Below, piece after piece: positions 1 to 64,000 of a DNA stretch of 64,000 nt. Source of the DNA: an uncultured bacterium (lineage in GTDB: Bacteria > Patescibacteriota > Gracilibacteria > Absconditabacterales > Absconditicoccaceae). The position numbers were made by a program, and so were the translations under genes. The stretch's first letter is position 1, and every line of letters begins with the position of its first letter. A model generated the notes under the pieces. It saw only the letters and a list, made by a program, of their open reading frames with translations. It was not told the DNA's origin and ran no database searches. The stretch is from contig CAJZIX010000003.1 of NCBI GenBank assembly GCA_916049765.1, positions 12,520 through 76,519 of the forward strand, written 5' to 3'.

Positions 1-94
1 ACGCAAAAGCTGAAACTCAAAAAGCAATCATAAAAAGAAGAGTTCCCAATAAATAATTTCTGATTTTCATGTTTTATCTCTCCAAAATTCTAAA

Positions 95-1474
95 TTAGCG
101 TCCTTTAAAGATTACTCCAAAAGTCCCTACAATCACATACATATCTAACCATAATGACCAATTCTGAATATAGTACAGATCCAATTTCGCCTCCTGATCA
201 AAACTCAAAGAATCTCTTCAAAAAACCTGTGCATACCCTGTAATTCCTGGCTTGATACTCAAGAGTCTTTTTTGCCAAGGAGCATAATTCTCTACCTCAT
301 GCTGAAGATGTGGCCTTGGACCTACAAGTGACATTGTACCCCACAATACAGAAAAAAGCTGAGGCAATTCATCAAGTGAAGTCTTACGAAGGAACCTTCA
401 TACTTTCGTTACTCTTGGATCATTCTCAATTTTTGCGAGCACCCCTTCTCTAGTATTTGCTTCAGAGTTGATGAGCTTTTTATAGAGCTCCTCAGCATCT
501 TTACCTCCATACCCGACACTCAAATGAGTATACATTGTACGAAATTTTAAAAAGGTAAAAAGCTGACCTCCTGTTCCCACTCTTTTAGATTTATAAATCA
601 CAGGACCTTTACTATCAAACTTAATCAGGATTGCAATAAGAAGAAGCAAAGGAGAAAGCACAATAATTCAGAAAAACGAAGCAATTAAATCAAAAAGCCT
701 CTTCACGACAAGAGATCGTCCATCAAGTTTGGAATGTTTATATTCTAATGCAACAATATTCTGAATAATCTCTGGCTTATAAACAACATCTTCAAGAAAA
801 AAGCCCTCACTAATATGAAAAAACCTTGTATCATGAAATCTTGTCCTCTCAAAAATAGCTTGAAGCTGATCTTTTTTAAACGTTCAAACAACAACACACA
901 TTTCATATTGAGAAAAATCCGTTTCTTCGGCTTCATCAGGAGTAATAAATTCCGTTTTTAGAGAAAAATTTGCTTTTATTGTCTTTAAAATCTCGTAAGT
1001 ATCAATCGTTTCCTCAGAAATAATCAGAATTTTTCTTCAGGATTTTTTTTGTTGCTGATATTCTAAGGCTCTCCAAGCCTGATCAAAGAAGAAGAGTACA
1101 ATATAAGTAAGGATACCTGAAAAAATAAGAATGAACCTAGAAATTCAAAAGAAAAAGATAAATCCTTGGCCAAAATAAGAAAGAAAAGTAATCGAAATAA
1201 ACCAATAAATCCATGTCTTAGAAAAAGTTTGAAAATGATTAATAACTCTCTTATTCAGGCAATAAAAATCCTTAATAATTCAAATACCGATAAATCCAGC
1301 ACTTGCAATAAACGAGAAAATAGCAAGTTCAGTTGCATTAATAAATGGGATAGGAAGTTGAATACCCGGGATTAAATCTGTCCACAGCCTAACCTTATAG
1401 GTGAGGAGAAAGAGAGCATTGATAAGAAGAAAGTGTAGAAAGGGTCTACTTAGACGGAGTTTGAACATCGGCAA
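95..1474 (-). CDS. Polyprenyl-phosphate glycosyl-1-phosphate transferase (WbaP / bacterial sugar transferase family), multi-TM N-terminus plus catalytic C-terminus
   Basis: Track pieces 398..661 and 1280..1474 and the unlisted pieces between them share one frame once TGA=Gly. Reads [11 protein letters not shown](G)[31 protein letters not shown] ... DPRVTKV(G)[29 protein letters not shown]. True stop TAA at 95-97. Start is TTG 1474 or ATG 1468. Confidence 0.85.
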
Positions 1475-1627
1475 AGAAAGAAAATAAAATCAATTCTTTT
1501 GTAAAAAGCCTTTGTTTTTTTGGAGTATAGGATTTTTTTAAATAATTTCCAGTGAATATTTTTAGATTTCTCTTGCAAGAGGAAATAAGATAACTATCTT
1601 CTATTCAGTTTTACTTATTTGTTTTTT

Positions 1628-2326
1628 ATGACACAGGAGAAAACGATCATCATCGATAGTTCACGAAAAAATATCTTAAAAGAAGAATTTGAAAAACCAT
1701 ATTTTTTTAAAATAAAAGAAACTTTAAAAAAAGAGCTCTCCTCGGGACACTCAATCTATCCACAGGGGAAACAGATATTCAACGCTTTTAATTTAACCCC
1801 TTTTGATCAGGTAAAGGTAGTGATTCTCGGACAAGATCCTTATCATGGAACAGGAGAGGCTCATGGACTGAGTTTTTCTGTCCCAGAAGGAATTAGAATT
1901 CCTCCTTCTTTAAGAAATATCTTCAAAGAACTAAAAGCTGATCTCGACATTGATCCTCCTCTCAATTGAAATTTAGAGAAACGAGCTAAACAAGGGATTC
2001 TCCTCCTTAATGCAAGTTTAACGGTAAGAAAGAACAGTCCAAACTCTCATAAAGATATTGGATGGCAAATTTTTACTGATGCGGTCATCAAAACTCTTTC
2101 CGATAAAAAAGAAGGCATCGTTTTCATCCTCCGAGGTGCATTTGCACAACAAAAAGCAAGCCTCATTGATACTGATAAACATTTTATTCTCAAATCAGCA
2201 CATCCCTCACCTTTCTCTGCAGATAGAGGATTTTTCTGAAGTAGACCCTTTAGCCAATGTAATGAAATCCTTGAATGTATCGGAAAGAAACCAATCAACT
2301 GGGATTTAACTAACAACACCATATAA
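1628..2326 (+). CDS. ung: Uracil-DNA glycosylase (family 1)
   Basis: GQDPYHG motif, then ...PPLN(TGA)NLEK(CGA)AKQGILLLN...[12 protein letters not shown](TGA)S. This aligns with E. coli NHGYLESWARQGVLLLN and RGFFGC. Two in-frame TGA at Gly positions, stop TAA 2324-2326. Confidence 0.92.
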
Positions 2327-2385
2327 ATACTAACCATTTTATTATAAATCACTTTAAATATTTATTAATAAACCTACACGTGATA

Positions 2386-3165
2386 ATGCAAAAGAAAAAA
2401 AAACCAGAATTTATACTCGTAATTTCTTGATGAGGAGCAAAGGGAATGTATGCCTGCTGAGTTCTAAAAGCCATCGAGGAAATGGGATTAAAATCATCTA
2501 TCAAAGCTATTTATGGAGTCAGTGCTGGAGCTTTAACAGGAGCTTATTGGCTTAGCGGGTGGAAAGCTGATGAAGTTGTGCAAAACTACCTCAATAGCGA
2601 ACTCTTTAACCTCAAAAATATTGCACTCCCTCCAACTCAAAGTCTCCTAAAACGCTCCGTCGTAGAGAAGCTTTTGAAAAAAGACTTAAAAAAAACCTTC
2701 GAACAGCTAGAAAAACCTCTAATCGTAGGAACAACCGACCTTCGAAAAGGAAAATCGGTCTTTTTCGAATCTGGAGATCTCATAAAACCAGTATTATGAA
2801 GTATGTCAATACCTGGAGTATTTGCCCCTATTGAATATGAAAAGCATTTACTTGTAGACGGAGGGGTTACTGACAACTTCCCCATAGATTATGCTAAGAA
2901 ACAGAACCCCAATACCAAAACAATTGGAATTTTACTTGGGAAGTTTAAAACAAATCAGAAAGTTAAAAACATTCTAGATACTTTAATGGTTTCTTATGAA
3001 ATCCTCTTGAGATGACGTTTAAACGCAACAATTAACAAGGCTGACATTCTTTTCTACAGGAATCTTTCTATGAGTCCCTTTGAAAGTAATGAAAAAAAAC
3101 TGATCCAACTTTTCGATCAAGGATATCATGACGGAATCGCCACTTTTAGCTCTTTGCAAAAATAA
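2386..3165 (+). CDS. Patatin-like phospholipase (paralog 1)
   Basis: MQKKKKPEFILVIS-(TGA)(TGA)-GAKG gives the GGGxKG oxyanion box from two consecutive TGA (2428-2433). GVSAG nucleophile elbow and DGG(V) Asp motif present. Joined through TGA at 2800 and 3016, stop TAA 3163-3165. Confidence 0.88.
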
Positions 3166-3965
3166 TGTTTAACTTCAAATTTCCTTTTTTACAAAAAAAA
3201 GAGGAAAAGGACTTCACTCTCGTAATTTCATGAGGTGGAATGAGAGCTTTTTATGGACTTGGAATTCTAAAAGCCTTAGAGGAACTTGGATATAAAGACA
3301 AAATTGATGCACTTTATGGGGTAAGTGCTTGAGCTTTACTTGTAAGTTATCGATCAGCTGGATATTCAGCTGATGAAATACTAACACGTTTTCTGAAATC
3401 AGATTTTTTGAATTTTTCCAAAAATCTTAATCTTATACCAAAATCTTCTCTCCTTAAAAATACCCTTCTAAAAAAACAAATGGAAAAAGAATTACCTAAG
3501 AATTTTGAAGATCTTAACATTCCAACCTTCATCGGCTGCACTGAAGTAAAAAAAGGAGAAAATCTAATCCTTTCGAGTGGCGAGCTCACCTCTGCCCTAC
3601 TTGGGACAATTGCAATTCCTTGAATTTTCCCAGCAATTGAAAGAAACGATCACCTTTTAATAGATGGAGGAGTTACTGATAATTTTCCTATAGAAGTTGC
3701 AAAAAAAAGCTTTCCTCAAAATAAAATTATTGGAATCTCTCTCAACAAATACCGCTCTAACCCCAAAATTAAAAACCTTTTCGATAATTTAATTGTTTCC
3801 TTTGAAATTATGCTAAGAAAAGACATTCAAGAAAAAGGGAATCTAAGTAATATATTCTTTTGTAGAGGACTTGATACGCCAGTTCTAGAATTTAGGACAA
3901 CAAAACTTAAAAAACTTTTTGAACTCTGATATAAAGATGGGAAAGAAAAACTAAAAAAATTATAG
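3165..3965 (+). CDS. Patatin-like phospholipase (paralog 2)
   Basis: ATG overlaps the upstream TAA (TAATG). FTLVIS(TGA)GGMRAFYG, GVSA(TGA)A, IDGGVTDNFP. Same architecture as the upstream gene. Stop TAG 3963-3965. Confidence 0.85.
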
Positions 3966-3974
3966 CCTTTCTAT

Positions 3975-5741
3975 TTATTTTTTTCCTTCTAAATTTTTTA
4001 GATGATTAGCAAGATTAGCAAAAATCTGATCAGGTTTATTTCTATTTTTTATATCTCCAAGAACTCGATCTAAAGCCACTTCTAGCAACTCTCCAATAAT
4101 TTTTCCTGGTTTAAGATTGAAGTACTCCATTATATCTCTCCCCTTAACTGCAAGATCTTTAGATCTAAATTGCCCTTCTTCTTGTTCAATTTCAAGGAGA
4201 AGTTTTTTGAGATACCGAGAATCGCTAAGATCACTTGCATTCTGGAGTGGATTATACATCCCCATTCTATCTGCGATATTGATATCAAGAAGATTATTTA
4301 CTCTTTCAAAACCAGCATCAGAGAGGAGTTTTCTAAGTCTCTTAGCTCGATTCTGAGGATTTCCGAGGAGAATTTCTCAAGGAGTATGATGCTCTCTAAT
4401 ATATCGCTGAATCTCCTCAATCTCTTTATGAGAAAATCAAAGGTTTCTAAAATCCTCTTCAGCAAGCACCGCAGAACTAAACCTATGGTTAAGCGGACCC
4501 GCCAGAAGGATTCTGATTTCTTCTTTTGAAAGATTTTTCCCATATTCTGCATATTGACCAACTTTTCCGACATCATGATAAAGCATTGCAAATCTGACTA
4601 AGTAATTTGTGTTAATTGCTTGAAGGTGATAGAGTGTCAAGATAATATGCGAATAAATATCAAATGGATGATACCTAATCGGCTGATCAATATGTTTAGT
4701 TAGTGCAAGTGCAGGAAAAAGAATTACTAACATTTCTGCCTCGTCTAAAAGTCCAACAAGACCAAAAGGGTTACCTTGAGAAAAAGCTTTTGTAAGTTCT
4801 TCTTTAATTCTTTCCTTAGCAATAGTTTTAAGGAGATTATGATTAGATTTAATCGATTTCCAAGTTTCTGGCTCAAAATCAAAAAGTCTTACTTTATTAA
4901 TAGGATCAGATTTTTTATTTTTAGTTGTAGTGAGGAGTTTTTGATTCAAGACATTAACGAACCTCAGTCCCCTCAAAAGTCTAAGCGAATCTTCTTGAAA
5001 CCTCGTATCAGGATTACCAACAGTTCTTAGCTTTTTTAGCACGAGATCTTGAATTCCCAATGCTGGATCAATCAGAATTTGAAGTTGAATCTGCTTTTTT
5101 CCCTTTTTTTCTCCTGCTCAAAAGATGTAGGCATAAGGCTGAATATCTAACAAATAATACAAAAAATCAGTATCAAGTTTTGCATTTGGAATAAGCTGAG
5201 AAAGGAGTTTTTGACTCTGAATAATAAGAGTTTCATTATTTTGAAGATAAATAAACCCCTCTTTATTTAAAATTTTAAGAAGCATTTCCTCATTTATTAT
5301 CTTTTTTTGCTCATATACCGGTGTTTTCAACTTTTGCTGAGTATAATAGATCGCATTAATCGTAAAATCCCTTCTCTGAACATCTAAAAGCAAATCATCA
5401 CTCCAAAAAATTTCCTCTGGATGTCTACAATCTTGGTAACCAGTTTCAGCACGAAGAGGTGTAAGCTCATATTTAAGTTCATTATCCTTATCTTTGGGAA
5501 TCAAGGTAATAGTACCGTATTTTTCAGTTATAAAGTGAGAGATTCCATCTTTATCGATGTTTTCATATATTTCCAAAGGATTTCCTGCCATCGTAAAATC
5601 AATATCAAGAGGATTCTTAGTGGTTCCAAGAAGTATCTCTCTTACACAACCTCCCACAAGAAAAAAATCTGATTTCCCTATTTTTTTAGTTAGAAAAACA
5701 TGATGAGGAATCAGTTTTTTAAGATTATTAAAATGAAGCAT
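3975..5741 (-). CDS. cca: CCA-adding tRNA nucleotidyltransferase with C-terminal HD domain
   Basis: Track pieces 3975..4265, 4437..5060 and 5118..5741 are in one frame, and I checked the gaps codon by codon (only TGA, no TAA/TAG). GGCVREILLG...DIDF, RDFTINA, HD motif YHDVGK. Confidence 0.88.
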
Positions 5742-5949
5742 CTTCTCTATCCCATAAGTAAATATTCTTTATATTTAACTTTTTACTTCGTAGATACAAG
5801 AGAAGGCTTATTCTGCTATTCTAAATCATAATTTTTATAATTCAAAAAATCTGAATTTAAACTATTTCATCATTTATTCCAGAAAAATCAGATTGTATTT
5901 CTCAAGGATTTATCTATGCTCAAAAGAAAGTTTTTACTTCTAGTCCTAG

Positions 5950-6816
5950 ATGAGAGGAATTGTTCAAAGCAAACCATTTGTCAAAAAATCTCAGAAAAGA
6001 TTGTCTTCACATACAAACTTCTTTTTTTCAACAAAAAAAAGAGGGAAAGACCAATATTCCTTATTGTTTCTTTTTTTTAAAAAATGGGGAGTTTTAATTT
6101 TTATCATCTTTCTTTCTTTATTATTAGGAATCTTCATTCTCAAAGGAACACGATACAACCCTGCATACTTAATCAAAAAAATTGAATATTCAGACACAAC
6201 AAGAAAAAATTATGGGAATACTGAACTTTTTGTCCTTGCATCTAAATTTCTTAGAGGGAAATATTATAATACCTTGAGAGTTAACTGAGAGAAACAGCTT
6301 ACTGATTGGATAAAAAAATCCTACCCTTTTGTAAAATCAACAAAACTTACTTTTCATGGCAACCAAACACTCAAAGTAGACATTACTTTCTTTGAGCCAG
6401 AGTTTTTGATAAAACTAGGAAACAAAAAATTCGGTATCTGGGAAGGAGGAATAAGTGATGAATTAGATGATCAACGATCCCTTGGAAAAACTGGTTTTAT
6501 CGTAGATACTCCATCCTATCTAACAGGAACAACCTCCCTTTCTGGCTTCTTTTATGAAGTGAATTATCAGCGATATAAAGACTTTTTACCAGCCATTCAG
6601 GAGGCTTTTCCTCATATGAATCGCTTTGTCTACTTAGCGGGATCGCCAAATTTCGTGATTTTTGAGGAGAATAAAATGATCTTTCTCTATAGAGATAATC
6701 CTCTCTATCAGCTTCAAAAACTCGCTTGGCTTAGAAAGTATTATGCAGATTATAAAGCTCTAACAACTATTGATCTTGGAAGTTTAACTCAAGAAAAAAT
6801 CGTAGTTGGAAAATAA
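5950..6816 (+). CDS. Membrane-anchored FtsQ/DivIB-like (POTRA-type) protein, tentative
   Basis: 5950..6288 and 6406..6816 share a frame, joined through one TGA. One N-terminal TM helix followed by a pattern resembling the POTRA/FtsQ fold (YPFVKSTKLTFHGNQTLKVDITFFEP). Weak similarity judged by eye only. Confidence 0.45.
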
Positions 6817-6836
6817 GTTACTAGCAAATAAAAAAA

Positions 6837-6862
6837 TCCGACATTAAGCCGGACTTTTTTTT
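6837..6862. terminator. Weak hairpin plus T-run between convergent genes
   Basis: TCCGaC-attaa-GcCGGA followed by T8. Lies between the FtsQ-like stop and the leuS stop. Confidence 0.4.
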
Positions 6863-6917
6863 ATTACAAAATAATATTAATAATTTTCCCTTGGACAAAG
6901 ATCACTTTCTTTGGCTC

Positions 6918-9863
6918 TCAAATAAGGTAGGAAGCCAGCTTTTCATCTTTTTTGATAAGCTCCAAAACCTCTTCTTGACGAGCATCCGCAGCAATTTGTA
7001 AAGTTCCCCTCATCTTTCCATTGAACTGCACAGCAAGCGTGATTTCTGAACTTACAAGAAACTTCTCATCATACTCTGGCCATACCCCTGTTGTAAAGAT
7101 TGAAAACTGATTTCCGAGAAGGTTCCAAAACTCTTCCGCAAGATGCGGCGCAAAAGGAGCAATCAGCATTACGAGTTTCTCAAAAGTGCTTTTAGAAAGT
7201 TTTTCCGCTTCACTGAGGGCATTAACCAAGATCATCAGCTGAGCAATAGAAGTATTGAACTTAAATTCATCAATCTCTTGAGTCAGCTTTTTAATCGTTT
7301 GATGAAGAATGGTAAGGATTTTCGCTTCATCTTGATAGTTCTCATCTGCTTTATCAAAGAGTGCAATGATCTTATCAATAAACTTTTTTACGCCCTTCAT
7401 CCCTTGCGTATTCCAAGAGATCGCCTGATCAAAAGGTCCCATAAACATCTCATAAGTTCTGAAAACATCAGCTCCATATTCAGCAATCACATCATCAGGA
7501 TTCACGACATTTCATCGCCTTTTTGACATTTTACGACCATCTTCCGCCATAATGAGTCAGACTTTTTGATATTTTTGGAAAGGTTCATCTTTACTTACCA
7601 AACCGAGATCATAGAGGAATTTCTGCCAAAATCTCGCATAGATAATATGCCTCGTCACATGTTCAGCACCACCGACATAGACATCTACATTTTTCCAATA
7701 CTGCTCACTCTCTGCTGAAACCAACTCATTATCATTCTCTGGATCCATATATCTCAGCCAATATCGGCTTGATCCAGCCCAACCCGGCATCGTATTAGAT
7801 TCCCTTTTCGCTGGTTTTCCACAGATCGGACACACAGTTTCAATCCAGTCTTTTACCTCCGCAAGCGGTCCTTCCTCGGTTCCTGTTGGTTCATAGTTTT
7901 CTACATCAGGCAAACATAAAGGTAAATCTGATTCCTTCATCGGAACGACTCCATGTTCTTCACAGAAAACTACAGGAAACGGCTCTCCCCAATATCTCTG
8001 CCTAGAAAAAACCCAATCCTGAATTTTGAAATTCGTTTTCTTTCCTCCAATTCCTTTTTCTTCAAGCCGTTTCTGCATTTTCATAATCGCTTCATCAGAT
8101 TTTAGACCTGAGAATTCTCAAGAATTAAGAAGTACTCCCTTCTCCGTATACGCTCCATTTCCAGCCAAATAAGCCTTCAATCTTTCCAAAGAATAAAGAT
8201 ATCCTTCTTTTTGTCCTTGAATTGTTTCATCAGCCCTCATTGATAACAAATCCCTTTCAAACTCTTCTAACGAAACCCAAATAAGTGGACAATCAGTTTC
8301 ATATTCTGTTAATTGCTTTGGAACACGATGTTCTGAATTAAGTTTACAAAGGAAAGAATTTGCATTATTCTCTCTCCAAGTATTTTTTAGATCAGCATAG
8401 TAAAAGGACTGATTACAATCAAACTGTCCGATACAAGAAACATCATCATATCCTGTTTCTTCTTTTATTTCTCTAAGAGTTCACTCTAAAATAGTCTCTC
8501 CCTCTTCAATAGTCCCTCATGGCATCCAATACTTTTTATATTTTCCATTTTCTTCATATCCCACTAATAGTTTCTGCTCTTTTTCATCATAAATGTATGC
8601 ATAACCTGAAAGTTTAGCTTGAGCATCTGGATTTCTCCTTCCAAAACTTCCTCCAATCACATAATCGATTGGCAATCCATACTTCTTTGCAAAGTCAAAA
8701 TCTCTCTCATCATGAGCAGGTACCGCCATTACCACACCGGTTCCATAGTTGGCAAGCACATAATCTCCGATATAAATCGGCACTTCCTGATTATTAAAAG
8801 GATTGATAGCATAAGCCCCTGTGAAAACTCAGGTCTTCTCTTTTTGAAGTTCAGTTCTTTCCAGTTGTGTTTTGTGTTTTGCTTGTTCTTGATAGGCTTT
8901 TACGGTTTCTAGTTGTTCTGGAGTCGTGATTTTTTCCACCAAAGGATGTTCTGGAGCCATCACGACAAAACTCATTCCAAAAACGGTATCAAGTCTCGTA
9001 GTATAGACTTCAAAAGCAAGTTCTTCACTGGATTGCTTCGCTTCGCTCGCAATGACCTGCATTTTGAATTGAGAACCTTCACTCTTTCCAATCCAATTCC
9101 TCTCAAGCTCTTTCATAGATTCATCTCGTTCCAAGTTTTCAAGCCCATCAAGCAATCTCTGAGCATATTTCGTGATTCTCAAAACTCGCTGTCTCATTGG
9201 TTTTTGCTCTACTTCGCTTCCACATCTTTCACATTTACCATCATCCAGATCCTCGTTAGAAAGTCCTGTTTTACAGTGTGGACATCGGTTGATTGGCTTA
9301 AAATCCAAGTAAGCAAGCCTTTCGTTATCCAAAATAAACCTGATTTCTGATTCAGATTTTCCTTCTTTTTTTAGTTTTTCTTCAAGTTCTGTGATTGGCT
9401 TCGCCTTTTCCTCTTTCTCATCATAGTAGTGATTGTAAAACTTGAGAAAAATCGCCTGCGTCCACTTGAAATACTTCGGATCAGCAGTACTAAAGCTCCT
9501 TTCTCGGTCATAAGAAAATCCAATATTTTCTAGCTGTTTGATATAGGTTTCTATGTTTTTCTGAGCTACGATCTGAGGTTTCATCTTGTGCTCAATCGCA
9601 TATTGCTCTGTCCCCACTCCAAAAGTATCAAATCCCATCGGATGCAAGACATTGTAGCCTTCAAGCATCTTTTTCCTCGCAATCGTATCCGATGCAACAT
9701 AACCTTTGGGATGACCGACATGAAGCCCAGCTCCACTTGGATAAGGAAACATATCAAGAATATAGAATTTTGGCTTATCTTTACTTTCTAGGGTTTGATA
9801 GATTTTGGCTTCAGTTCGCTTCTTTTGCCATTTTTCAGCAAGAGTGGTAATATCAATCGGCAT
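6918..9863 (-). CDS. leuS: Leucyl-tRNA synthetase (bacterial type, with CP1 editing domain) carrying an extra inserted Nudix domain
   Basis: Four track pieces (6918..7505, 7557..8084, 8517..8783, 8829..9863) are in one frame. I translated 8085..8516 by hand and found only TGA interruptions. HVGH (HIGH), [33 protein letters not shown] and [10 protein letters not shown] are present, collinear with B. subtilis LeuS. Confidence 0.93.
8148..8654 (-). other. About 165-aa insertion inside LeuRS containing a complete Nudix box
   Basis: The segment sits between LPIDYVI and [15 protein letters not shown], which are about 13-20 aa apart in B. subtilis and E. coli. It contains (G)[11 protein letters not shown](G)[11 protein letters not shown] at 8448-8519, matching G-x5-E-x7-R-E-U-x-E-E-x-G-U. 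Confidence 0.75.
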
Positions 9864-10095
9864 AGTATTTCAAAAAAACTAAAACTAGCTTTAAATGTAG
9901 AGTTTAGAAGAAAAAATGCAAGCGTTTCTTGGTATTAATCGATAAACTCCTCATCTTTTACATCACACAATAACGAATATTCTTGAAAACTTTTATCAAT
10001 TAATTATCATCACTGAGATAAATAAACTGATTTTCATAGAGTTTATTCAAAGAATAATATAAAAAATTAGAGTTTATAACCATAATTTCCATCCT

Positions 10096-10710
10096 ATGTT
10101 TTTTTGTAAAAAATATTTTCCACACTTTTTATTAGTCATCTACTGCTTACTATTCATAATATGTGCAATTCATCCTTATAATAGAGCCGTACGATTTACG
10201 GAAAATTTACCTGTCATGGTAGTGGTACTCTTTCTTGTTTACACCTTTAATAAACGAAATTTTTCAAATAGCTCATATTTTTTGATGAGTTTTTGGATCA
10301 TCTTGCATACTATAGGAGGACACTATACGTTTGAACTAGTTCCTTTTGACAGTATAAATCAGCTTTTTGGTTGGGAAAGAAACATGTACGATAGAATAGC
10401 TCACTTCATGATTGGAGTCTATGCTTTCCCTATTATGGAATACCTCTGGAGATCAAAAGCAATACAGCAAAAGTGGCTTTTATATACTTTCGGTATCTGT
10501 AGTATTCTTACTATCGCTGGAGCTTATGAAATTTTTGAGTGGCGATTTGCAATTATTGCAGATCCAAAAGCTGGACTTGCTGTCCTTGGATCACAAGGAG
10601 ACATCCGAGATGCTCAGAAGGATATGCTGATGGATACCTTGGGTGCAATATTAGCAATATTCTTTTTTATTATAAGGGAGATTTTTATCAACAGAAAAAA
10701 GACTGACTAA
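10096..10710 (+). CDS. YjdF-like inner-membrane protein (DUF2238 family)
   Basis: Uninterrupted ORF with 5-6 TM helices. Motifs GGHYTFELVPF, W(E)RNMYDRIAHF and QGDI(CGA)DAQKDM as I recall for the family. Confidence 0.6.
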   Translation: MFFCKKYFPHFLLVIYCLLFIICAIHPYNRAVRFTENLPVMVVVLFLVYTFNKRNFSNSSYFLMSFWIILHTIGGHYTFELVPFDSINQLFGWERNMYDRIAHFMIGVYAFPIMEYLWRSKAIQQKWLLYTFGICSILTIAGAYEIFEWRFAIIADPKAGLAVLGSQGDIRDAQKDMLMDTLGAILAIFFFIIREIFINRKKTD

Positions 10711-11906
10711 TGCACGAAGACGAGCTCCTTTCAAGTTATAACTATGAACTTCCAGAATCACATATTGCTCAGGTTCCAAGTATACCTGCTCACTCTGCAA
10801 AAATGATGATCTGCTCCATCGATCAAAAGGGGAATTGTAAAACTAAAGATCAGATTTTTTTTGATTTAACAGAAAGTTTAAATAGCAACTATCTTCTTTT
10901 TCTCAATAGAACGAAGGTCTTTAAAGCAAGAATCCCTCTACATAATGTGAAAATTATCAGAAAAAGCGGAAAAGAAATTCAGCTTTTAGAAGGAGAAATC
11001 TTTGTTTATGCTATCCAAAGCCAAACTGAGTTTGAATGTTTAGTTTCTGATAGCAAAAATTTCAAACCAGGAACAAAAATTCTTTTTAATTCGACCACAA
11101 CACTCCATTCTTTACATTTTACAGAAAATGGGATTCTCTTTAAAATAGAAGGAGATCAGATTTTTTCATTTCTGGAAAAGATCGGAGAGATGCCACTCCC
11201 GCCCTATATTAGCTATGAAAAAGAAAAGGAAAAACGATACCAAACTTTCTTTGCTGAGGAGATCGGTTCTGCTGCTGCTCCGACAGCCTCTCTTCACTTC
11301 ACTCCAGAACTTGTAAGAAAATTAGAAGAGAAAAAAATCTGATTTCAATATCTTTGTTTACATGTAGGATTAGGAACATTTAAACCGATTTATGAAGAGC
11401 ACATTACAGATCAAAAGTTACATTTTGAACCAATGCTCTTGGATATGCAAATTCGAAAAACAATTGCTGATGCAAAAAAAGCAGAGAAAATCTTTCTCCC
11501 AGTAGGAACCACAATGATTAGGTATCTTGAATCTTTACCCTATATTTGGAAATTCTTAAAAAAGAAAAATCTGACTTCCCCGATTGATTCTACAACAAAG
11601 GCTCGGCGAGATGATTTAACGGATCCAATTGATGAAACATTGGTAGCGGAATTCCTCCCTGAACAAGAAATATCCGATGCAAAAATCTTAACAATCCAAA
11701 CAAGACTATTCATCAGGCCAGGAATCCCTTTTTATCTAACCGACGAACTGATCACCAACTTTCATTTACCAAAGTCTTCATTAATGATGCTAATTTCTGC
11801 ATTTATGGGAAGAAAAAACCTCCTGAAATGCTATCAAGAGGCCATTGATAAAGATTACAAATTTTATAGTTTCTGAGATTGAATGCGAATAAGAAAGGAG
11901 AATTAA
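10710..11906 (+). CDS. queA: S-adenosylmethionine:tRNA ribosyltransferase-isomerase
   Basis: 10710..11342 and 11433..11876 are in one frame. YELPESHIAQ, MPLPPYI, TNFHLPKSSLMMLISAF. The C-terminus YKFYSF(TGA)D(TGA)M(CGA)I aligns with E. coli YRFFSYGDAMFI. ATG overlaps the upstream TAA. Stop TAA 11904-11906. Confidence 0.9.
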
Positions 11907-12331
11907 TCGCTATGGTTCAAAGTTTCCAAAATATCCTGATTTGTAGTTTTCATAAGATTCGCAGAATGAAAAGCCTGCATTCCTCGTTCTTTTTGAGCAT
12001 TTAATTGTTTAAGAACTTTTCGATAAATATTTCCTTTCCTCTCCTGAAAATCATAGTTCTCATACCAACAATAATTTAAACAATCAAAAGTAAACTTTCC
12101 TATGGTCCTTCCCGTTTCATCTGAAAGTAAAAATGTTTCAGAAATAAGACGTCCTTTCTTATCTTTTTCAGAAGAAAAAACTTTACAAAGTTCAAACTCC
12201 TCCCCATTGACTTCAAATATCACACTCTTTCCAGCATGAAGATTTTTTAACTGTTCTGCAGAAAAAGACGAGAGCTGAATATTTTTCTCCTCTCTTCCTA
12301 AAAAACGAGCAAATGTTTCTTTTAATTTCAT
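11903..12331 (-). CDS. Hypothetical protein (142 aa)
   Basis: Uninterrupted ORF, last gene of the minus-strand block. No motif recognised. Confidence 0.5.
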   Translation of the reverse strand: MKLKETFARFLGREEKNIQLSSFSAEQLKNLHAGKSVIFEVNGEEFELCKVFSSEKDKKGRLISETFLLSDETGRTIGKFTFDCLNYCWYENYDFQERKGNIYRKVLKQLNAQKERGMQAFHSANLMKTTNQDILETLNHSD

Positions 12332-12344
12332 GAGATAATAATGT

Positions 12345-12740
12345 TTATTTAATAAAACGCTTATATTCTACAAAGCTTCTCCTCTTCAAATTTCAAGAAG
12401 TCGGCATGTTCTGATTTTGTATCTGATCTACACCAAACTCCTCTTTACCTTTATTGAGTTCTCTTTGCAACTCTAAGAGTTCATCGGCCCTTTCGTCAAT
12501 TTCCTTTTCTACTTTTTCAATGGTCGCCTTGAGTTCTTCAGATTTATTGTAAACATTTTGATACCCTCAAATATCCCCTTTTGCCTGAAGAGCGACCATA
12601 TCCCTTTTAAAGTTTTCGTAAATATCAAAATACTGATTGTAGGCTTCAATCTCCGTCTTGAGTTTAGCTTTTTCCTGTTTAATTTCTAGCTGAATTTCTC
12701 AAGATTGATATTTATCAGCAGCTGAAGTACAGCTCGTCAT
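12345..12740 (-). CDS. Small coiled-coil protein, possibly a lipoprotein whose signal peptide is cut off by an in-frame TAA
   Basis: From ATG 12740: MTSCTSAADKYQS(G)EIQLEIKQEKAKLKTEIEAY... to TAA 12345-12347. Directly upstream and in the same frame lies VAKKRGRTFVVAATSAFLLNS, a lipoprotein-type signal, preceded by TAA 12804-12806. Confidence 0.5.
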
Positions 12741-12875
12741 AGAATTGAGCAAAAAAGCGGAGGTCGCAGCAACAACAAACGTTCTTCCTCTCTTTTTCGC
12801 TACTTATGCAAACTGTCTTCAGATTTCCTTAAGATTTTTCATTCTTATGATATAATCAATTAAAATTCTGATGAA

Positions 12876-15446
12876 TTATTTCTGATGTTCATTTTTCCAA
12901 AGGGTATTAAGATAATGAACAAAGAATTTTCTATTATCTCCTGCCTCAATCGTTGGAAATTTTCGATCCATCGTACTTATAATAGGAAGTAAATTACTCA
13001 TCACAACCTTTTGTCAATCATGTTTATTAAAGACTAAACTCTCTATTCATTTCCAAACCTGACTAACACCTTCTGCTAGAGCGAATGGTCGATTTTCCTG
13101 AGCCTTTTTGGTATAATCCGGAACCTCCGACCACAAATCAGCCTTAAGTTTATTGACAAAAAGAATAGTCTGCATTGCCTCTTTTAATGATTCAAAAGGA
13201 ATATCTCTACCAGAGGCATCTTTTAATCAAGGAATCGTCTTCATTTTAGGATCAAAGAGCAGTTCTTTACCATGAGAACCAAGTTTGATTTTTCCATCTG
13301 ATTGAGCCTCAAGTGTAAGTCCTATATTTTCTGCACTTCATCTAAATTCATCGTAAGCACCCAGAATTTCTTGCTTTTCTGCTAAGCTAAGATTAAGAGC
13401 ATCAAGTGCTTTAGACTCTTTGGTTTCTACGAACAAAATTCCTTCCGTTTGCATGGATCTAAAATCAGATTCAGAAAGCTCTTTTGCATTCATTCTTTTC
13501 TCAAATTCAACCTCCTTTCCAGAAGCTATTCTAAGCTTATTCTGTGCCTTAAATCTTTCCCATTCTTGTCTATTTTTAGCTGCCATCTCCAAACGAGCAT
13601 CTAAAGTCAGATTTGCATTATTTGGATTATGAAGATCTGCAGCATTCAAATTGAGATTAAGGAGTCCGGTATTAATCATATCCCTTCCTGTCTGAGATCT
13701 AAGAAGTTCATCAATCGTAGAAATTTGACCGTTAATCGTAGTAACCTGCTGAGTATCATTTGCCTGTTGAGCAAGAAGAAGTCTATTCTGATGAAAACTC
13801 CTTAAAGCCTGAAGATCTATCGTTTCTACAGTTCAGGTTTTTGGAGAGCTATACTGCGCAAGTTCAGAATAAGGAACTCAAAGAAGTGCAAACTGCAAAC
13901 CTGATTGCTTTACTCAAAGTTGTTCTTCTGGATCAAGACTCTTATACGTTTCCTCATTTCGTGGTGTTTTTCCAGTAGTAAGTAAAGTATTAAGCAGATC
14001 CATCGGTCACTTTCCAGTCAGAGCCTGAGAACCAACAGTAATTCAAAAAAGTCCCGCTGCTAAAGTTCAAATTCTTCCAAGAGAAAAATCAAAGCTCCTA
14101 TTTCCTTCCTTATCTTTCTTGGTAAAAAGCCATCTTCCGATCCCAACAATCGCAGCAACACTTGCTGCAACTCAAAGAATTCCTACAGCAGAACTAGCCT
14201 GATTTTTATTCATCTTAGTATTGTTAGTAATCCAGTCTACAATCCATGGAGTTTTTTTATTAGAACAAGTAGCAAGATAATTAACCGCATTTTGACCAGA
14301 AGAGGCAAACTGTTCAGTCATGACAAGTACTGGTTCTGATTGTCATGGCATAAGAAGTTGAACTGCTCCATTACTTCTAAGTTGTGCAAGATTATCACAA
14401 AGCTTTCAGATAAAAGGTCTCTCATTAAGAAATGCAATCGGAGTATCTATATATTGCCCACTCTCTAGAGCTTGATTAATTCCCTCAAGAGTATTTGCCG
14501 CCGAATAATTATAATTATTATGATTTTTTAATCCTGCAAGTTGTTTCTCAAGTTCATGAAGTTTTTTGAGTTTCTTTTTAGCCTTTTTTTCTCTTTTAAT
14601 CTCCTCTTTAAGTCTAGAAACTTCATCCTGGAGTAAATATCTGTTATCAACTAGTTCAGTTCTACTCGGAAGTCTTCCAATTCAACCTTGAGTAGAAGAA
14701 CGAAGTTGATTGATCTGTTCAAGCATTGCAAGCTGACTTGAAGAAATTACATAACTTCCAGTGGCATTCATTTTAAGAGAATTATTTACCTCTTGCAAAA
14801 GGTTTACCAATGTATCATATTTTTGTTGCTCTGTAAGTTCTGACTGAACTGGAGTTACTTCTGGTTGAGTTAAAGCTGTTTCTGATTGAGTTAAAATTGC
14901 TTCTGGTTGAATTGATGTTGGTTTTGACTCAGCTGGAATTGTTTCTGACTGAGTTGGAGTTACTTCTGATTGAGTTGATGTTGTTTCTGGCTGAGTTGGA
15001 ACTGAAGTTGTTTTTACTTCCTGAGTTATTTCTTGCTTTTGTTCAGTTTCTTTTTGGGATTCAACTTGAATTTGATCTGAACTTCTTTCACCAATAGCTG
15101 AAGAAATCCTAGTTGAGGGAATACTTACTCCTTCCACAGATTGTGCTTGTTCATTGAGTTTTTTTATTGAGTCTTTTAAATCATCAATCTCTTGATTTGT
15201 TTTTGCTATTTGAGCTTCATAATCCGCAATTGTAGATTTTAAATTCTCCATTTCTCCAAGCAAGCTATCAACAAGTTCCTTGATTTTCTCTTGATTCTCT
15301 TTCTTATCAGAATCTAGCTTACTTTGCGCAGCATTTAATGTATCCTGTGTAGAAAATAATTTATCCCTAGTATCTTTTAAATTTTTTTCTAAATTGACCT
15401 TTTGAGCCTTTAAAAAATCAATTTTTTGAGTATCAACTCCTGCCAT
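12876..15446 (-). CDS. Large (about 856 aa) coiled-coil / transmembrane protein of unknown function
   Basis: Track pieces 13338..13679 and 14682..15509 share a frame. I checked every codon from 12876 to 14684 and found only TGA interruptions, with true stop TAA 12876-12878. Two coiled-coil stretches, a Thr/Gln/Pro/Glu heptapeptide repeat, and two hydrophobic helices (AVGIL(G)VAASVAAIVGIG, TLAAGLF(G)ITVG). Start taken as ATG 15446 (MAGVDTQK). Confidence 0.7.
14826..15011 (-). repeat. Imperfect 21-nt (7-aa) tandem coding repeat, about 8 units
   Basis: TQPETTS/TQSEVTP/TQSETIP/AESKPTS/IQPEAIL/TQSETAL/TQPEVTP/VQSELTE inside the large coiled-coil protein. Confidence 0.8.
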
Positions 15447-15545
15447 GATAATAGCACAAAATATAAAATTCTCTACCTCAATTATAGCCATAAAAATAAA
15501 AAAAGTCAAAAAAAATCTGACTTTTTTCTTTTTTTAAAGAATAAA

Positions 15546-17381
15546 TTATTTTAGTACTTTTACCATATAAGTTCCCTCTAGTTCATAACCCTGCTTGCGA
15601 TAGTACTCCCTCACTCCAACTCCAGAAATCACAGACAGCTTTGAAAAGTCTGATTTTTGAGCGATTTTTTCTGCAGTCTCAAGGAGCTGTTTCCCTAGTC
15701 CGCTATGTTGGACTTTTTGTCCGCCCTCCTCTTGGTTTTTCAAACTTTGTAAAGAACCATAGACATGAAGCTCTCTAATCAAAGCCGTTTCCAAGCCTAG
15801 TCCTGCGACATCTAGCCTTTCCTCAAGTTTTGGTAAAAGAAGTCTCGTAAACCCATAAAGATAGCCAAGTTCATCTTCATAACTGATAAAATATTCTTGT
15901 CCAACTGAACTTTCATAAGCCCTCACAACCAAATTCAGAACTTCAGTTTTTTCTTTTTTATTTCTTACCTCTCTACTTCTCGTATCAAGGCTTACGAAAT
16001 GACGAAAACTTGAAAGCTCAGGTGTTTTCCCAAGGAGGTAGGTTTGGAAATCACTCAAGTGAGAAGCTCTAGAACCGATAATCTTCTCAAAGAACTCCTC
16101 TTCATCACTAAAAACTTGCAAATTCTCATAGAGTCTGTGGTAAAAAACAGAACGGAAGTCTGGATCAGATTTTTGATATTTTTTTAAAAGTTTCTCATGC
16201 ATCAGCTGGGAAAGATTCGTAACATTAGACCCTGCACTAATTTCTGTAGCAGGAATATCACGAATCAGCCTCTTGATCCTCGTATAGGGCGGAATAATCT
16301 CACGAAAAGTCGTCTCAATAATCTCACTAATCTCCTCTGTCGTGATCGGCTCATACTTCCCCTGCTGATACAGCTCATACAGCTCCGTTTGCGGGATCAC
16401 TGAAGTTGGATAAAACTTAATTTCATCAGGCTTGAGGTAAGGATTAGCATACACATCACGAAAAGTCTGAATATCCTTTTCCAGCGTAGAACCGTAAAGC
16501 CCCGGCATAATGTGAATAGAAAACTTGAACGCATATTGCCTGAGCTTGTGAAGTGCCTTTTCTACCTCTACGAGATGATGCCCTCTTTTATTCAAGTCCA
16601 AAACCACATCATCAGTAGATTGCACGCCCATTTCAATCCTTGTTACGCCCATCGCCCTCCGATCCCTACAGTTCTGATCGGTCACAAATTCTGGTCTCGT
16701 TTCTATGGTCAGTCCGATAATTCTGTGCTGTGCAGTTTCGTTGATTTGTATTGCTTCTTCCAAAGAAGAAGAAAGCTGAATCTGATCTTGGTTTGTAATC
16801 TCAAAAGCGTATTTCCAATTCGCAGTTCCTGTCAGATTTTTGATTGCTAATGCTCAAAAGGTATTGCAGGCATCATACAGCTGCTTGATAAAGTCAATTT
16901 TGTAGTCTCTCGGATAGAAATCCCAAGTCCCTCCAAGCACAATCATTTCAATCTTATCGGTCTTATGCCCCGTCTGCTGCAGAGAGTAAAGCCTATTGTA
17001 AACCTGCTTGAGCGGATCAAATTGATTGAGAAAAGCCCTCATCGCCCCAGGCTCAGACTTGATATAGCTCTTGGGCATCTCAGGATCATTGGGACAGAAA
17101 ATACATCTTGAAGGACAAGGAAAAGGCTTCGTCAAAACTTGAATCGGAACGATCCCTGAAAGCGAACGAATCGCTCTTTTACGCAGCAAAAGCTCAAAAT
17201 CAGCATTCTTTTCTATTTTCCCTTGTTCCAAAAGCTGAAAATATGCTTGAAGAATCTGTGATTTACTCGGGAGGGTGCTTAAATTACGAGATTTGGCAAA
17301 AGCTCTCTGAGCATCCTTCAAAGATTCAGAAGTCAGATTTTTTTCTTGTAAAAGATTGAGAACGAGAGCGTCATACTGCAT
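15546..17381 (-). CDS. elp3: Elp3-type radical-SAM / GNAT acetyltransferase (tRNA wobble-uridine modification family)
   Basis: 15546..16763 and 16854..17381 are in one frame, and I checked the gap. Radical-SAM cluster motif PCPSRCIFCP, TRIEMGVQS, and a C-terminal GNAT block (HSGLGKQLLETAEKIA). Total 611 aa. Confidence 0.8.
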
Positions 17382-17480
17382 AATTACGAGGGCATTACAA
17401 ACGAATTAAACAGCTCATAGTATACAAAAGAACACACGAAAAACAAGAATAAAGTTTTCCTTACTTATTTATCATTATAA

Positions 17481-17508
17481 TAAAAAAACACAGCCTTATA
17501 GCCGTGTT
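17481..17508 (-). terminator. Rho-independent terminator after the polytopic membrane protein gene
   Basis: The minus strand reads GAACACGGC-tataag-GCTGTGTT followed by T7. Confidence 0.6.
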
Positions 17509-17527
17509 CTTATAATTATTCACCTCT

Positions 17528-19318
17528 CTACTTCACAAGCAAATACCCCTGAAGATACTCCTCAAGCACAATCTTCCCATCTTCTCATTTCTCTCCTTCA
17601 AGATGAGAAATAATCAAACGATAATCTCCTTGATCAATAATAAAAGGCTTTCAATCCTTGCTATACCTCTCTTTTCCCTTTGCAGACTGAAGATAGATAT
17701 CTTCCAGATAAGGCGTAAGATCAAAGGATTTTTTTTCTCCTGAAATGGTATAGCTCAACTTATTATTTGCTATACGAGCATCAAGCCAACTCATTTCATA
17801 AATCTTAACATAGCCGTCTGTGGCGATTCCTTCTTTTTCAAAGAAATCATAAGGGATTCAAATTCTGAATCGGATTTCTTTGGATTCCTCTTCATTATCC
17901 CAGGTTCCATAATACTCTTGTGCTCCGAGATAGCTGCGGACCTCATAGCCATAAGAACTAAAATTATCTTTTTCTGAATATTTGCCATCAAAAAGCACTT
18001 TATTCCACTGCTCATACGGGAAAGTTCTTACGAAATCTGAAATTGTTTCTGCAAGCTGATCTGCCATCGCTCCCGTAAGATCTTTCAGCGCATGTTTTTG
18101 AAGTGGAAGAGCAAGCTGTTCTCTAGCGAGCATCGTTTCAATACGACTTTTCTGAGCAAAGAAAGCTACATTTCTTGCACTGAGAGGACCATAAAGTGAA
18201 AGCAAAGTCAGCCCAAAGAGTAAAGAAATAAAAAGTCTGATTCTATACTTGGAAAAGAACAGTGCCAAAGCAGAAAATCCAACCACAAAGAGAATAAATA
18301 AGGCTACAAAATATCTATTGATCGTGATTCCATATTGGTTGATCCTGATTCCCAAAGCCCCAATCATCATCAGCGCCACCAAGATAAAACTCATGAAAAG
18401 CACCCTTCGAATCCAGTGAAAAAATTTCGTCTGCTCCGGAAAAGTAAAGTAATAAGTCAGCATTCCCCAAACAAAATAACCCGTTCCTAGCCAAATAATA
18501 ATTCCCTTTGGTCGCATCCCAGTAATCAGAATTTTCAGTCCATAAGCGACAAAAATCAGAAGATACACCAACGCAAGCGGAAGAAAAATATAGCTTCCAA
18601 AAATCCTCATCAGACGCGTAGAAAGAAGTTCAAAATCTGTTTTACTTCCCTTTGGAAACTCCGCCACCACGAAAGTATAGTGATTAAGCATAAAGCTTCC
18701 TGCAAGAAAGATTAAACTAAAAACTCCAAAATACTGATACCACTCTCGCCTAAAAAGCACATCAAATAGCGCATTTATAGAACCGATCGCAGCAGATAAT
18801 CCTCCCCACACAATTAAACCTGCCAAAAGACCAAATCCGATTGCATGAAGCCAACTCGTCCATGAAAACCAGATTTTATTTTCTTTACTCTTGAAAATCC
18901 AAGCAATAAGCGTCAAAATCCCCAGCATAAAAAGAGGGAATATTCCGAGATAGAGCAAATTTTCAGCATAGCCTGGAGTAGTACTCATCCTACTAAGCAT
19001 CCAGTCATAGCCTCCAATAAACAGCAGTGAAAAAATCTGAATTCCTCGGCTGAAAAGATTAATTTTCTTTTCATTTCCCTCAGCATGGAGCATAAGCAAA
19101 GGTCCTGCCAAACTCAGCAAAATCCCTAGAAATCCAGCAAAAAAGAGTTTCCAGGTATCATCCCCTGTCCAAGAGGTATTTACGAGATAGAATCCATATC
19201 CTGTCAAAAAAACAAGGATCAAATGAGCAATTGGAAAGGTTTTGAGTGCAACAATCCAATTTCCAAAGAAACGAGTAAATTTTCCCATGAAAAGATAATA
19301 AAAAATAAAATCACTCAT
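17528..19318 (-). CDS. Polytopic membrane protein (at least 10 TM) with C-terminal soluble domain, unknown function
   Basis: Track ORF 17858..19318 continues through three TGA to TAG 17528-17530 (...YLQGYLLVK). Highly hydrophobic N-terminal 400 aa. Confidence 0.7.
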
Positions 19319-19392
19319 AATGATGAAGATTCTCGGAGAAAAATCAAGAAGAAAAAACTGACCTTATAATAAAGATCAGCTTTCTATATCTT

Positions 19393-21903
19393 TTAGGCTC
19401 TTAAACTTGCTCCTGTTGCTTCTACTTTCTTAATTGCTGATTGCATTACAGTATTGATCGCATCAGTTGTCATCGTCCCATCTCCCTTAATTTTAATCTG
19501 AACAGAAACGGATTTTTTCCCTTCTCCAAGATTTTCCCCTTGATAAAGATCAAAAACCCTGATCTCATCGATTTCTTTCATCTTCTGAAGTGTAGTAATA
19601 ACCTGTTCAAAAGTTTCCTTAGCAGAAACAACGAATGAAAGATCTCTCCAAACAATCTGATCTTGCAAAGTTTCATAATCTTTTTCATTAGAGGTCTGAT
19701 GAACAAAGGTTTTGAGAAGCTCAAGATTAAGTTCCAAGACACAAAGCTGAGCCGTCTCAGGAAACTTCATTGTCTTCATTACAAGCGGATGAAGTGTCGC
19801 AATCATTCCAATTTCAAGAGGAGTTGCTCCATTTCTAAGAATCAATTTTGCCTGCTTTTTAGGATGAAAATGAGATAAATCTGATTTCTCCAAACTTAAT
19901 TTTCCCTTAATTCACAGTTTAGCGATAAGCTTCTGAATAACTGTTTTTACTTTTAAAACTGGATCATCTGCCCAGGAATTCAAAGCCTTTTCATATCGAC
20001 AAGCTCCGAGATGAAGTTCCTCACAGAAATGTTCTTGTGCATATCTCGGATCCAAATGATGAGCATAAAGCGCATCGCCTCTTTTCCGAACTTTCCCAAG
20101 ATCAAAAAGCTTAAAGTCATCAAAGAATTTACTATTTTTTGCACAAATGCTAAGCAAATTATAACTCATTTCATCTCTCAAATAAGGGAACTCTGGATTA
20201 AGAGGATTTGCTAAAGTATAAAGGTCAGAAGTATCCTTTCCAAAAGTTTTAATTTGCTGTTCACTAACTCGAGGATAAGTTTCTACCTGATCAAAATGAA
20301 ATTCTTTAACCATCATTTCTTCGATCTCTCTCAAAATACCAACCCCTTCACTAAAAGGTTGTGCTTTCGTTTCTGCAAGTAAAGGTTGAGCGTTGATCTT
20401 TTCATATCCCCAAATTCTTGCAATTTCCTCGGCAATATCTTCCTGAATAAGAATGTCTTCAGGTCCTCTCCAAAGAGGAACAATAACCTGATTGGAAAGA
20501 AGATCAAATCCAAGATTTTTCAAAATCATTTGAGCTTTTTCTTCAAAATTTTCTTGTTCTTCTCCAAAAATAAGAGACTCCATCTGCTTCCATGAAACTT
20601 CAATCTGTTTTTTAGCTAAGGGATTAAGTTCTGGTTTAATATAAGAAGCAATCCCAGCGATTTCATAATGTCCGAGATCTTTGGCATAAAATTTCAACTC
20701 CTCCAAAAACAAGAGCAAAGCATACAAACTAAAAGCAGGAGAAATATTTTTCTCAAATCTAAGCTCTGCATCAGTTCTCAGTCCAAGTCTAGTTCCTGTC
20801 TTTCTCACTACTACTGGATCAAAGTTTGCAAGCTCTACAATAATATTCTTCGTTGTATCAGAAATTCAACTTTCTAGACCTCAAATAACTCCAGCCAAAG
20901 CAAGCACTTTCTCATCATCAGCGATCACAAGATCTGTCGCTTTTAAGCTATGAACCGTTCCAAAAAGATCCGTAAAGGCCTCTCCCTCCTCAGCATCTCT
21001 CACACTAATAGCTCCTTTGATTTTATCCGCATCAAAACAATGGATAGGCAATCCAGAAATATTCATAAAGAGATTCGAAAAATCTACCCAGTTATTAATG
21101 GAATTGCCTCCAAGATCAAGAAGCTGTAAACGAGAAAAAAAATCTGATTTTTTAATCTCAATATTATTAATTCCAAGAGCAATATAAGTATTAACTGCAT
21201 TAGAAAGCCCCTTTACTTCACGATTAAGAGGCTTCTCGGTATGTTGAAGTACATCCAAAATATTAGTATCACGGAAAGTCTCCATCCGAGTCTTGATCCC
21301 ATTAAATCTTTTTTGACTCTCAGGATAGATCGCATTAAGCTCTACCGCAAGCCCAAAATGCCCAGTCAAATCCGGCCTATTCGTCAAACTTTTACTATCT
21401 ACTTCAAGAACCGTTGCTTCTAACCATGGAAATTTATCACTCAATGGCATTCCAAGATCATCATCAGAAACCTCCACATCCTGAGCCAAATCCCAGATCC
21501 AATGCGTTTCTTTATCTTCATCAATTCCAAGTTCTCCTTTAGAACAAATCATTCCTTCCGAATCAACACCTCTCATAGGCCTTTTTGCAATCGTCATTCC
21601 TGCTTCAGGAAAAGGTGTCCCAACCAAAGCTGCTGCTACGAAAATTCCTTCTGCAACATTCGTCCCTCAGCAAATAATTTGGAAGTTCCCTTTATCTCCA
21701 CAGTTAACCTGACAAACATTAAGTTTATCAGCATCAGGATGCTTAACAAAAGATTCAATTTTTCCAATAACAATCGTCTTAGGAATAAGCCTGGTCTTAA
21801 CCTCCTCAATTTCACAAGTTTTGAGGATTAGGTTTTGAGCAAGTTCTTCAGGAGTAGTATCTACTGAAAGATATTTTTTGAGCATCGACAAATGATATTT
21901 CAT
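19393..21903 (-). CDS. pheT: Phenylalanyl-tRNA synthetase beta subunit
   Basis: Four track pieces (19393..19893, 19912..20808, 20881..21627, 21667..21903) are in one frame. N-terminal tRNA-binding domain, B3/4, B5 and the C-terminal anticodon-binding-like domain are recognisable. Confidence 0.88.
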
Positions 21904-21981
21904 AATAAGTTTTTAGAGAAGAATAAAAAACACGGGTAAAGTGTACTAATTTTATATTTCACTACAAGAGAAAATCTGATT

Positions 21982-22659
21982 TTATTTTTTTGCAGGAGCT
22001 AATCCAACTACAAACTCTCCTTTAACTTGTAATTCTTTTGCGAGAAACTTTTGCTTTAATTCAGAGAAATCATAAGTTTTATGCTCTTCAAAAAGCTTAC
22101 TAATCTCCCTTGCAATGCTAACTTTTCCAACAAATCAAAGCTGATCCAACTCAGAAATCAGTTTTTCCATCCTATGAACCGACTCATAAAAAAAAGTTGG
22201 GATTTTACTTAGCATTGCATCTTTCAAAGCTGTTTGTCTCCCTTTTTTCTGTGGAAGGAAGCCAAGATAACGAAAAGATGAGGTATCAAATCCCGCTCAA
22301 ACTACCGCAGGGATGAGTGCATTTGCACCAGGAAGAATGGTATAAGGAAGATTTTCTTCATTACATAACTGAATCAGCAACTTTCAAGGGTCAGAAAGTC
22401 CAGGAGTCCCTGCATCAGAGAGCATTCAGACTTCATGTTCTTTCATGAGCTTCAAATAATAGGCTACTTTCCCTTTATCAGTAAAACTCGTAAGCGAATG
22501 AAACTGCTTTTCTTGATAAGGAATATCATACATAGCAAGAAGCTTTTTCGTTGTCCTCGTATCTTCACAGATAAGAATCGGTAGCTCCTTCATTAGCCTC
22601 AAAGCTCTAAGGCTAACATCTTCCTTATTTCAGATCGGAGTAGGAATAAAATAAAGCAT
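21982..22659 (-). CDS. rsmI: 16S rRNA (cytidine1402-2'-O)-methyltransferase
   Basis: Absent from the track because it has five in-frame TGA. MLYFIPTPI(G)NKEDVSLRALRLMKE...CEDTRTTKKLL...MLSDAGTPGLSDP(G)KLL...LPGANALIPA...FFYESVHR...IAREISKLFEE. Confidence 0.85.
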
Positions 22660-22822
22660 TGATTTAATAGGAATAAGAAAACAAAAAATCTGATTTCAGT
22701 GTAGAGATTTCCTTTGGGTTTACAAAGTAAAATGTTCTTAATCAAAAAAGTTTATATTTCACTTGATTTTATTTTTAAAATAAATACAACACAAGTAAAA
22801 TAATTTTTTATTTATTTTTAAA

Positions 22823-23596
22823 ATGAAAAATATGGAAACTTGGATTTATGCTATTACGAGTGCTGTCATTATCTCAATTGCCTCACTTGTAGGAATTCTT
22901 TTCTTAGGTTTTCAAAAAACACTTAATCAAAAACTTATGGTTAGTTTTGTTTCTTTTGCTGCTGCCAGCATGCTGGGAAATGCCTTTTTACATTTTTTGC
23001 CTGAACTAATAGAACATCAAGAACTTTCAGCCGAGGCAATAGGATTATGGATTATCGGAGGTGTCTTAATAGGACTTATCACTGAAAAACTTCTCCACTG
23101 GAATCACTGTCATCATGGGAACGACAAGACTCACCATCACGCTTTTGCACAGATGAGTTTGGTAGGAGATTTTGTCCATAATTTAATTGATGGAATGGTC
23201 ATTGGAGCCAGCTTTTTAATTTCAGTTCCTGCAGGAATTGGTACTTCCTTAGCAATCCTCCTCCACGAGATTCCACAAGAAATTGGAGATTTTGCAGTGC
23301 TTCTTCATGGTGGATATAGCAAGAAAAGAGCGTTGTTGTTGAACTTCTTGACTGCTCTTAGTGCTGTCATTGGAGTAATCATCACATTAAGTATCGGACA
23401 TTTTGCTCATGAATTTCAGCATGTTCTTGTTCCAATAGCTCTCGGAATGTTTGTATATATCGCAGGAACAGACTTAATCCCTGAAATCAACAAACACAAT
23501 GAAGACAGAAAATTCTCAGCAATTCAAGTCCTCATCTTCATTGCTGGAGTAGCATTAATGTTCTTCCTCTCAGGAATTGCAGAACATAGTCACTAA
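22823..23596 (+). CDS. ZIP-family divalent metal (zinc) transporter
   Basis: Uninterrupted ORF with 8 TM helices, a His-rich loop (HWNHCHHGNDKTHHH) and the HEIPQEIGDFAVL signature. Confidence 0.85.
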   Translation: MKNMETWIYAITSAVIISIASLVGILFLGFQKTLNQKLMVSFVSFAAASMLGNAFLHFLPELIEHQELSAEAIGLWIIGGVLIGLITEKLLHWNHCHHGNDKTHHHAFAQMSLVGDFVHNLIDGMVIGASFLISVPAGIGTSLAILLHEIPQEIGDFAVLLHGGYSKKRALLLNFLTALSAVIGVIITLSIGHFAHEFQHVLVPIALGMFVYIAGTDLIPEINKHNEDRKFSAIQVLIFIAGVALMFFLSGIAEHSH

Positions 23597-23603
23597 AAAA
23601 AAG

Positions 23604-23632
23604 AGCTTCTTATCTTCCAAGAAGCTTTTTTT
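23604..23632. terminator. Bidirectional rho-independent terminator
   Basis: AGCTTCTT-atcttcc-AAGAAGCT (8-bp perfect stem) flanked by an A-run and a T-run. Lies between the convergent ZIP and ruvA genes. Confidence 0.8.
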
Positions 23633-23637
23633 AATAC

Positions 23638-24189
23638 TTACATTTTTGATATCACCCATTTAATCACTTCTGCTAAATCTGAGTTTTCAAGATTTTCAGG
23701 ATAAGTTGAAAGTACTGACTTGACTTGCTGACCATCATAACCAAGGTTCTGAAGAGACTTCACTACCGACTTAAACAGTTTCTGATTCTGATCTACTCCA
23801 AAAGCTTCGGAAAGCTTAAAACTTCACTTAAGTTCCAAAATGATTTTCTTCGCAAGTTTCGGTCCAATGCCAGGAATGCTTTGAAAAAGCTTAGTATCCA
23901 GCTGTTCAATGGCTCTTGCAAGCTCCTCAACTGGAATTTGAACGATCTGAAAAGCCGTTTTTGGACCGACTCCAGAAATTTTCAGCATCTGCTCAAAGGA
24001 CTCCTTTTGCTCAAAAGTATCAAAAGCAAAATAAAAAACTGACTTCTTTTGTTCATCCAAATAGGGATAAAGGAAAAAAACCCCCTCGTTTTTGCTCCCT
24101 GCATAATTCACCTGGATTCAGAAACTTGGATTAACAAGAAAGGATTCAGATTTTATTTTTTTGAGTGCTCCTGTAAAATAATGAAACAT
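23638..24189 (-). CDS. ruvA: Holliday junction DNA helicase subunit RuvA
   Basis: MFHYFTGALKK... joined through two TGA to track ORF 23824..24111. Tandem helix-hairpin-helix motifs ISGVGPKTAFQI and IPGIGPKLAKKIILELK. Stop TAA 23638-23640. Confidence 0.85.
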
Positions 24190-24374
24190 AAGCTAAGAAA
24201 GAGGAAATAAAAAATAATAAGTATTCCGTTATATTAAAAGTAATGTTTCTGATATCAACTATCTCTATAAAGAAAAAGAATAGATAAGCTAATACAGTAT
24301 AGGAATCTTTTGTTTGAAATCAAATCCAAAAAAACTATACTTCTTGGCTCATTTATCTTATTTTTTATCAAAAA

Positions 24375-24926
24375 ATGCATCTTGTAAACGACATTCCGAC
24401 TTTTGTAGACGAAAAAAAAGGTTATTTCAATGTGGTCATTGATGTTCCTAGAGGTTCTAATAACAAATATGAATACGACCATCATCTTGGTTGTTTTAGA
24501 CTTGATCGCGTGATTCATAGTAGTATGTATTATCCAGTAGATTATGGTTTTATTCCTCAAACGCTTTCTGAAGATGGCGATCCTTGTGATGTCTGCCTTT
24601 TAACGACCAATCCGACCTTTACCGGATGCTTGATCAAAGCAAGACCAATTGGAATTCTCTATACTTCCGATAATGCTGGAGACGACCCAAAGATTATTGC
24701 AGTTCCTACATGAGATGTAGATCCAAGATGGGATGAAATTCATCATATTGATGATCTAGGGCATCACATGAAAGAAGAGCTCTTCACAATTTTCAAGCAG
24801 ATTAAATTCCTTGAGCATGAAAAGTATGATAAAGTAGAAGTAAGAGGTTTTGGAAGTATTTTAGAAGCTCAACAAGAGATTATCACTTCTATGAACAGAT
24901 TTTTTGAAACTCAGCATCAAAACTAA
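24375..24926 (+). CDS. ppa: Inorganic pyrophosphatase (family I)
   Basis: NKYEYD, YPVDYGFIPQTLSEDGDPCDV. One in-frame TGA, stop TAA 24924-24926. Confidence 0.9.
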
Positions 24927-24948
24927 TCTTTAATTCTTTCTTATAGCT

Positions 24949-26724
24949 ATGACGCTAAAAAAAGAGAAGAAAACGGACTACAAAAGAGTCTTTCAGTTCG
25001 CCTTTACGACCTATCGTCAATTTCCTTGGCTTGCGATTGGGAGTCTTTTAACTAGACTCTGTGCCACAATTAGTGTTCTCGTTCCTCCTATATTTTACAA
25101 AGAGATTATTGATATCCTGTCCTCATCAACGGGGATTACCAATGAACTAAGTCTGAATGCTATTGGAGTGCTGATGATTATTTTATGGATCAAAATAGCT
25201 AGTTTTATTGTTTATAGACTGTACGATTTTTGGGCAATAGCACTTGAAATGAATATCCAAGGACGGATCAATAATTTTTTTCTGCAAAAGTTACAATACC
25301 ACTCCTACAAATTCTTTTCTGAAAACATGAGCTGATCTCTAATTAGTAAGTTTAGAAAAGGAGTTTCTGCATTTGAAAAACTGAGCGATATTTTTTCATG
25401 GCAAATTCTTCCTTTCATCACTAATGTGACCATCATTTTAATCATTATAGGAATGCAAAATATCTGAATCAGTGTTTGAATTTTTGTAGTCATTTTGATT
25501 TTTACATGATTACAATATGTGCTCTATAAGTATATCCATCCTTATCAAGAAAAAGCAAATGCCCTAGATAGTGAGCAAGGAGGGTTGCTTTCTGACTTGA
25601 TTATCAATAACTATACTATCAAACTTTTTGCTTCAGAGAAAAAAGAAGAAAGAAAATATGCAAAGCTAAATTATGATACTGCTCATGCTAGGAAGATTCA
25701 ATATCATAAATCCATTTGGATTTGGGGAAGTTCTGCTGCTATTTGAATTATTCTAGAGGTAGGAATCATGTATCTTGCCATTCGTATGTGGGGAAATGGA
25801 ACAATCTCTCTTGGGATGATAGTACTTCTCCAAACCTATATTTTGAGATTAATTGACTTCCTCTGGGGAATTGGACAAACACTTCGTCATACTTTCATTG
25901 CCATAAGCGAAGCTTCTGAAATCCTAAAAATCATTGATACTCCACATGAAATCCAAGATAAAAATGATAAAAAGCTGAAAGTAAAGCATGGAGAAATCCG
26001 CTTTGAAGGAGTAGATTTCAGCTACGGAGAAAACCAAATTTTCCACAATTTGAAACTCCATATCAAACCTAGTCAAAGAGTAGCCCTCGTCGGAGAATCT
26101 GGAAGCGGGAAAACTACAATCACCAAGCTCTTATTCAGACTTTATGATATTCCGAGTTGAGAAATTCTCATTGATGATCAAAATATCGCTGAAGTTACAC
26201 AAGAATCTTTAAGATCCTCAATGTCTATGATTCCTCAGGATCCGATTCTTTTCCACCGTTCCATCAGAGAAAATATCGCTTATGGAAAGCCAAATGCGAG
26301 TGATGAGGAAATTATCGCCGCTGCGAAAATGGCGAGATGTCACGAGTTTATTTCTCATCTCAAAAATGGCTATGAAACTTTAGTCGGAGAGAGAGGAATC
26401 AAACTTTCAGGAGGGGAAAGGCAGAGAGTAGCGATTGCAAGAGCGATTTTGGAAAATAAACAGATCATCGTCATGGATGAAGCAACTTCAGCACTAGATA
26501 GTGAGTCAGAATTTTTGATTCAAGAAGCGATGGAAGAGCTGATGAAGCATAAAACGGTATTGATTATCGCCCATAGACTCTCTACGATTATGAAAATGGA
26601 TGAAATCATCGTGATGGATCAGGGAAAGGTCGTTGAAAAAGGAAGCCACAAAGAGCTCCTTGCAAAACCGGAAGGAATCTATAAAAAACTACGAGACATT
26701 CAGTCTGGAGGATTTATTGCTTAG
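24949..26724 (+). CDS. ABC exporter, fused permease/ATPase (MsbA/type I exporter-like)
   Basis: Four track pieces are in one frame. Walker A GESGSGKTT, LSGGERQR, Walker B IIVMDEATSALD. S(TGA)EILIDD fits the conserved Gly. The C-terminus is YKKL(CGA)DIQ. Confidence 0.88.
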
Positions 26725-26734
26725 AACATTAGAA

Positions 26735-27895
26735 ATGCGAACATTAGAGGTTTGATGTGGATTTTTGATTCTCATTGCAGGATTACTTTTGAAAGATTAT
26801 TTGAAAAAGAGAAAAAAACCTGAACTCATTCCGCTTTCAGTCTTCATTCCTTGTTATAATGATGCAGAAAGCATTGAAACAACGATCAAAAGCCTTTATG
26901 CGAGCTATCCTAAAGAACTTCTTGAAGTTTTTATTATCAATGATAAAAGTACAGATTCTTCTCTTGAAATCCTTCAAAAGCTTAATAAAACTTACCCTTT
27001 CCATTTCCTCAATAACGAAAAGAACCTTGGGAAATCTGCAACCCTGAATCAAGCTAGCTTAAAAGCAAGTCACGAAACATTCCTTATTCTTGATGCAGAT
27101 ATGGAAATCAATAAAAAAAATCTCGTAGAAATGCTTAGAAGAAAAACAGGCAAGGTTGTTGCAGTGTCTTGCCCTTATCTTCCTCTAAATAAAGGATTTC
27201 GAGCAACCATGCAAGCTATAGAATATGTAATGATGAGTTTCCTCCAAGCATCTTACAATATTCAAGGAGCAATCGGAATTTGGGGTGGTTGCATTTTAGT
27301 AGACAAAAAGCCGTTCCTAGAGGTGGGACAGTTTTCTCATCAGGCAATCATTGAAGATATGGACCTTGCTTTCAAACTTACCAAATCTGGTTACAAAGTA
27401 GAACAAGCATTAATTCCTGTAAAAACCTATGTTCCAGACACTTTCAAATCTCGGCGAAGCCAAAAAATCAGACGAGGATCTGGCGGAACACAATGCTTCA
27501 TAAAATATTGGAACGTTTGGATAAAAAATCCGCTTCATATCCTATTTCTCTCATTTTTTTGTCTGACGATTGGAGCTTCTGCATGGAGCTTTGTAAAAGA
27601 TCGGCTAATCATCGAGCCAATACTGGAAATTTCTCATTCTTGGACAAATATTTTCTTTGTATTAAGTCCTAAATGGCGAACAATTACCCTTTTTACCAAG
27701 CTTTGATTTACACTTTTTTCTCTTCCTTACATCATTCCCTTGATAAAAAACCGAAAAGAAAGCTGGAAAATCCTTTTGGTCATTCCATTTTCATTGATCT
27801 ATATTCCTCTTTTTTCTTTTGTAAATGTTATAGCAGCGATCAAAATGCTCTTTATTTACAAAAAGCTTGAACACTGAAAAACAAGAGGACGATAA
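26735..27895 (+). CDS. Processive family-2 glycosyltransferase (PgaC/IcaA/cellulose-synthase-like membrane-embedded synthase)
   Basis: N-terminal TM, then VFIPCYND, ILDADM, IEDMDL, and QKIR(CGA)GSGG, which becomes the Q-x-x-R-W motif if CGA=Trp. C-terminal TM helices are reached through a TGA at 27704. Stop TAA 27893-27895. Confidence 0.85.
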
Positions 27896-27923
27896 TGTAG
27901 ATTTTTAATTTTTTTTCATTACT

Positions 27924-28355
27924 ATGATGAAACCTGGGGCACTGCCTATTTTAATGCTTGTGATCTCCATTATAATATTGTGGGTGCTTTTTCTGACAAG
28001 AGGAAACAATTTTACTCTAAAAAAATATCTAAAAATTTTTGCAGGCGTATTTTTGATGCTTGCGCGACCATTTGTCGTCATGTTTATCAACGATTTGTTA
28101 AAAAGGAGGTATAGCATTGATCTTCTTTGAGAAGGAGAGGAAGGAGGAGAACTTGATGAACTATCACAACAAACACTCTTTTTTCTCCCTATTTTTCTTT
28201 ATCTTGTATGGTATTTTCTCATAAAAAGAAGGCGAGATGGCATTCCTATAGAAGCTCAAGAGAAAATAAGATGGCGGGTATCAAAATTTAAAAATTGGAT
28301 TATTGGGCTATTTATTTCATTATTGATCTTAATTTGGTTTCTTATAAAAAAATAA
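27924..28355 (+). CDS. Small membrane protein (about 3 TM), unknown function
   Basis: Track ORF 27924..28130 continues through one TGA to TAA 28353-28355. Confidence 0.55.
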
Positions 28356-29062
28356 TAAATCCTCAAAACAACAAACCCACTTTTGCTATAAGAAGAAAAA
28401 TAGTAATTTTTTTATGGATACTTATTATCTTTGTTTTCTGAATCTTTTGACTCTCTCTATGGATTGAACAAAGCACAAAAAATCAGATTTTTTTTCTTGA
28501 TTCCTTAGAAACTACAGAAGAAAGCACACTTTTGATTCCTTGAGCTTGAATTTACGGCGATCAACCTTGACGCATCTATCAAGAAAGACTCAATACCGCA
28601 CTTCAACTCCTCAAAATAAATCCTCAACTTACAATCCTCATCAGTGCGGACAATAGCAGGGAAAACTACAATGAAACTGCAGTTGGCTTGTACTATCTTC
28701 TAAAACATAAAGTTAACACTGGGAATATTTTCTTAGATTTTGCAGGATTTGATACCTACGATAGTCTGTATCGTGCAAAAGCTATTTTTCAAGCAGAAAA
28801 ACTGATCATTATTTCACAGGACTTTACCCTACCGAGAGCCTTGTTTATCGCAAATCAACTTAACATTCCTGCGATTTGAGTGATTGCCTGATCAGGGAAA
28901 GTCAGCTTTCGTAATTTTTTGAGAGAGAAATTTGCAAATATCAAAGCCTTACTTGAAAGCACGCGGAAGCTGAAGCCTCATTTCCTTGGAGAACTAATCC
29001 CTTTAAGCTGAAGAAGCAATAGCTGGGAATTTTTAGAAAAAGTAAATCAGAAGCTCTTTTAA
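28334..29062 (+). CDS. SanA/YdcF (DUF218) family envelope protein
   Basis: ILISADNSRENYNETAVGLYYLL...FLDFAGFDTYDSLYRAKAIFQAEKLIIISQDFTLPRALFIA is collinear with E. coli SanA LLSGDNALQSYNEP...LDYAGFRTLDSIVR...IIITQRFHCERALFIA. Several in-frame TGA. The start is uncertain (no in-frame ATG, TTG 28334 proposed). Stop TAA 29060-29062. Confidence 0.75.
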
Positions 29063-29089
29063 CGCTTTAATTCAAACTCTCAAATCAGA

Positions 29090-29737
29090 ATGAAAGACTA
29101 CAATCAGGCTCTCAAATACGAAATTTTCATCAAAGAAGAATACGCTTGTGCGAAAACGCTTATCAAATCTGCGAAAATAATTTTTGATATTGGAGGTCAT
29201 ATCGGACTTTTCTCTGAATGGTGTCTAAAACTTAATCCTCAAGTGGAAATTCACTATTTTGAGCCTTTTGAAAAATTGGTTCAAGAAGCAAAAGCCAGAC
29301 TTCAAGCCTCTTCTTCTCAAATTGTTTTCAATCCTTTTTGAGTCGCGAAGATCCCTTGATCCTATAATTTTCTCTTCAACCCTACGAAAACGATGCAGTC
29401 AAGCCAGTTTCCCTCCTTTCTCAATCCAGCTTGAACCCTTGCCTCAGTTCGCTGTGAAAATCTCAATGACTATCTACAAAATCAAAAAATCTGATCCATA
29501 GACCTCATGAAACTTGATATTGAAGGGATGGAGTTTGAGGTACTCTTTGATCTCCAAGAGGAAAGCTGGGAAAAGATTCAGGCTTTGGTCTGTGAAGTGC
29601 ATCTTTTTTCTCCTCAGCAGGAAGCTCAGTTCCCAAAGTTGCTCTCGCTTTTGAAAACACATTTCAGCTCTGTTGAGCGAATTTCAAGCCCTTATAACGA
29701 AAAGCTTTGACTTTGCTTTTGTCAGAAAAATCCTTAG
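29090..29737 (+). CDS. FkbM-family SAM-dependent methyltransferase
   Basis: IFDIGGHIGLFS and LMKLDIEGMEFEVL motifs. 29090..29341 and 29507..29710 are in one frame, joined through TGA codons. Stop TAG 29735-29737. Confidence 0.75.
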
Positions 29738-29771
29738 ATTGAGACCAGTTTTACTTTCTTATCTTTATATA

Positions 29772-30275
29772 ATGAAAAAAGGCATAAAGCTATATAATGT
29801 AATTTTCCCAATTTGGATACTCCTTTTCTTGCCTCCAGTGTGGTTAGTGGTCTTCCCTGCAAATTTTGCAATTGATTCACTTGTTTTCCGATTGGGATCC
29901 AAGTTGGAGAAGCTTCAGAATATTCTGGCAGTATACAAAAAAAGTATTCTGAAAATCTGGGGCTTTGGATTTTTGGCAGATCTTTTGGGAGCTGGATTTT
30001 TATTCCTCTCTTTTGCATTAGAAAAGCCGTTTTGACGACCTTATGAAATCACAGCAGCGATCAGTCACCATCCTTGGAAGCATCCTATAGCTTTAACTTG
30101 GACTGTAGGAGGGCTGTTGATCGCTGGAGTTAGCATTTTCTTTTTCAATTATTATTGGAGCTTTGCTGAAACAGATTTGACTTCAGATCAAAAAAAGAAA
30201 CTTGCTCTTGCTTTGGCTGTCTTTACCATGCCTTATCTTTTCCTTTTCCCTTTGGACTGGTTTATGATATATTAA
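29772..30275 (+). CDS. Membrane protein (4 TM), unknown function
   Basis: ATG 29772 (MKKGIKLYNVIFPIWILLF...), one in-frame TGA, stop TAA 30273-30275. Confidence 0.55.
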
Positions 30276-30406
30276 ATATATAATAATTTATATGTCAATA
30301 ATTAAAACTAGCACTCTTTCGTAAAAGATGAGAAAAATCAGTCTTTAAGCCCATTTATGAACAAAAAAAAAGAAATAAAAAAGCTGTAAAAATCTCTTGA
30401 TTTGAC

Positions 30407-30434
30407 TTGAAAACAGCGACAACTCTCGTATGAT
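30407..30434 (+). promoter_or_regulatory. Sigma-70-like promoter upstream of hup
   Basis: TTGAAA, a 16-nt spacer, then TATGAT. Lies about 45 nt upstream of the hup ATG. Confidence 0.4.
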
Positions 30435-30477
30435 ACTAGTGTACAAAGTACTTTTTATATCCTATTTTGTTACAACA

Positions 30478-30753
30478 ATGACAAAAACAGCTCTTATTGC
30501 TAGCTTGGCTGCAGAACTTGGAGTTTCTAAGAAACTTGCTGCTGAATTAGTAAACGCTTTTATCGACACAGTTATTGCTGGTGTTAAAAAACACGGTGAA
30601 GTAAGAGTTCAAGGTTTCGGAACTTTCAAAGCTTCTAAAAGAAAGGCTAGAGAAGGGGTTAATCCTCAGAATCCTAAGCAAAAGATTAAGATCCCTGCAA
30701 TGAAGGTGGTTACTTTCAAGGCTGGTTCTGATTTCAAGGCTGCTGTGAAATAG
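30478..30753 (+). CDS. hup: HU/IHF-family DNA-binding protein
   Basis: MTKTALIASLAAELGVSKKLAAELVNAFIDTV...GFGTFKASKRKAREGVNPQNPKQKIKIPA. Start taken at the internal ATG of track ORF 30430..30753. Confidence 0.9.
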   Translation: MTKTALIASLAAELGVSKKLAAELVNAFIDTVIAGVKKHGEVRVQGFGTFKASKRKAREGVNPQNPKQKIKIPAMKVVTFKAGSDFKAAVK

Positions 30754-30782
30754 TTTGATTTTTTCACAAAAATATATGAGAA

Positions 30783-30808
30783 AATCCTGAATTAAATCAG
30801 GATTTTTT
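30783..30808 (+). terminator. Rho-independent terminator after hup
   Basis: AATCCTGA-attaaa-TCAGGATT (8-bp perfect stem) followed by a T-run. Confidence 0.8.
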
Positions 30809-30863
30809 CTTGTTTTTTACAATTAAAGACCTATACTTCAAATTATTTTATCTTTTATATTTC

Positions 30864-31568
30864 ATGATGAAAGCACTTACTTTCTTAGTATGTTTAGGAA
30901 GCATCATCCTTGCCTGATGTACCATTTCTCATCCAAAAGAAGAAAACAGAGTAATTAAGACAGAAAACAGCTCTCAAATTTCTAAAAATGATACCGTATT
31001 ATTCAAATCAAGCTATGAAGCACTAAATAATACAAAACCCTATATGCTTGTTCCCGAGCAGTTAAATATCCATATACTGGACTTCTCTGGAGTACAAGAA
31101 TTTTTAGAAAGCGGAAGTGGAATCCTTTATTTCTGATTTCCAAGCTGCCCATGGTGTAGAAATCTACTTCCAAACCTTTTTGAAGTAATGGAAGAAAATC
31201 AGATTTTAGACCTTTATGTCTTTGATCCCAAAGAGATTCGTGATGAAAAAGTTTTAGGAACAGGAGGAGAGCTTATTATCAAAAAAGCAACAAGTCCCGA
31301 ATATCAATATTTACTTAACAAACTCAATCATCTACTTCCTATTTATGAAGGACTGAATGATCCTCAAATAAAAAGACTCTACGTTCCACTTCTTGTGGTA
31401 ATAAAAAATGGAGAAATCGTTTGATCTCATTTTAACACACTAGAGGAACAAGAAGATCCAAACATTACATTGACCAACGATCAAAAGAACAAGCTCAAGC
31501 AACTTCTCAATCAAGCAATAAGCCCCATTCTCTCACAATCTTGCTGAATAAATAACCCTGCGTGTTAG
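30864..31568 (+). CDS. Thioredoxin-fold lipoprotein (CPWC active site)
   Basis: MMKALTFLVCLGSIILA(TGA)C gives lipobox L-A-G-C with the Gly encoded by TGA 30915-30917. F(G)FPSCPWCRNL carries the CxxC motif. Stop TAG 31566-31568. Confidence 0.75.
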
Positions 31569-31665
31569 ATGTAATAAGAGAAAAAGTCTGATTTTTTGAC
31601 TTTAAAAAGTTTCAGAGTATAATAAGAAAGGAAAATCCTTTTTTATCCGCCTAAAGAATAAACAA

Positions 31666-31953
31666 AATGCCAGAAACAGAAAACCAAGTTACAACAGTTG
31701 AACTTTGAAAAATCAATTCAAAAGAAAACACCGAGAGAAAGCCATGATTTCTTGAAAAAGGAGTAAAAAATGTCGTAAACTTTTTTGCGAAAATAAGCAA
31801 CCAACCTCATCCAGAAACAGGAGCTCCTCAATCCTCCTCAACACAACAACCAACCTATCAAGAAAACCAAGCTCAAGAAACACTTCCTCAGGAATGAAAG
31901 AAAACATCTAGTTTTTTCGATACTCTTGTGAATTCCACGCAAAATCTCCTTAA
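31666..31953 (+). CDS. Hypothetical hydrophilic protein, possibly the 5' part of the next gene (frame break)
   Basis: ATG 31666, two in-frame TGA, stop TAA 31951-31953. Overlaps the start of the next ORF in another frame just after a T6 run (31911-31916). Confidence 0.4.
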
Positions 31954-32608
31954 TAAAACAGAAAACTTGGTATCTACCGCTGCAAACAAAACAAAAGAAA
32001 TTACGCAACAGATCAGAGAAGTTCCAGGAAAAGTTGTAGAAAAAACAAACACGGTAATTCAAAAAGGAGTTGATCTAGGAGAAAAAGTAAAAGATAGGGC
32101 AGAAACCCTTACTGATAAAGGAATTGATTTCGGAAAGAACCTTCAAACCACAATGAGCGATGGAGTACAACAATTCACCAAAAACCCCCTACAAGCGACA
32201 GGAAATATCGTAAAAGGAACAGTAAACTCTACTACTCAGCTGGGGAAAGATCTCTGAAATCAAGCTGAAGAAATCGGAAAAAATACTCTTGAAAATATAC
32301 AAACAACAGGAGAAAATCTCCAAGAGGGATTAAAAAACGTAAGAGAAGAAACACAAAGAAATTGAGATAAAGCAGGAATAAAAGCTACAAATGTCTTCTG
32401 AGAAATCAAAGAAATAGGAAAAAATATAGTAGAAAAGACAAAAGAAGTTGGATCGAATACTTTTGACACAACAAAGGATCTGGTAAAAAACCCCATCAAT
32501 CATATTGATAAAGTAATGTGAGGAGAACATCAGGGAGCTCCTACGCCCACTACCGAAACAGAGAACACCACCCACCTAGACAATTTAGAAAAAACAACAG
32601 AAAAGTAA
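31928..32608 (+). CDS. Repeat-rich hydrophilic protein (LEA/apolipoprotein-like amphipathic repeats)
   Basis: Track ORF 31928..32257 (GTG start) extends through four TGA to TAA 32606-32608. Recurring K-x-x-E/D-x-G-K-N/T-hydrophobic units. Confidence 0.55.
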
Positions 32609-32634
32609 AAATACAGTTCATAATTTCACAATTA

Positions 32635-32659
32635 AGGGAGAATCTTTTTCTCCCTTTTT
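32635..32659 (+). terminator. Rho-independent terminator
   Basis: AGGGAGA-atctttt-TCTCCCT followed by T5. Confidence 0.75.
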
Positions 32660-32682
32660 AATTTATCTGCTCTGAATTTCAC

Positions 32683-34305
32683 TTGACAAGTCCAAAACGA
32701 TTCCTACACTCACATAAATCCTTTAGCTTCCTAAATCAAAAACCAATGTTTCTTGCAAGCTTTGCACTGTTTACTTGGGTTTTTACAAGTTTTCTTCGCT
32801 TCAAGCGAGGAGTTATATTTTTCATTGGAATTTTTCTCCTAAGTTTATTTATTCTTCTCATTATCACAGGGATCAAAAAGAAAGAGAAATCCTTTTTCTT
32901 TGCAAAACTCAAACAAATATTCTTGACACAAACATTAGCCTTTCTTCTCGCAAGCATAGCGATAAGCCTTAGCTTGCTACAAAAAGATCAAAATCTGATT
33001 TCAAACTTTTTTTCCTTTTCTACGCTAAAAATCGAAACTCCTAAATCAGCATTCACCCCTTTTATGGAAGAAGTCCTCGTTCTTGAACAAACTAAACCGA
33101 ACACATATATCGTCCAAACTCAGAACGGGAAAGAATTTTTCCTCAAGACTAAGAAAATTCACCATATTGGAAGCAACTTACGCTTAGGAGCATCGTTAAA
33201 ATCCATCGATTCATCAAAACTTTACACAGAATTAAGCTTCAGCTGAGGATTAGAAAGCTTCTGAACATACCAATTTAACTACGATAAATGGATGTTGATG
33301 AAAGACATCTCGGGGACACTCTATGAAAAATTCTCCCTTCCAACTAAACAAAATGAAATCCAAGCCTCTTGGCTTCATCAACAACTAAGCACCACCAGAA
33401 TCCGACTCAAAAAAGCCATTCAGAAAGTTTTCCACGACAAAGAAGCCGCTTTACTTCTAGGAATGTTGATCGGAGATAAATCCCAACTAGAAACAGAAGC
33501 CTATCAAAATTTTGTTACAAGCGGGATTGTTCATATCATTGCAGTTAGTGGAGGAAATCTTGTGATGATCGTGGTTTTTCTCAGTGCAATATTATTTTGG
33601 ATTCCTTTTTACATCAGGAATGGACTGATTATTCTCGGAGTAATCGCTTTTGCACTACTCTGTGGTGGAGATTCTAGTGTAATAAGAGCCTTAATTATGG
33701 CGGTACTTTCACTGTTTGCACTATTTCGAGGAAGAGAAATTCAAATTCGAAGACTCCTGAAATACGCCTTCGTTCTCATGCTTTGCTACAACCCATTCTT
33801 TCTGACTTATGATTTAGGATTTCTCTTAAGTTTCTGAGCAATAATCGGAATTATTCTTGTAAGTGAATGATGGACAAAATTACAAGAAGAAAAAGCGTGA
33901 AAAGAAAAACAAAAAGAGAAAAAAATCAGCATTCCATTCTTGGTTAAGTTTCTGAAAAACTACGGACTTCCTACCCTATGAGCAACACTTGGAACCCTGC
34001 CGATTCTTCTTTTCTTTATTGGAGAAACAAACCTCACTGGTGTAATCATCAACCTTTTGATCGTTCCTTTAGTACCAATTATTACGATCGGGGGATTTTG
34101 TTCGGTGTTATTAGTTAGCCGAACAACTTGGAATTGGATTGCTTTACCAATTAATTGGCTTTTAAATTTTGTTTTCCGAACTGCAGATCTCGTGAATATC
34201 TGGAAATTTTCTATCCTCATTACTACAACCTGGGCAAAACGAGCATTCTTACTGCTCTTGATAGGTATCGGTACTTTAATTTACAAACTCATTAAAAAGA
34301 AATAA
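32683..34305 (+). CDS. comEC: ComEC/Rec2-family DNA internalisation channel (competence domain only, no metallo-beta-lactamase domain)
   Basis: Three track pieces are in one frame. GIVHIIAVSGGNLVMIV matches the family HxxAxSGxH region. About 10 TM helices, 540 aa. Confidence 0.8.
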
Positions 34306-34439
34306 AGGCACAAAAAAACAATATCTCAAAATTTGATTTTGTCAATCTAGAAGCAGAATGAAAAGTCAGATTTTTTTTCTTATTTCAAAAAATAATTATA
34401 ATATAAAGGTAGATTTTTAACCGCTATCGGAAATAAAAT

Positions 34440-35363
34440 ATGTATGTGCATCTAGATGAATTAGAAGCTTTATATGGAAATAGCAATAAAGAAGTAGAAG
34501 TTTTTGCTAGCCCTTTTGAAAAAACAAATACCCAAAGAAAATCTTATTCTCTTCCAAAAATAAGATTACCAAAAATGAAACTTATCTCCGAAGTAAAAAC
34601 ACTGATTATCCTCTTCTTAATTGTATTTTCAGGATTTTTCTTTTTTACCAATGCAAAACTTGTATTATGGACAATAAATGATACATTTACTAATGAAATA
34701 CAACCTACTGCAAGCGATCTCGAAGCGATTACAGAACATCATTCAGCAGATCAAAAAGAACAAAAAGCACAAAAACTGAATGAACTGGAAGAACAGTTTA
34801 CTCAACTTCAGAAAAATTTCAGAACTGAAGAAGAACTTGCTCCAACCATGAAAGAATTTCTTGATAAGAAACAAGAAACCCACACTCTTAATTTTAACAC
34901 ACTTCCTCCAACGAATAGATTAATCATTCCTGATTTGAATATTAATATTCCACTCGTAGACGTGCCAATCAAGGGAGAAGAAGACTTTTCTGAAGGGCAA
35001 TTTGATGACGAGCTCATGCAAGGTGCAGTAAAATATCCAACTACTCCCATTCCTGGAAACAAAGGGAATAGCCTCATTTTTTGACATAGTTCAACAGAAT
35101 GGTGGAAACATAACGAATACGGATTTGTTTTTAGAAATTTGCCAAAACTTCAAGCCGGACAAAAATTCCAAATTATTTGGAATGGTCAGCTGACTACCTA
35201 CGAAATGGTAGAAAGAAAAATCGTCCTACCAAAACAAGTTCCAGAATATTATCATGAAATTCAAGATAAAGAAGGAAGTTTTGTAACCCTGATGGGATGC
35301 TATCCGATCGGAAGTAATGCAAAAAGAATGATGGTCGTGGCTAAAAAAGTTGCTAATGAATAA
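34440..35363 (+). CDS. Sortase-family transpeptidase, membrane-anchored
   Basis: One TM helix, then NSLIF(TGA)HS (the sortase G-H motif), FVTLMGCYP (the TLxTC cysteine) and a distal Arg (KRMMVVA). 34440..35084 and 35139..35363 are in one frame. Confidence 0.75.
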
Positions 35364-35432
35364 AAATTCTTTGACTTCTTTAGCTATATTCATAGAAAAA
35401 ATCTGTTTTTAACCTCTTTCTAGCAAAGTATC

Positions 35433-36125
35433 ATGCTCTTCAAAAATCTAGAAAATCAGAATATCCAAAAAGGGAAACAAGAAGCTCAATTCAACACAGA
35501 AACCATGCTCCCTATTTCTGAAATTAAAGACGGATATGCCATCCTCAAGGATGGAGGAATTAGAGCTGTACTAAAAGCTGATGGGATCAACCTTGACCTC
35601 AAAAATTTCAATGAAATCCAATCTACCCTCGAACAGTACAAAAGATTTTTAAATGGATTAGAATTCCCACTCCAGTTCTTAGTTCGCAATACCTATCTTG
35701 ATCTGAGGGAATATCTAAATTATGTAACAACTAATGTAGAAAAACTAGATCCTTGAGCCCTGAAAGAACAAGGAAAAAATTATGCCTCCTTCCTCGAGGA
35801 CATCAATATGAAACAAGGATTAATATATGTAAAAGAATTTTATGTTATCATTCCTTATTATGTAAACGAAGCTGACACTGATCAAGTTAAAAAACCTCGA
35901 CGAAGCAAATTTATGGACACACTCAACGCCAAGGATGATATAGAAACTATCGTAGCAAGATATAGAAATTTTGTAAAAGGACAAAAAATGTTGAATACCA
36001 GAATCGCACTAATACAAGAGGGACTCTGAGGCATGGGAATAAAAACCGAGCTCCTCAACACAAAAGAGCTGATTTCCCTTTTATTCTCTGTCTACAATCC
36101 TTTACTAGACTCTACACAAGGATAA
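35433..36125 (+). CDS. Stand-alone protein resembling the N-terminal domain of Gram-positive-type VirB4/TrsE conjugation ATPases (no ATPase domain)
   Basis: LPISEIKDGYAILKDGGIRAVLKADGINLDLKNFNEIQSTLEQYKRFLNGLEFPLQFLV follows the N-terminal pattern I recall for VirB4-like proteins. The ORF ends after 230 aa without Walker motifs. Two in-frame TGA. Confidence 0.4.
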
Positions 36126-36185
36126 GATTTAGAATCGTTTTACCATAAGTAAAAACTATTTTCAAAAAAACCTCAACATAAGAAT

Positions 36186-36986
36186 CTATTTTTTGGAAGC
36201 AGAAGACGGCTTTTTCTTTAATTTCTCATTTAGTTTATTCTTTGAAGCCTTTTGAGAAGTATTTTTCAAGAGAGATCTTTTTCTTCAATTTTCTTTTGTC
36301 TTCTCTAAAGAAGAACGTACTTTATTTCCTTCAACAAGCTGAGAAAGATTAAAACAAAGCTCAGCCAAAAGATACAGATCATGCCAATTAATCAAGCTCT
36401 CTAATCCAATTCAGGGTTTAAGTTTTGCAAAATCAAGCTTAAGATGAATTCCATAGGTTTCACTTCCTTTCCATTGCGTAATATAGTTTGCATAAACAAA
36501 ATCCAAGCATATCTCTGCTGATCCCTTAAGCTTCTGAACTCTCTGAACTTTCGGAGAAAGGATAAAATCTCTCTGAATTTCATAATCTTCCAATTTCAAA
36601 GTAAGTCATGAGGTCGTAGAATGATTAAGCACATTTCTGAGAAACCTAATCGTTTGTTCAAAAGGAAAATACTGATCCTGAAGTGTTGTTTTAAGAAACT
36701 CCCTTAGAGAAGTATCATTTTCTATCACCTCTCTCATGACAGAGAAAATCCCCTTAAAAGCACTAATTTCCGTGAGATAACCATAAACATTCCTCTTATC
36801 AGGATGCTGATGAAGCGAAACAAGAAGATTTTTGATAAGCGATTCTTTCAGGAGAAAAGAAGAAGTTTTTCAGGTTTTTATAGGTAAATTCATTGCAAGA
36901 TCCGAGAGATCATTTCTCAAAATTACCTGCTCCATAAATTTTCCCAGAGAAAGAAAATGATAATAACCTTGTAAAAGTTTAAGCAT
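36186..36986 (-). CDS. Hypothetical protein (266 aa) with Lys-rich tail
   Basis: I translated it by hand. Track ORF 36411..36599 is extended both ways through TGA codons. ATG 36986, stop TAG 36186-36188. Confidence 0.5.
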
Positions 36987-37001
36987 TGAAAAACAAAAAA
37001 A

Positions 37002-38606
37002 CTAAAAAAGCTGAACCTCAAGAGTGATCGTATTTGTAGTTTGATTGGTAGCAATCTGAGATTGATAGGTTACTCACTTTGCAAAATCTGAATCAAATAC
37101 CCCAAAACCATAAGCATTTCCACGAAAATTCGAAATATGAGTATTTTTAGGGAAATAGATGACTTCTTTTGTTGATCGCCGCCTTAGAGGCTGGGATAAA
37201 TCTGGATTTTTGGATTGTAAGGCGAGAATATACCTTTCTCTATCAGTCATTTTAATTCACCATTTTTTTTCTAATGCAAACATCTCATCTTTGTAGCTTT
37301 TCGGAATATCAAGAGTATAGCTAATAGTAAGGGTATACTTCCCTGGAGCTAATCCGCTAATATTGAGTTTTTTCTCTTCCGTAGCGAGAACAACCTGTCC
37401 TGAGGCATTCTGAATTTCGACCTGTTTTTTGAGAAAACCATCAGATTTATTAAATGAGGTATTAATATTAAAAAAATACAGAAAAGCTGGATCATACACG
37501 GTAGTAAGATCATACGACTGAAGAAATCCTCGCAACTCCGGAGAAACATGAGAAAGATAAATATTTACAAAGCCTTTGTGCAAAAGCTCCTGAGTATTAT
37601 TGATCATCGCCTTGGCAAGCGAAAGAGCATTTTCTTTCAGATAGTTTTGAATATCTTTGATATAAAATTCTTTTTTATTGCTCTTGTCCTCTCCTCTGAT
37701 AAGATCTACATTTGCATTAAGAAACTGCCACTCTCGTGACTTAGAACGGAAAGAAGGCAAAAGATAACTAATCAATTCTGAATCAAGAAACACAATTCCC
37801 TTGATATCTTTCTGGAAAAGTTGATTTCGTTGATCAGGATTGAACATTTGAGCCTTTTTGACAGGATCAAAATCCGTATGAAAAATCTTTTCATAAAGCG
37901 TTTTCAGATTTTTTCCATCTTTGTCAGTAAATCAAAACTTATTCCCTCAGATAAACCCAGCCGTTTTCTCAGACAAAAAACCCTGGGTTCGTTCGGGAAG
38001 AGGAATACGAGTTTTCGGAGCAAGAAGATCAGGCAGATAGGAATCAATAATCTGCATATCCACAATATGCCCTCACGAAAGACTGATAAAAGCAAACGAA
38101 CCAAAAAAACCTCCATTAGGACGAGCTTCATTACTATTCTGAAGAGGAACAAGATAATTAAAACGCTGATACTTTCCTAATAATTCGAAGATTTCTTCTC
38201 TCATCGGCCAGGCAGCATTAAGCATCTGGAGAATCCTCTCATAATTTCCAAATCAAAGCCTCGTCAAATAATCTGTATTTTCTTTTGCATATTTCCATAG
38301 TTGCAAAAGCTCTTTCTCTTTGGTCTGCAGGACATTTTCTCAGGCAACATATTCTTTGAGAATGGTATCTAGGGTGAGGAGTTGGCGAGCTACTTCTGGA
38401 TCTACGACCCAAAAATACCATGAAACCTGGTCCAACTCATTGAAAATATCGATCTTATGGGTACTAAAGAGCCATCAGCTGATCTTTGCATAGAGCGCAA
38501 AAGCCGAAAAACTCAGCACGAGAAATGCAATATAAACAAAACGAAGTGCAAGCTTCGCACGAGAAAAGGGTATTTTTGGAGATGAAGAGAGTCAGATTTT
38601 TTTCAT
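37002..38606 (-). CDS. DUF4012-like membrane-anchored envelope protein
   Basis: I checked all codons. MKKI(G)LSSSPKIPF..., an N-terminal TM helix, then LVPLQNSNEARPNGGFFGSFAFISLS(G)GHI, which matches the family NxxExRxxGG(F)xGS motif as I recall it. Stop TAG 37002-37004. Confidence 0.6.
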
Positions 38607-38719
38607 AGTTTCTTCCTAGTAAACAGGAGAAAGTGTAGTATTTTGCGAAGAAAATGCAAGAGCGATCAGTAAATTTGAGAGCATTATTTATCTTATTAAA
38701 ATCTAAAGAAAGAGCTTAA

Positions 38720-39496
38720 GCCAATTTGAGAGCTACTTTGCAGAATGGAGCTTGTGTTAAGGTAGTGGAGCAAAAAAATTGTTCTGTAGAAATTAAAGAT
38801 CTTTCTTGTAAGGAGGCTCGTGGGAATGGCTGGTGAGTTGATCGATCTCTTTCGTATACTTATACCTGAAAAGATTGTCGTTTTTCTGCAATATATGATA
38901 GTTGGACTCCTACTGAAAAATGGAATCTAGTAGCAAGTCATAATTCTCCTAGTGGAGATTCTCATATTGTCAATTCAGACGGAAGTATTACTGCAACTAG
39001 AAAATTAAACAATGATCAAATAGGCCCATGATATTGACCGGATACACATACTTTTTATGTAGATATGTGAGGAAATACTTCTTCGAAAAAGTCGTTTAGT
39101 ATGTATGGTTATGCTAGAAAATGTAGAAATGCACTTCCACAGACTCCAAAGACTCCAATAAAAATAGACTGGAATGGGAAACCTTTTGAGTGGGAAAAAT
39201 ATACTATTTATATAGAAGGACCAAAGGGTACCCCAGTTAAAATCGGAAACTTGAATAACATCATGGAGCGCTGACCTAATTGAGAATGTTCGTCTATTCC
39301 TGTGACAAGAGATTATTGAATAGCAATTGGAAATTGTGTAGTTTCAGATGTGGGTGTTACTTGAAATCCTTGGCCTCGATTATATTTGCCTTATCATTCT
39401 AATTCTTGGGTAAAGTTTAAGCTTGAAAATTGAACTTCAGGAAAGATTATAGAAGCAAACTACTATATATGAAATTTATTAGGAGAGTGAAAATAA
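38720..39496 (+). other. Start-less, promoter-less alternative C-terminal cassette for the surface protein gene (silent copy)
   Basis: Frame open from the TAA at 38717-38719 to the TAA at 39494-39496 once TGA=Gly (10 in-frame TGA). No ATG and no signal peptide. Begins ...ATLQNGACVKV, sharing LQNGAC and 18 identical nucleotides with the opposite-strand gene. Confidence 0.6.
38738..38755 (+). repeat. Inverted repeat, left copy (TTGCAGAATGGAGCTTGT)
   Basis: Exact reverse complement of 40029..40046. Encodes L-Q-N-G-A-C in frame in the cassette ORF. Confidence 0.9.
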
Positions 39497-39528
39497 AAAA
39501 GGGGGGGGCAAACAAGTTGTTAAAGAAG

Positions 39529-39556
39529 AAAACTCTGATTTAGTTCAGAGTTTTTC
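39529..39556. terminator. Bidirectional terminator hairpin between the cassette and the expressed C-terminus
   Basis: AAAACTCTGA-tttagt-TCAGAGTTTT (10-bp stem) with flanking A and T runs. Confidence 0.7.
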
Positions 39557-39587
39557 TTTGAATTAACAATCTTTTTAAAGGTTTTGG

Positions 39588-41822
39588 CTACGGATTATTA
39601 GAGAAGGGACATTTCTTCACACAGTTTTGAAACGTTTGCAATCCTCCAACCATTGATCATCAAGAATACATAGGAACACAAGGCTTTATCATAATCATTG
39701 CAAAACCATCTTTTATCTTCTTCTCTCATAAATAAACATCATACACATAAATTCTCTTATTTTGGACATCGGATGCCCATGATCGTCGTGAAAAATCAAT
39801 CCCGCTATGAGAAGGAAGAGAAATATTTGATCCTGCCTGCATTAAATTACCATTAATTTCAATTTCTTTTCTCTCACGACCACAGTCTTCGGTATCTTGA
39901 TAGCGGATATTCCTAATACTACAACCGTAATCAATTGTTGCAACCATCTTACCAAAGTCCCCAGTTCATGGAGTCCTTTGATGAATACTTGTATCTCTAC
40001 AATCATTAGAAATTAAAGTAAACTTTCTACAAGCTCCATTCTGCAAGCTATAACCAGATGGACAAGGAACAGTACATAGTTGAGAGGGGTCTCATCCATT
40101 TAATCATGCACATTTCCAAGTAAGCTTACCATTTGAGAATTCAGGAGTAGCTAAAACTAAAGTCCCTGGATCACAGAAAAGAGATGGATTAGCCTTAGCA
40201 TAATCTACTAAATTCGTTCCATCAACAGGAACCGCAACACTACCAGCACATTTTCCATTGACTGGCTGGGTTGGTTTCTTCAAAGAACAAGCCATAGAAG
40301 TTCCTCCATTCTTTCCACTACACTGCCATTTATAATCTGTTGCCGTATCCGTAGCATCTACAAAATCTCCTGAAGCACAGCTATCTTTTGAAGTTCCACA
40401 CTGCCCATTGACTGGCTGAGTTGGAGTAGATCCACAACTTGGTCCAAAATCCACAGGGAAACAGTATGGGAATCCTTCCTTTGAACATCTATTACATCCA
40501 TTAGCTAAACAAGGAACAGTATTGAGATTTTCTCCTCCACAGGTCCAAGAAACAGGCTTTCCTGTCTTTGGAAAAGCTGGAACTGTAGGCGTTGGAACTC
40601 CTTTTTCACAGAATGTTCATCCAGCAGGCCAGTTAGTCAAAGATGCTGCCATAAAGTTCATACCATGATAGCTTCCACATTTTGCATCTTCTTTTGGAAG
40701 AAGTTTTTTCTTCGCTGAACAATTTGCTGATGCACCTCCAAAATCTGAAACACAAGTCCAAGAAACCTCTCCTACATTAGGGAATCTTGGATCAGCTCCT
40801 TGCACATGACTTCCTACTGTACAAAAATCTGTATTTGCTCTTCGAGTAGTTTCAGCAGCAGCATAAGTTATTGCCCTTGTCCCACATTTTGCATCTAAGA
40901 AACACTGTTTACTCTTACCAGCACATACATTATCACATGCAGGATTACTAGAAATTGACTTTACCTGACCAGAAATATTTGCACAAAGACAAGAGGCTCC
41001 TGCTGGACTAGAACAAGCTACTCTAAAGATCGCTCCTGTTTGCATATTATCATTTCCTCTAGCTTCTCCTACTTTTACAGCCCCATTTACAGTCAAACCA
41101 ATACCACTTCCATTATTTTTATTCGTTCCAATAATTAATCCATTATTTGCACCAACAATAAAAGAGTTGTCAGTATCAACAATAATTCCTTGTTGCTCTC
41201 TTCCATTAAAAACAAAAGATCAAGTCCCATCCATCATAACAGCAGAACCAATAACCATACTATCATTTCTCCTTACAATAGCATCACCTGCAAAAGATAG
41301 AGAATTTTCTCCAAAAACCTCTCCGCGATCTACAGCTACTACTACAGCACCAGTTCCATGAGTTGCTGAGTCTTTAGAAGCTAAAACTACAGTTTCTGAG
41401 GAATCAACTTGGTTAGCTTTTCCTCCCATAACCACAGAACCAATCTTTCCATTAGCTAATTGATTATTTTCTCCTCCAACAATCAGAGAACTTTCTGATC
41501 ACCAGTTTCCATTACCACTTCCTGCAATTACAGCAGAGGCTCCTCCTGCATCATTTTTTAGCTTTCCTACCCTTTCATCTACCCCTACTGATCCAACACC
41601 GAGCACCAAACCATCCTGATTCTTAAGTCAGATTTTTTTTGATGAAGAAGTATCATTAAGATGAACCTCTTGAATATGCTGCGTAGCAGTATATTTATTA
41701 GTATCAATCATAATAGGAGCTTCATCATTTGCATTAGACTGGGCTACAATCCAAATACCTGCAGAAACGAAAAGGACTACTCCTCAAACAGCAAATAAAT
41801 CCTTAACTGACGGTTTTTTCAT
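39588..41822 (-). CDS. Secreted or membrane-anchored Cys-rich modular surface protein (putative adhesin), 744 aa
   Basis: Track pieces 39726..39947, 40104..40454, 40617..41096 and 41220..41435 are in one frame, and I checked all gaps. N-terminal signal/anchor MKKPSVKDLFAV(G)GVVLFVSAGIWIVAQS, then Gly/Ser/Val-rich beta-repeat region, then four Cys-rich modules ending ...W-x-C-x-G-x-(N)GG-x4-C. Continues past the TGA at 39726 to TAG 39588-39590. Confidence 0.75.
40029..40046 (-). repeat. Inverted repeat, right copy
   Basis: The minus strand reads TTGCAGAATGGAGCTTGT, encoding L-Q-N-G-A-C in frame in the surface protein, 146 codons before its stop. Confidence 0.9.
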
Positions 41823-41988
41823 TTTGTTTAAAAGGTTAGAAAATAAACATTTAGGATGTATCATTGAAATTATAGTGATATTTTACACTTTTGCAAATTT
41901 TTTTATGTTTTTTTCAGAGTTTTCCCTTGAATCTAAAAAATAAATAACTACTTAGAAAAGAAACTTTAATTTTTTGAAAAAACTCAAA

Positions 41989-42507
41989 ATGAAAAAAATC
42001 TGGCTTTTAACTTTTTTAGGAGTATTATTAACAGGATGTCAACAAAAAGTCAATCCCGAAGCACTACAAATCTACAATGATCGTTTAATGTCAATTCAAG
42101 AACAATCTGTAAACAGTTTAGAACAATATTATCGCTCTTTAGAAACCTGATATAACGGAACAAATTTAAATGATTATTACGCTACAACTTTATCACAATT
42201 TGAATCACTCAAAAAGGAAGCACAAAAAGTTTTTGTCCCTCATAACGAAAATGAATTAAAAGTTGCTGTAATTACCTATATTTCTTGACTTCAAGCTACA
42301 TTTGAAAAAAATGAAAAACCTGTAGTTGAGCTTTTGACTTCTTTTTCTGGAAACGCTACCGATTTTTATAGAGAAAATAAACAGATTTTTTCTTCCTATG
42401 CTATGAAATTAGCTAATGACCTAGCAATTCTGGATAAGAATCTATCTCAAAGTCATCAAAGCTTTCAAAAGAAACATCAAAAAATCTTTACACCAACAAA
42501 AAAATAA
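41989..42507 (+). CDS. Lipoprotein, unknown function
   Basis: MKKIWLLTFLGVLLTGC (lipobox LTGC). Two in-frame TGA, stop TAA 42505-42507. Confidence 0.7.
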
Positions 42508-42531
42508 AAAATCTGATTCCTCCAAAAAAAC

Positions 42532-44793
42532 TTACTTCCCTTCAGGGAAATATTTTTGAACAAGAGCCTTATTATGCTGTCTAAGAACCGAAAGTGGGTT
42601 TAATACAAAACGATTAAGTGTATCAACCTGATCTTCTCTGAGCAAAAGACTAAATTTTTGGACAATCACTGGACGACGTACCGTTCAAAAATCAAGAGAA
42701 AGGGGTTTAATTTCACTACTTACAATATCATACACTCCTATAAACTTAATACCTCACAATGTAAAATACACTGAAACATCTCCACCATTTGAAATCACTT
42801 TATCAGGAGTAATACCAAGATATTTTACAAATTTATCGGTTACCAAAACCTGATCCTTCATTCAAAATCATGAATCTTTTTCCTGAGGAGTATACCCAAG
42901 AACAGAATTAATTATATGAAGGCTAGTTGTAGCATCTCATAGAGAAAGATCGAGTTCTTTGAGAAGTTTTGTTTCCAAAACCTTATCAGACACCTGAACA
43001 CGAGTAATTTTTCCTTTATTTAACATAAAGGTATAAACTAAAGCTGATTTTCCTGTTCAATTTTCAGTTTTTTCTTCATTGCCAAGCTGAATTTTTACTT
43101 GACGATCTGAACATGCCAATAAATTCGTTTTATATTTTGATTTAAGCTCTGTACAAATACTCATATCAAGAGCCTGAGTTTGCTCAGCAATTTCTTTATT
43201 CTCACTAATCAAAGACAAAATCTTTGTAAGAGATACTTTTTCATGTACAAGCAAAGCTTGAAGATAATCAGTCAATTTTTGATTGTCAACTACATTAATA
43301 TTAACAACCAAAAGCTGGAGTTGTTCATACTTTAGTACAAGTTCAAGCGTTAAGTCTGTTTTTCTGTCAACTCCCTTTACTAAAAGGGTTTGATCTTCTG
43401 TTCCCTTTTGCAACGAAATAAGAGTAAATTGTGGAGGCAAATAACTACTTCTAAACAATTTTTCCAAATCTTGAACTTTATCCTCTTGCGTAAGGTTTTG
43501 CTGTAGTTTTCCTTCATCTTTCAATGTTCAAATCTGATCTTGTAACCCGACAAAACTTGAGTTCCTATCTCCATAATTAATAGCTAAAAGCTGACCCATA
43601 AGAGCGGTTCTATCTTCCTTCTCCATTTTAGATTTTTCATCCTTTAGATAAGGAGAAATAATATTCATATTATACCAATAGGTAAATAATTTAGAAAATT
43701 TTCAGAGAAGAGTTATTTTCTTATTTGCTTCTCTCATAAGATTTTCACGAAGAAATCCAAGATATGACTGTATAAGAGATTTAACATCAGCTGAAACCAT
43801 TAATTGTTTATAAATAAGTTGCTGAAGAGAGAATAGCTTATATTGATTAAGCAAAAGATTTGAATAAACCCTCGCATCAGAATATCCAAGCGCTAGAGAT
43901 CTTGAAATTTCAGCAAAATCTCTTAAAAGAATAAATTGACTATAAGTTTCACTTGAACATGAATGAAAAATTTCAGTAAAAGTATCATCTAAAGTTCATC
44001 CATATAATCCATAACGAAGCAACCCCTTGCAAAAAGCATCACGATCTGTTCTATTCGATTTGATAAATTGAAAAATTTCTCACAACTCTTGTCTAATCGG
44101 AGATGTAAATTCAAAAGATTCTTCAAAATCCATATCCTGATTCTCATTTTCATGATCATGAAGTTCTCAAAGATCATAAGAATAAAAATTTTCAAGAAAA
44201 GAACGGACATAAGACCTACAAATAGGAGAAAATCTGGAAAAGCCCTGTAAACATGTCAATCAAAAAGTATCTTTCAAACTTCCAGTAAGTGGGATAAAAG
44301 ATGGATTTCCTCTTCCAAACGAATGAACATTCAAAGGTTTAACTAAAAAAGAAGAAAAAAATTGACTTAATTCTGAAGCAGTTATCGACTGATTTCCTAT
44401 AAACTGCTGCAAAAAAGAAACATCTTGAGTGGTGATTTGACTCAAGTTAGGCAATGCAATCCCACTAAAAGAAAGAAGATTTGCCTGAGAAAGAAGAGTT
44501 CCACTCATCACTGAGAGTTTTCCATTCAATATCTTTTCTTCTATATCTGGGAATAAACGAAGATTCTGCTCTTTAAGTTCATAAAACTTTTCTACCTCAT
44601 AATTTTTCACAGAAACCCCTTCTACCAATAACGATGAAGAAAAATATCAAGAAGCAATAATTCCCCACACCCATAATAAAGAAAATAAGAAAGAAAAAAT
44701 CCAGACTCAATATTCAAAAAAAGCTTGATATAAAAGACCATACCAACGAATAATTTGTAGTTGCTCTCTATTAAAGAATATAGATTCTTTCAT
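42532..44793 (-). CDS. Large hypothetical protein (753 aa) with N-terminal TM helix
   Basis: I checked all codons. Track pieces 43057..43524 and 44260..44628 are joined and extended through many TGA. ATG 44793, stop TAA 42532-42534. No domain recognised. Confidence 0.6.
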
Positions 44794-44860
44794 TATCTAC
44801 TAATAATCTAAACCTCAATAAGTATATTTAGAAAACAAGAAAAAGCAAATTTTTAAAAAG

Positions 44861-44890
44861 AAAAATCTGATTCTTTCATCAAGAATCAGA
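44861..44890 (-). terminator. Rho-independent terminator after secY
   Basis: TCTGATTCTT-tcatc-AAGAATCAGA (10-bp perfect stem) with a T-run on the minus strand. The stem arms contain the AATCTGATT word. Confidence 0.85.
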
Positions 44891-44917
44891 CTTTGAAATA
44901 TTAAATACTTAATCATT

Positions 44918-46246
44918 TTATTCATACATTTCATACTTCTGCATCACCAAATCTCCCTGCACTTTATTAACAATTTCCTGTACAACACCTACAATAATAA
45001 TTACCCCTGAACCAGTAACCACTACCGGCAAAGAACCAATAGACTCTACCAACGACTGCACAAAAGGCATCCATTGAAGAATATAGGTATAAATACCAAT
45101 AAGTGCCAATCCAAGTCCTCACCAAAGACAAAGATGCATTAAAATACTATTAATATATTTAGCTGTAGCTTTTCCTGGTCTAATTCCAGGGATAAATCCA
45201 CCTCTTTTCTGAATATTATCTGAAATCCTATCAGGACTAAAGGTAATCATTGCATAAAAGAAAGTGAACAAAACAATAAACACCACATAAACAAAAACCG
45301 CAAGTACTCCAGGATTCTGAGCATAGATATTGAAATGAGCAGTAATCCAATCTGCAATAGCTACAAGCTTCAAATTAGCAGGTTGAAACTGAGTAATCAA
45401 CTTTGCCAAAAGCTGAGGAAAAGAAACAAAAGCCATAGCAAAGATAATAGGCACCATTCCTACAGGATTAAGTGGAATCGGTAATAATGAAGATTGCTGA
45501 GCTTTTCCTTGCTTCGCATAAATAATGGGAATTTCTTTTATTGACTTCAAAATGAAAATAGAAAGCACCACCAATACAAGAACAATAACAAGCATAAACA
45601 CAAGCACACCAAGGACACTTGTAGAAGAAGCAAAATCTCCATACATATGTTGAGTTATTCCTGCTACGATAGAAGCAAAAATTAACATTGAAATTCCATT
45701 AGAAATACCTTTCTCGGTAATAAGCTCACCAATCCACATCAAAAGAATAGAACCAACAGCCATTACAAAACCAGCCAACAAAATAGTTCAAAGATCTGTA
45801 GAAATAGCATTTCCTCCAAGCATATTATTAATTAAATATACTGATCCAATTCCCTGCAAAAAAGCCAAAGGCAAGGTCAAATATCTCGTATATTGATTGA
45901 TTTTTGCCTGACCAACTTCACCTTGTTCAGTAAGTTCTTCAACAGCAGGAAGAACGATACCAAGCAGCTGCATAATAATAGATGCCGTAATATAAGGAGA
46001 GATACCAATTGCAATAAATGCAAACTGATCCAAAGCCCCACCAAGAAGCATAACAAAATATCCGAAATCTGATCCAGCATTCAAAGTATGACTTACTAAA
46101 ACAGAAATATCAGCAAATGGAATCGGAATAAATACAAGTAATCTATATACTGCCAACATAGCAACAGTAAACAAGATCTTATTTCTGATTTTTTTATTTC
46201 CAAAGATCTCATAAAGACTCTTCTTAAATGTTTTTAGAGCTTTCAT
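44918..46246 (-). CDS. secY: Preprotein translocase subunit SecY
   Basis: Three track pieces are in one frame. Typical 10-TM SecY. Start taken at ATG (MKALKTF...). Confidence 0.92.
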
Positions 46247-46336
46247 CGCACCAAGCAAAACAAAAATAAAGATAAATGATTAATAGTTATTTGATTGATC
46301 TTTTCAATAGCAATCTTTTAAAAATTAATAAAGAAT

Positions 46337-46360
46337 AAAACGCGAGGTCGGTCGCGTTTT
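46337..46360 (-). promoter_or_regulatory. GC-cored 9-bp perfect hairpin between rplO and secY (internal attenuator or terminator?)
   Basis: AAAACGCGA-ggtcgg-TCGCGTTTT. This is the most GC-rich local structure in this AT-rich operon. Confidence 0.5.
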
Positions 46361-46375
46361 ATCAAAGAAAAGTTC

Positions 46376-46825
46376 TTATTTAATGCTTCCCCCTGCTTTT
46401 TCAATCTTTGACTGAGCAGTAGCTGAATACTGTTCAATTCCTTCAAAGGACAAAGCTTTTTCAAGATCTCCAGTTCCAAGTACCTTTACTGCAACTTCAG
46501 CAGAACGAATATACCCCAACTCCCAAAGAAGTTCTTTAGTTACAACTGTCGTAACTCTTTCATCTTTCTGAAGAGCATTCAAATTCACATTCTGGATTGG
46601 AGTAACAAGCTTGTAATACCTCTTGAACCCCCTATGCTTAGGCATTCTTTGAACAATAGAAGTCTGTCCTCCTTCAAAGAATGGCTTCATAGAATGTCCA
46701 CTTCTTGACTTCTGACCATTAGACCCCCTTCCTGAAGTATTTCCCCTTCCTGAGGCATTTCATCTTCCTCTTCTTCTAAGTTTATCAGTAAGTCCCTTAC
46801 TTCTCACTAAGCTGTGAAGTTTCAT
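46376..46825 (-). CDS. rplO: 50S ribosomal protein L15
   Basis: MKLHSLVRSKGLTDKLRRRGR(G)NASGRGNTSGRGSNGQKSRSG, joined to track ORF 46376..46690. Confidence 0.92.
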
Positions 46826-46856
46826 TATTATAACACATTTATTCAGTTAAAAGCTA

Positions 46857-47579
46857 TTAATCTTCTTTTTTTGCTGTCTTTTTAGGAGCAGCTTTTTTAG
46901 CTGGAGCCTTTTTCATAGTAGTTTCCTCAGATGAAAGTTCCTCTTTAACAACTTTTGTTAATGTTTTAGATGAAGGTTTCTTTGAAGTTGACTTTGTATT
47001 AACATCCTCTACAGTCCTTTCTCCCTCAGAATGATTATTTTCATCCAAAGCTAATTCTGTCTTTCCTCCTTTAAGGGAAGAGAAATAATCTGCATGTTTA
47101 TAAGCAGACAAAGCTCTAATCGTAGCTAATGCATTATTAAGCTTATTATTTGAACCTACCATCTTAGAAAGGATATTTGAATATCCTGCAAGTTCCAAAA
47201 CAGATCTAATAGAAGAACCTGCCTTAAGTCCGGTACCTTCTGATGCTGGCAAAAGCTTAACTACACAAGCCTTATACTTCAAAGCAATTGGATAAGGAAC
47301 CGTATCATTCTTGGTCAAAGGCACTTCAAACAAGTTCTTATAAGCCTCATGAGAAGCCTTTTGAACTGCACTTGCCACATCATTACCCTTTGAAATTCCA
47401 AGTCAGATTTTACCTTTTTTATTTCCAACTAAGATTGTTGCTCTGAAAGAAAGCCTTCTACCTCCAGTAGTAACTCTCGTTACTCTTCTCACTTCCAAAA
47501 GAAGCTCTTCAAACTCCTTCTTTGGCTTTTCTCTCCTTACATCTCTCTTATTGTCCTTTTCTGATCTCATAGACATCAT
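46857..47579 (-). CDS. rpsE: 30S ribosomal protein S5 with a C-terminal tail of about 70 aa rich in Lys, Ala and Ser
   Basis: MMSMRSEKDNKRD...VTRVTTGGRRLSFRATILVGNKKGKI(G)LGISKG, joined to track ORF 46857..47378. The tail ends KKAPAKKAAPKKTAKKED. Confidence 0.9.
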
Positions 47580-47609
47580 AGATTATATAGATAAATACAA
47601 TATACTCAC

Positions 47610-47969
47610 TTAAAACTGAATACCCCCATTTCTAAGTCCATCAGCGAAAGCTTTAATCCTTCCATGATAGAGGAATCCATTCCTATCAAAAGTCAGTTTT
47701 TCAACTTTTTTTTCTTTTAGCACTGCAGCAAACGCTTCACCCGCAGCAGCAGCTCTTTCAGTTTTAGTAGCTCCAACAGCAGCTTTATCTGTAGTTGTTG
47801 CAATAACAACTCCGTCAGCTCCCAACACCTGAGCTTTTACATAAAGATTAGATCTTTGAATCAAAAGTCTAAATTCAGGATTCAATGCCTTAATCTTAGT
47901 ATTTACCTTATTCTTCCTTCTCAAATATTTACTAATCTTTTCTTGGAGTTTATTCTTCAAATAACTCAT
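47610..47969 (-). CDS. rplR: 50S ribosomal protein L18
   Basis: Uninterrupted ORF in operon position. ...FDRNGFLYHGRIKAFADGLRNGGIQF. Confidence 0.92.
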   Translation of the reverse strand: MSYLKNKLQEKISKYLRRKNKVNTKIKALNPEFRLLIQRSNLYVKAQVLGADGVVIATTTDKAAVGATKTERAAAAGEAFAAVLKEKKVEKLTFDRNGFLYHGRIKAFADGLRNGGIQF

Positions 47970-48005
47970 TTGTATACCGAAATAACAATCTAAAACTGAA
48001 CACTA

Positions 48006-48551
48006 TTATTTTTTCGCAGATTTACCTGGTTTAATTTTCACGAACTCATCAAAGTATCTAATTCCCTTTCCTTTGTAAGGTTCAGGCTTTTTCATACTTC
48101 TAAGCTTCGCAGCCACTTCACCAACCAATTCTTTACTGATTCCTGAGATAAAAACTACAGTATTACCTTTTGGATCTTGCTCTGTTCTTATTTCAATAGC
48201 TTCTGGAATCGGAAAGTTTACCTTGTGAGCATATCCAAGAGAAAGTATAAGAGTATTTCCTTCAATCTTTGCTGAGTATCCTACTCCAATAATAAGTAAT
48301 TTCTTTTCATATCCATTAGAAACCCCTTCAACCATATTAGCAACAAGAGTTCTCGCTAATCCCCAAAGATTCTTATATTGATCATCAAGAATAGAAAAAA
48401 CTAATTCTGATTCGTTTTTTTCAATTTTCACTCCGTATGGCAAATGAAGATCCAATGTTCCTTTCGGTCCTTTCACCTGCACCGCAGTTTCCTTCAAGTC
48501 TACTTCTACTCCCTGAGGGATTACAAGAGGCTTCTTACCAATTTTTGACAT
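48006..48551 (-). CDS. rplF: 50S ribosomal protein L6
   Basis: MSKIGKKPLVIPQGVEV...GVGY...KGKGIRY. Confidence 0.93.
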   Translation of the reverse strand: MSKIGKKPLVIPQGVEVDLKETAVQVKGPKGTLDLHLPYGVKIEKNESELVFSILDDQYKNLWGLARTLVANMVEGVSNGYEKKLLIIGVGYSAKIEGNTLILSLGYAHKVNFPIPEAIEIRTEQDPKGNTVVFISGISKELVGEVAAKLRSMKKPEPYKGKGIRYFDEFVKIKPGKSAKK

Positions 48552-48594
48552 TTAGATAGCAACTTAAATAGTAAAGTACAATATAGCACAAAGA

Positions 48595-48999
48595 CTAATA
48601 GATTTCAGCAATCAATTCTCCACCAAGTTTCTTTGCTTTAGCAACATGCACTGGCAAAAGTCCCTGATTTGTCGAAATTATACCAAGCCCCTTCCCACCA
48701 GCAACCGTTTTCAAATCTTTATATCCAACATACCAAGGTCTAGATGGCTTAGAAAAAAACTTCACAGAAGGAATATCATTCACAGGATTTACTACTTTTT
48801 TTAACTGAAGAGTAAGAAATTTCTTTCCATTCACTTCCTGCACTTCAAAATCTTTCACAAATCCATATTGCTTCAAAAGCTCAAGAACATTTACCTTAAA
48901 TTTTGAGAAAACCACTCCATCTACAGTTGTTTTTCTCGCCATATATGCATTCTTGATCCTGATTAACAAATCATGAATTGGCGCATTAACATAACTCAT
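48595..48999 (-). CDS. rpsH: 30S ribosomal protein S8
   Basis: MSYVNAPIHDLLIRIKNA.... The track ORF begins 18 nt further upstream at 49017. Confidence 0.9.
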   Translation of the reverse strand: MSYVNAPIHDLLIRIKNAYMARKTTVDGVVFSKFKVNVLELLKQYGFVKDFEVQEVNGKKFLTLQLKKVVNPVNDIPSVKFFSKPSRPWYVGYKDLKTVAGGKGLGIISTNQGLLPVHVAKAKKLGGELIAEIY

Positions 49000-49034
49000 C
49001 TTAGTGATACGATTCATAAAATAAAATTAAACAA

Positions 49035-49250
49035 TTACCAACTTGCCTTTCTAAGCCCCATAATTAGCCCTTCTCTTGCATATCTTCTAAGGCATACTCT
49101 ACAAATTCCAAAATCTCTAATATACGCCTTTGACCTTCCACAAAGTCTACATCTATTATAATATTTTGTAGGTTGCTCAAGATTCTCTCCTTTCACGAAC
49201 CTCTTTTCAAACATTTTTCATTGTTTAGCTTTTAATGCTGTTCTTGCCAT
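49035..49250 (-). CDS. rpsN: 30S ribosomal protein S14 (zinc-binding type)
   Basis: Not in the track (one TGA). MARTALKAKQ(G)KMFEK...CRLCGRSKAYIRDFGICRVCLRRYAREGLIMGLRKASW. Confidence 0.88.
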
Positions 49251-49281
49251 TGGTTATTTCACAATAAAGATAAATACCATA

Positions 49282-49806
49282 TTATTTGAAGATAAATCCT
49301 AGTTCCTGAAGTAGTGTCTGAGTTCCTTCTGGAGTTCCCGCAGTACTTACAACAGTAAGTTGGATTCCCATCGGAAGTGTCACATCATCTACTCAAAGCT
49401 CAGGAAAGATATTATAATTCTGAAGCCCAAGATTAAGATTACCCTTTGGGTCAAAATTTTTCTTAGAAACCCCTGAAAAGTCTCTTACTCTAGGAAGCAC
49501 TAGTTTACAAAATCTATCCAAGAAATCATAAGCTCTTTCTCCTCTCAAAGTCACCTTTAACATTACTGGCATCCCTTCTCTGAGTTTAAAGTTTGAAATA
49601 GCCTTCTTTGATTTTATCAACACAGGCTTCTGACCCGTAATTCTAATCAGATTTTTTTCAAATTCTTCAAAATCTTTATGTCCTTTTCTTGTTACCAAAG
49701 ATCCAATCCCCATAGCAACAATCACTTTATCCACCTTTGGAGCTTGATTGATGTTTTTAAGGTTCAAATGATCCTTAAGCTTTGCAAACAACTCAGATTT
49801 TTTCAT
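49282..49806 (-). CDS. rplE: 50S ribosomal protein L5
   Basis: Track ORF 49393..49806 continues through a TGA to ...ELGFIFK, stop TAA 49282-49284. Confidence 0.9.
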
Positions 49807-49835
49807 AGCTAAACCATCAAAAATATTTAAAACAA

Positions 49836-50126
49836 TTAATCAATAATTTTTCCAGTAACCTTTGCTTTTCTCACTCTTCTACCTTCTTTCGTAATCTCAA
49901 GTCAAATCTTTGTAGCCTTTTTCTGATCCGCAAGATAGTAAGCAACATTAGAAACATGAAGCGGCAAAGTCTTTTTCACAAACCCTTGTCCTTTAACTGC
50001 CTTTTTTACAACATTCACATCCTTTACAGTTACCATATCTCCATCTAGAGCTTCTATTACAGAAACGCTACCTTTTGATTTTCATGCAATCACGATAACT
50101 GGATCACCTTTTCTCAATTTTTTCAT
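49836..50126 (-). CDS. rplX: 50S ribosomal protein L24
   Basis: Not in the track (two TGA). MKKLRKGDPVIVIA(G)KSKGSVSVIEA... (KOW motif). Confidence 0.85.
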
Positions 50127-50162
50127 CAGAACATCTCGTTACAAATAAAGTTCATAGTCAAA

Positions 50163-50540
50163 TTACAATACTTCTTCTGCCATATTAGTAATTGGTCTAT
50201 ATTTTTCTCTTAATTCTCTTGCCACAGGACCAAAAACTCTTTTACCAATAGGATTCATATTTCCTTTTGCATCCTTCGTTAAAAGAACAATTGCATTATC
50301 AGCAAATCTAATATAAGTTCAATCTTTTCTAGCAATCTCTTTTTTAGTTCTCACTACTACAGCCTGAACTACCTGCCCTTTTTTCACTGAAGCAGTAGGT
50401 GCTGCATCTTTAATAGCAACAACAACTCTATCTCCAACATGCGCTATTCTTCCATAAGAACCCTTTAATACTCTGATAATTTTCGCCTTTTTTGCCTGGG
50501 TGTTATCAGCTACCACAACTAACGATTCCTGTTGCAACAT
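50163..50540 (-). CDS. rplN: 50S ribosomal protein L14
   Basis: Track ORF 50319..50540 continues through a TGA: ...ARKD(G)[13 protein letters not shown]...GPVARELRE. Confidence 0.92.
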
Positions 50541-50565
50541 CGTTCAAAACAAAAACTAATTAAAA

Positions 50566-50817
50566 CTATAAGATCTCAATAATATTCCATCTTTTAAGTC
50601 TAGAAATTGGTTTTACCAATCTCAACTTTACAGTATTACCAAGAACTGCTTTATTTTCTGCATTATGAGCATAGTACTTTTTTCTCACCACAAATCTTTT
50701 TTTATAGATAGGATGCATTTTTACAGACTTTACCAAAACTACACAAGTCTGATCCATTTTATCACTTACCACCTCACCAATGAGTTCTTTAATATTTTTT
50801 TCACCGATAATCGTCAT
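50566..50817 (-). CDS. rpsQ: 30S ribosomal protein S17
   Basis: Uninterrupted ORF in operon position. Its start overlaps the rpmC stop by 1 nt (TAATG). Confidence 0.9.
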   Translation of the reverse strand: MTIIGEKNIKELIGEVVSDKMDQTCVVLVKSVKMHPIYKKRFVVRKKYYAHNAENKAVLGNTVKLRLVKPISRLKRWNIIEIL

Positions 50818-51023
50818 TATGCATTCACTTTAGAGTGTAAAACGGTATTGATCCTAGCAATCTTAACTCTAAGATCTCCTATCTTATGGGTTTCTTTAAG
50901 AGCTCTTACGCTATTTTTCATTCTGAGTTCAAAAAGCTCATGTCTAGCCTGTTTTCTCATAGCTACCAATTCTTTCACACTCTTACCAGCAAGCTCTTTC
51001 ATAAATAAACCAGTCCCTTTCAT
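50817..51023 (-). CDS. rpmC: 50S ribosomal protein L29
   Basis: ...KELVAMRKQARHELFELRMKNS.... An alternative ATG lies at 51002. Confidence 0.85.
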   Translation of the reverse strand: MKGTGLFMKELAGKSVKELVAMRKQARHELFELRMKNSVRALKETHKIGDLRVKIARINTVLHSKVNA

Positions 51024-51053
51024 TATAACAACTTCTTTAGAGGTATAAAAACA

Positions 51054-51473
51054 TTATTTAATTTCACCCTTAGCCACAAATCTTGCTTTAATTGGCAACT
51101 TCTTTGCAGCACTTATAATTACTTCCTCAGCCAATTCCCTTGAAAGCCCAGAAATTTCAAAAAGCACTCTTCCTTTCTTCACTGGAGCTGCATAAATATC
51201 TACATCTCCCTTTCCAGATCCCATCGGCATTTCTAATCCTTTCTTAGTAATCGGTGTATCAGGAAACACTCTCATCCAAAGCTGACCAACCTTCCTAGTA
51301 TGTCTAACGATCACTTTTCTAGCCGCTTCTAACTGTTTATTAGTAACATAACCACTCGTTGTAGCCTTAAGACCATATTCTCAGAAAGAAATTGTAGTTC
51401 CTCTCGCACTTTTTCCCTTAAGAGAAGGAACGATCTGCTTTCTATATTTCCATTTCTTTGGAGTCAATAACAT
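51054..51473 (-). CDS. rplP: 50S ribosomal protein L16
   Basis: MLLTPKKWKYRKQ...ISF(G)EYGLKA..., joined to track ORF 51054..51314 (GQLWMRVFPD). Confidence 0.92.
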
Positions 51474-51518
51474 GATAATAACAACTGATCAATTAAAATT
51501 GAAATCTCAAACCCATTC

Positions 51519-52187
51519 TTAATCTAGATTCAGAGTTTTTTTTCCTTTTTTCTTTGATGAAGGAATCACTCCTTTTTCAATCCAAACCTTAATTCAAAGT
51601 ACTCCATACTTCGTCATAGCCTGAAGATAATGATAATCAATATCTGATCTAAAAGTCTGAAGAGAAACCCTACCATCAATAAATTTTTCACTTCTTGCGA
51701 TATCTGCACCTCAAAGTCTTCCTCCAATCTGAATCTTAATACCATTAGCCCCCTTTTCCATAACTTTAGCAAGTACATTCTTTACTACTTTTCTATATGG
51801 CATCCTAGCTTCAAGTTGAGAGGCAACATACTCAGCCATAATCTTCGCAGAAAGCTCAGGAACTCTCACTTCTTTCACATTAATCTTGAATGGCTTTCCA
51901 AATCTCTTACAAAGATCACTTTCCAACTTTTTAATTCTTTCTCCATTCTTCCCCATAAGAACACCAACCTTTGAAGCAAAGACAATAATTTCACCTTCTT
52001 TAAGCGTCTTCCTAATTACAATTTTAGCCACACCAGATCTTGCGAGTTGCTTTTCAACGAAATCTCTGATTTGGATATCTTCTACAAAAAAGTCTGCATT
52101 CATTTTTCTTGTTTTAGCAAACCATTCTGATGGTCGTGATTTCATAATCCCAACTCTCATTCCAACTGGATTTACCTTTTGTCACAT
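51519..52187 (-). CDS. rpsC: 30S ribosomal protein S3
   Basis: M(TGA)[15 protein letters not shown](CGA)PSEWFA... Extends the track ORF 51711..52160 at both ends. Stop TAA 51519-51521. Confidence 0.92.
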
Positions 52188-52196
52188 CCTCACAAA

Positions 52197-52535
52197 CTAC
52201 TTAGTATTTAAAATAACTTTCACATATGCTCTGTATTTTTCATAATGACTAACCCTAGACCTAGAAACAAATCTTACTCTCTTAATCTTAGGACCCCTTC
52301 CAACTTCAATTCTCTCAATAAAGAGCTGGTCAAGCGGAAGCTTATTATTATTCACAGCATTTGCTGCTGCCGACTTAATAAGTTTATGAAGCACTCTCGC
52401 ACCCTTCTTTGGCATAAATTCAAGCATATCTAATGCAGCAGTCACCTTCTTTCATCTCACAAGATCAGCAATAAGATTAAGCTTTCTATCAGAAAGAAGC
52501 GCATATTTTAACGTTGCTGTAACCTGATTACTCAT
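52197..52535 (-). CDS. rplV: 50S ribosomal protein L22
   Basis: MSNQVTATLKYALLSDRKLNLIADLVR(G)KKV..., joined to track ORF 52197..52445. Confidence 0.9.
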
Positions 52536-52603
52536 AACAATATAATTTTACACAAGTAAAGTAAATAGTTTCAAAACCTGAAGCTTTTCTTCAGATAGAG
52601 ATA

Positions 52604-52861
52604 TTAGAAAGGATGTCCCCTAAAAGTTCTCGTAGGAACAAACTCCCCCAATCTATGCCCTAGCATGTCTTCAGTCACATATACACTCACAAATTGTTTT
52701 CCATTATGCACAGCAAAGGTATATCCAATAAACTCAGGAACAATATGACAAGCCCTATCCCAAACTTTAATCACTTTCTTATCTCAAGTTTCATTCATTT
52801 TCAAAACTTTATTCATAAGTTTTTCATTCACATAGAAACCTTTTTTCAGAGATCTAGCCAT
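52604..52861 (-). CDS. rpsS: 30S ribosomal protein S19
   Basis: Not in the track (one TGA). [15 protein letters not shown]...[52 protein letters not shown]. Confidence 0.9.
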
Positions 52862-52898
52862 TTAACAAAACATATCTAAATAAAACGGAATCGGAAGA

Positions 52899-53741
52899 TT
52901 ATTTTCTCTTTGAAACAATAAATTTATCTGACCACTTCTTTCCTCTTCTTGTTTTCATTCCAGCAGAAACAAGTTTTCCACTAAATGATTTAGGTCCTCT
53001 TTTAGAACCAATAGGAGAGTGAGCTTCTCCACCTCCGTGTGGATGGTCAACAGGGTTCATGTTCTTTCCAAGCACTCTCGGCTTTCTACCAAGTCGTCTT
53101 TGTCTTCCAGCCTTACCAATTTCAATATTTTTATGATCTGCATTAGAAACCTCACCAAGTGTTGCCCAGCAATTTTCATTAAATTTTCTTACTTCTCCTG
53201 AAGGCATTTTAACAAACACAACTCTCAATGCTTCATCTCTACCTGCCAAAGTAGCAAAACCACCAGCAGACTTAATCAGTTTTCCTTCTGAAAAAGGAGT
53301 AACCTCAAGATTAAAGATAGTCATCCCTTCAGGAATATCCTTAAGTTGTCTTCTATTTCCTGGAGCAATTTCCCCCTTAACACCATTCATTACAACCTGA
53401 CCAACCTTCACACCCTTCCAAGCCAAAACATACCTCTTTTCTCCATCAACATAGTACAAAAGAGCAATTCTAGCAGTTCTATAAGGATCATACTCTACTG
53501 CAGCAACCTTCGCAGGAATATCAACTTTATTATACCCCTTGAAGTCTATCACCCTATACAGTCTCTTATGTCCCCCCGCCATAAACCTAGAAGTAATTCT
53601 CCCCTGATTATTTCTTCCTCCAGTTCTTCCAATCATGGTAGTCAACGATTTTTCAGGCCTCTTTTTAGTAAGCTCTGAAAAGTCATACCCAATCATAAAT
53701 CTCCTGGATGGAGTATATGGTTTATATTTCTTTACAGCCAT
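52899..53741 (-). CDS. rplB: 50S ribosomal protein L2
   Basis: Uninterrupted ORF. GKAGRQR(CGA)LG...NPVDHPHGGGE. Confidence 0.95.
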   Translation of the reverse strand: MAVKKYKPYTPSRRFMIGYDFSELTKKRPEKSLTTMIGRTGGRNNQGRITSRFMAGGHKRLYRVIDFKGYNKVDIPAKVAAVEYDPYRTARIALLYYVDGEKRYVLAWKGVKVGQVVMNGVKGEIAPGNRRQLKDIPEGMTIFNLEVTPFSEGKLIKSAGGFATLAGRDEALRVVFVKMPSGEVRKFNENCWATLGEVSNADHKNIEIGKAGRQRRLGRKPRVLGKNMNPVDHPHGGGEAHSPIGSKRGPKSFSGKLVSAGMKTRRGKKWSDKFIVSKRK

Positions 53742-53775
53742 CTGAACAAAACATTATAATTACTAAAGAAAACAA

Positions 53776-54117
53776 CTACACAGCAAAATCAATCTTCTCT
53801 TTTTCTCCCAAAGTTACTATTGCCTTTTTAAAGGCCCTCTTTACAAGTTTTCTTCTTTCTCTTCCCTTAAAAGCAGTATTTACAACATTAATCTTAAGAG
53901 GAGTTACCTTATAAAGATACTGAATAGCAGCATCAATATCATTTTTATTAGCATCACTATGCACTTTAAAAACATATTTATTAGCAACTTCTTGCTGTTT
54001 ATAAGTCTTTTCAGTTAACACAGGAGCAAGGATAATATCATAAGGACTAAATTTCAAAAGTACCTTTTGTGCAACATCTTTTCTCGCCCTTCTCTGCAAT
54101 TTCTCTTTGAATGTCAT
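53776..54117 (-). CDS. rplW: 50S ribosomal protein L23
   Basis: Uninterrupted ORF in operon position. ...ILAPVLTEKTY...KYVFKV. Confidence 0.88.
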   Translation of the reverse strand: MTFKEKLQRRARKDVAQKVLLKFSPYDIILAPVLTEKTYKQQEVANKYVFKVHSDANKNDIDAAIQYLYKVTPLKINVVNTAFKGRERRKLVKRAFKKAIVTLGEKEKIDFAV

Positions 54118-54147
54118 ATTGTTGTAAACAAAAACATAAATAATAAA

Positions 54148-54774
54148 CTAAGCCTGATTTACAAAATCAAGTGCCGGCCTCATAAAGACAATAGCTTCAG
54201 CATTTATAAGATCATAAGGATTAAGATAATCTACTAAAAGATACTTCAACCCCTCAATATTTCTAAAAGATTTAACAACACCTTCTTCCTTTTTATCAAG
54301 GACAAAAAGCACCTTTTTACCCTCATTCCCCATTTTAGCAAGAAGCGAAATAGCATTTTTTGTACTCGGATCCATAGATTCAATATCCAAAGCTGAAATA
54401 ACCCCCTCTTTCACTTTTAAAGTCAAAAGTCCATTAAGAGCCAATTTCCTTGCCTTCTTAGTCATCGTTTTTTCAAAATTTCTCTCTGATGTAGGTCCAA
54501 AAGCAACCCCACCATGCCTTCTGATAGGAGAATTTTTATCACCAACTCTCGCATTACCAGTTCATTTTTGCTTATAAAGCTTTCTACCAGAACCAGAAAC
54601 CTCAGCCCTCGTTTTTGTAGAAGCAATCACATTACGAGCATTTGCTTGCTGGAGCAGGAGATATTCATGAATAAGAGAAGGATTTATAATTTCATCAGAA
54701 AAAAGCTCTGGATTCAAATCAACTTTTGAAGTAACCTTCCCATTTTTATCATACACATCAACTGTATATACCAT
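54148..54774 (-). CDS. rplD: 50S ribosomal protein L4
   Basis: 54148..54465 and 54562..54780 are in one frame. ...SGSGRKLYKQK(G)TGNARVGD.... ATG at 54774. Confidence 0.9.
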
Positions 54775-54802
54775 CTTCAATTATCTATAAGGTCATAAAA
54801 AA

Positions 54803-55408
54803 TTATTCTACAAAACACTTTAATTTTCCATTTCTTGCACCAGGCAAAGAACCCTTAACAATTAAGAATCTAGCACCATCCTTTTCCATAATATTCAAAA
54901 GAGGAATTTTCTTAAGTGTAAGCTGTTCTGACCCCATATGTCATGCATGAGGGTGTCACTTCATAGTTCTCCTTGGTTTTCTATTACCTTTTGAACCTCA
55001 AGCCCTAGAAAATTTATGTCCATGAGTAGCAGGACCCCCTTTAATATTACACCTCTTTACAAGCCCTTGATATCACTTTCCCTTACTCATTCCAGTCACA
55101 GTAAGAGAAGACACTCCTTCTAATAAAGAAACATCAAAAGACTTTCCTGCCTCATAAGCAGAAGCGAACGACTCATCTACAGGGAATTCTGTCACCATGT
55201 CGTACACCAACTTCTGTCCCTTCTCTTTATTGAGTTCTTTTTTTTCAACCCCAACAACTACAGCAGAATATCCATCCCTTTCCTGAGTTTTATATCTAAT
55301 AATTTCCTGTGGAAGAACCTTAGCAAGAGTAACTGCTACAAATTTATCATCAATCCACATTTTAGTCATCTCCTGTTTTGCAACCACAACTCCTCCTTTA
55401 CTTGCCAT
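54803..55408 (-). CDS. rplC: 50S ribosomal protein L3
   Basis: Track ORF 55073..55408 continues through five TGA: GMSKGK(G)YQGLVKR...HGHKFSRA(G)GS.... Stop TAA 54803-54805. Confidence 0.9.
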
Positions 55409-55507
55409 ACTAACAAATTCTGATCAATTAAAACAAAGCACAAATTACCAATTACGAATAGATTCCATATCCACAATCCGTAATTCGTATTTTATAATTC
55501 TCTAAAT

Positions 55508-55837
55508 CTAGAAAACTTTAACATCCACAAGAACTCCTACAGGAATAGAAAGATTTTGAAGATATTCCATTGTCTTTCCTCCAGTTTCCACAACATCCAA
55601 GACTCTTGTATAAGAAATCCTCTCAAACTGTTCCCTCGCTTTCTTAAACTTAAAGTTTGATCTCAATACTGTATACACCTTCCTTTTTTTTGGCAAAGGA
55701 ATCGGCCCCTTAATCTGAGCACCTGATTTTACCAAAAGTCCTACAACTTTAGAAACAGAAGCTTCCAACATTCTCACATCATAGCTCTTTAACTTAATTC
55801 TTAATTTTGGAGTCTGATCTTTTTTTACAGCCGACAT
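55508..55837 (-). CDS. rpsJ: 30S ribosomal protein S10
   Basis: MSAVKKDQTPKLRIKLKSYDVRMLEAS.... The track ORF begins 18 nt further upstream. Confidence 0.92.
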   Translation of the reverse strand: MSAVKKDQTPKLRIKLKSYDVRMLEASVSKVVGLLVKSGAQIKGPIPLPKKRKVYTVLRSNFKFKKAREQFERISYTRVLDVVETGGKTMEYLQNLSIPVGVLVDVKVF

Positions 55838-55927
55838 ATATCCTTTTGATAGCAAAAATAAATATAAGAAAACAGACCCCAGAACTTAACCTTAAACCTC
55901 TTCCAAGGTCTGTATCTCTATAGTAAA

Positions 55928-57100
55928 TTATTCAAGTACTTTTGTAACTACTCCAGCACCAACAGTTCTACCTCCTTCTCTAATTGCAAATCTCAAACCT
56001 TCTTCCATAGCAACTGGATAGATAAGATCAACAATAATCTTTGCATTATCACCTGGCATAATCATTTCTACGCCAGCTGCAAGCTCAATATTACCAGTAA
56101 CATCAGTAGTTCTCATAAAGAACTGAGGTCTATATCCACTCATAAATGGAGTATGTCTTCCACCTTCTTCCTTCTTAAGCACATATACCTCTGCTTCGAA
56201 TTTCTTATAAGTTTTTACAGTACCTGGCTTACAAAGCACCTGTCCTCTTTCAATAGCATCCTTATCTACACCTCTAAGCAAAAGCCCAACATTCATACCA
56301 GACTCTGCCTGATCCCATGCCTTATGAAACATTTCAATACCTGTAACTACAGTCTTCAAAGGATCAGCACCAAGACCAAGAAGTTCAAGCTCGTCATTCA
56401 TTTTTACAATACCTCTTTCAATTCTTCCTGTTGCCACAGTACCTCTACCCTTAATAGAGAACACATCTTCAACTGGCATCAAGAAAGGTTTATCATTATC
56501 CCTTTCAGGAACTGGAATATAAGTATCTAACGCCTCAAAAAGTTCCCAAATAGGCTTTGCAGCAGTCTCATCAGTAGGATTTTCAACAGCCTTAAGAGCT
56601 GATCCTCTAATAATAGGACAATTTTCATCAAAACCATTCTTCTTAAGAATCTCTCTGATTTCTTCTTCTACAAGATCAATCATATCAGGATCATCTACCA
56701 TATCACATTTATTCAAGAAAACAACAATCTTTGGCACATTAACCTGCTTAGCCAAAAGAATATGTTCTCTTGTCTGAGGCATAGGTCCATCAACAGCAGA
56801 ACAAAGAAGAATAGCTCCATCCATCTGAGCAGCACCTACGATCATATTCTTTACATAGTCAGCATGCCCCGGACAGTCGATATGAGCATAATGTCTGTTG
56901 TCAGTTTCATACTCTACATGCCTAGAGGCAATGGTAATACCTCTTGCCTTCTCTTCTGGAGCGTTATCAATCTGATCATACGCCGTAAATTGAGCATACC
57001 CTTTTGTAGCAGCAACAGCTGTAAGAGCAGCAGTTAATGTTGTCTTACCGTGATCAACGTGACCAATAGTTCCAACATTTACGTGTGGTTTAGTAGCCAT
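55928..57100 (-). CDS. tuf: Elongation factor Tu
   Basis: Uninterrupted [29 protein letters not shown]. No TGA or CGA codons noticed. Confidence 0.98.
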
Positions 57101-57336
57101 AGTAATACTGTTTAATAAACTAAAAGTTAAACATAACTAAACTATATAACAATTTCCTCCATAATTGCAAGTAATTCTTCAAAAAAAAAGTTGATCTTGA
57201 TCATTTGGCAGACCCCACTAAAAGATAGTGAGCTACCAACCCTATTTCAAAACCACTCTCCAAATATTTAACCAAATCAAGTAAGGCAATATATCTAGAG
57301 AACTTCTTATTTTCTAAATTAGCAATCTTTTTAACC

Positions 57337-57410
57337 TCGGGAATGCGGGACTCGAACTCGCGACCTCTTGGTCCCAAACCAAGCGCTCTAGCCATCTGAG
57401 CTAATTCCCG
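57337..57410 (-). tRNA. tRNA-Pro (anticodon UGG)
   Basis: Hand-folded cloverleaf: CGGGAAT/ATTCCCG acceptor stem, GCTC/GAGC D stem, CTTGG-TTTGGGA-CCAAG anticodon arm, TTCGAGT T-loop. No encoded CCA. Confidence 0.85.
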
Positions 57411-57421
57411 AGAAAGAATGG

Positions 57422-64000: not shown

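Follow-up and report, generated by a model that had tools for sequence, protein, structure and literature searches.

Few proteins are as conserved as the aminoacyl-tRNA synthetases, and the accessory domains that they carry are usually tied to tRNA binding or editing. In leucyl-tRNA synthetase (LeuRS), lineage-specific short peptide insertions in the CP1 editing domain have been described in both bacterial and archaeal/eukaryal enzymes; we know of none that behaves as a strain-variable cassette. In a 64,000-nucleotide stretch of bacterial DNA (hereafter the window), we analyzed a leuS gene whose product also accommodates an insertion near the edge of that domain. Whereas the described CP1 insertions are short peptides or structural elements, this one appears to be a complete, autonomous enzyme domain of the Nudix type.

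The leuS coding sequence occupies positions 6864-9863 of the minus strand, on which all features described here lie, and specifies 999 amino acids followed by a TAA stop in genetic code 25. The product scores 875.7 bits against the bacterial LeuRS model TIGR00396 (leuS_bact; cut-off 548.4), and its closest match in the PDB is Thermus thermophilus LeuRS (E = 6e-180). Seven in-frame TGA codons are read as glycine: five (8829-8831, 8118-8120, 7557-7559, 7512-7514 and 6918-6920) fall in LeuRS-homologous parts, where they align with glycines of the T. thermophilus enzyme, and the other two lie directly ahead of the Nudix box (aa 449, 8517-8519) and within it (aa 461, 8481-8483). The synthetase and editing signatures are retained: HIGH (HVGH, aa 48-51, 9711-9722, aligned with HMGH of T. 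thermophilus), KMSKS (KMSKR, aa 778-782, 7518-7532) and, from sequence and alignment, the T-rich editing motif (TTRLDT, aa 288-293, 8985-9002) and the AHDERD editing motif with its conserved aspartate (aa 383-388, 8700-8717).

Alignment to solved LeuRS structures places the insert at aa 404-569 (8157-8654), some 165 residues. Residues 403 and 570 of the window protein correspond to residues 362 and 375 of the T. thermophilus enzyme, and residues 413 and 570 to residues 389 and 393 of the Escherichia coli enzyme, such that 4-12 residues of the model synthetases are replaced by about 155-165. These borders agree with those of an earlier reading of the sequence alone (hereafter the sequence-only reading), which had put the insert at 8148-8654 and the separation of its flanking landmarks at about 165 residues; its placement of the insert between the end of CP1 and the next conserved segment has to be revised. 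The Pfam editing-domain model (PF13603, 207 bits) matches aa 255-411 (8631-9101), the N-terminal three quarters of the domain, over model positions 1-148 of 185 and is interrupted there by the insert; alignment resumes at aa 570, with the C-terminal part of CP1 and the linker to the catalytic core (aa 570-625, 7989-8156). Moreover, crystallized CP1 constructs run 44-54 residues past the insertion point (2ajg, matched over 26-152 of 196 residues; 4k47, over 14-138 of 192). By these alignments, the Nudix insert lies within the CP1 editing domain and not beyond its end, in a surface segment between the strand that follows AHDERD and the TEKGxLxNSGxF strand. The reading frame continues unbroken through the insert, its sole interruptions being TGA glycine codons, which makes this an in-frame fusion, as had been claimed.

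The Pfam NUDIX profile (PF00293, cut-off 21.1 bits) matches aa 422-543 (8235-8600; profile positions 8-126 of 134) with 45.5 bits (E = 9e-12) when the whole protein is searched and 49.9 bits (E = 4e-13) when the insert is searched alone, and no other Pfam family matches the insert. The Nudix box, G450-x5-E456-x7-R464-E465-I466-x-E468-E469-x-G471-Y472 (aa 450-472, 8448-8516), conforms to the canonical GX5EX7REUXEEXGU, and its G, E, R, E, E, E and G are unchanged in all 11 distant homologs (21-28% identity) recovered by a protein search that did not impose the box. Structures were modeled on proxies for the window sequence: AlphaFold2 gave a pLDDT of 84.7 and a pTM of 0.81 for the insert of P0001 (66% identical to that of the window), and a full-length model of P0121 (97% identical, with seven W-for-G replacements) has pLDDT values of 73-94, mostly 84-94, over the aa 400-570 block. 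Foldseek with the P0001 insert model returned 398 PDB matches at E ≤ 1e-3, of which the best 50 are all Nudix-fold proteins, with a probability of 1.00 to 2AZW, 3I7U and RppH among others. On these models, we are confident in predicting that the insert adopts the alpha/beta/alpha sandwich of the Nudix fold. Together with the profile match and the box, this bears out the claim of a complete Nudix domain inside LeuRS, and from its sequence the domain looks catalytically competent. The suggestion that it might be a degenerate structural insert is unlikely for the window copy, which has intact catalytic residues, invariant in homologs, and is under purifying selection (see below).

The likely substrate is less sharply indicated. 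The nearest structures are 2AZW, which is the best PDB match by both structure and sequence profile (6e-14), an Aquifex aeolicus Ap4A hydrolase, a putative CTP pyrophosphohydrolase, AtNUDT7 and RppH. Downstream of the box are conserved K, N and R residues and aromatics at +16/+17, which in the window are Tyr488 and Tyr489; a tyrosine some 16-18 residues past the box is what we take to be a marker of ApnA hydrolases, and we treat it as a lead only, the similarity to 3I7U and 1F3Y being general to Nudix proteins. No ApnA-specific family model matched the insert, and none of the substrate-specific curated thresholds in NCBIfam was reached: the best matches there, the RppH equivalogs NF001938 and NF001936, score 27.8 and 26.7 bits against cut-offs of 116 and 118.

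A gapped DNA pattern scan recovered the Nudix-in-LeuRS architecture from at least 120 species-representative genomes, mostly of Patescibacteria. Because the pattern imposes RExxEExG, conservation of the box among these loci is partly circular, and our statements on conservation are based instead on the 11 box-independent homologs and on a tally of family members, about 29% of which have variant boxes (Gx5Q or a replaced R, for example). LeuRS accounts for 97 of the 114 long representatives of the insert's Nudix subfamily, and some LeuRS hold two or three copies (P0300-P0311) at two CP1-adjacent sites. Outside the Patescibacteria, hosts include gut metagenome-assembled genomes labeled Bacilli. 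Other contexts of this subfamily are a fusion in a GNAT-PepA protein, a nested position in a ProRS, the only other clear enzyme host seen and likewise an aminoacyl-tRNA synthetase, and free-standing metagenomic proteins of 160-164 aa (P0241-P0249; 142-180 bits against the insert profile) whose genes adjoin a nucleoside-diphosphate kinase gene (ndk) or an IMPDH-like gene. Nudix-bearing LeuRS also host other hydrolases elsewhere in the protein: Ham1/ITPase in two representatives, HAD phosphatase in three and Ser-hydrolase in 11. As judged from these sequences, the Nudix insert is common in the LeuRS of Patescibacteria and belongs to a distinct subfamily with LeuRS as its main host; across most Patescibacteria it looks stably inherited rather than variable.

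The sequence-only reading knew of no aminoacyl-tRNA synthetase with an internal Nudix module, and had allowed that a common, already annotated LeuRS feature would undo its claim. In a full-text literature search, in which subscription journals were thinly covered, we found no description of a Nudix insertion in LeuRS or any other aminoacyl-tRNA synthetase, and to that extent the claim of novelty survives; it is undercut by the abundance of the architecture in Patescibacteria and by automatic Pfam annotation, which already marks PF13603 together with PF00293 on these proteins. When genes are called in code 11 or code 4, these leuS genes are fragmented or mistranslated, with W for G in the Nudix box itself, and automatic annotation then misses the domain.

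In close relatives of the window sequence, the insert proved to be one of several alternatives at the same site. The strain-variable cassette spans aa 396-577 (8133-8678), bordered by ...DFDFAKKY and NS-G(TGA)-EFSGL, and strains whose surrounding DNA is 93-100% identical differ completely between these borders: the occupant is a Nudix domain, a divergent form of Nudix, an unrelated module of 172 aa or one of 80 aa, and some strains have no insert. A single species-level population has at least five such states. Natural alleles with no insert (P0125, P0126, P0128 and P0129) reside in backbones that are 93-99% identical, in a matching gene neighborhood. Between species, the 172-aa cassette is 97-99% identical in nucleotide sequence while the leuS backbones are 64-86% identical. 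We conclude that the cassette at this site is dispensable and is exchanged through recombination, also between species. In the Nudix cassette, dN/dS between two old alleles is ~0.13, a sequence signature of purifying selection, and synonymous divergence in the cassette (pS 0.71) exceeds that of its flanks (dS 0.22-0.27), by which measure the alleles are old.

The other occupants of the site are of several kinds. The 172-aa module is not a recognizable diverged Nudix (no Pfam match at E ≤ 10; hhalign probability 2% against the insert profile), and it had no relatives among JGI metagenome contigs. In P0135 the cassette is 152 aa long; its match to the insert HMM is weak (E = 1e-4) and it has lost REUxEE and the box, and we treat it, on that match, as a degenerate Nudix. 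A 174-aa cassette in P0130 gives a match to an aminoglycoside nucleotidyltransferase family of 18.5 bits, below the cut-off of 21, over the GG...HxDxD region, and an E of 0.1 against ANT(2'')-Ia in the PDB; we regard its nucleotidyltransferase-like character as a lead only.

In the explanation that we favor, which we hold with about even confidence, the insert is an autonomous nucleotide-polyphosphate hydrolase that is tethered to LeuRS and works outside aminoacylation and editing. The Nudix domain would be a Mg2+-dependent enzyme that serves house-cleaning, most probably by hydrolyzing (d)NTPs that are in surplus or non-canonical, or else Ap4A and other dinucleoside polyphosphates; tethering would also ensure its co-expression with a protein that a streamlined genome makes abundantly and cannot do without. 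The domain would not be a step of aminoacylation or proofreading, and the CP1 segment would be a structurally permissive docking site and nothing more. That the domain is dispensable follows from the insert-less alleles in near-identical backbones with matching gene neighborhoods; autonomy is supported by the free-standing homologs, the nesting in ProRS and the GNAT-PepA fusion; and house-cleaning is suggested by association, since Nudix-bearing LeuRS also host Ham1/ITPase, HAD and Ser-hydrolase domains. Of the activities raised by the sequence-only reading, hydrolysis of Ap4A or other ApnN is possible, and for hydrolysis of aminoacyl-adenylates we know of no precedent in Nudix chemistry. Set against the favored explanation are the lack of a substrate assignment at any curated threshold and the variant boxes in the family. 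Moreover, the strain polymorphism, old alleles and inter-species transfer resemble, by analogy, conflict loci more closely than housekeeping loci.

We weighed four other accounts. An artifact, whether a chimeric assembly, a frameshift that fuses two adjacent genes or a selfish element of the intein kind, is refuted for practical purposes, because independent assemblies carry the same protein: a 97%-identical 999-aa protein is present on 23 independent contigs from different samples with gene order kept, and the architecture recurs, in continuous frame, in the many species genomes described above. We found no support for it; the cassette is more AT-rich than its flanks (GC3 0.21 versus 0.36). 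The junctions (DYVI/GGSFG... and ...AYTEKG) have no intein splice motifs, the insert matches NUDIX and nothing else in Pfam, and only short chance repeats, rather than the flanking repeats of a mobile element, are found around 8000-8800. It is also improbable that the Nudix domain is catalytically silent and, in the manner of Nudix-like regulators, senses a ligand, binds RNA or has a structural role. The degenerate domain of P0135 at the same site and the variant boxes elsewhere in the family are what such a module might look like, but the box of the window is fully canonical, its residues are invariant in distant homologs and the cassette is under purifying selection.

A direct coupling to the synthetase is a weightier alternative, if still rather unlikely: the Nudix domain might clear the Ap4A or Ap3A that LeuRS itself generates from Leu-AMP and ATP or ADP, or might act on the CP1-bound end of tRNA-Leu, in either case as built-in clean-up or repair. 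Its association with LeuRS, repeated at two sites and with as many as three copies in one protein, is far from random, and the ProRS host is another aminoacyl-tRNA synthetase, which favors a functional link to aminoacylation chemistry or tRNA over the tethered hydrolase that we prefer. The structural neighbors, which include Ap4A hydrolases and Ap4A-bound RppH, are consistent with such a link, as is the tyrosine pair, as a lead. Against it, LeuRS evidently needs no Nudix, given that insert-less alleles and unrelated cassettes sit in near-identical backbones; homologs occur free-standing; LeuRS hosts unrelated hydrolases too; and our literature search, with the same thin coverage of subscription journals, found no connection between Nudix enzymes and tRNA 3' ends, pyrophosphorylated or otherwise. 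A more doubtful account has interchangeable nucleotide-acting modules (Nudix, a nucleotidyltransferase-like one and others of unassigned kind) shielding LeuRS or tRNA-Leu from nucleotide-mimic inhibitors or tRNA-end-modifying toxins of phages, hosts or competitors. The number of states within one population, the age of the alleles and the near-identity of the 172-aa cassette across species would all fit, as would the sub-threshold nucleotidyltransferase match, and NCBIfam has an entry for an IleRS that includes a GNAT domain, another synthetase in which a small-molecule-modifying domain is embedded. Yet the locus has no known defense or immunity signature, viral contigs contained no relatives of either the Nudix or the 172-aa cassette, the Nudix insert seems stable across most Patescibacteria, and the polymorphism is accounted for just as well by neutral turnover at a loop that tolerates insertions and recombines readily. 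We likewise put little weight on the extension of this idea, in which the CP1 domain would serve, in Gracilibacteria-like bacteria that use code 25 and perhaps throughout the Patescibacteria, as the docking site in LeuRS for horizontally exchanged enzyme cassettes (Nudix, nucleotidyltransferase-like and unassigned folds) kept by diversifying or frequency-dependent selection and acting on the tRNA-Leu acceptor end or on LeuRS-targeting nucleotide-mimic toxins; exchange of cassettes is shown by the sequences, and a conflict function is speculative.

An intact small-molecule hydrolase sits within the proofreading domain of LeuRS in at least 120 species-representative genomes. Together with the nested Ham1, HAD and Ser-hydrolase domains, this suggests that ultra-small bacteria use LeuRS as a scaffold on which hydrolases of nucleotides and metabolites are mounted, a role that bears on how streamlined genomes manage housekeeping chemistry or, alternatively, on an unrecognized link between aminoacylation and nucleotide (Ap4A) signaling. 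It is unusual for a whole domain of an essential single-copy gene to be present, absent or replaced among strains and to be transferred between species. Alleles with the Nudix domain, with other cassettes and with no insert, in near-identical backbones, are natural isogenic controls that make function directly testable. If the exchanged modules do act in conflict, an essential enzyme of translation would contain its own variable 'immunity region'.

Among described systems, the isoleucine--tRNA ligase of NF040702, 'N-acetyltransferase domain-containing', likewise joins a class I synthetase of the Ile/Leu/Val group to a small-molecule-modifying domain, but it is a different synthetase with GNAT in place of Nudix, and the window protein scores 71 bits against its cut-off of 1999 through the shared synthetase core. 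The house-cleaning NTP pyrophosphatases MutT and Ham1/RdgB are linked to the insert's subfamily through the Ham1 domain nested in Nudix-bearing P0326 and through the free-standing homolog that adjoins ndk; the insert itself stays below the MutT equivalogs (TIGR00586, 19.4 versus 97.9 bits; NF008044, 19.2 versus 148). Nudix Ap4A hydrolases and RppH (A. aeolicus 3I7U, lupin 1F3Y and E. coli RppH), which hydrolyze a by-product of synthetase side reactions, are structural neighbors with TM scores of 0.6-0.75, although sequence similarity is limited to the general Nudix core. Closest of all are 2AZW, an Enterococcus faecalis 'MutT/nudix family protein', and P0241-P0249, which have the fold, the box and an aromatic-aromatic-A-x-H-K-x-x-N-R motif in common with the insert; these are independent genes, whereas the Nudix domain of the window is nested within a domain of another enzyme.

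The leuS gene, encoding leucyl-tRNA synthetase (LeuRS), occupies positions 9863-6864 on the minus strand as a single 999-aa open frame in genetic code 25. Seven in-frame TGA codons are present, and because the five located in LeuRS-homologous segments align with glycines of T. thermophilus LeuRS, there is good support for reading TGA as glycine. The product belongs to the bacterial type of LeuRS (875.7 bits against TIGR00396, cut-off 548.4; match to T. thermophilus LeuRS, E 6e-180) and carries HVGH (aa 48-51), KMSKR (aa 778-782), the threonine-rich editing motif TTRLDT (aa 288-293) and AHDERD (aa 383-388). It has no leucine-specific domain (roughly 55 aa, T. thermophilus 582-636), leaving a gap around aa 775-778 (about 7530-7540). 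Relative to the T. thermophilus enzyme, a second extra segment of ~38 aa (aa 145-182; 9318-9431) precedes the Zn-binding module and is helical in a predicted model, with pLDDT about 90.

Aligning the protein with solved LeuRS structures placed aa 403 and 570 at T. thermophilus 362 and 375, and aa 413 and 570 at E. coli 389 and 393, and therefore revealed about 155-165 extra residues. The insert spans aa 404-569 (8157-8654, minus strand), close to the 8148-8654 of the sequence-only reading, whose recognition of a complete, in-frame Nudix domain was borne out in several ways: firstly, Pfam NUDIX (cut-off 21.1) matches aa 422-543 (minus strand), scoring 45.5 bits on the complete sequence (E 9e-12) and 49.9 bits on the insert by itself (E 4e-13); secondly, the Nudix box is canonical (G450-x5-E456-x7-R464-E465-I466-x-E468-E469-x-G471-Y472); thirdly, the frame is open throughout. 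That reading had placed the insert past the end of the CP1 editing domain; instead, the site lies inside CP1, about three quarters along, as the Pfam editing-domain model is broken at position 148/185 and crystallised CP1 constructs run 44-54 residues beyond the insertion point.

As proxies for the fold of the insert, we used the insert of P0001, which has correct glycine residues and is 66% identical to the window insert, and full-length P0121, 97% identical to the window protein. AlphaFold2 modelled the P0001 insert from an 18-sequence alignment with pLDDT 84.7 and pTM 0.81, and Foldseek returned 398 PDB matches at E<=1e-3, of which the 50 best listed all have the Nudix fold; at the top were 2AZW (E. 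faecalis), A. aeolicus Ap4A hydrolase, a putative CTP pyrophosphohydrolase, AtNUDT7 and E. coli RppH. In the P0121 model, aa 400-570 have block pLDDT values of 73-94, mostly 84-94, and strands 403-407 and about 577 bound the Nudix region. The module therefore forms an independently folded domain, the point for which structure prediction had been proposed.

The closest full-length LeuRS relatives, whose flanks share 93-99% identity with the window protein, differ from it solely at aa 396-577 (8133-8678, minus strand), between ...DFDFAKKY and NSGEFSGL. This cassette holds the same Nudix domain in P0121 and one about 57-62% identical in P0122. P0123 and P0124 have an unrelated module of 172 aa that matches no Pfam family, P0127 has an 80-aa module, and P0125, P0126, P0128 and P0129 have a 32-aa linker, the insert being absent. 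The 9-kb strain loci are collinear (queA-like, DUF2238, leuS, a 288-aa gene, CCA-adding enzyme, patatin) and mostly 90-100% identical to the window DNA, mosaic blocks falling to about 76%; identity collapses in the cassette only. Compared with the divergent-Nudix strain, the window has a dS of 0.22-0.27 in the flanks; in the cassette, synonymous sites are saturated (pS 0.71) and dN/dS is about 0.13. The Nudix cassettes are old alleles under purifying selection, set in a backbone that is young.

A second group of backbones (P0134-like), found in another gene neighbourhood, is equally polymorphic at this site; an 85-aa module and a degenerate Nudix (P0135) are among its variants. Between the two groups, nucleotide identity is 97-99% in the 172-aa cassette, far above the 64-86% of their leuS backbones: the cassette has recently passed between species, by recombination through the flanks, which are conserved. 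Every cassette contains in-frame TGA codons and is more AT-rich than its backbone (window cassette GC3 0.21 vs 0.36 in the flanks). We found no flanking repeats around the window cassette, no viral-contig relatives of the Nudix and 172-aa cassettes and no second Nudix elsewhere in the 64-kb window. On a separate backbone with flanks 86-87% identical to the window, P0130 (locus L132, 811-3783) has a cassette at aa 394-570 that contains GG-x-HEDCDF and resembles aminoglycoside-2''-nucleotidyltransferase and NTP_transf_5 with scores below threshold (18.5 and 18.1 bits); it may be a minimal nucleotidyltransferase.

Genes related to tRNA stand on both sides of leuS, separated from it by DUF2238 and the 288-aa ORF. 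Mapped approximately from a collinear locus (L126), the CCA-adding enzyme (PolyA_pol+HD) lies downstream at about 3975-5741 (minus) and the queA-like gene (Queuosine_synth) upstream, with flanking-gene spans at 5950-6816 (+), 10100-10714 (+) and 10714-11910 (+). Elsewhere, a cluster of tRNA-Pro(TGG), tRNA-Ile(GAT) and tRNA-Phe(GAA) occupies 57336-57597 (minus); no tRNA-Gly(UCA) was found in the 64-kb window. Plus-strand GC skew is persistently and strongly negative across 40000-64000 (down to -0.39) vs the rest of the window, consistent with a long minus-strand gene run or one replichore.

The insertion recurs in other Patescibacteria, where a survey had been suggested, and is not unique; the nested architecture is detectable in automatic Pfam annotation. 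Metagenomic fragments labelled Liptonbacteria, 'Patescibacteria group' and ACD aquifer bacterium combine PF13603 and PF00293 with the insert at the identical position (31-36% identity). Searching one genome per GTDB species with a gapped DNA pattern (a 10-residue motif, a 216-246 nt gap, RExxEExG) yielded at least 120 loci, nearly all with MAVPAHD-SRQRY spacing of 220-245 aa (about 80 aa in ordinary LeuRS); all listed loci but one, itself incomplete, matched the insert HMM at 1e-20 to 1e-59. By the depositors' labels, most of them belong to Saccharibacteria, Paceibacteria/Parcubacteria, Gracilibacteria, Berkel-, Magasanik-, Uhr-, Falkow-, Kaiser-, Taylor-, Nomura-, Adler-, Buchanan- and Moraniibacteria. 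Animal-gut MAGs labelled Bacilli, Erysipelotrichaceae or Clostridia form a coherent group, the nearest to the window Nudix (33-40% identity). One Patescibacteria contig (L006) bears the pattern twice, inverted, within 6.9 kb (1358-1641, +; 5294-5577, -), probably a palindromic assembly artefact. Public gene calls for the lineage used code 4 or 11, reading TGA-Gly as W or splitting the gene (database proteins P0013 and P0121-P0240), and PF00293 is consequently missing from P0136, P0152, P0223 and others in which the domain is intact.

Searched against 1.84 billion representative proteins, the insert profile matched 918 clusters at E<=1e-10, 150 of them at E<=1e-30. Representatives above 235 aa number 114, and 97 of these have a LeuRS editing domain. 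Some LeuRS hold two or three Nudix copies, which either follow one another at the canonical site or occur at a second position, close to the N-terminal CP1 linker. The subfamily is also hosted by a ProRS (P0416), with the Nudix nested between its anticodon-binding and C-terminal domains, and by a GNAT-Nudix-GNAT-PepA fusion (P0408). Nudix-bearing LeuRS also house Ser-hydrolase (11 representatives), HAD (3), Ham1/ITPase (2) and PD-(D/E)XK nuclease (1) domains at various sites; in P0326, P0325, P0436, P0333, P0361 and P0395, from other organisms, Ham1/ITPase, HAD phosphatase or alpha/beta Ser-hydrolase domains occupy three other positions. Free-standing homologues of 160-164 aa score 142-180 bits against the insert profile, and their neighbouring genes are ndk or IMPDH-like. 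The residues G, E, R, E, E, E, G and a Trp are invariant, at 21-28% overall identity, in homologues whose retrieval did not require the box; across the full set of representatives, the box is strict in 115 of 162 domains, the remainder being mostly Gx5Q, replaced Arg or W-for-G mistranslation. A 54%-identical metagenomic LeuRS fragment (P0002) carries, besides its Nudix, about 125 further inserted residues (TLGEHLHTINFYNQ...KFELIDIAQV) downstream of its zinc motif, FCKHCG; this is one more hotspot for insertions in LeuRS of this kind.

Nested intact in a permissive CP1 segment and under purifying selection, the Nudix domain is dispensable for LeuRS, because insert-less alleles exist, and is autonomous in principle, given its free-standing homologues. 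We favour, at about even confidence, an independent Mg2+-dependent nucleotide-polyphosphate hydrolase that would remove (d)NTP or NpnN in a house-cleaning role while physically joined to LeuRS, and expressed together with it, in a streamlined genome. Arguing for this role are the Ham1, HAD and Ser-hydrolase domains co-nested in LeuRS, the ndk or IMPDH-like genes beside free-standing copies, and the proteins nearest to the model in structure; the window protein reached no substrate-specific curated model at NCBIfam cut-offs.

The overwhelming, multi-copy preference of the subfamily for LeuRS CP1, together with its ProRS host, speaks for coupling to LeuRS chemistry or tRNA ends, which we consider possible and clearly less probable than house-cleaning. 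For hydrolysis of aminoacyl-adenylates, as the sequence-only reading had suggested, we know of no precedent in Nudix chemistry. Polymorphism with old alleles, horizontal transfer and the possible nucleotidyltransferase alternative would fit a conflict or immunity cassette, a reading we hold to be unlikely, and a silent structural or sensor module is more improbable still. An artefact has a negligible chance: the P0121 protein is present on 23 contigs, the longest of 524 kb, which answers the concern over chimeric assembly.

A literature search, which missed most subscription-journal papers, found no description of the LeuRS-CP1-Nudix architecture. Its parts are already known: the Nudix superfamily, bacterial LeuRS, and aminoacyl-tRNA synthetases with accessory domains, such as that of the NCBIfam IleRS-with-GNAT model. 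The architecture is set apart from an ordinary domain fusion by how widely it occurs in Patescibacteria, by its multi-copy forms and, above all, by its behaviour as an exchangeable cassette within an essential gene, the natural variants of which serve as ready-made experimental controls.
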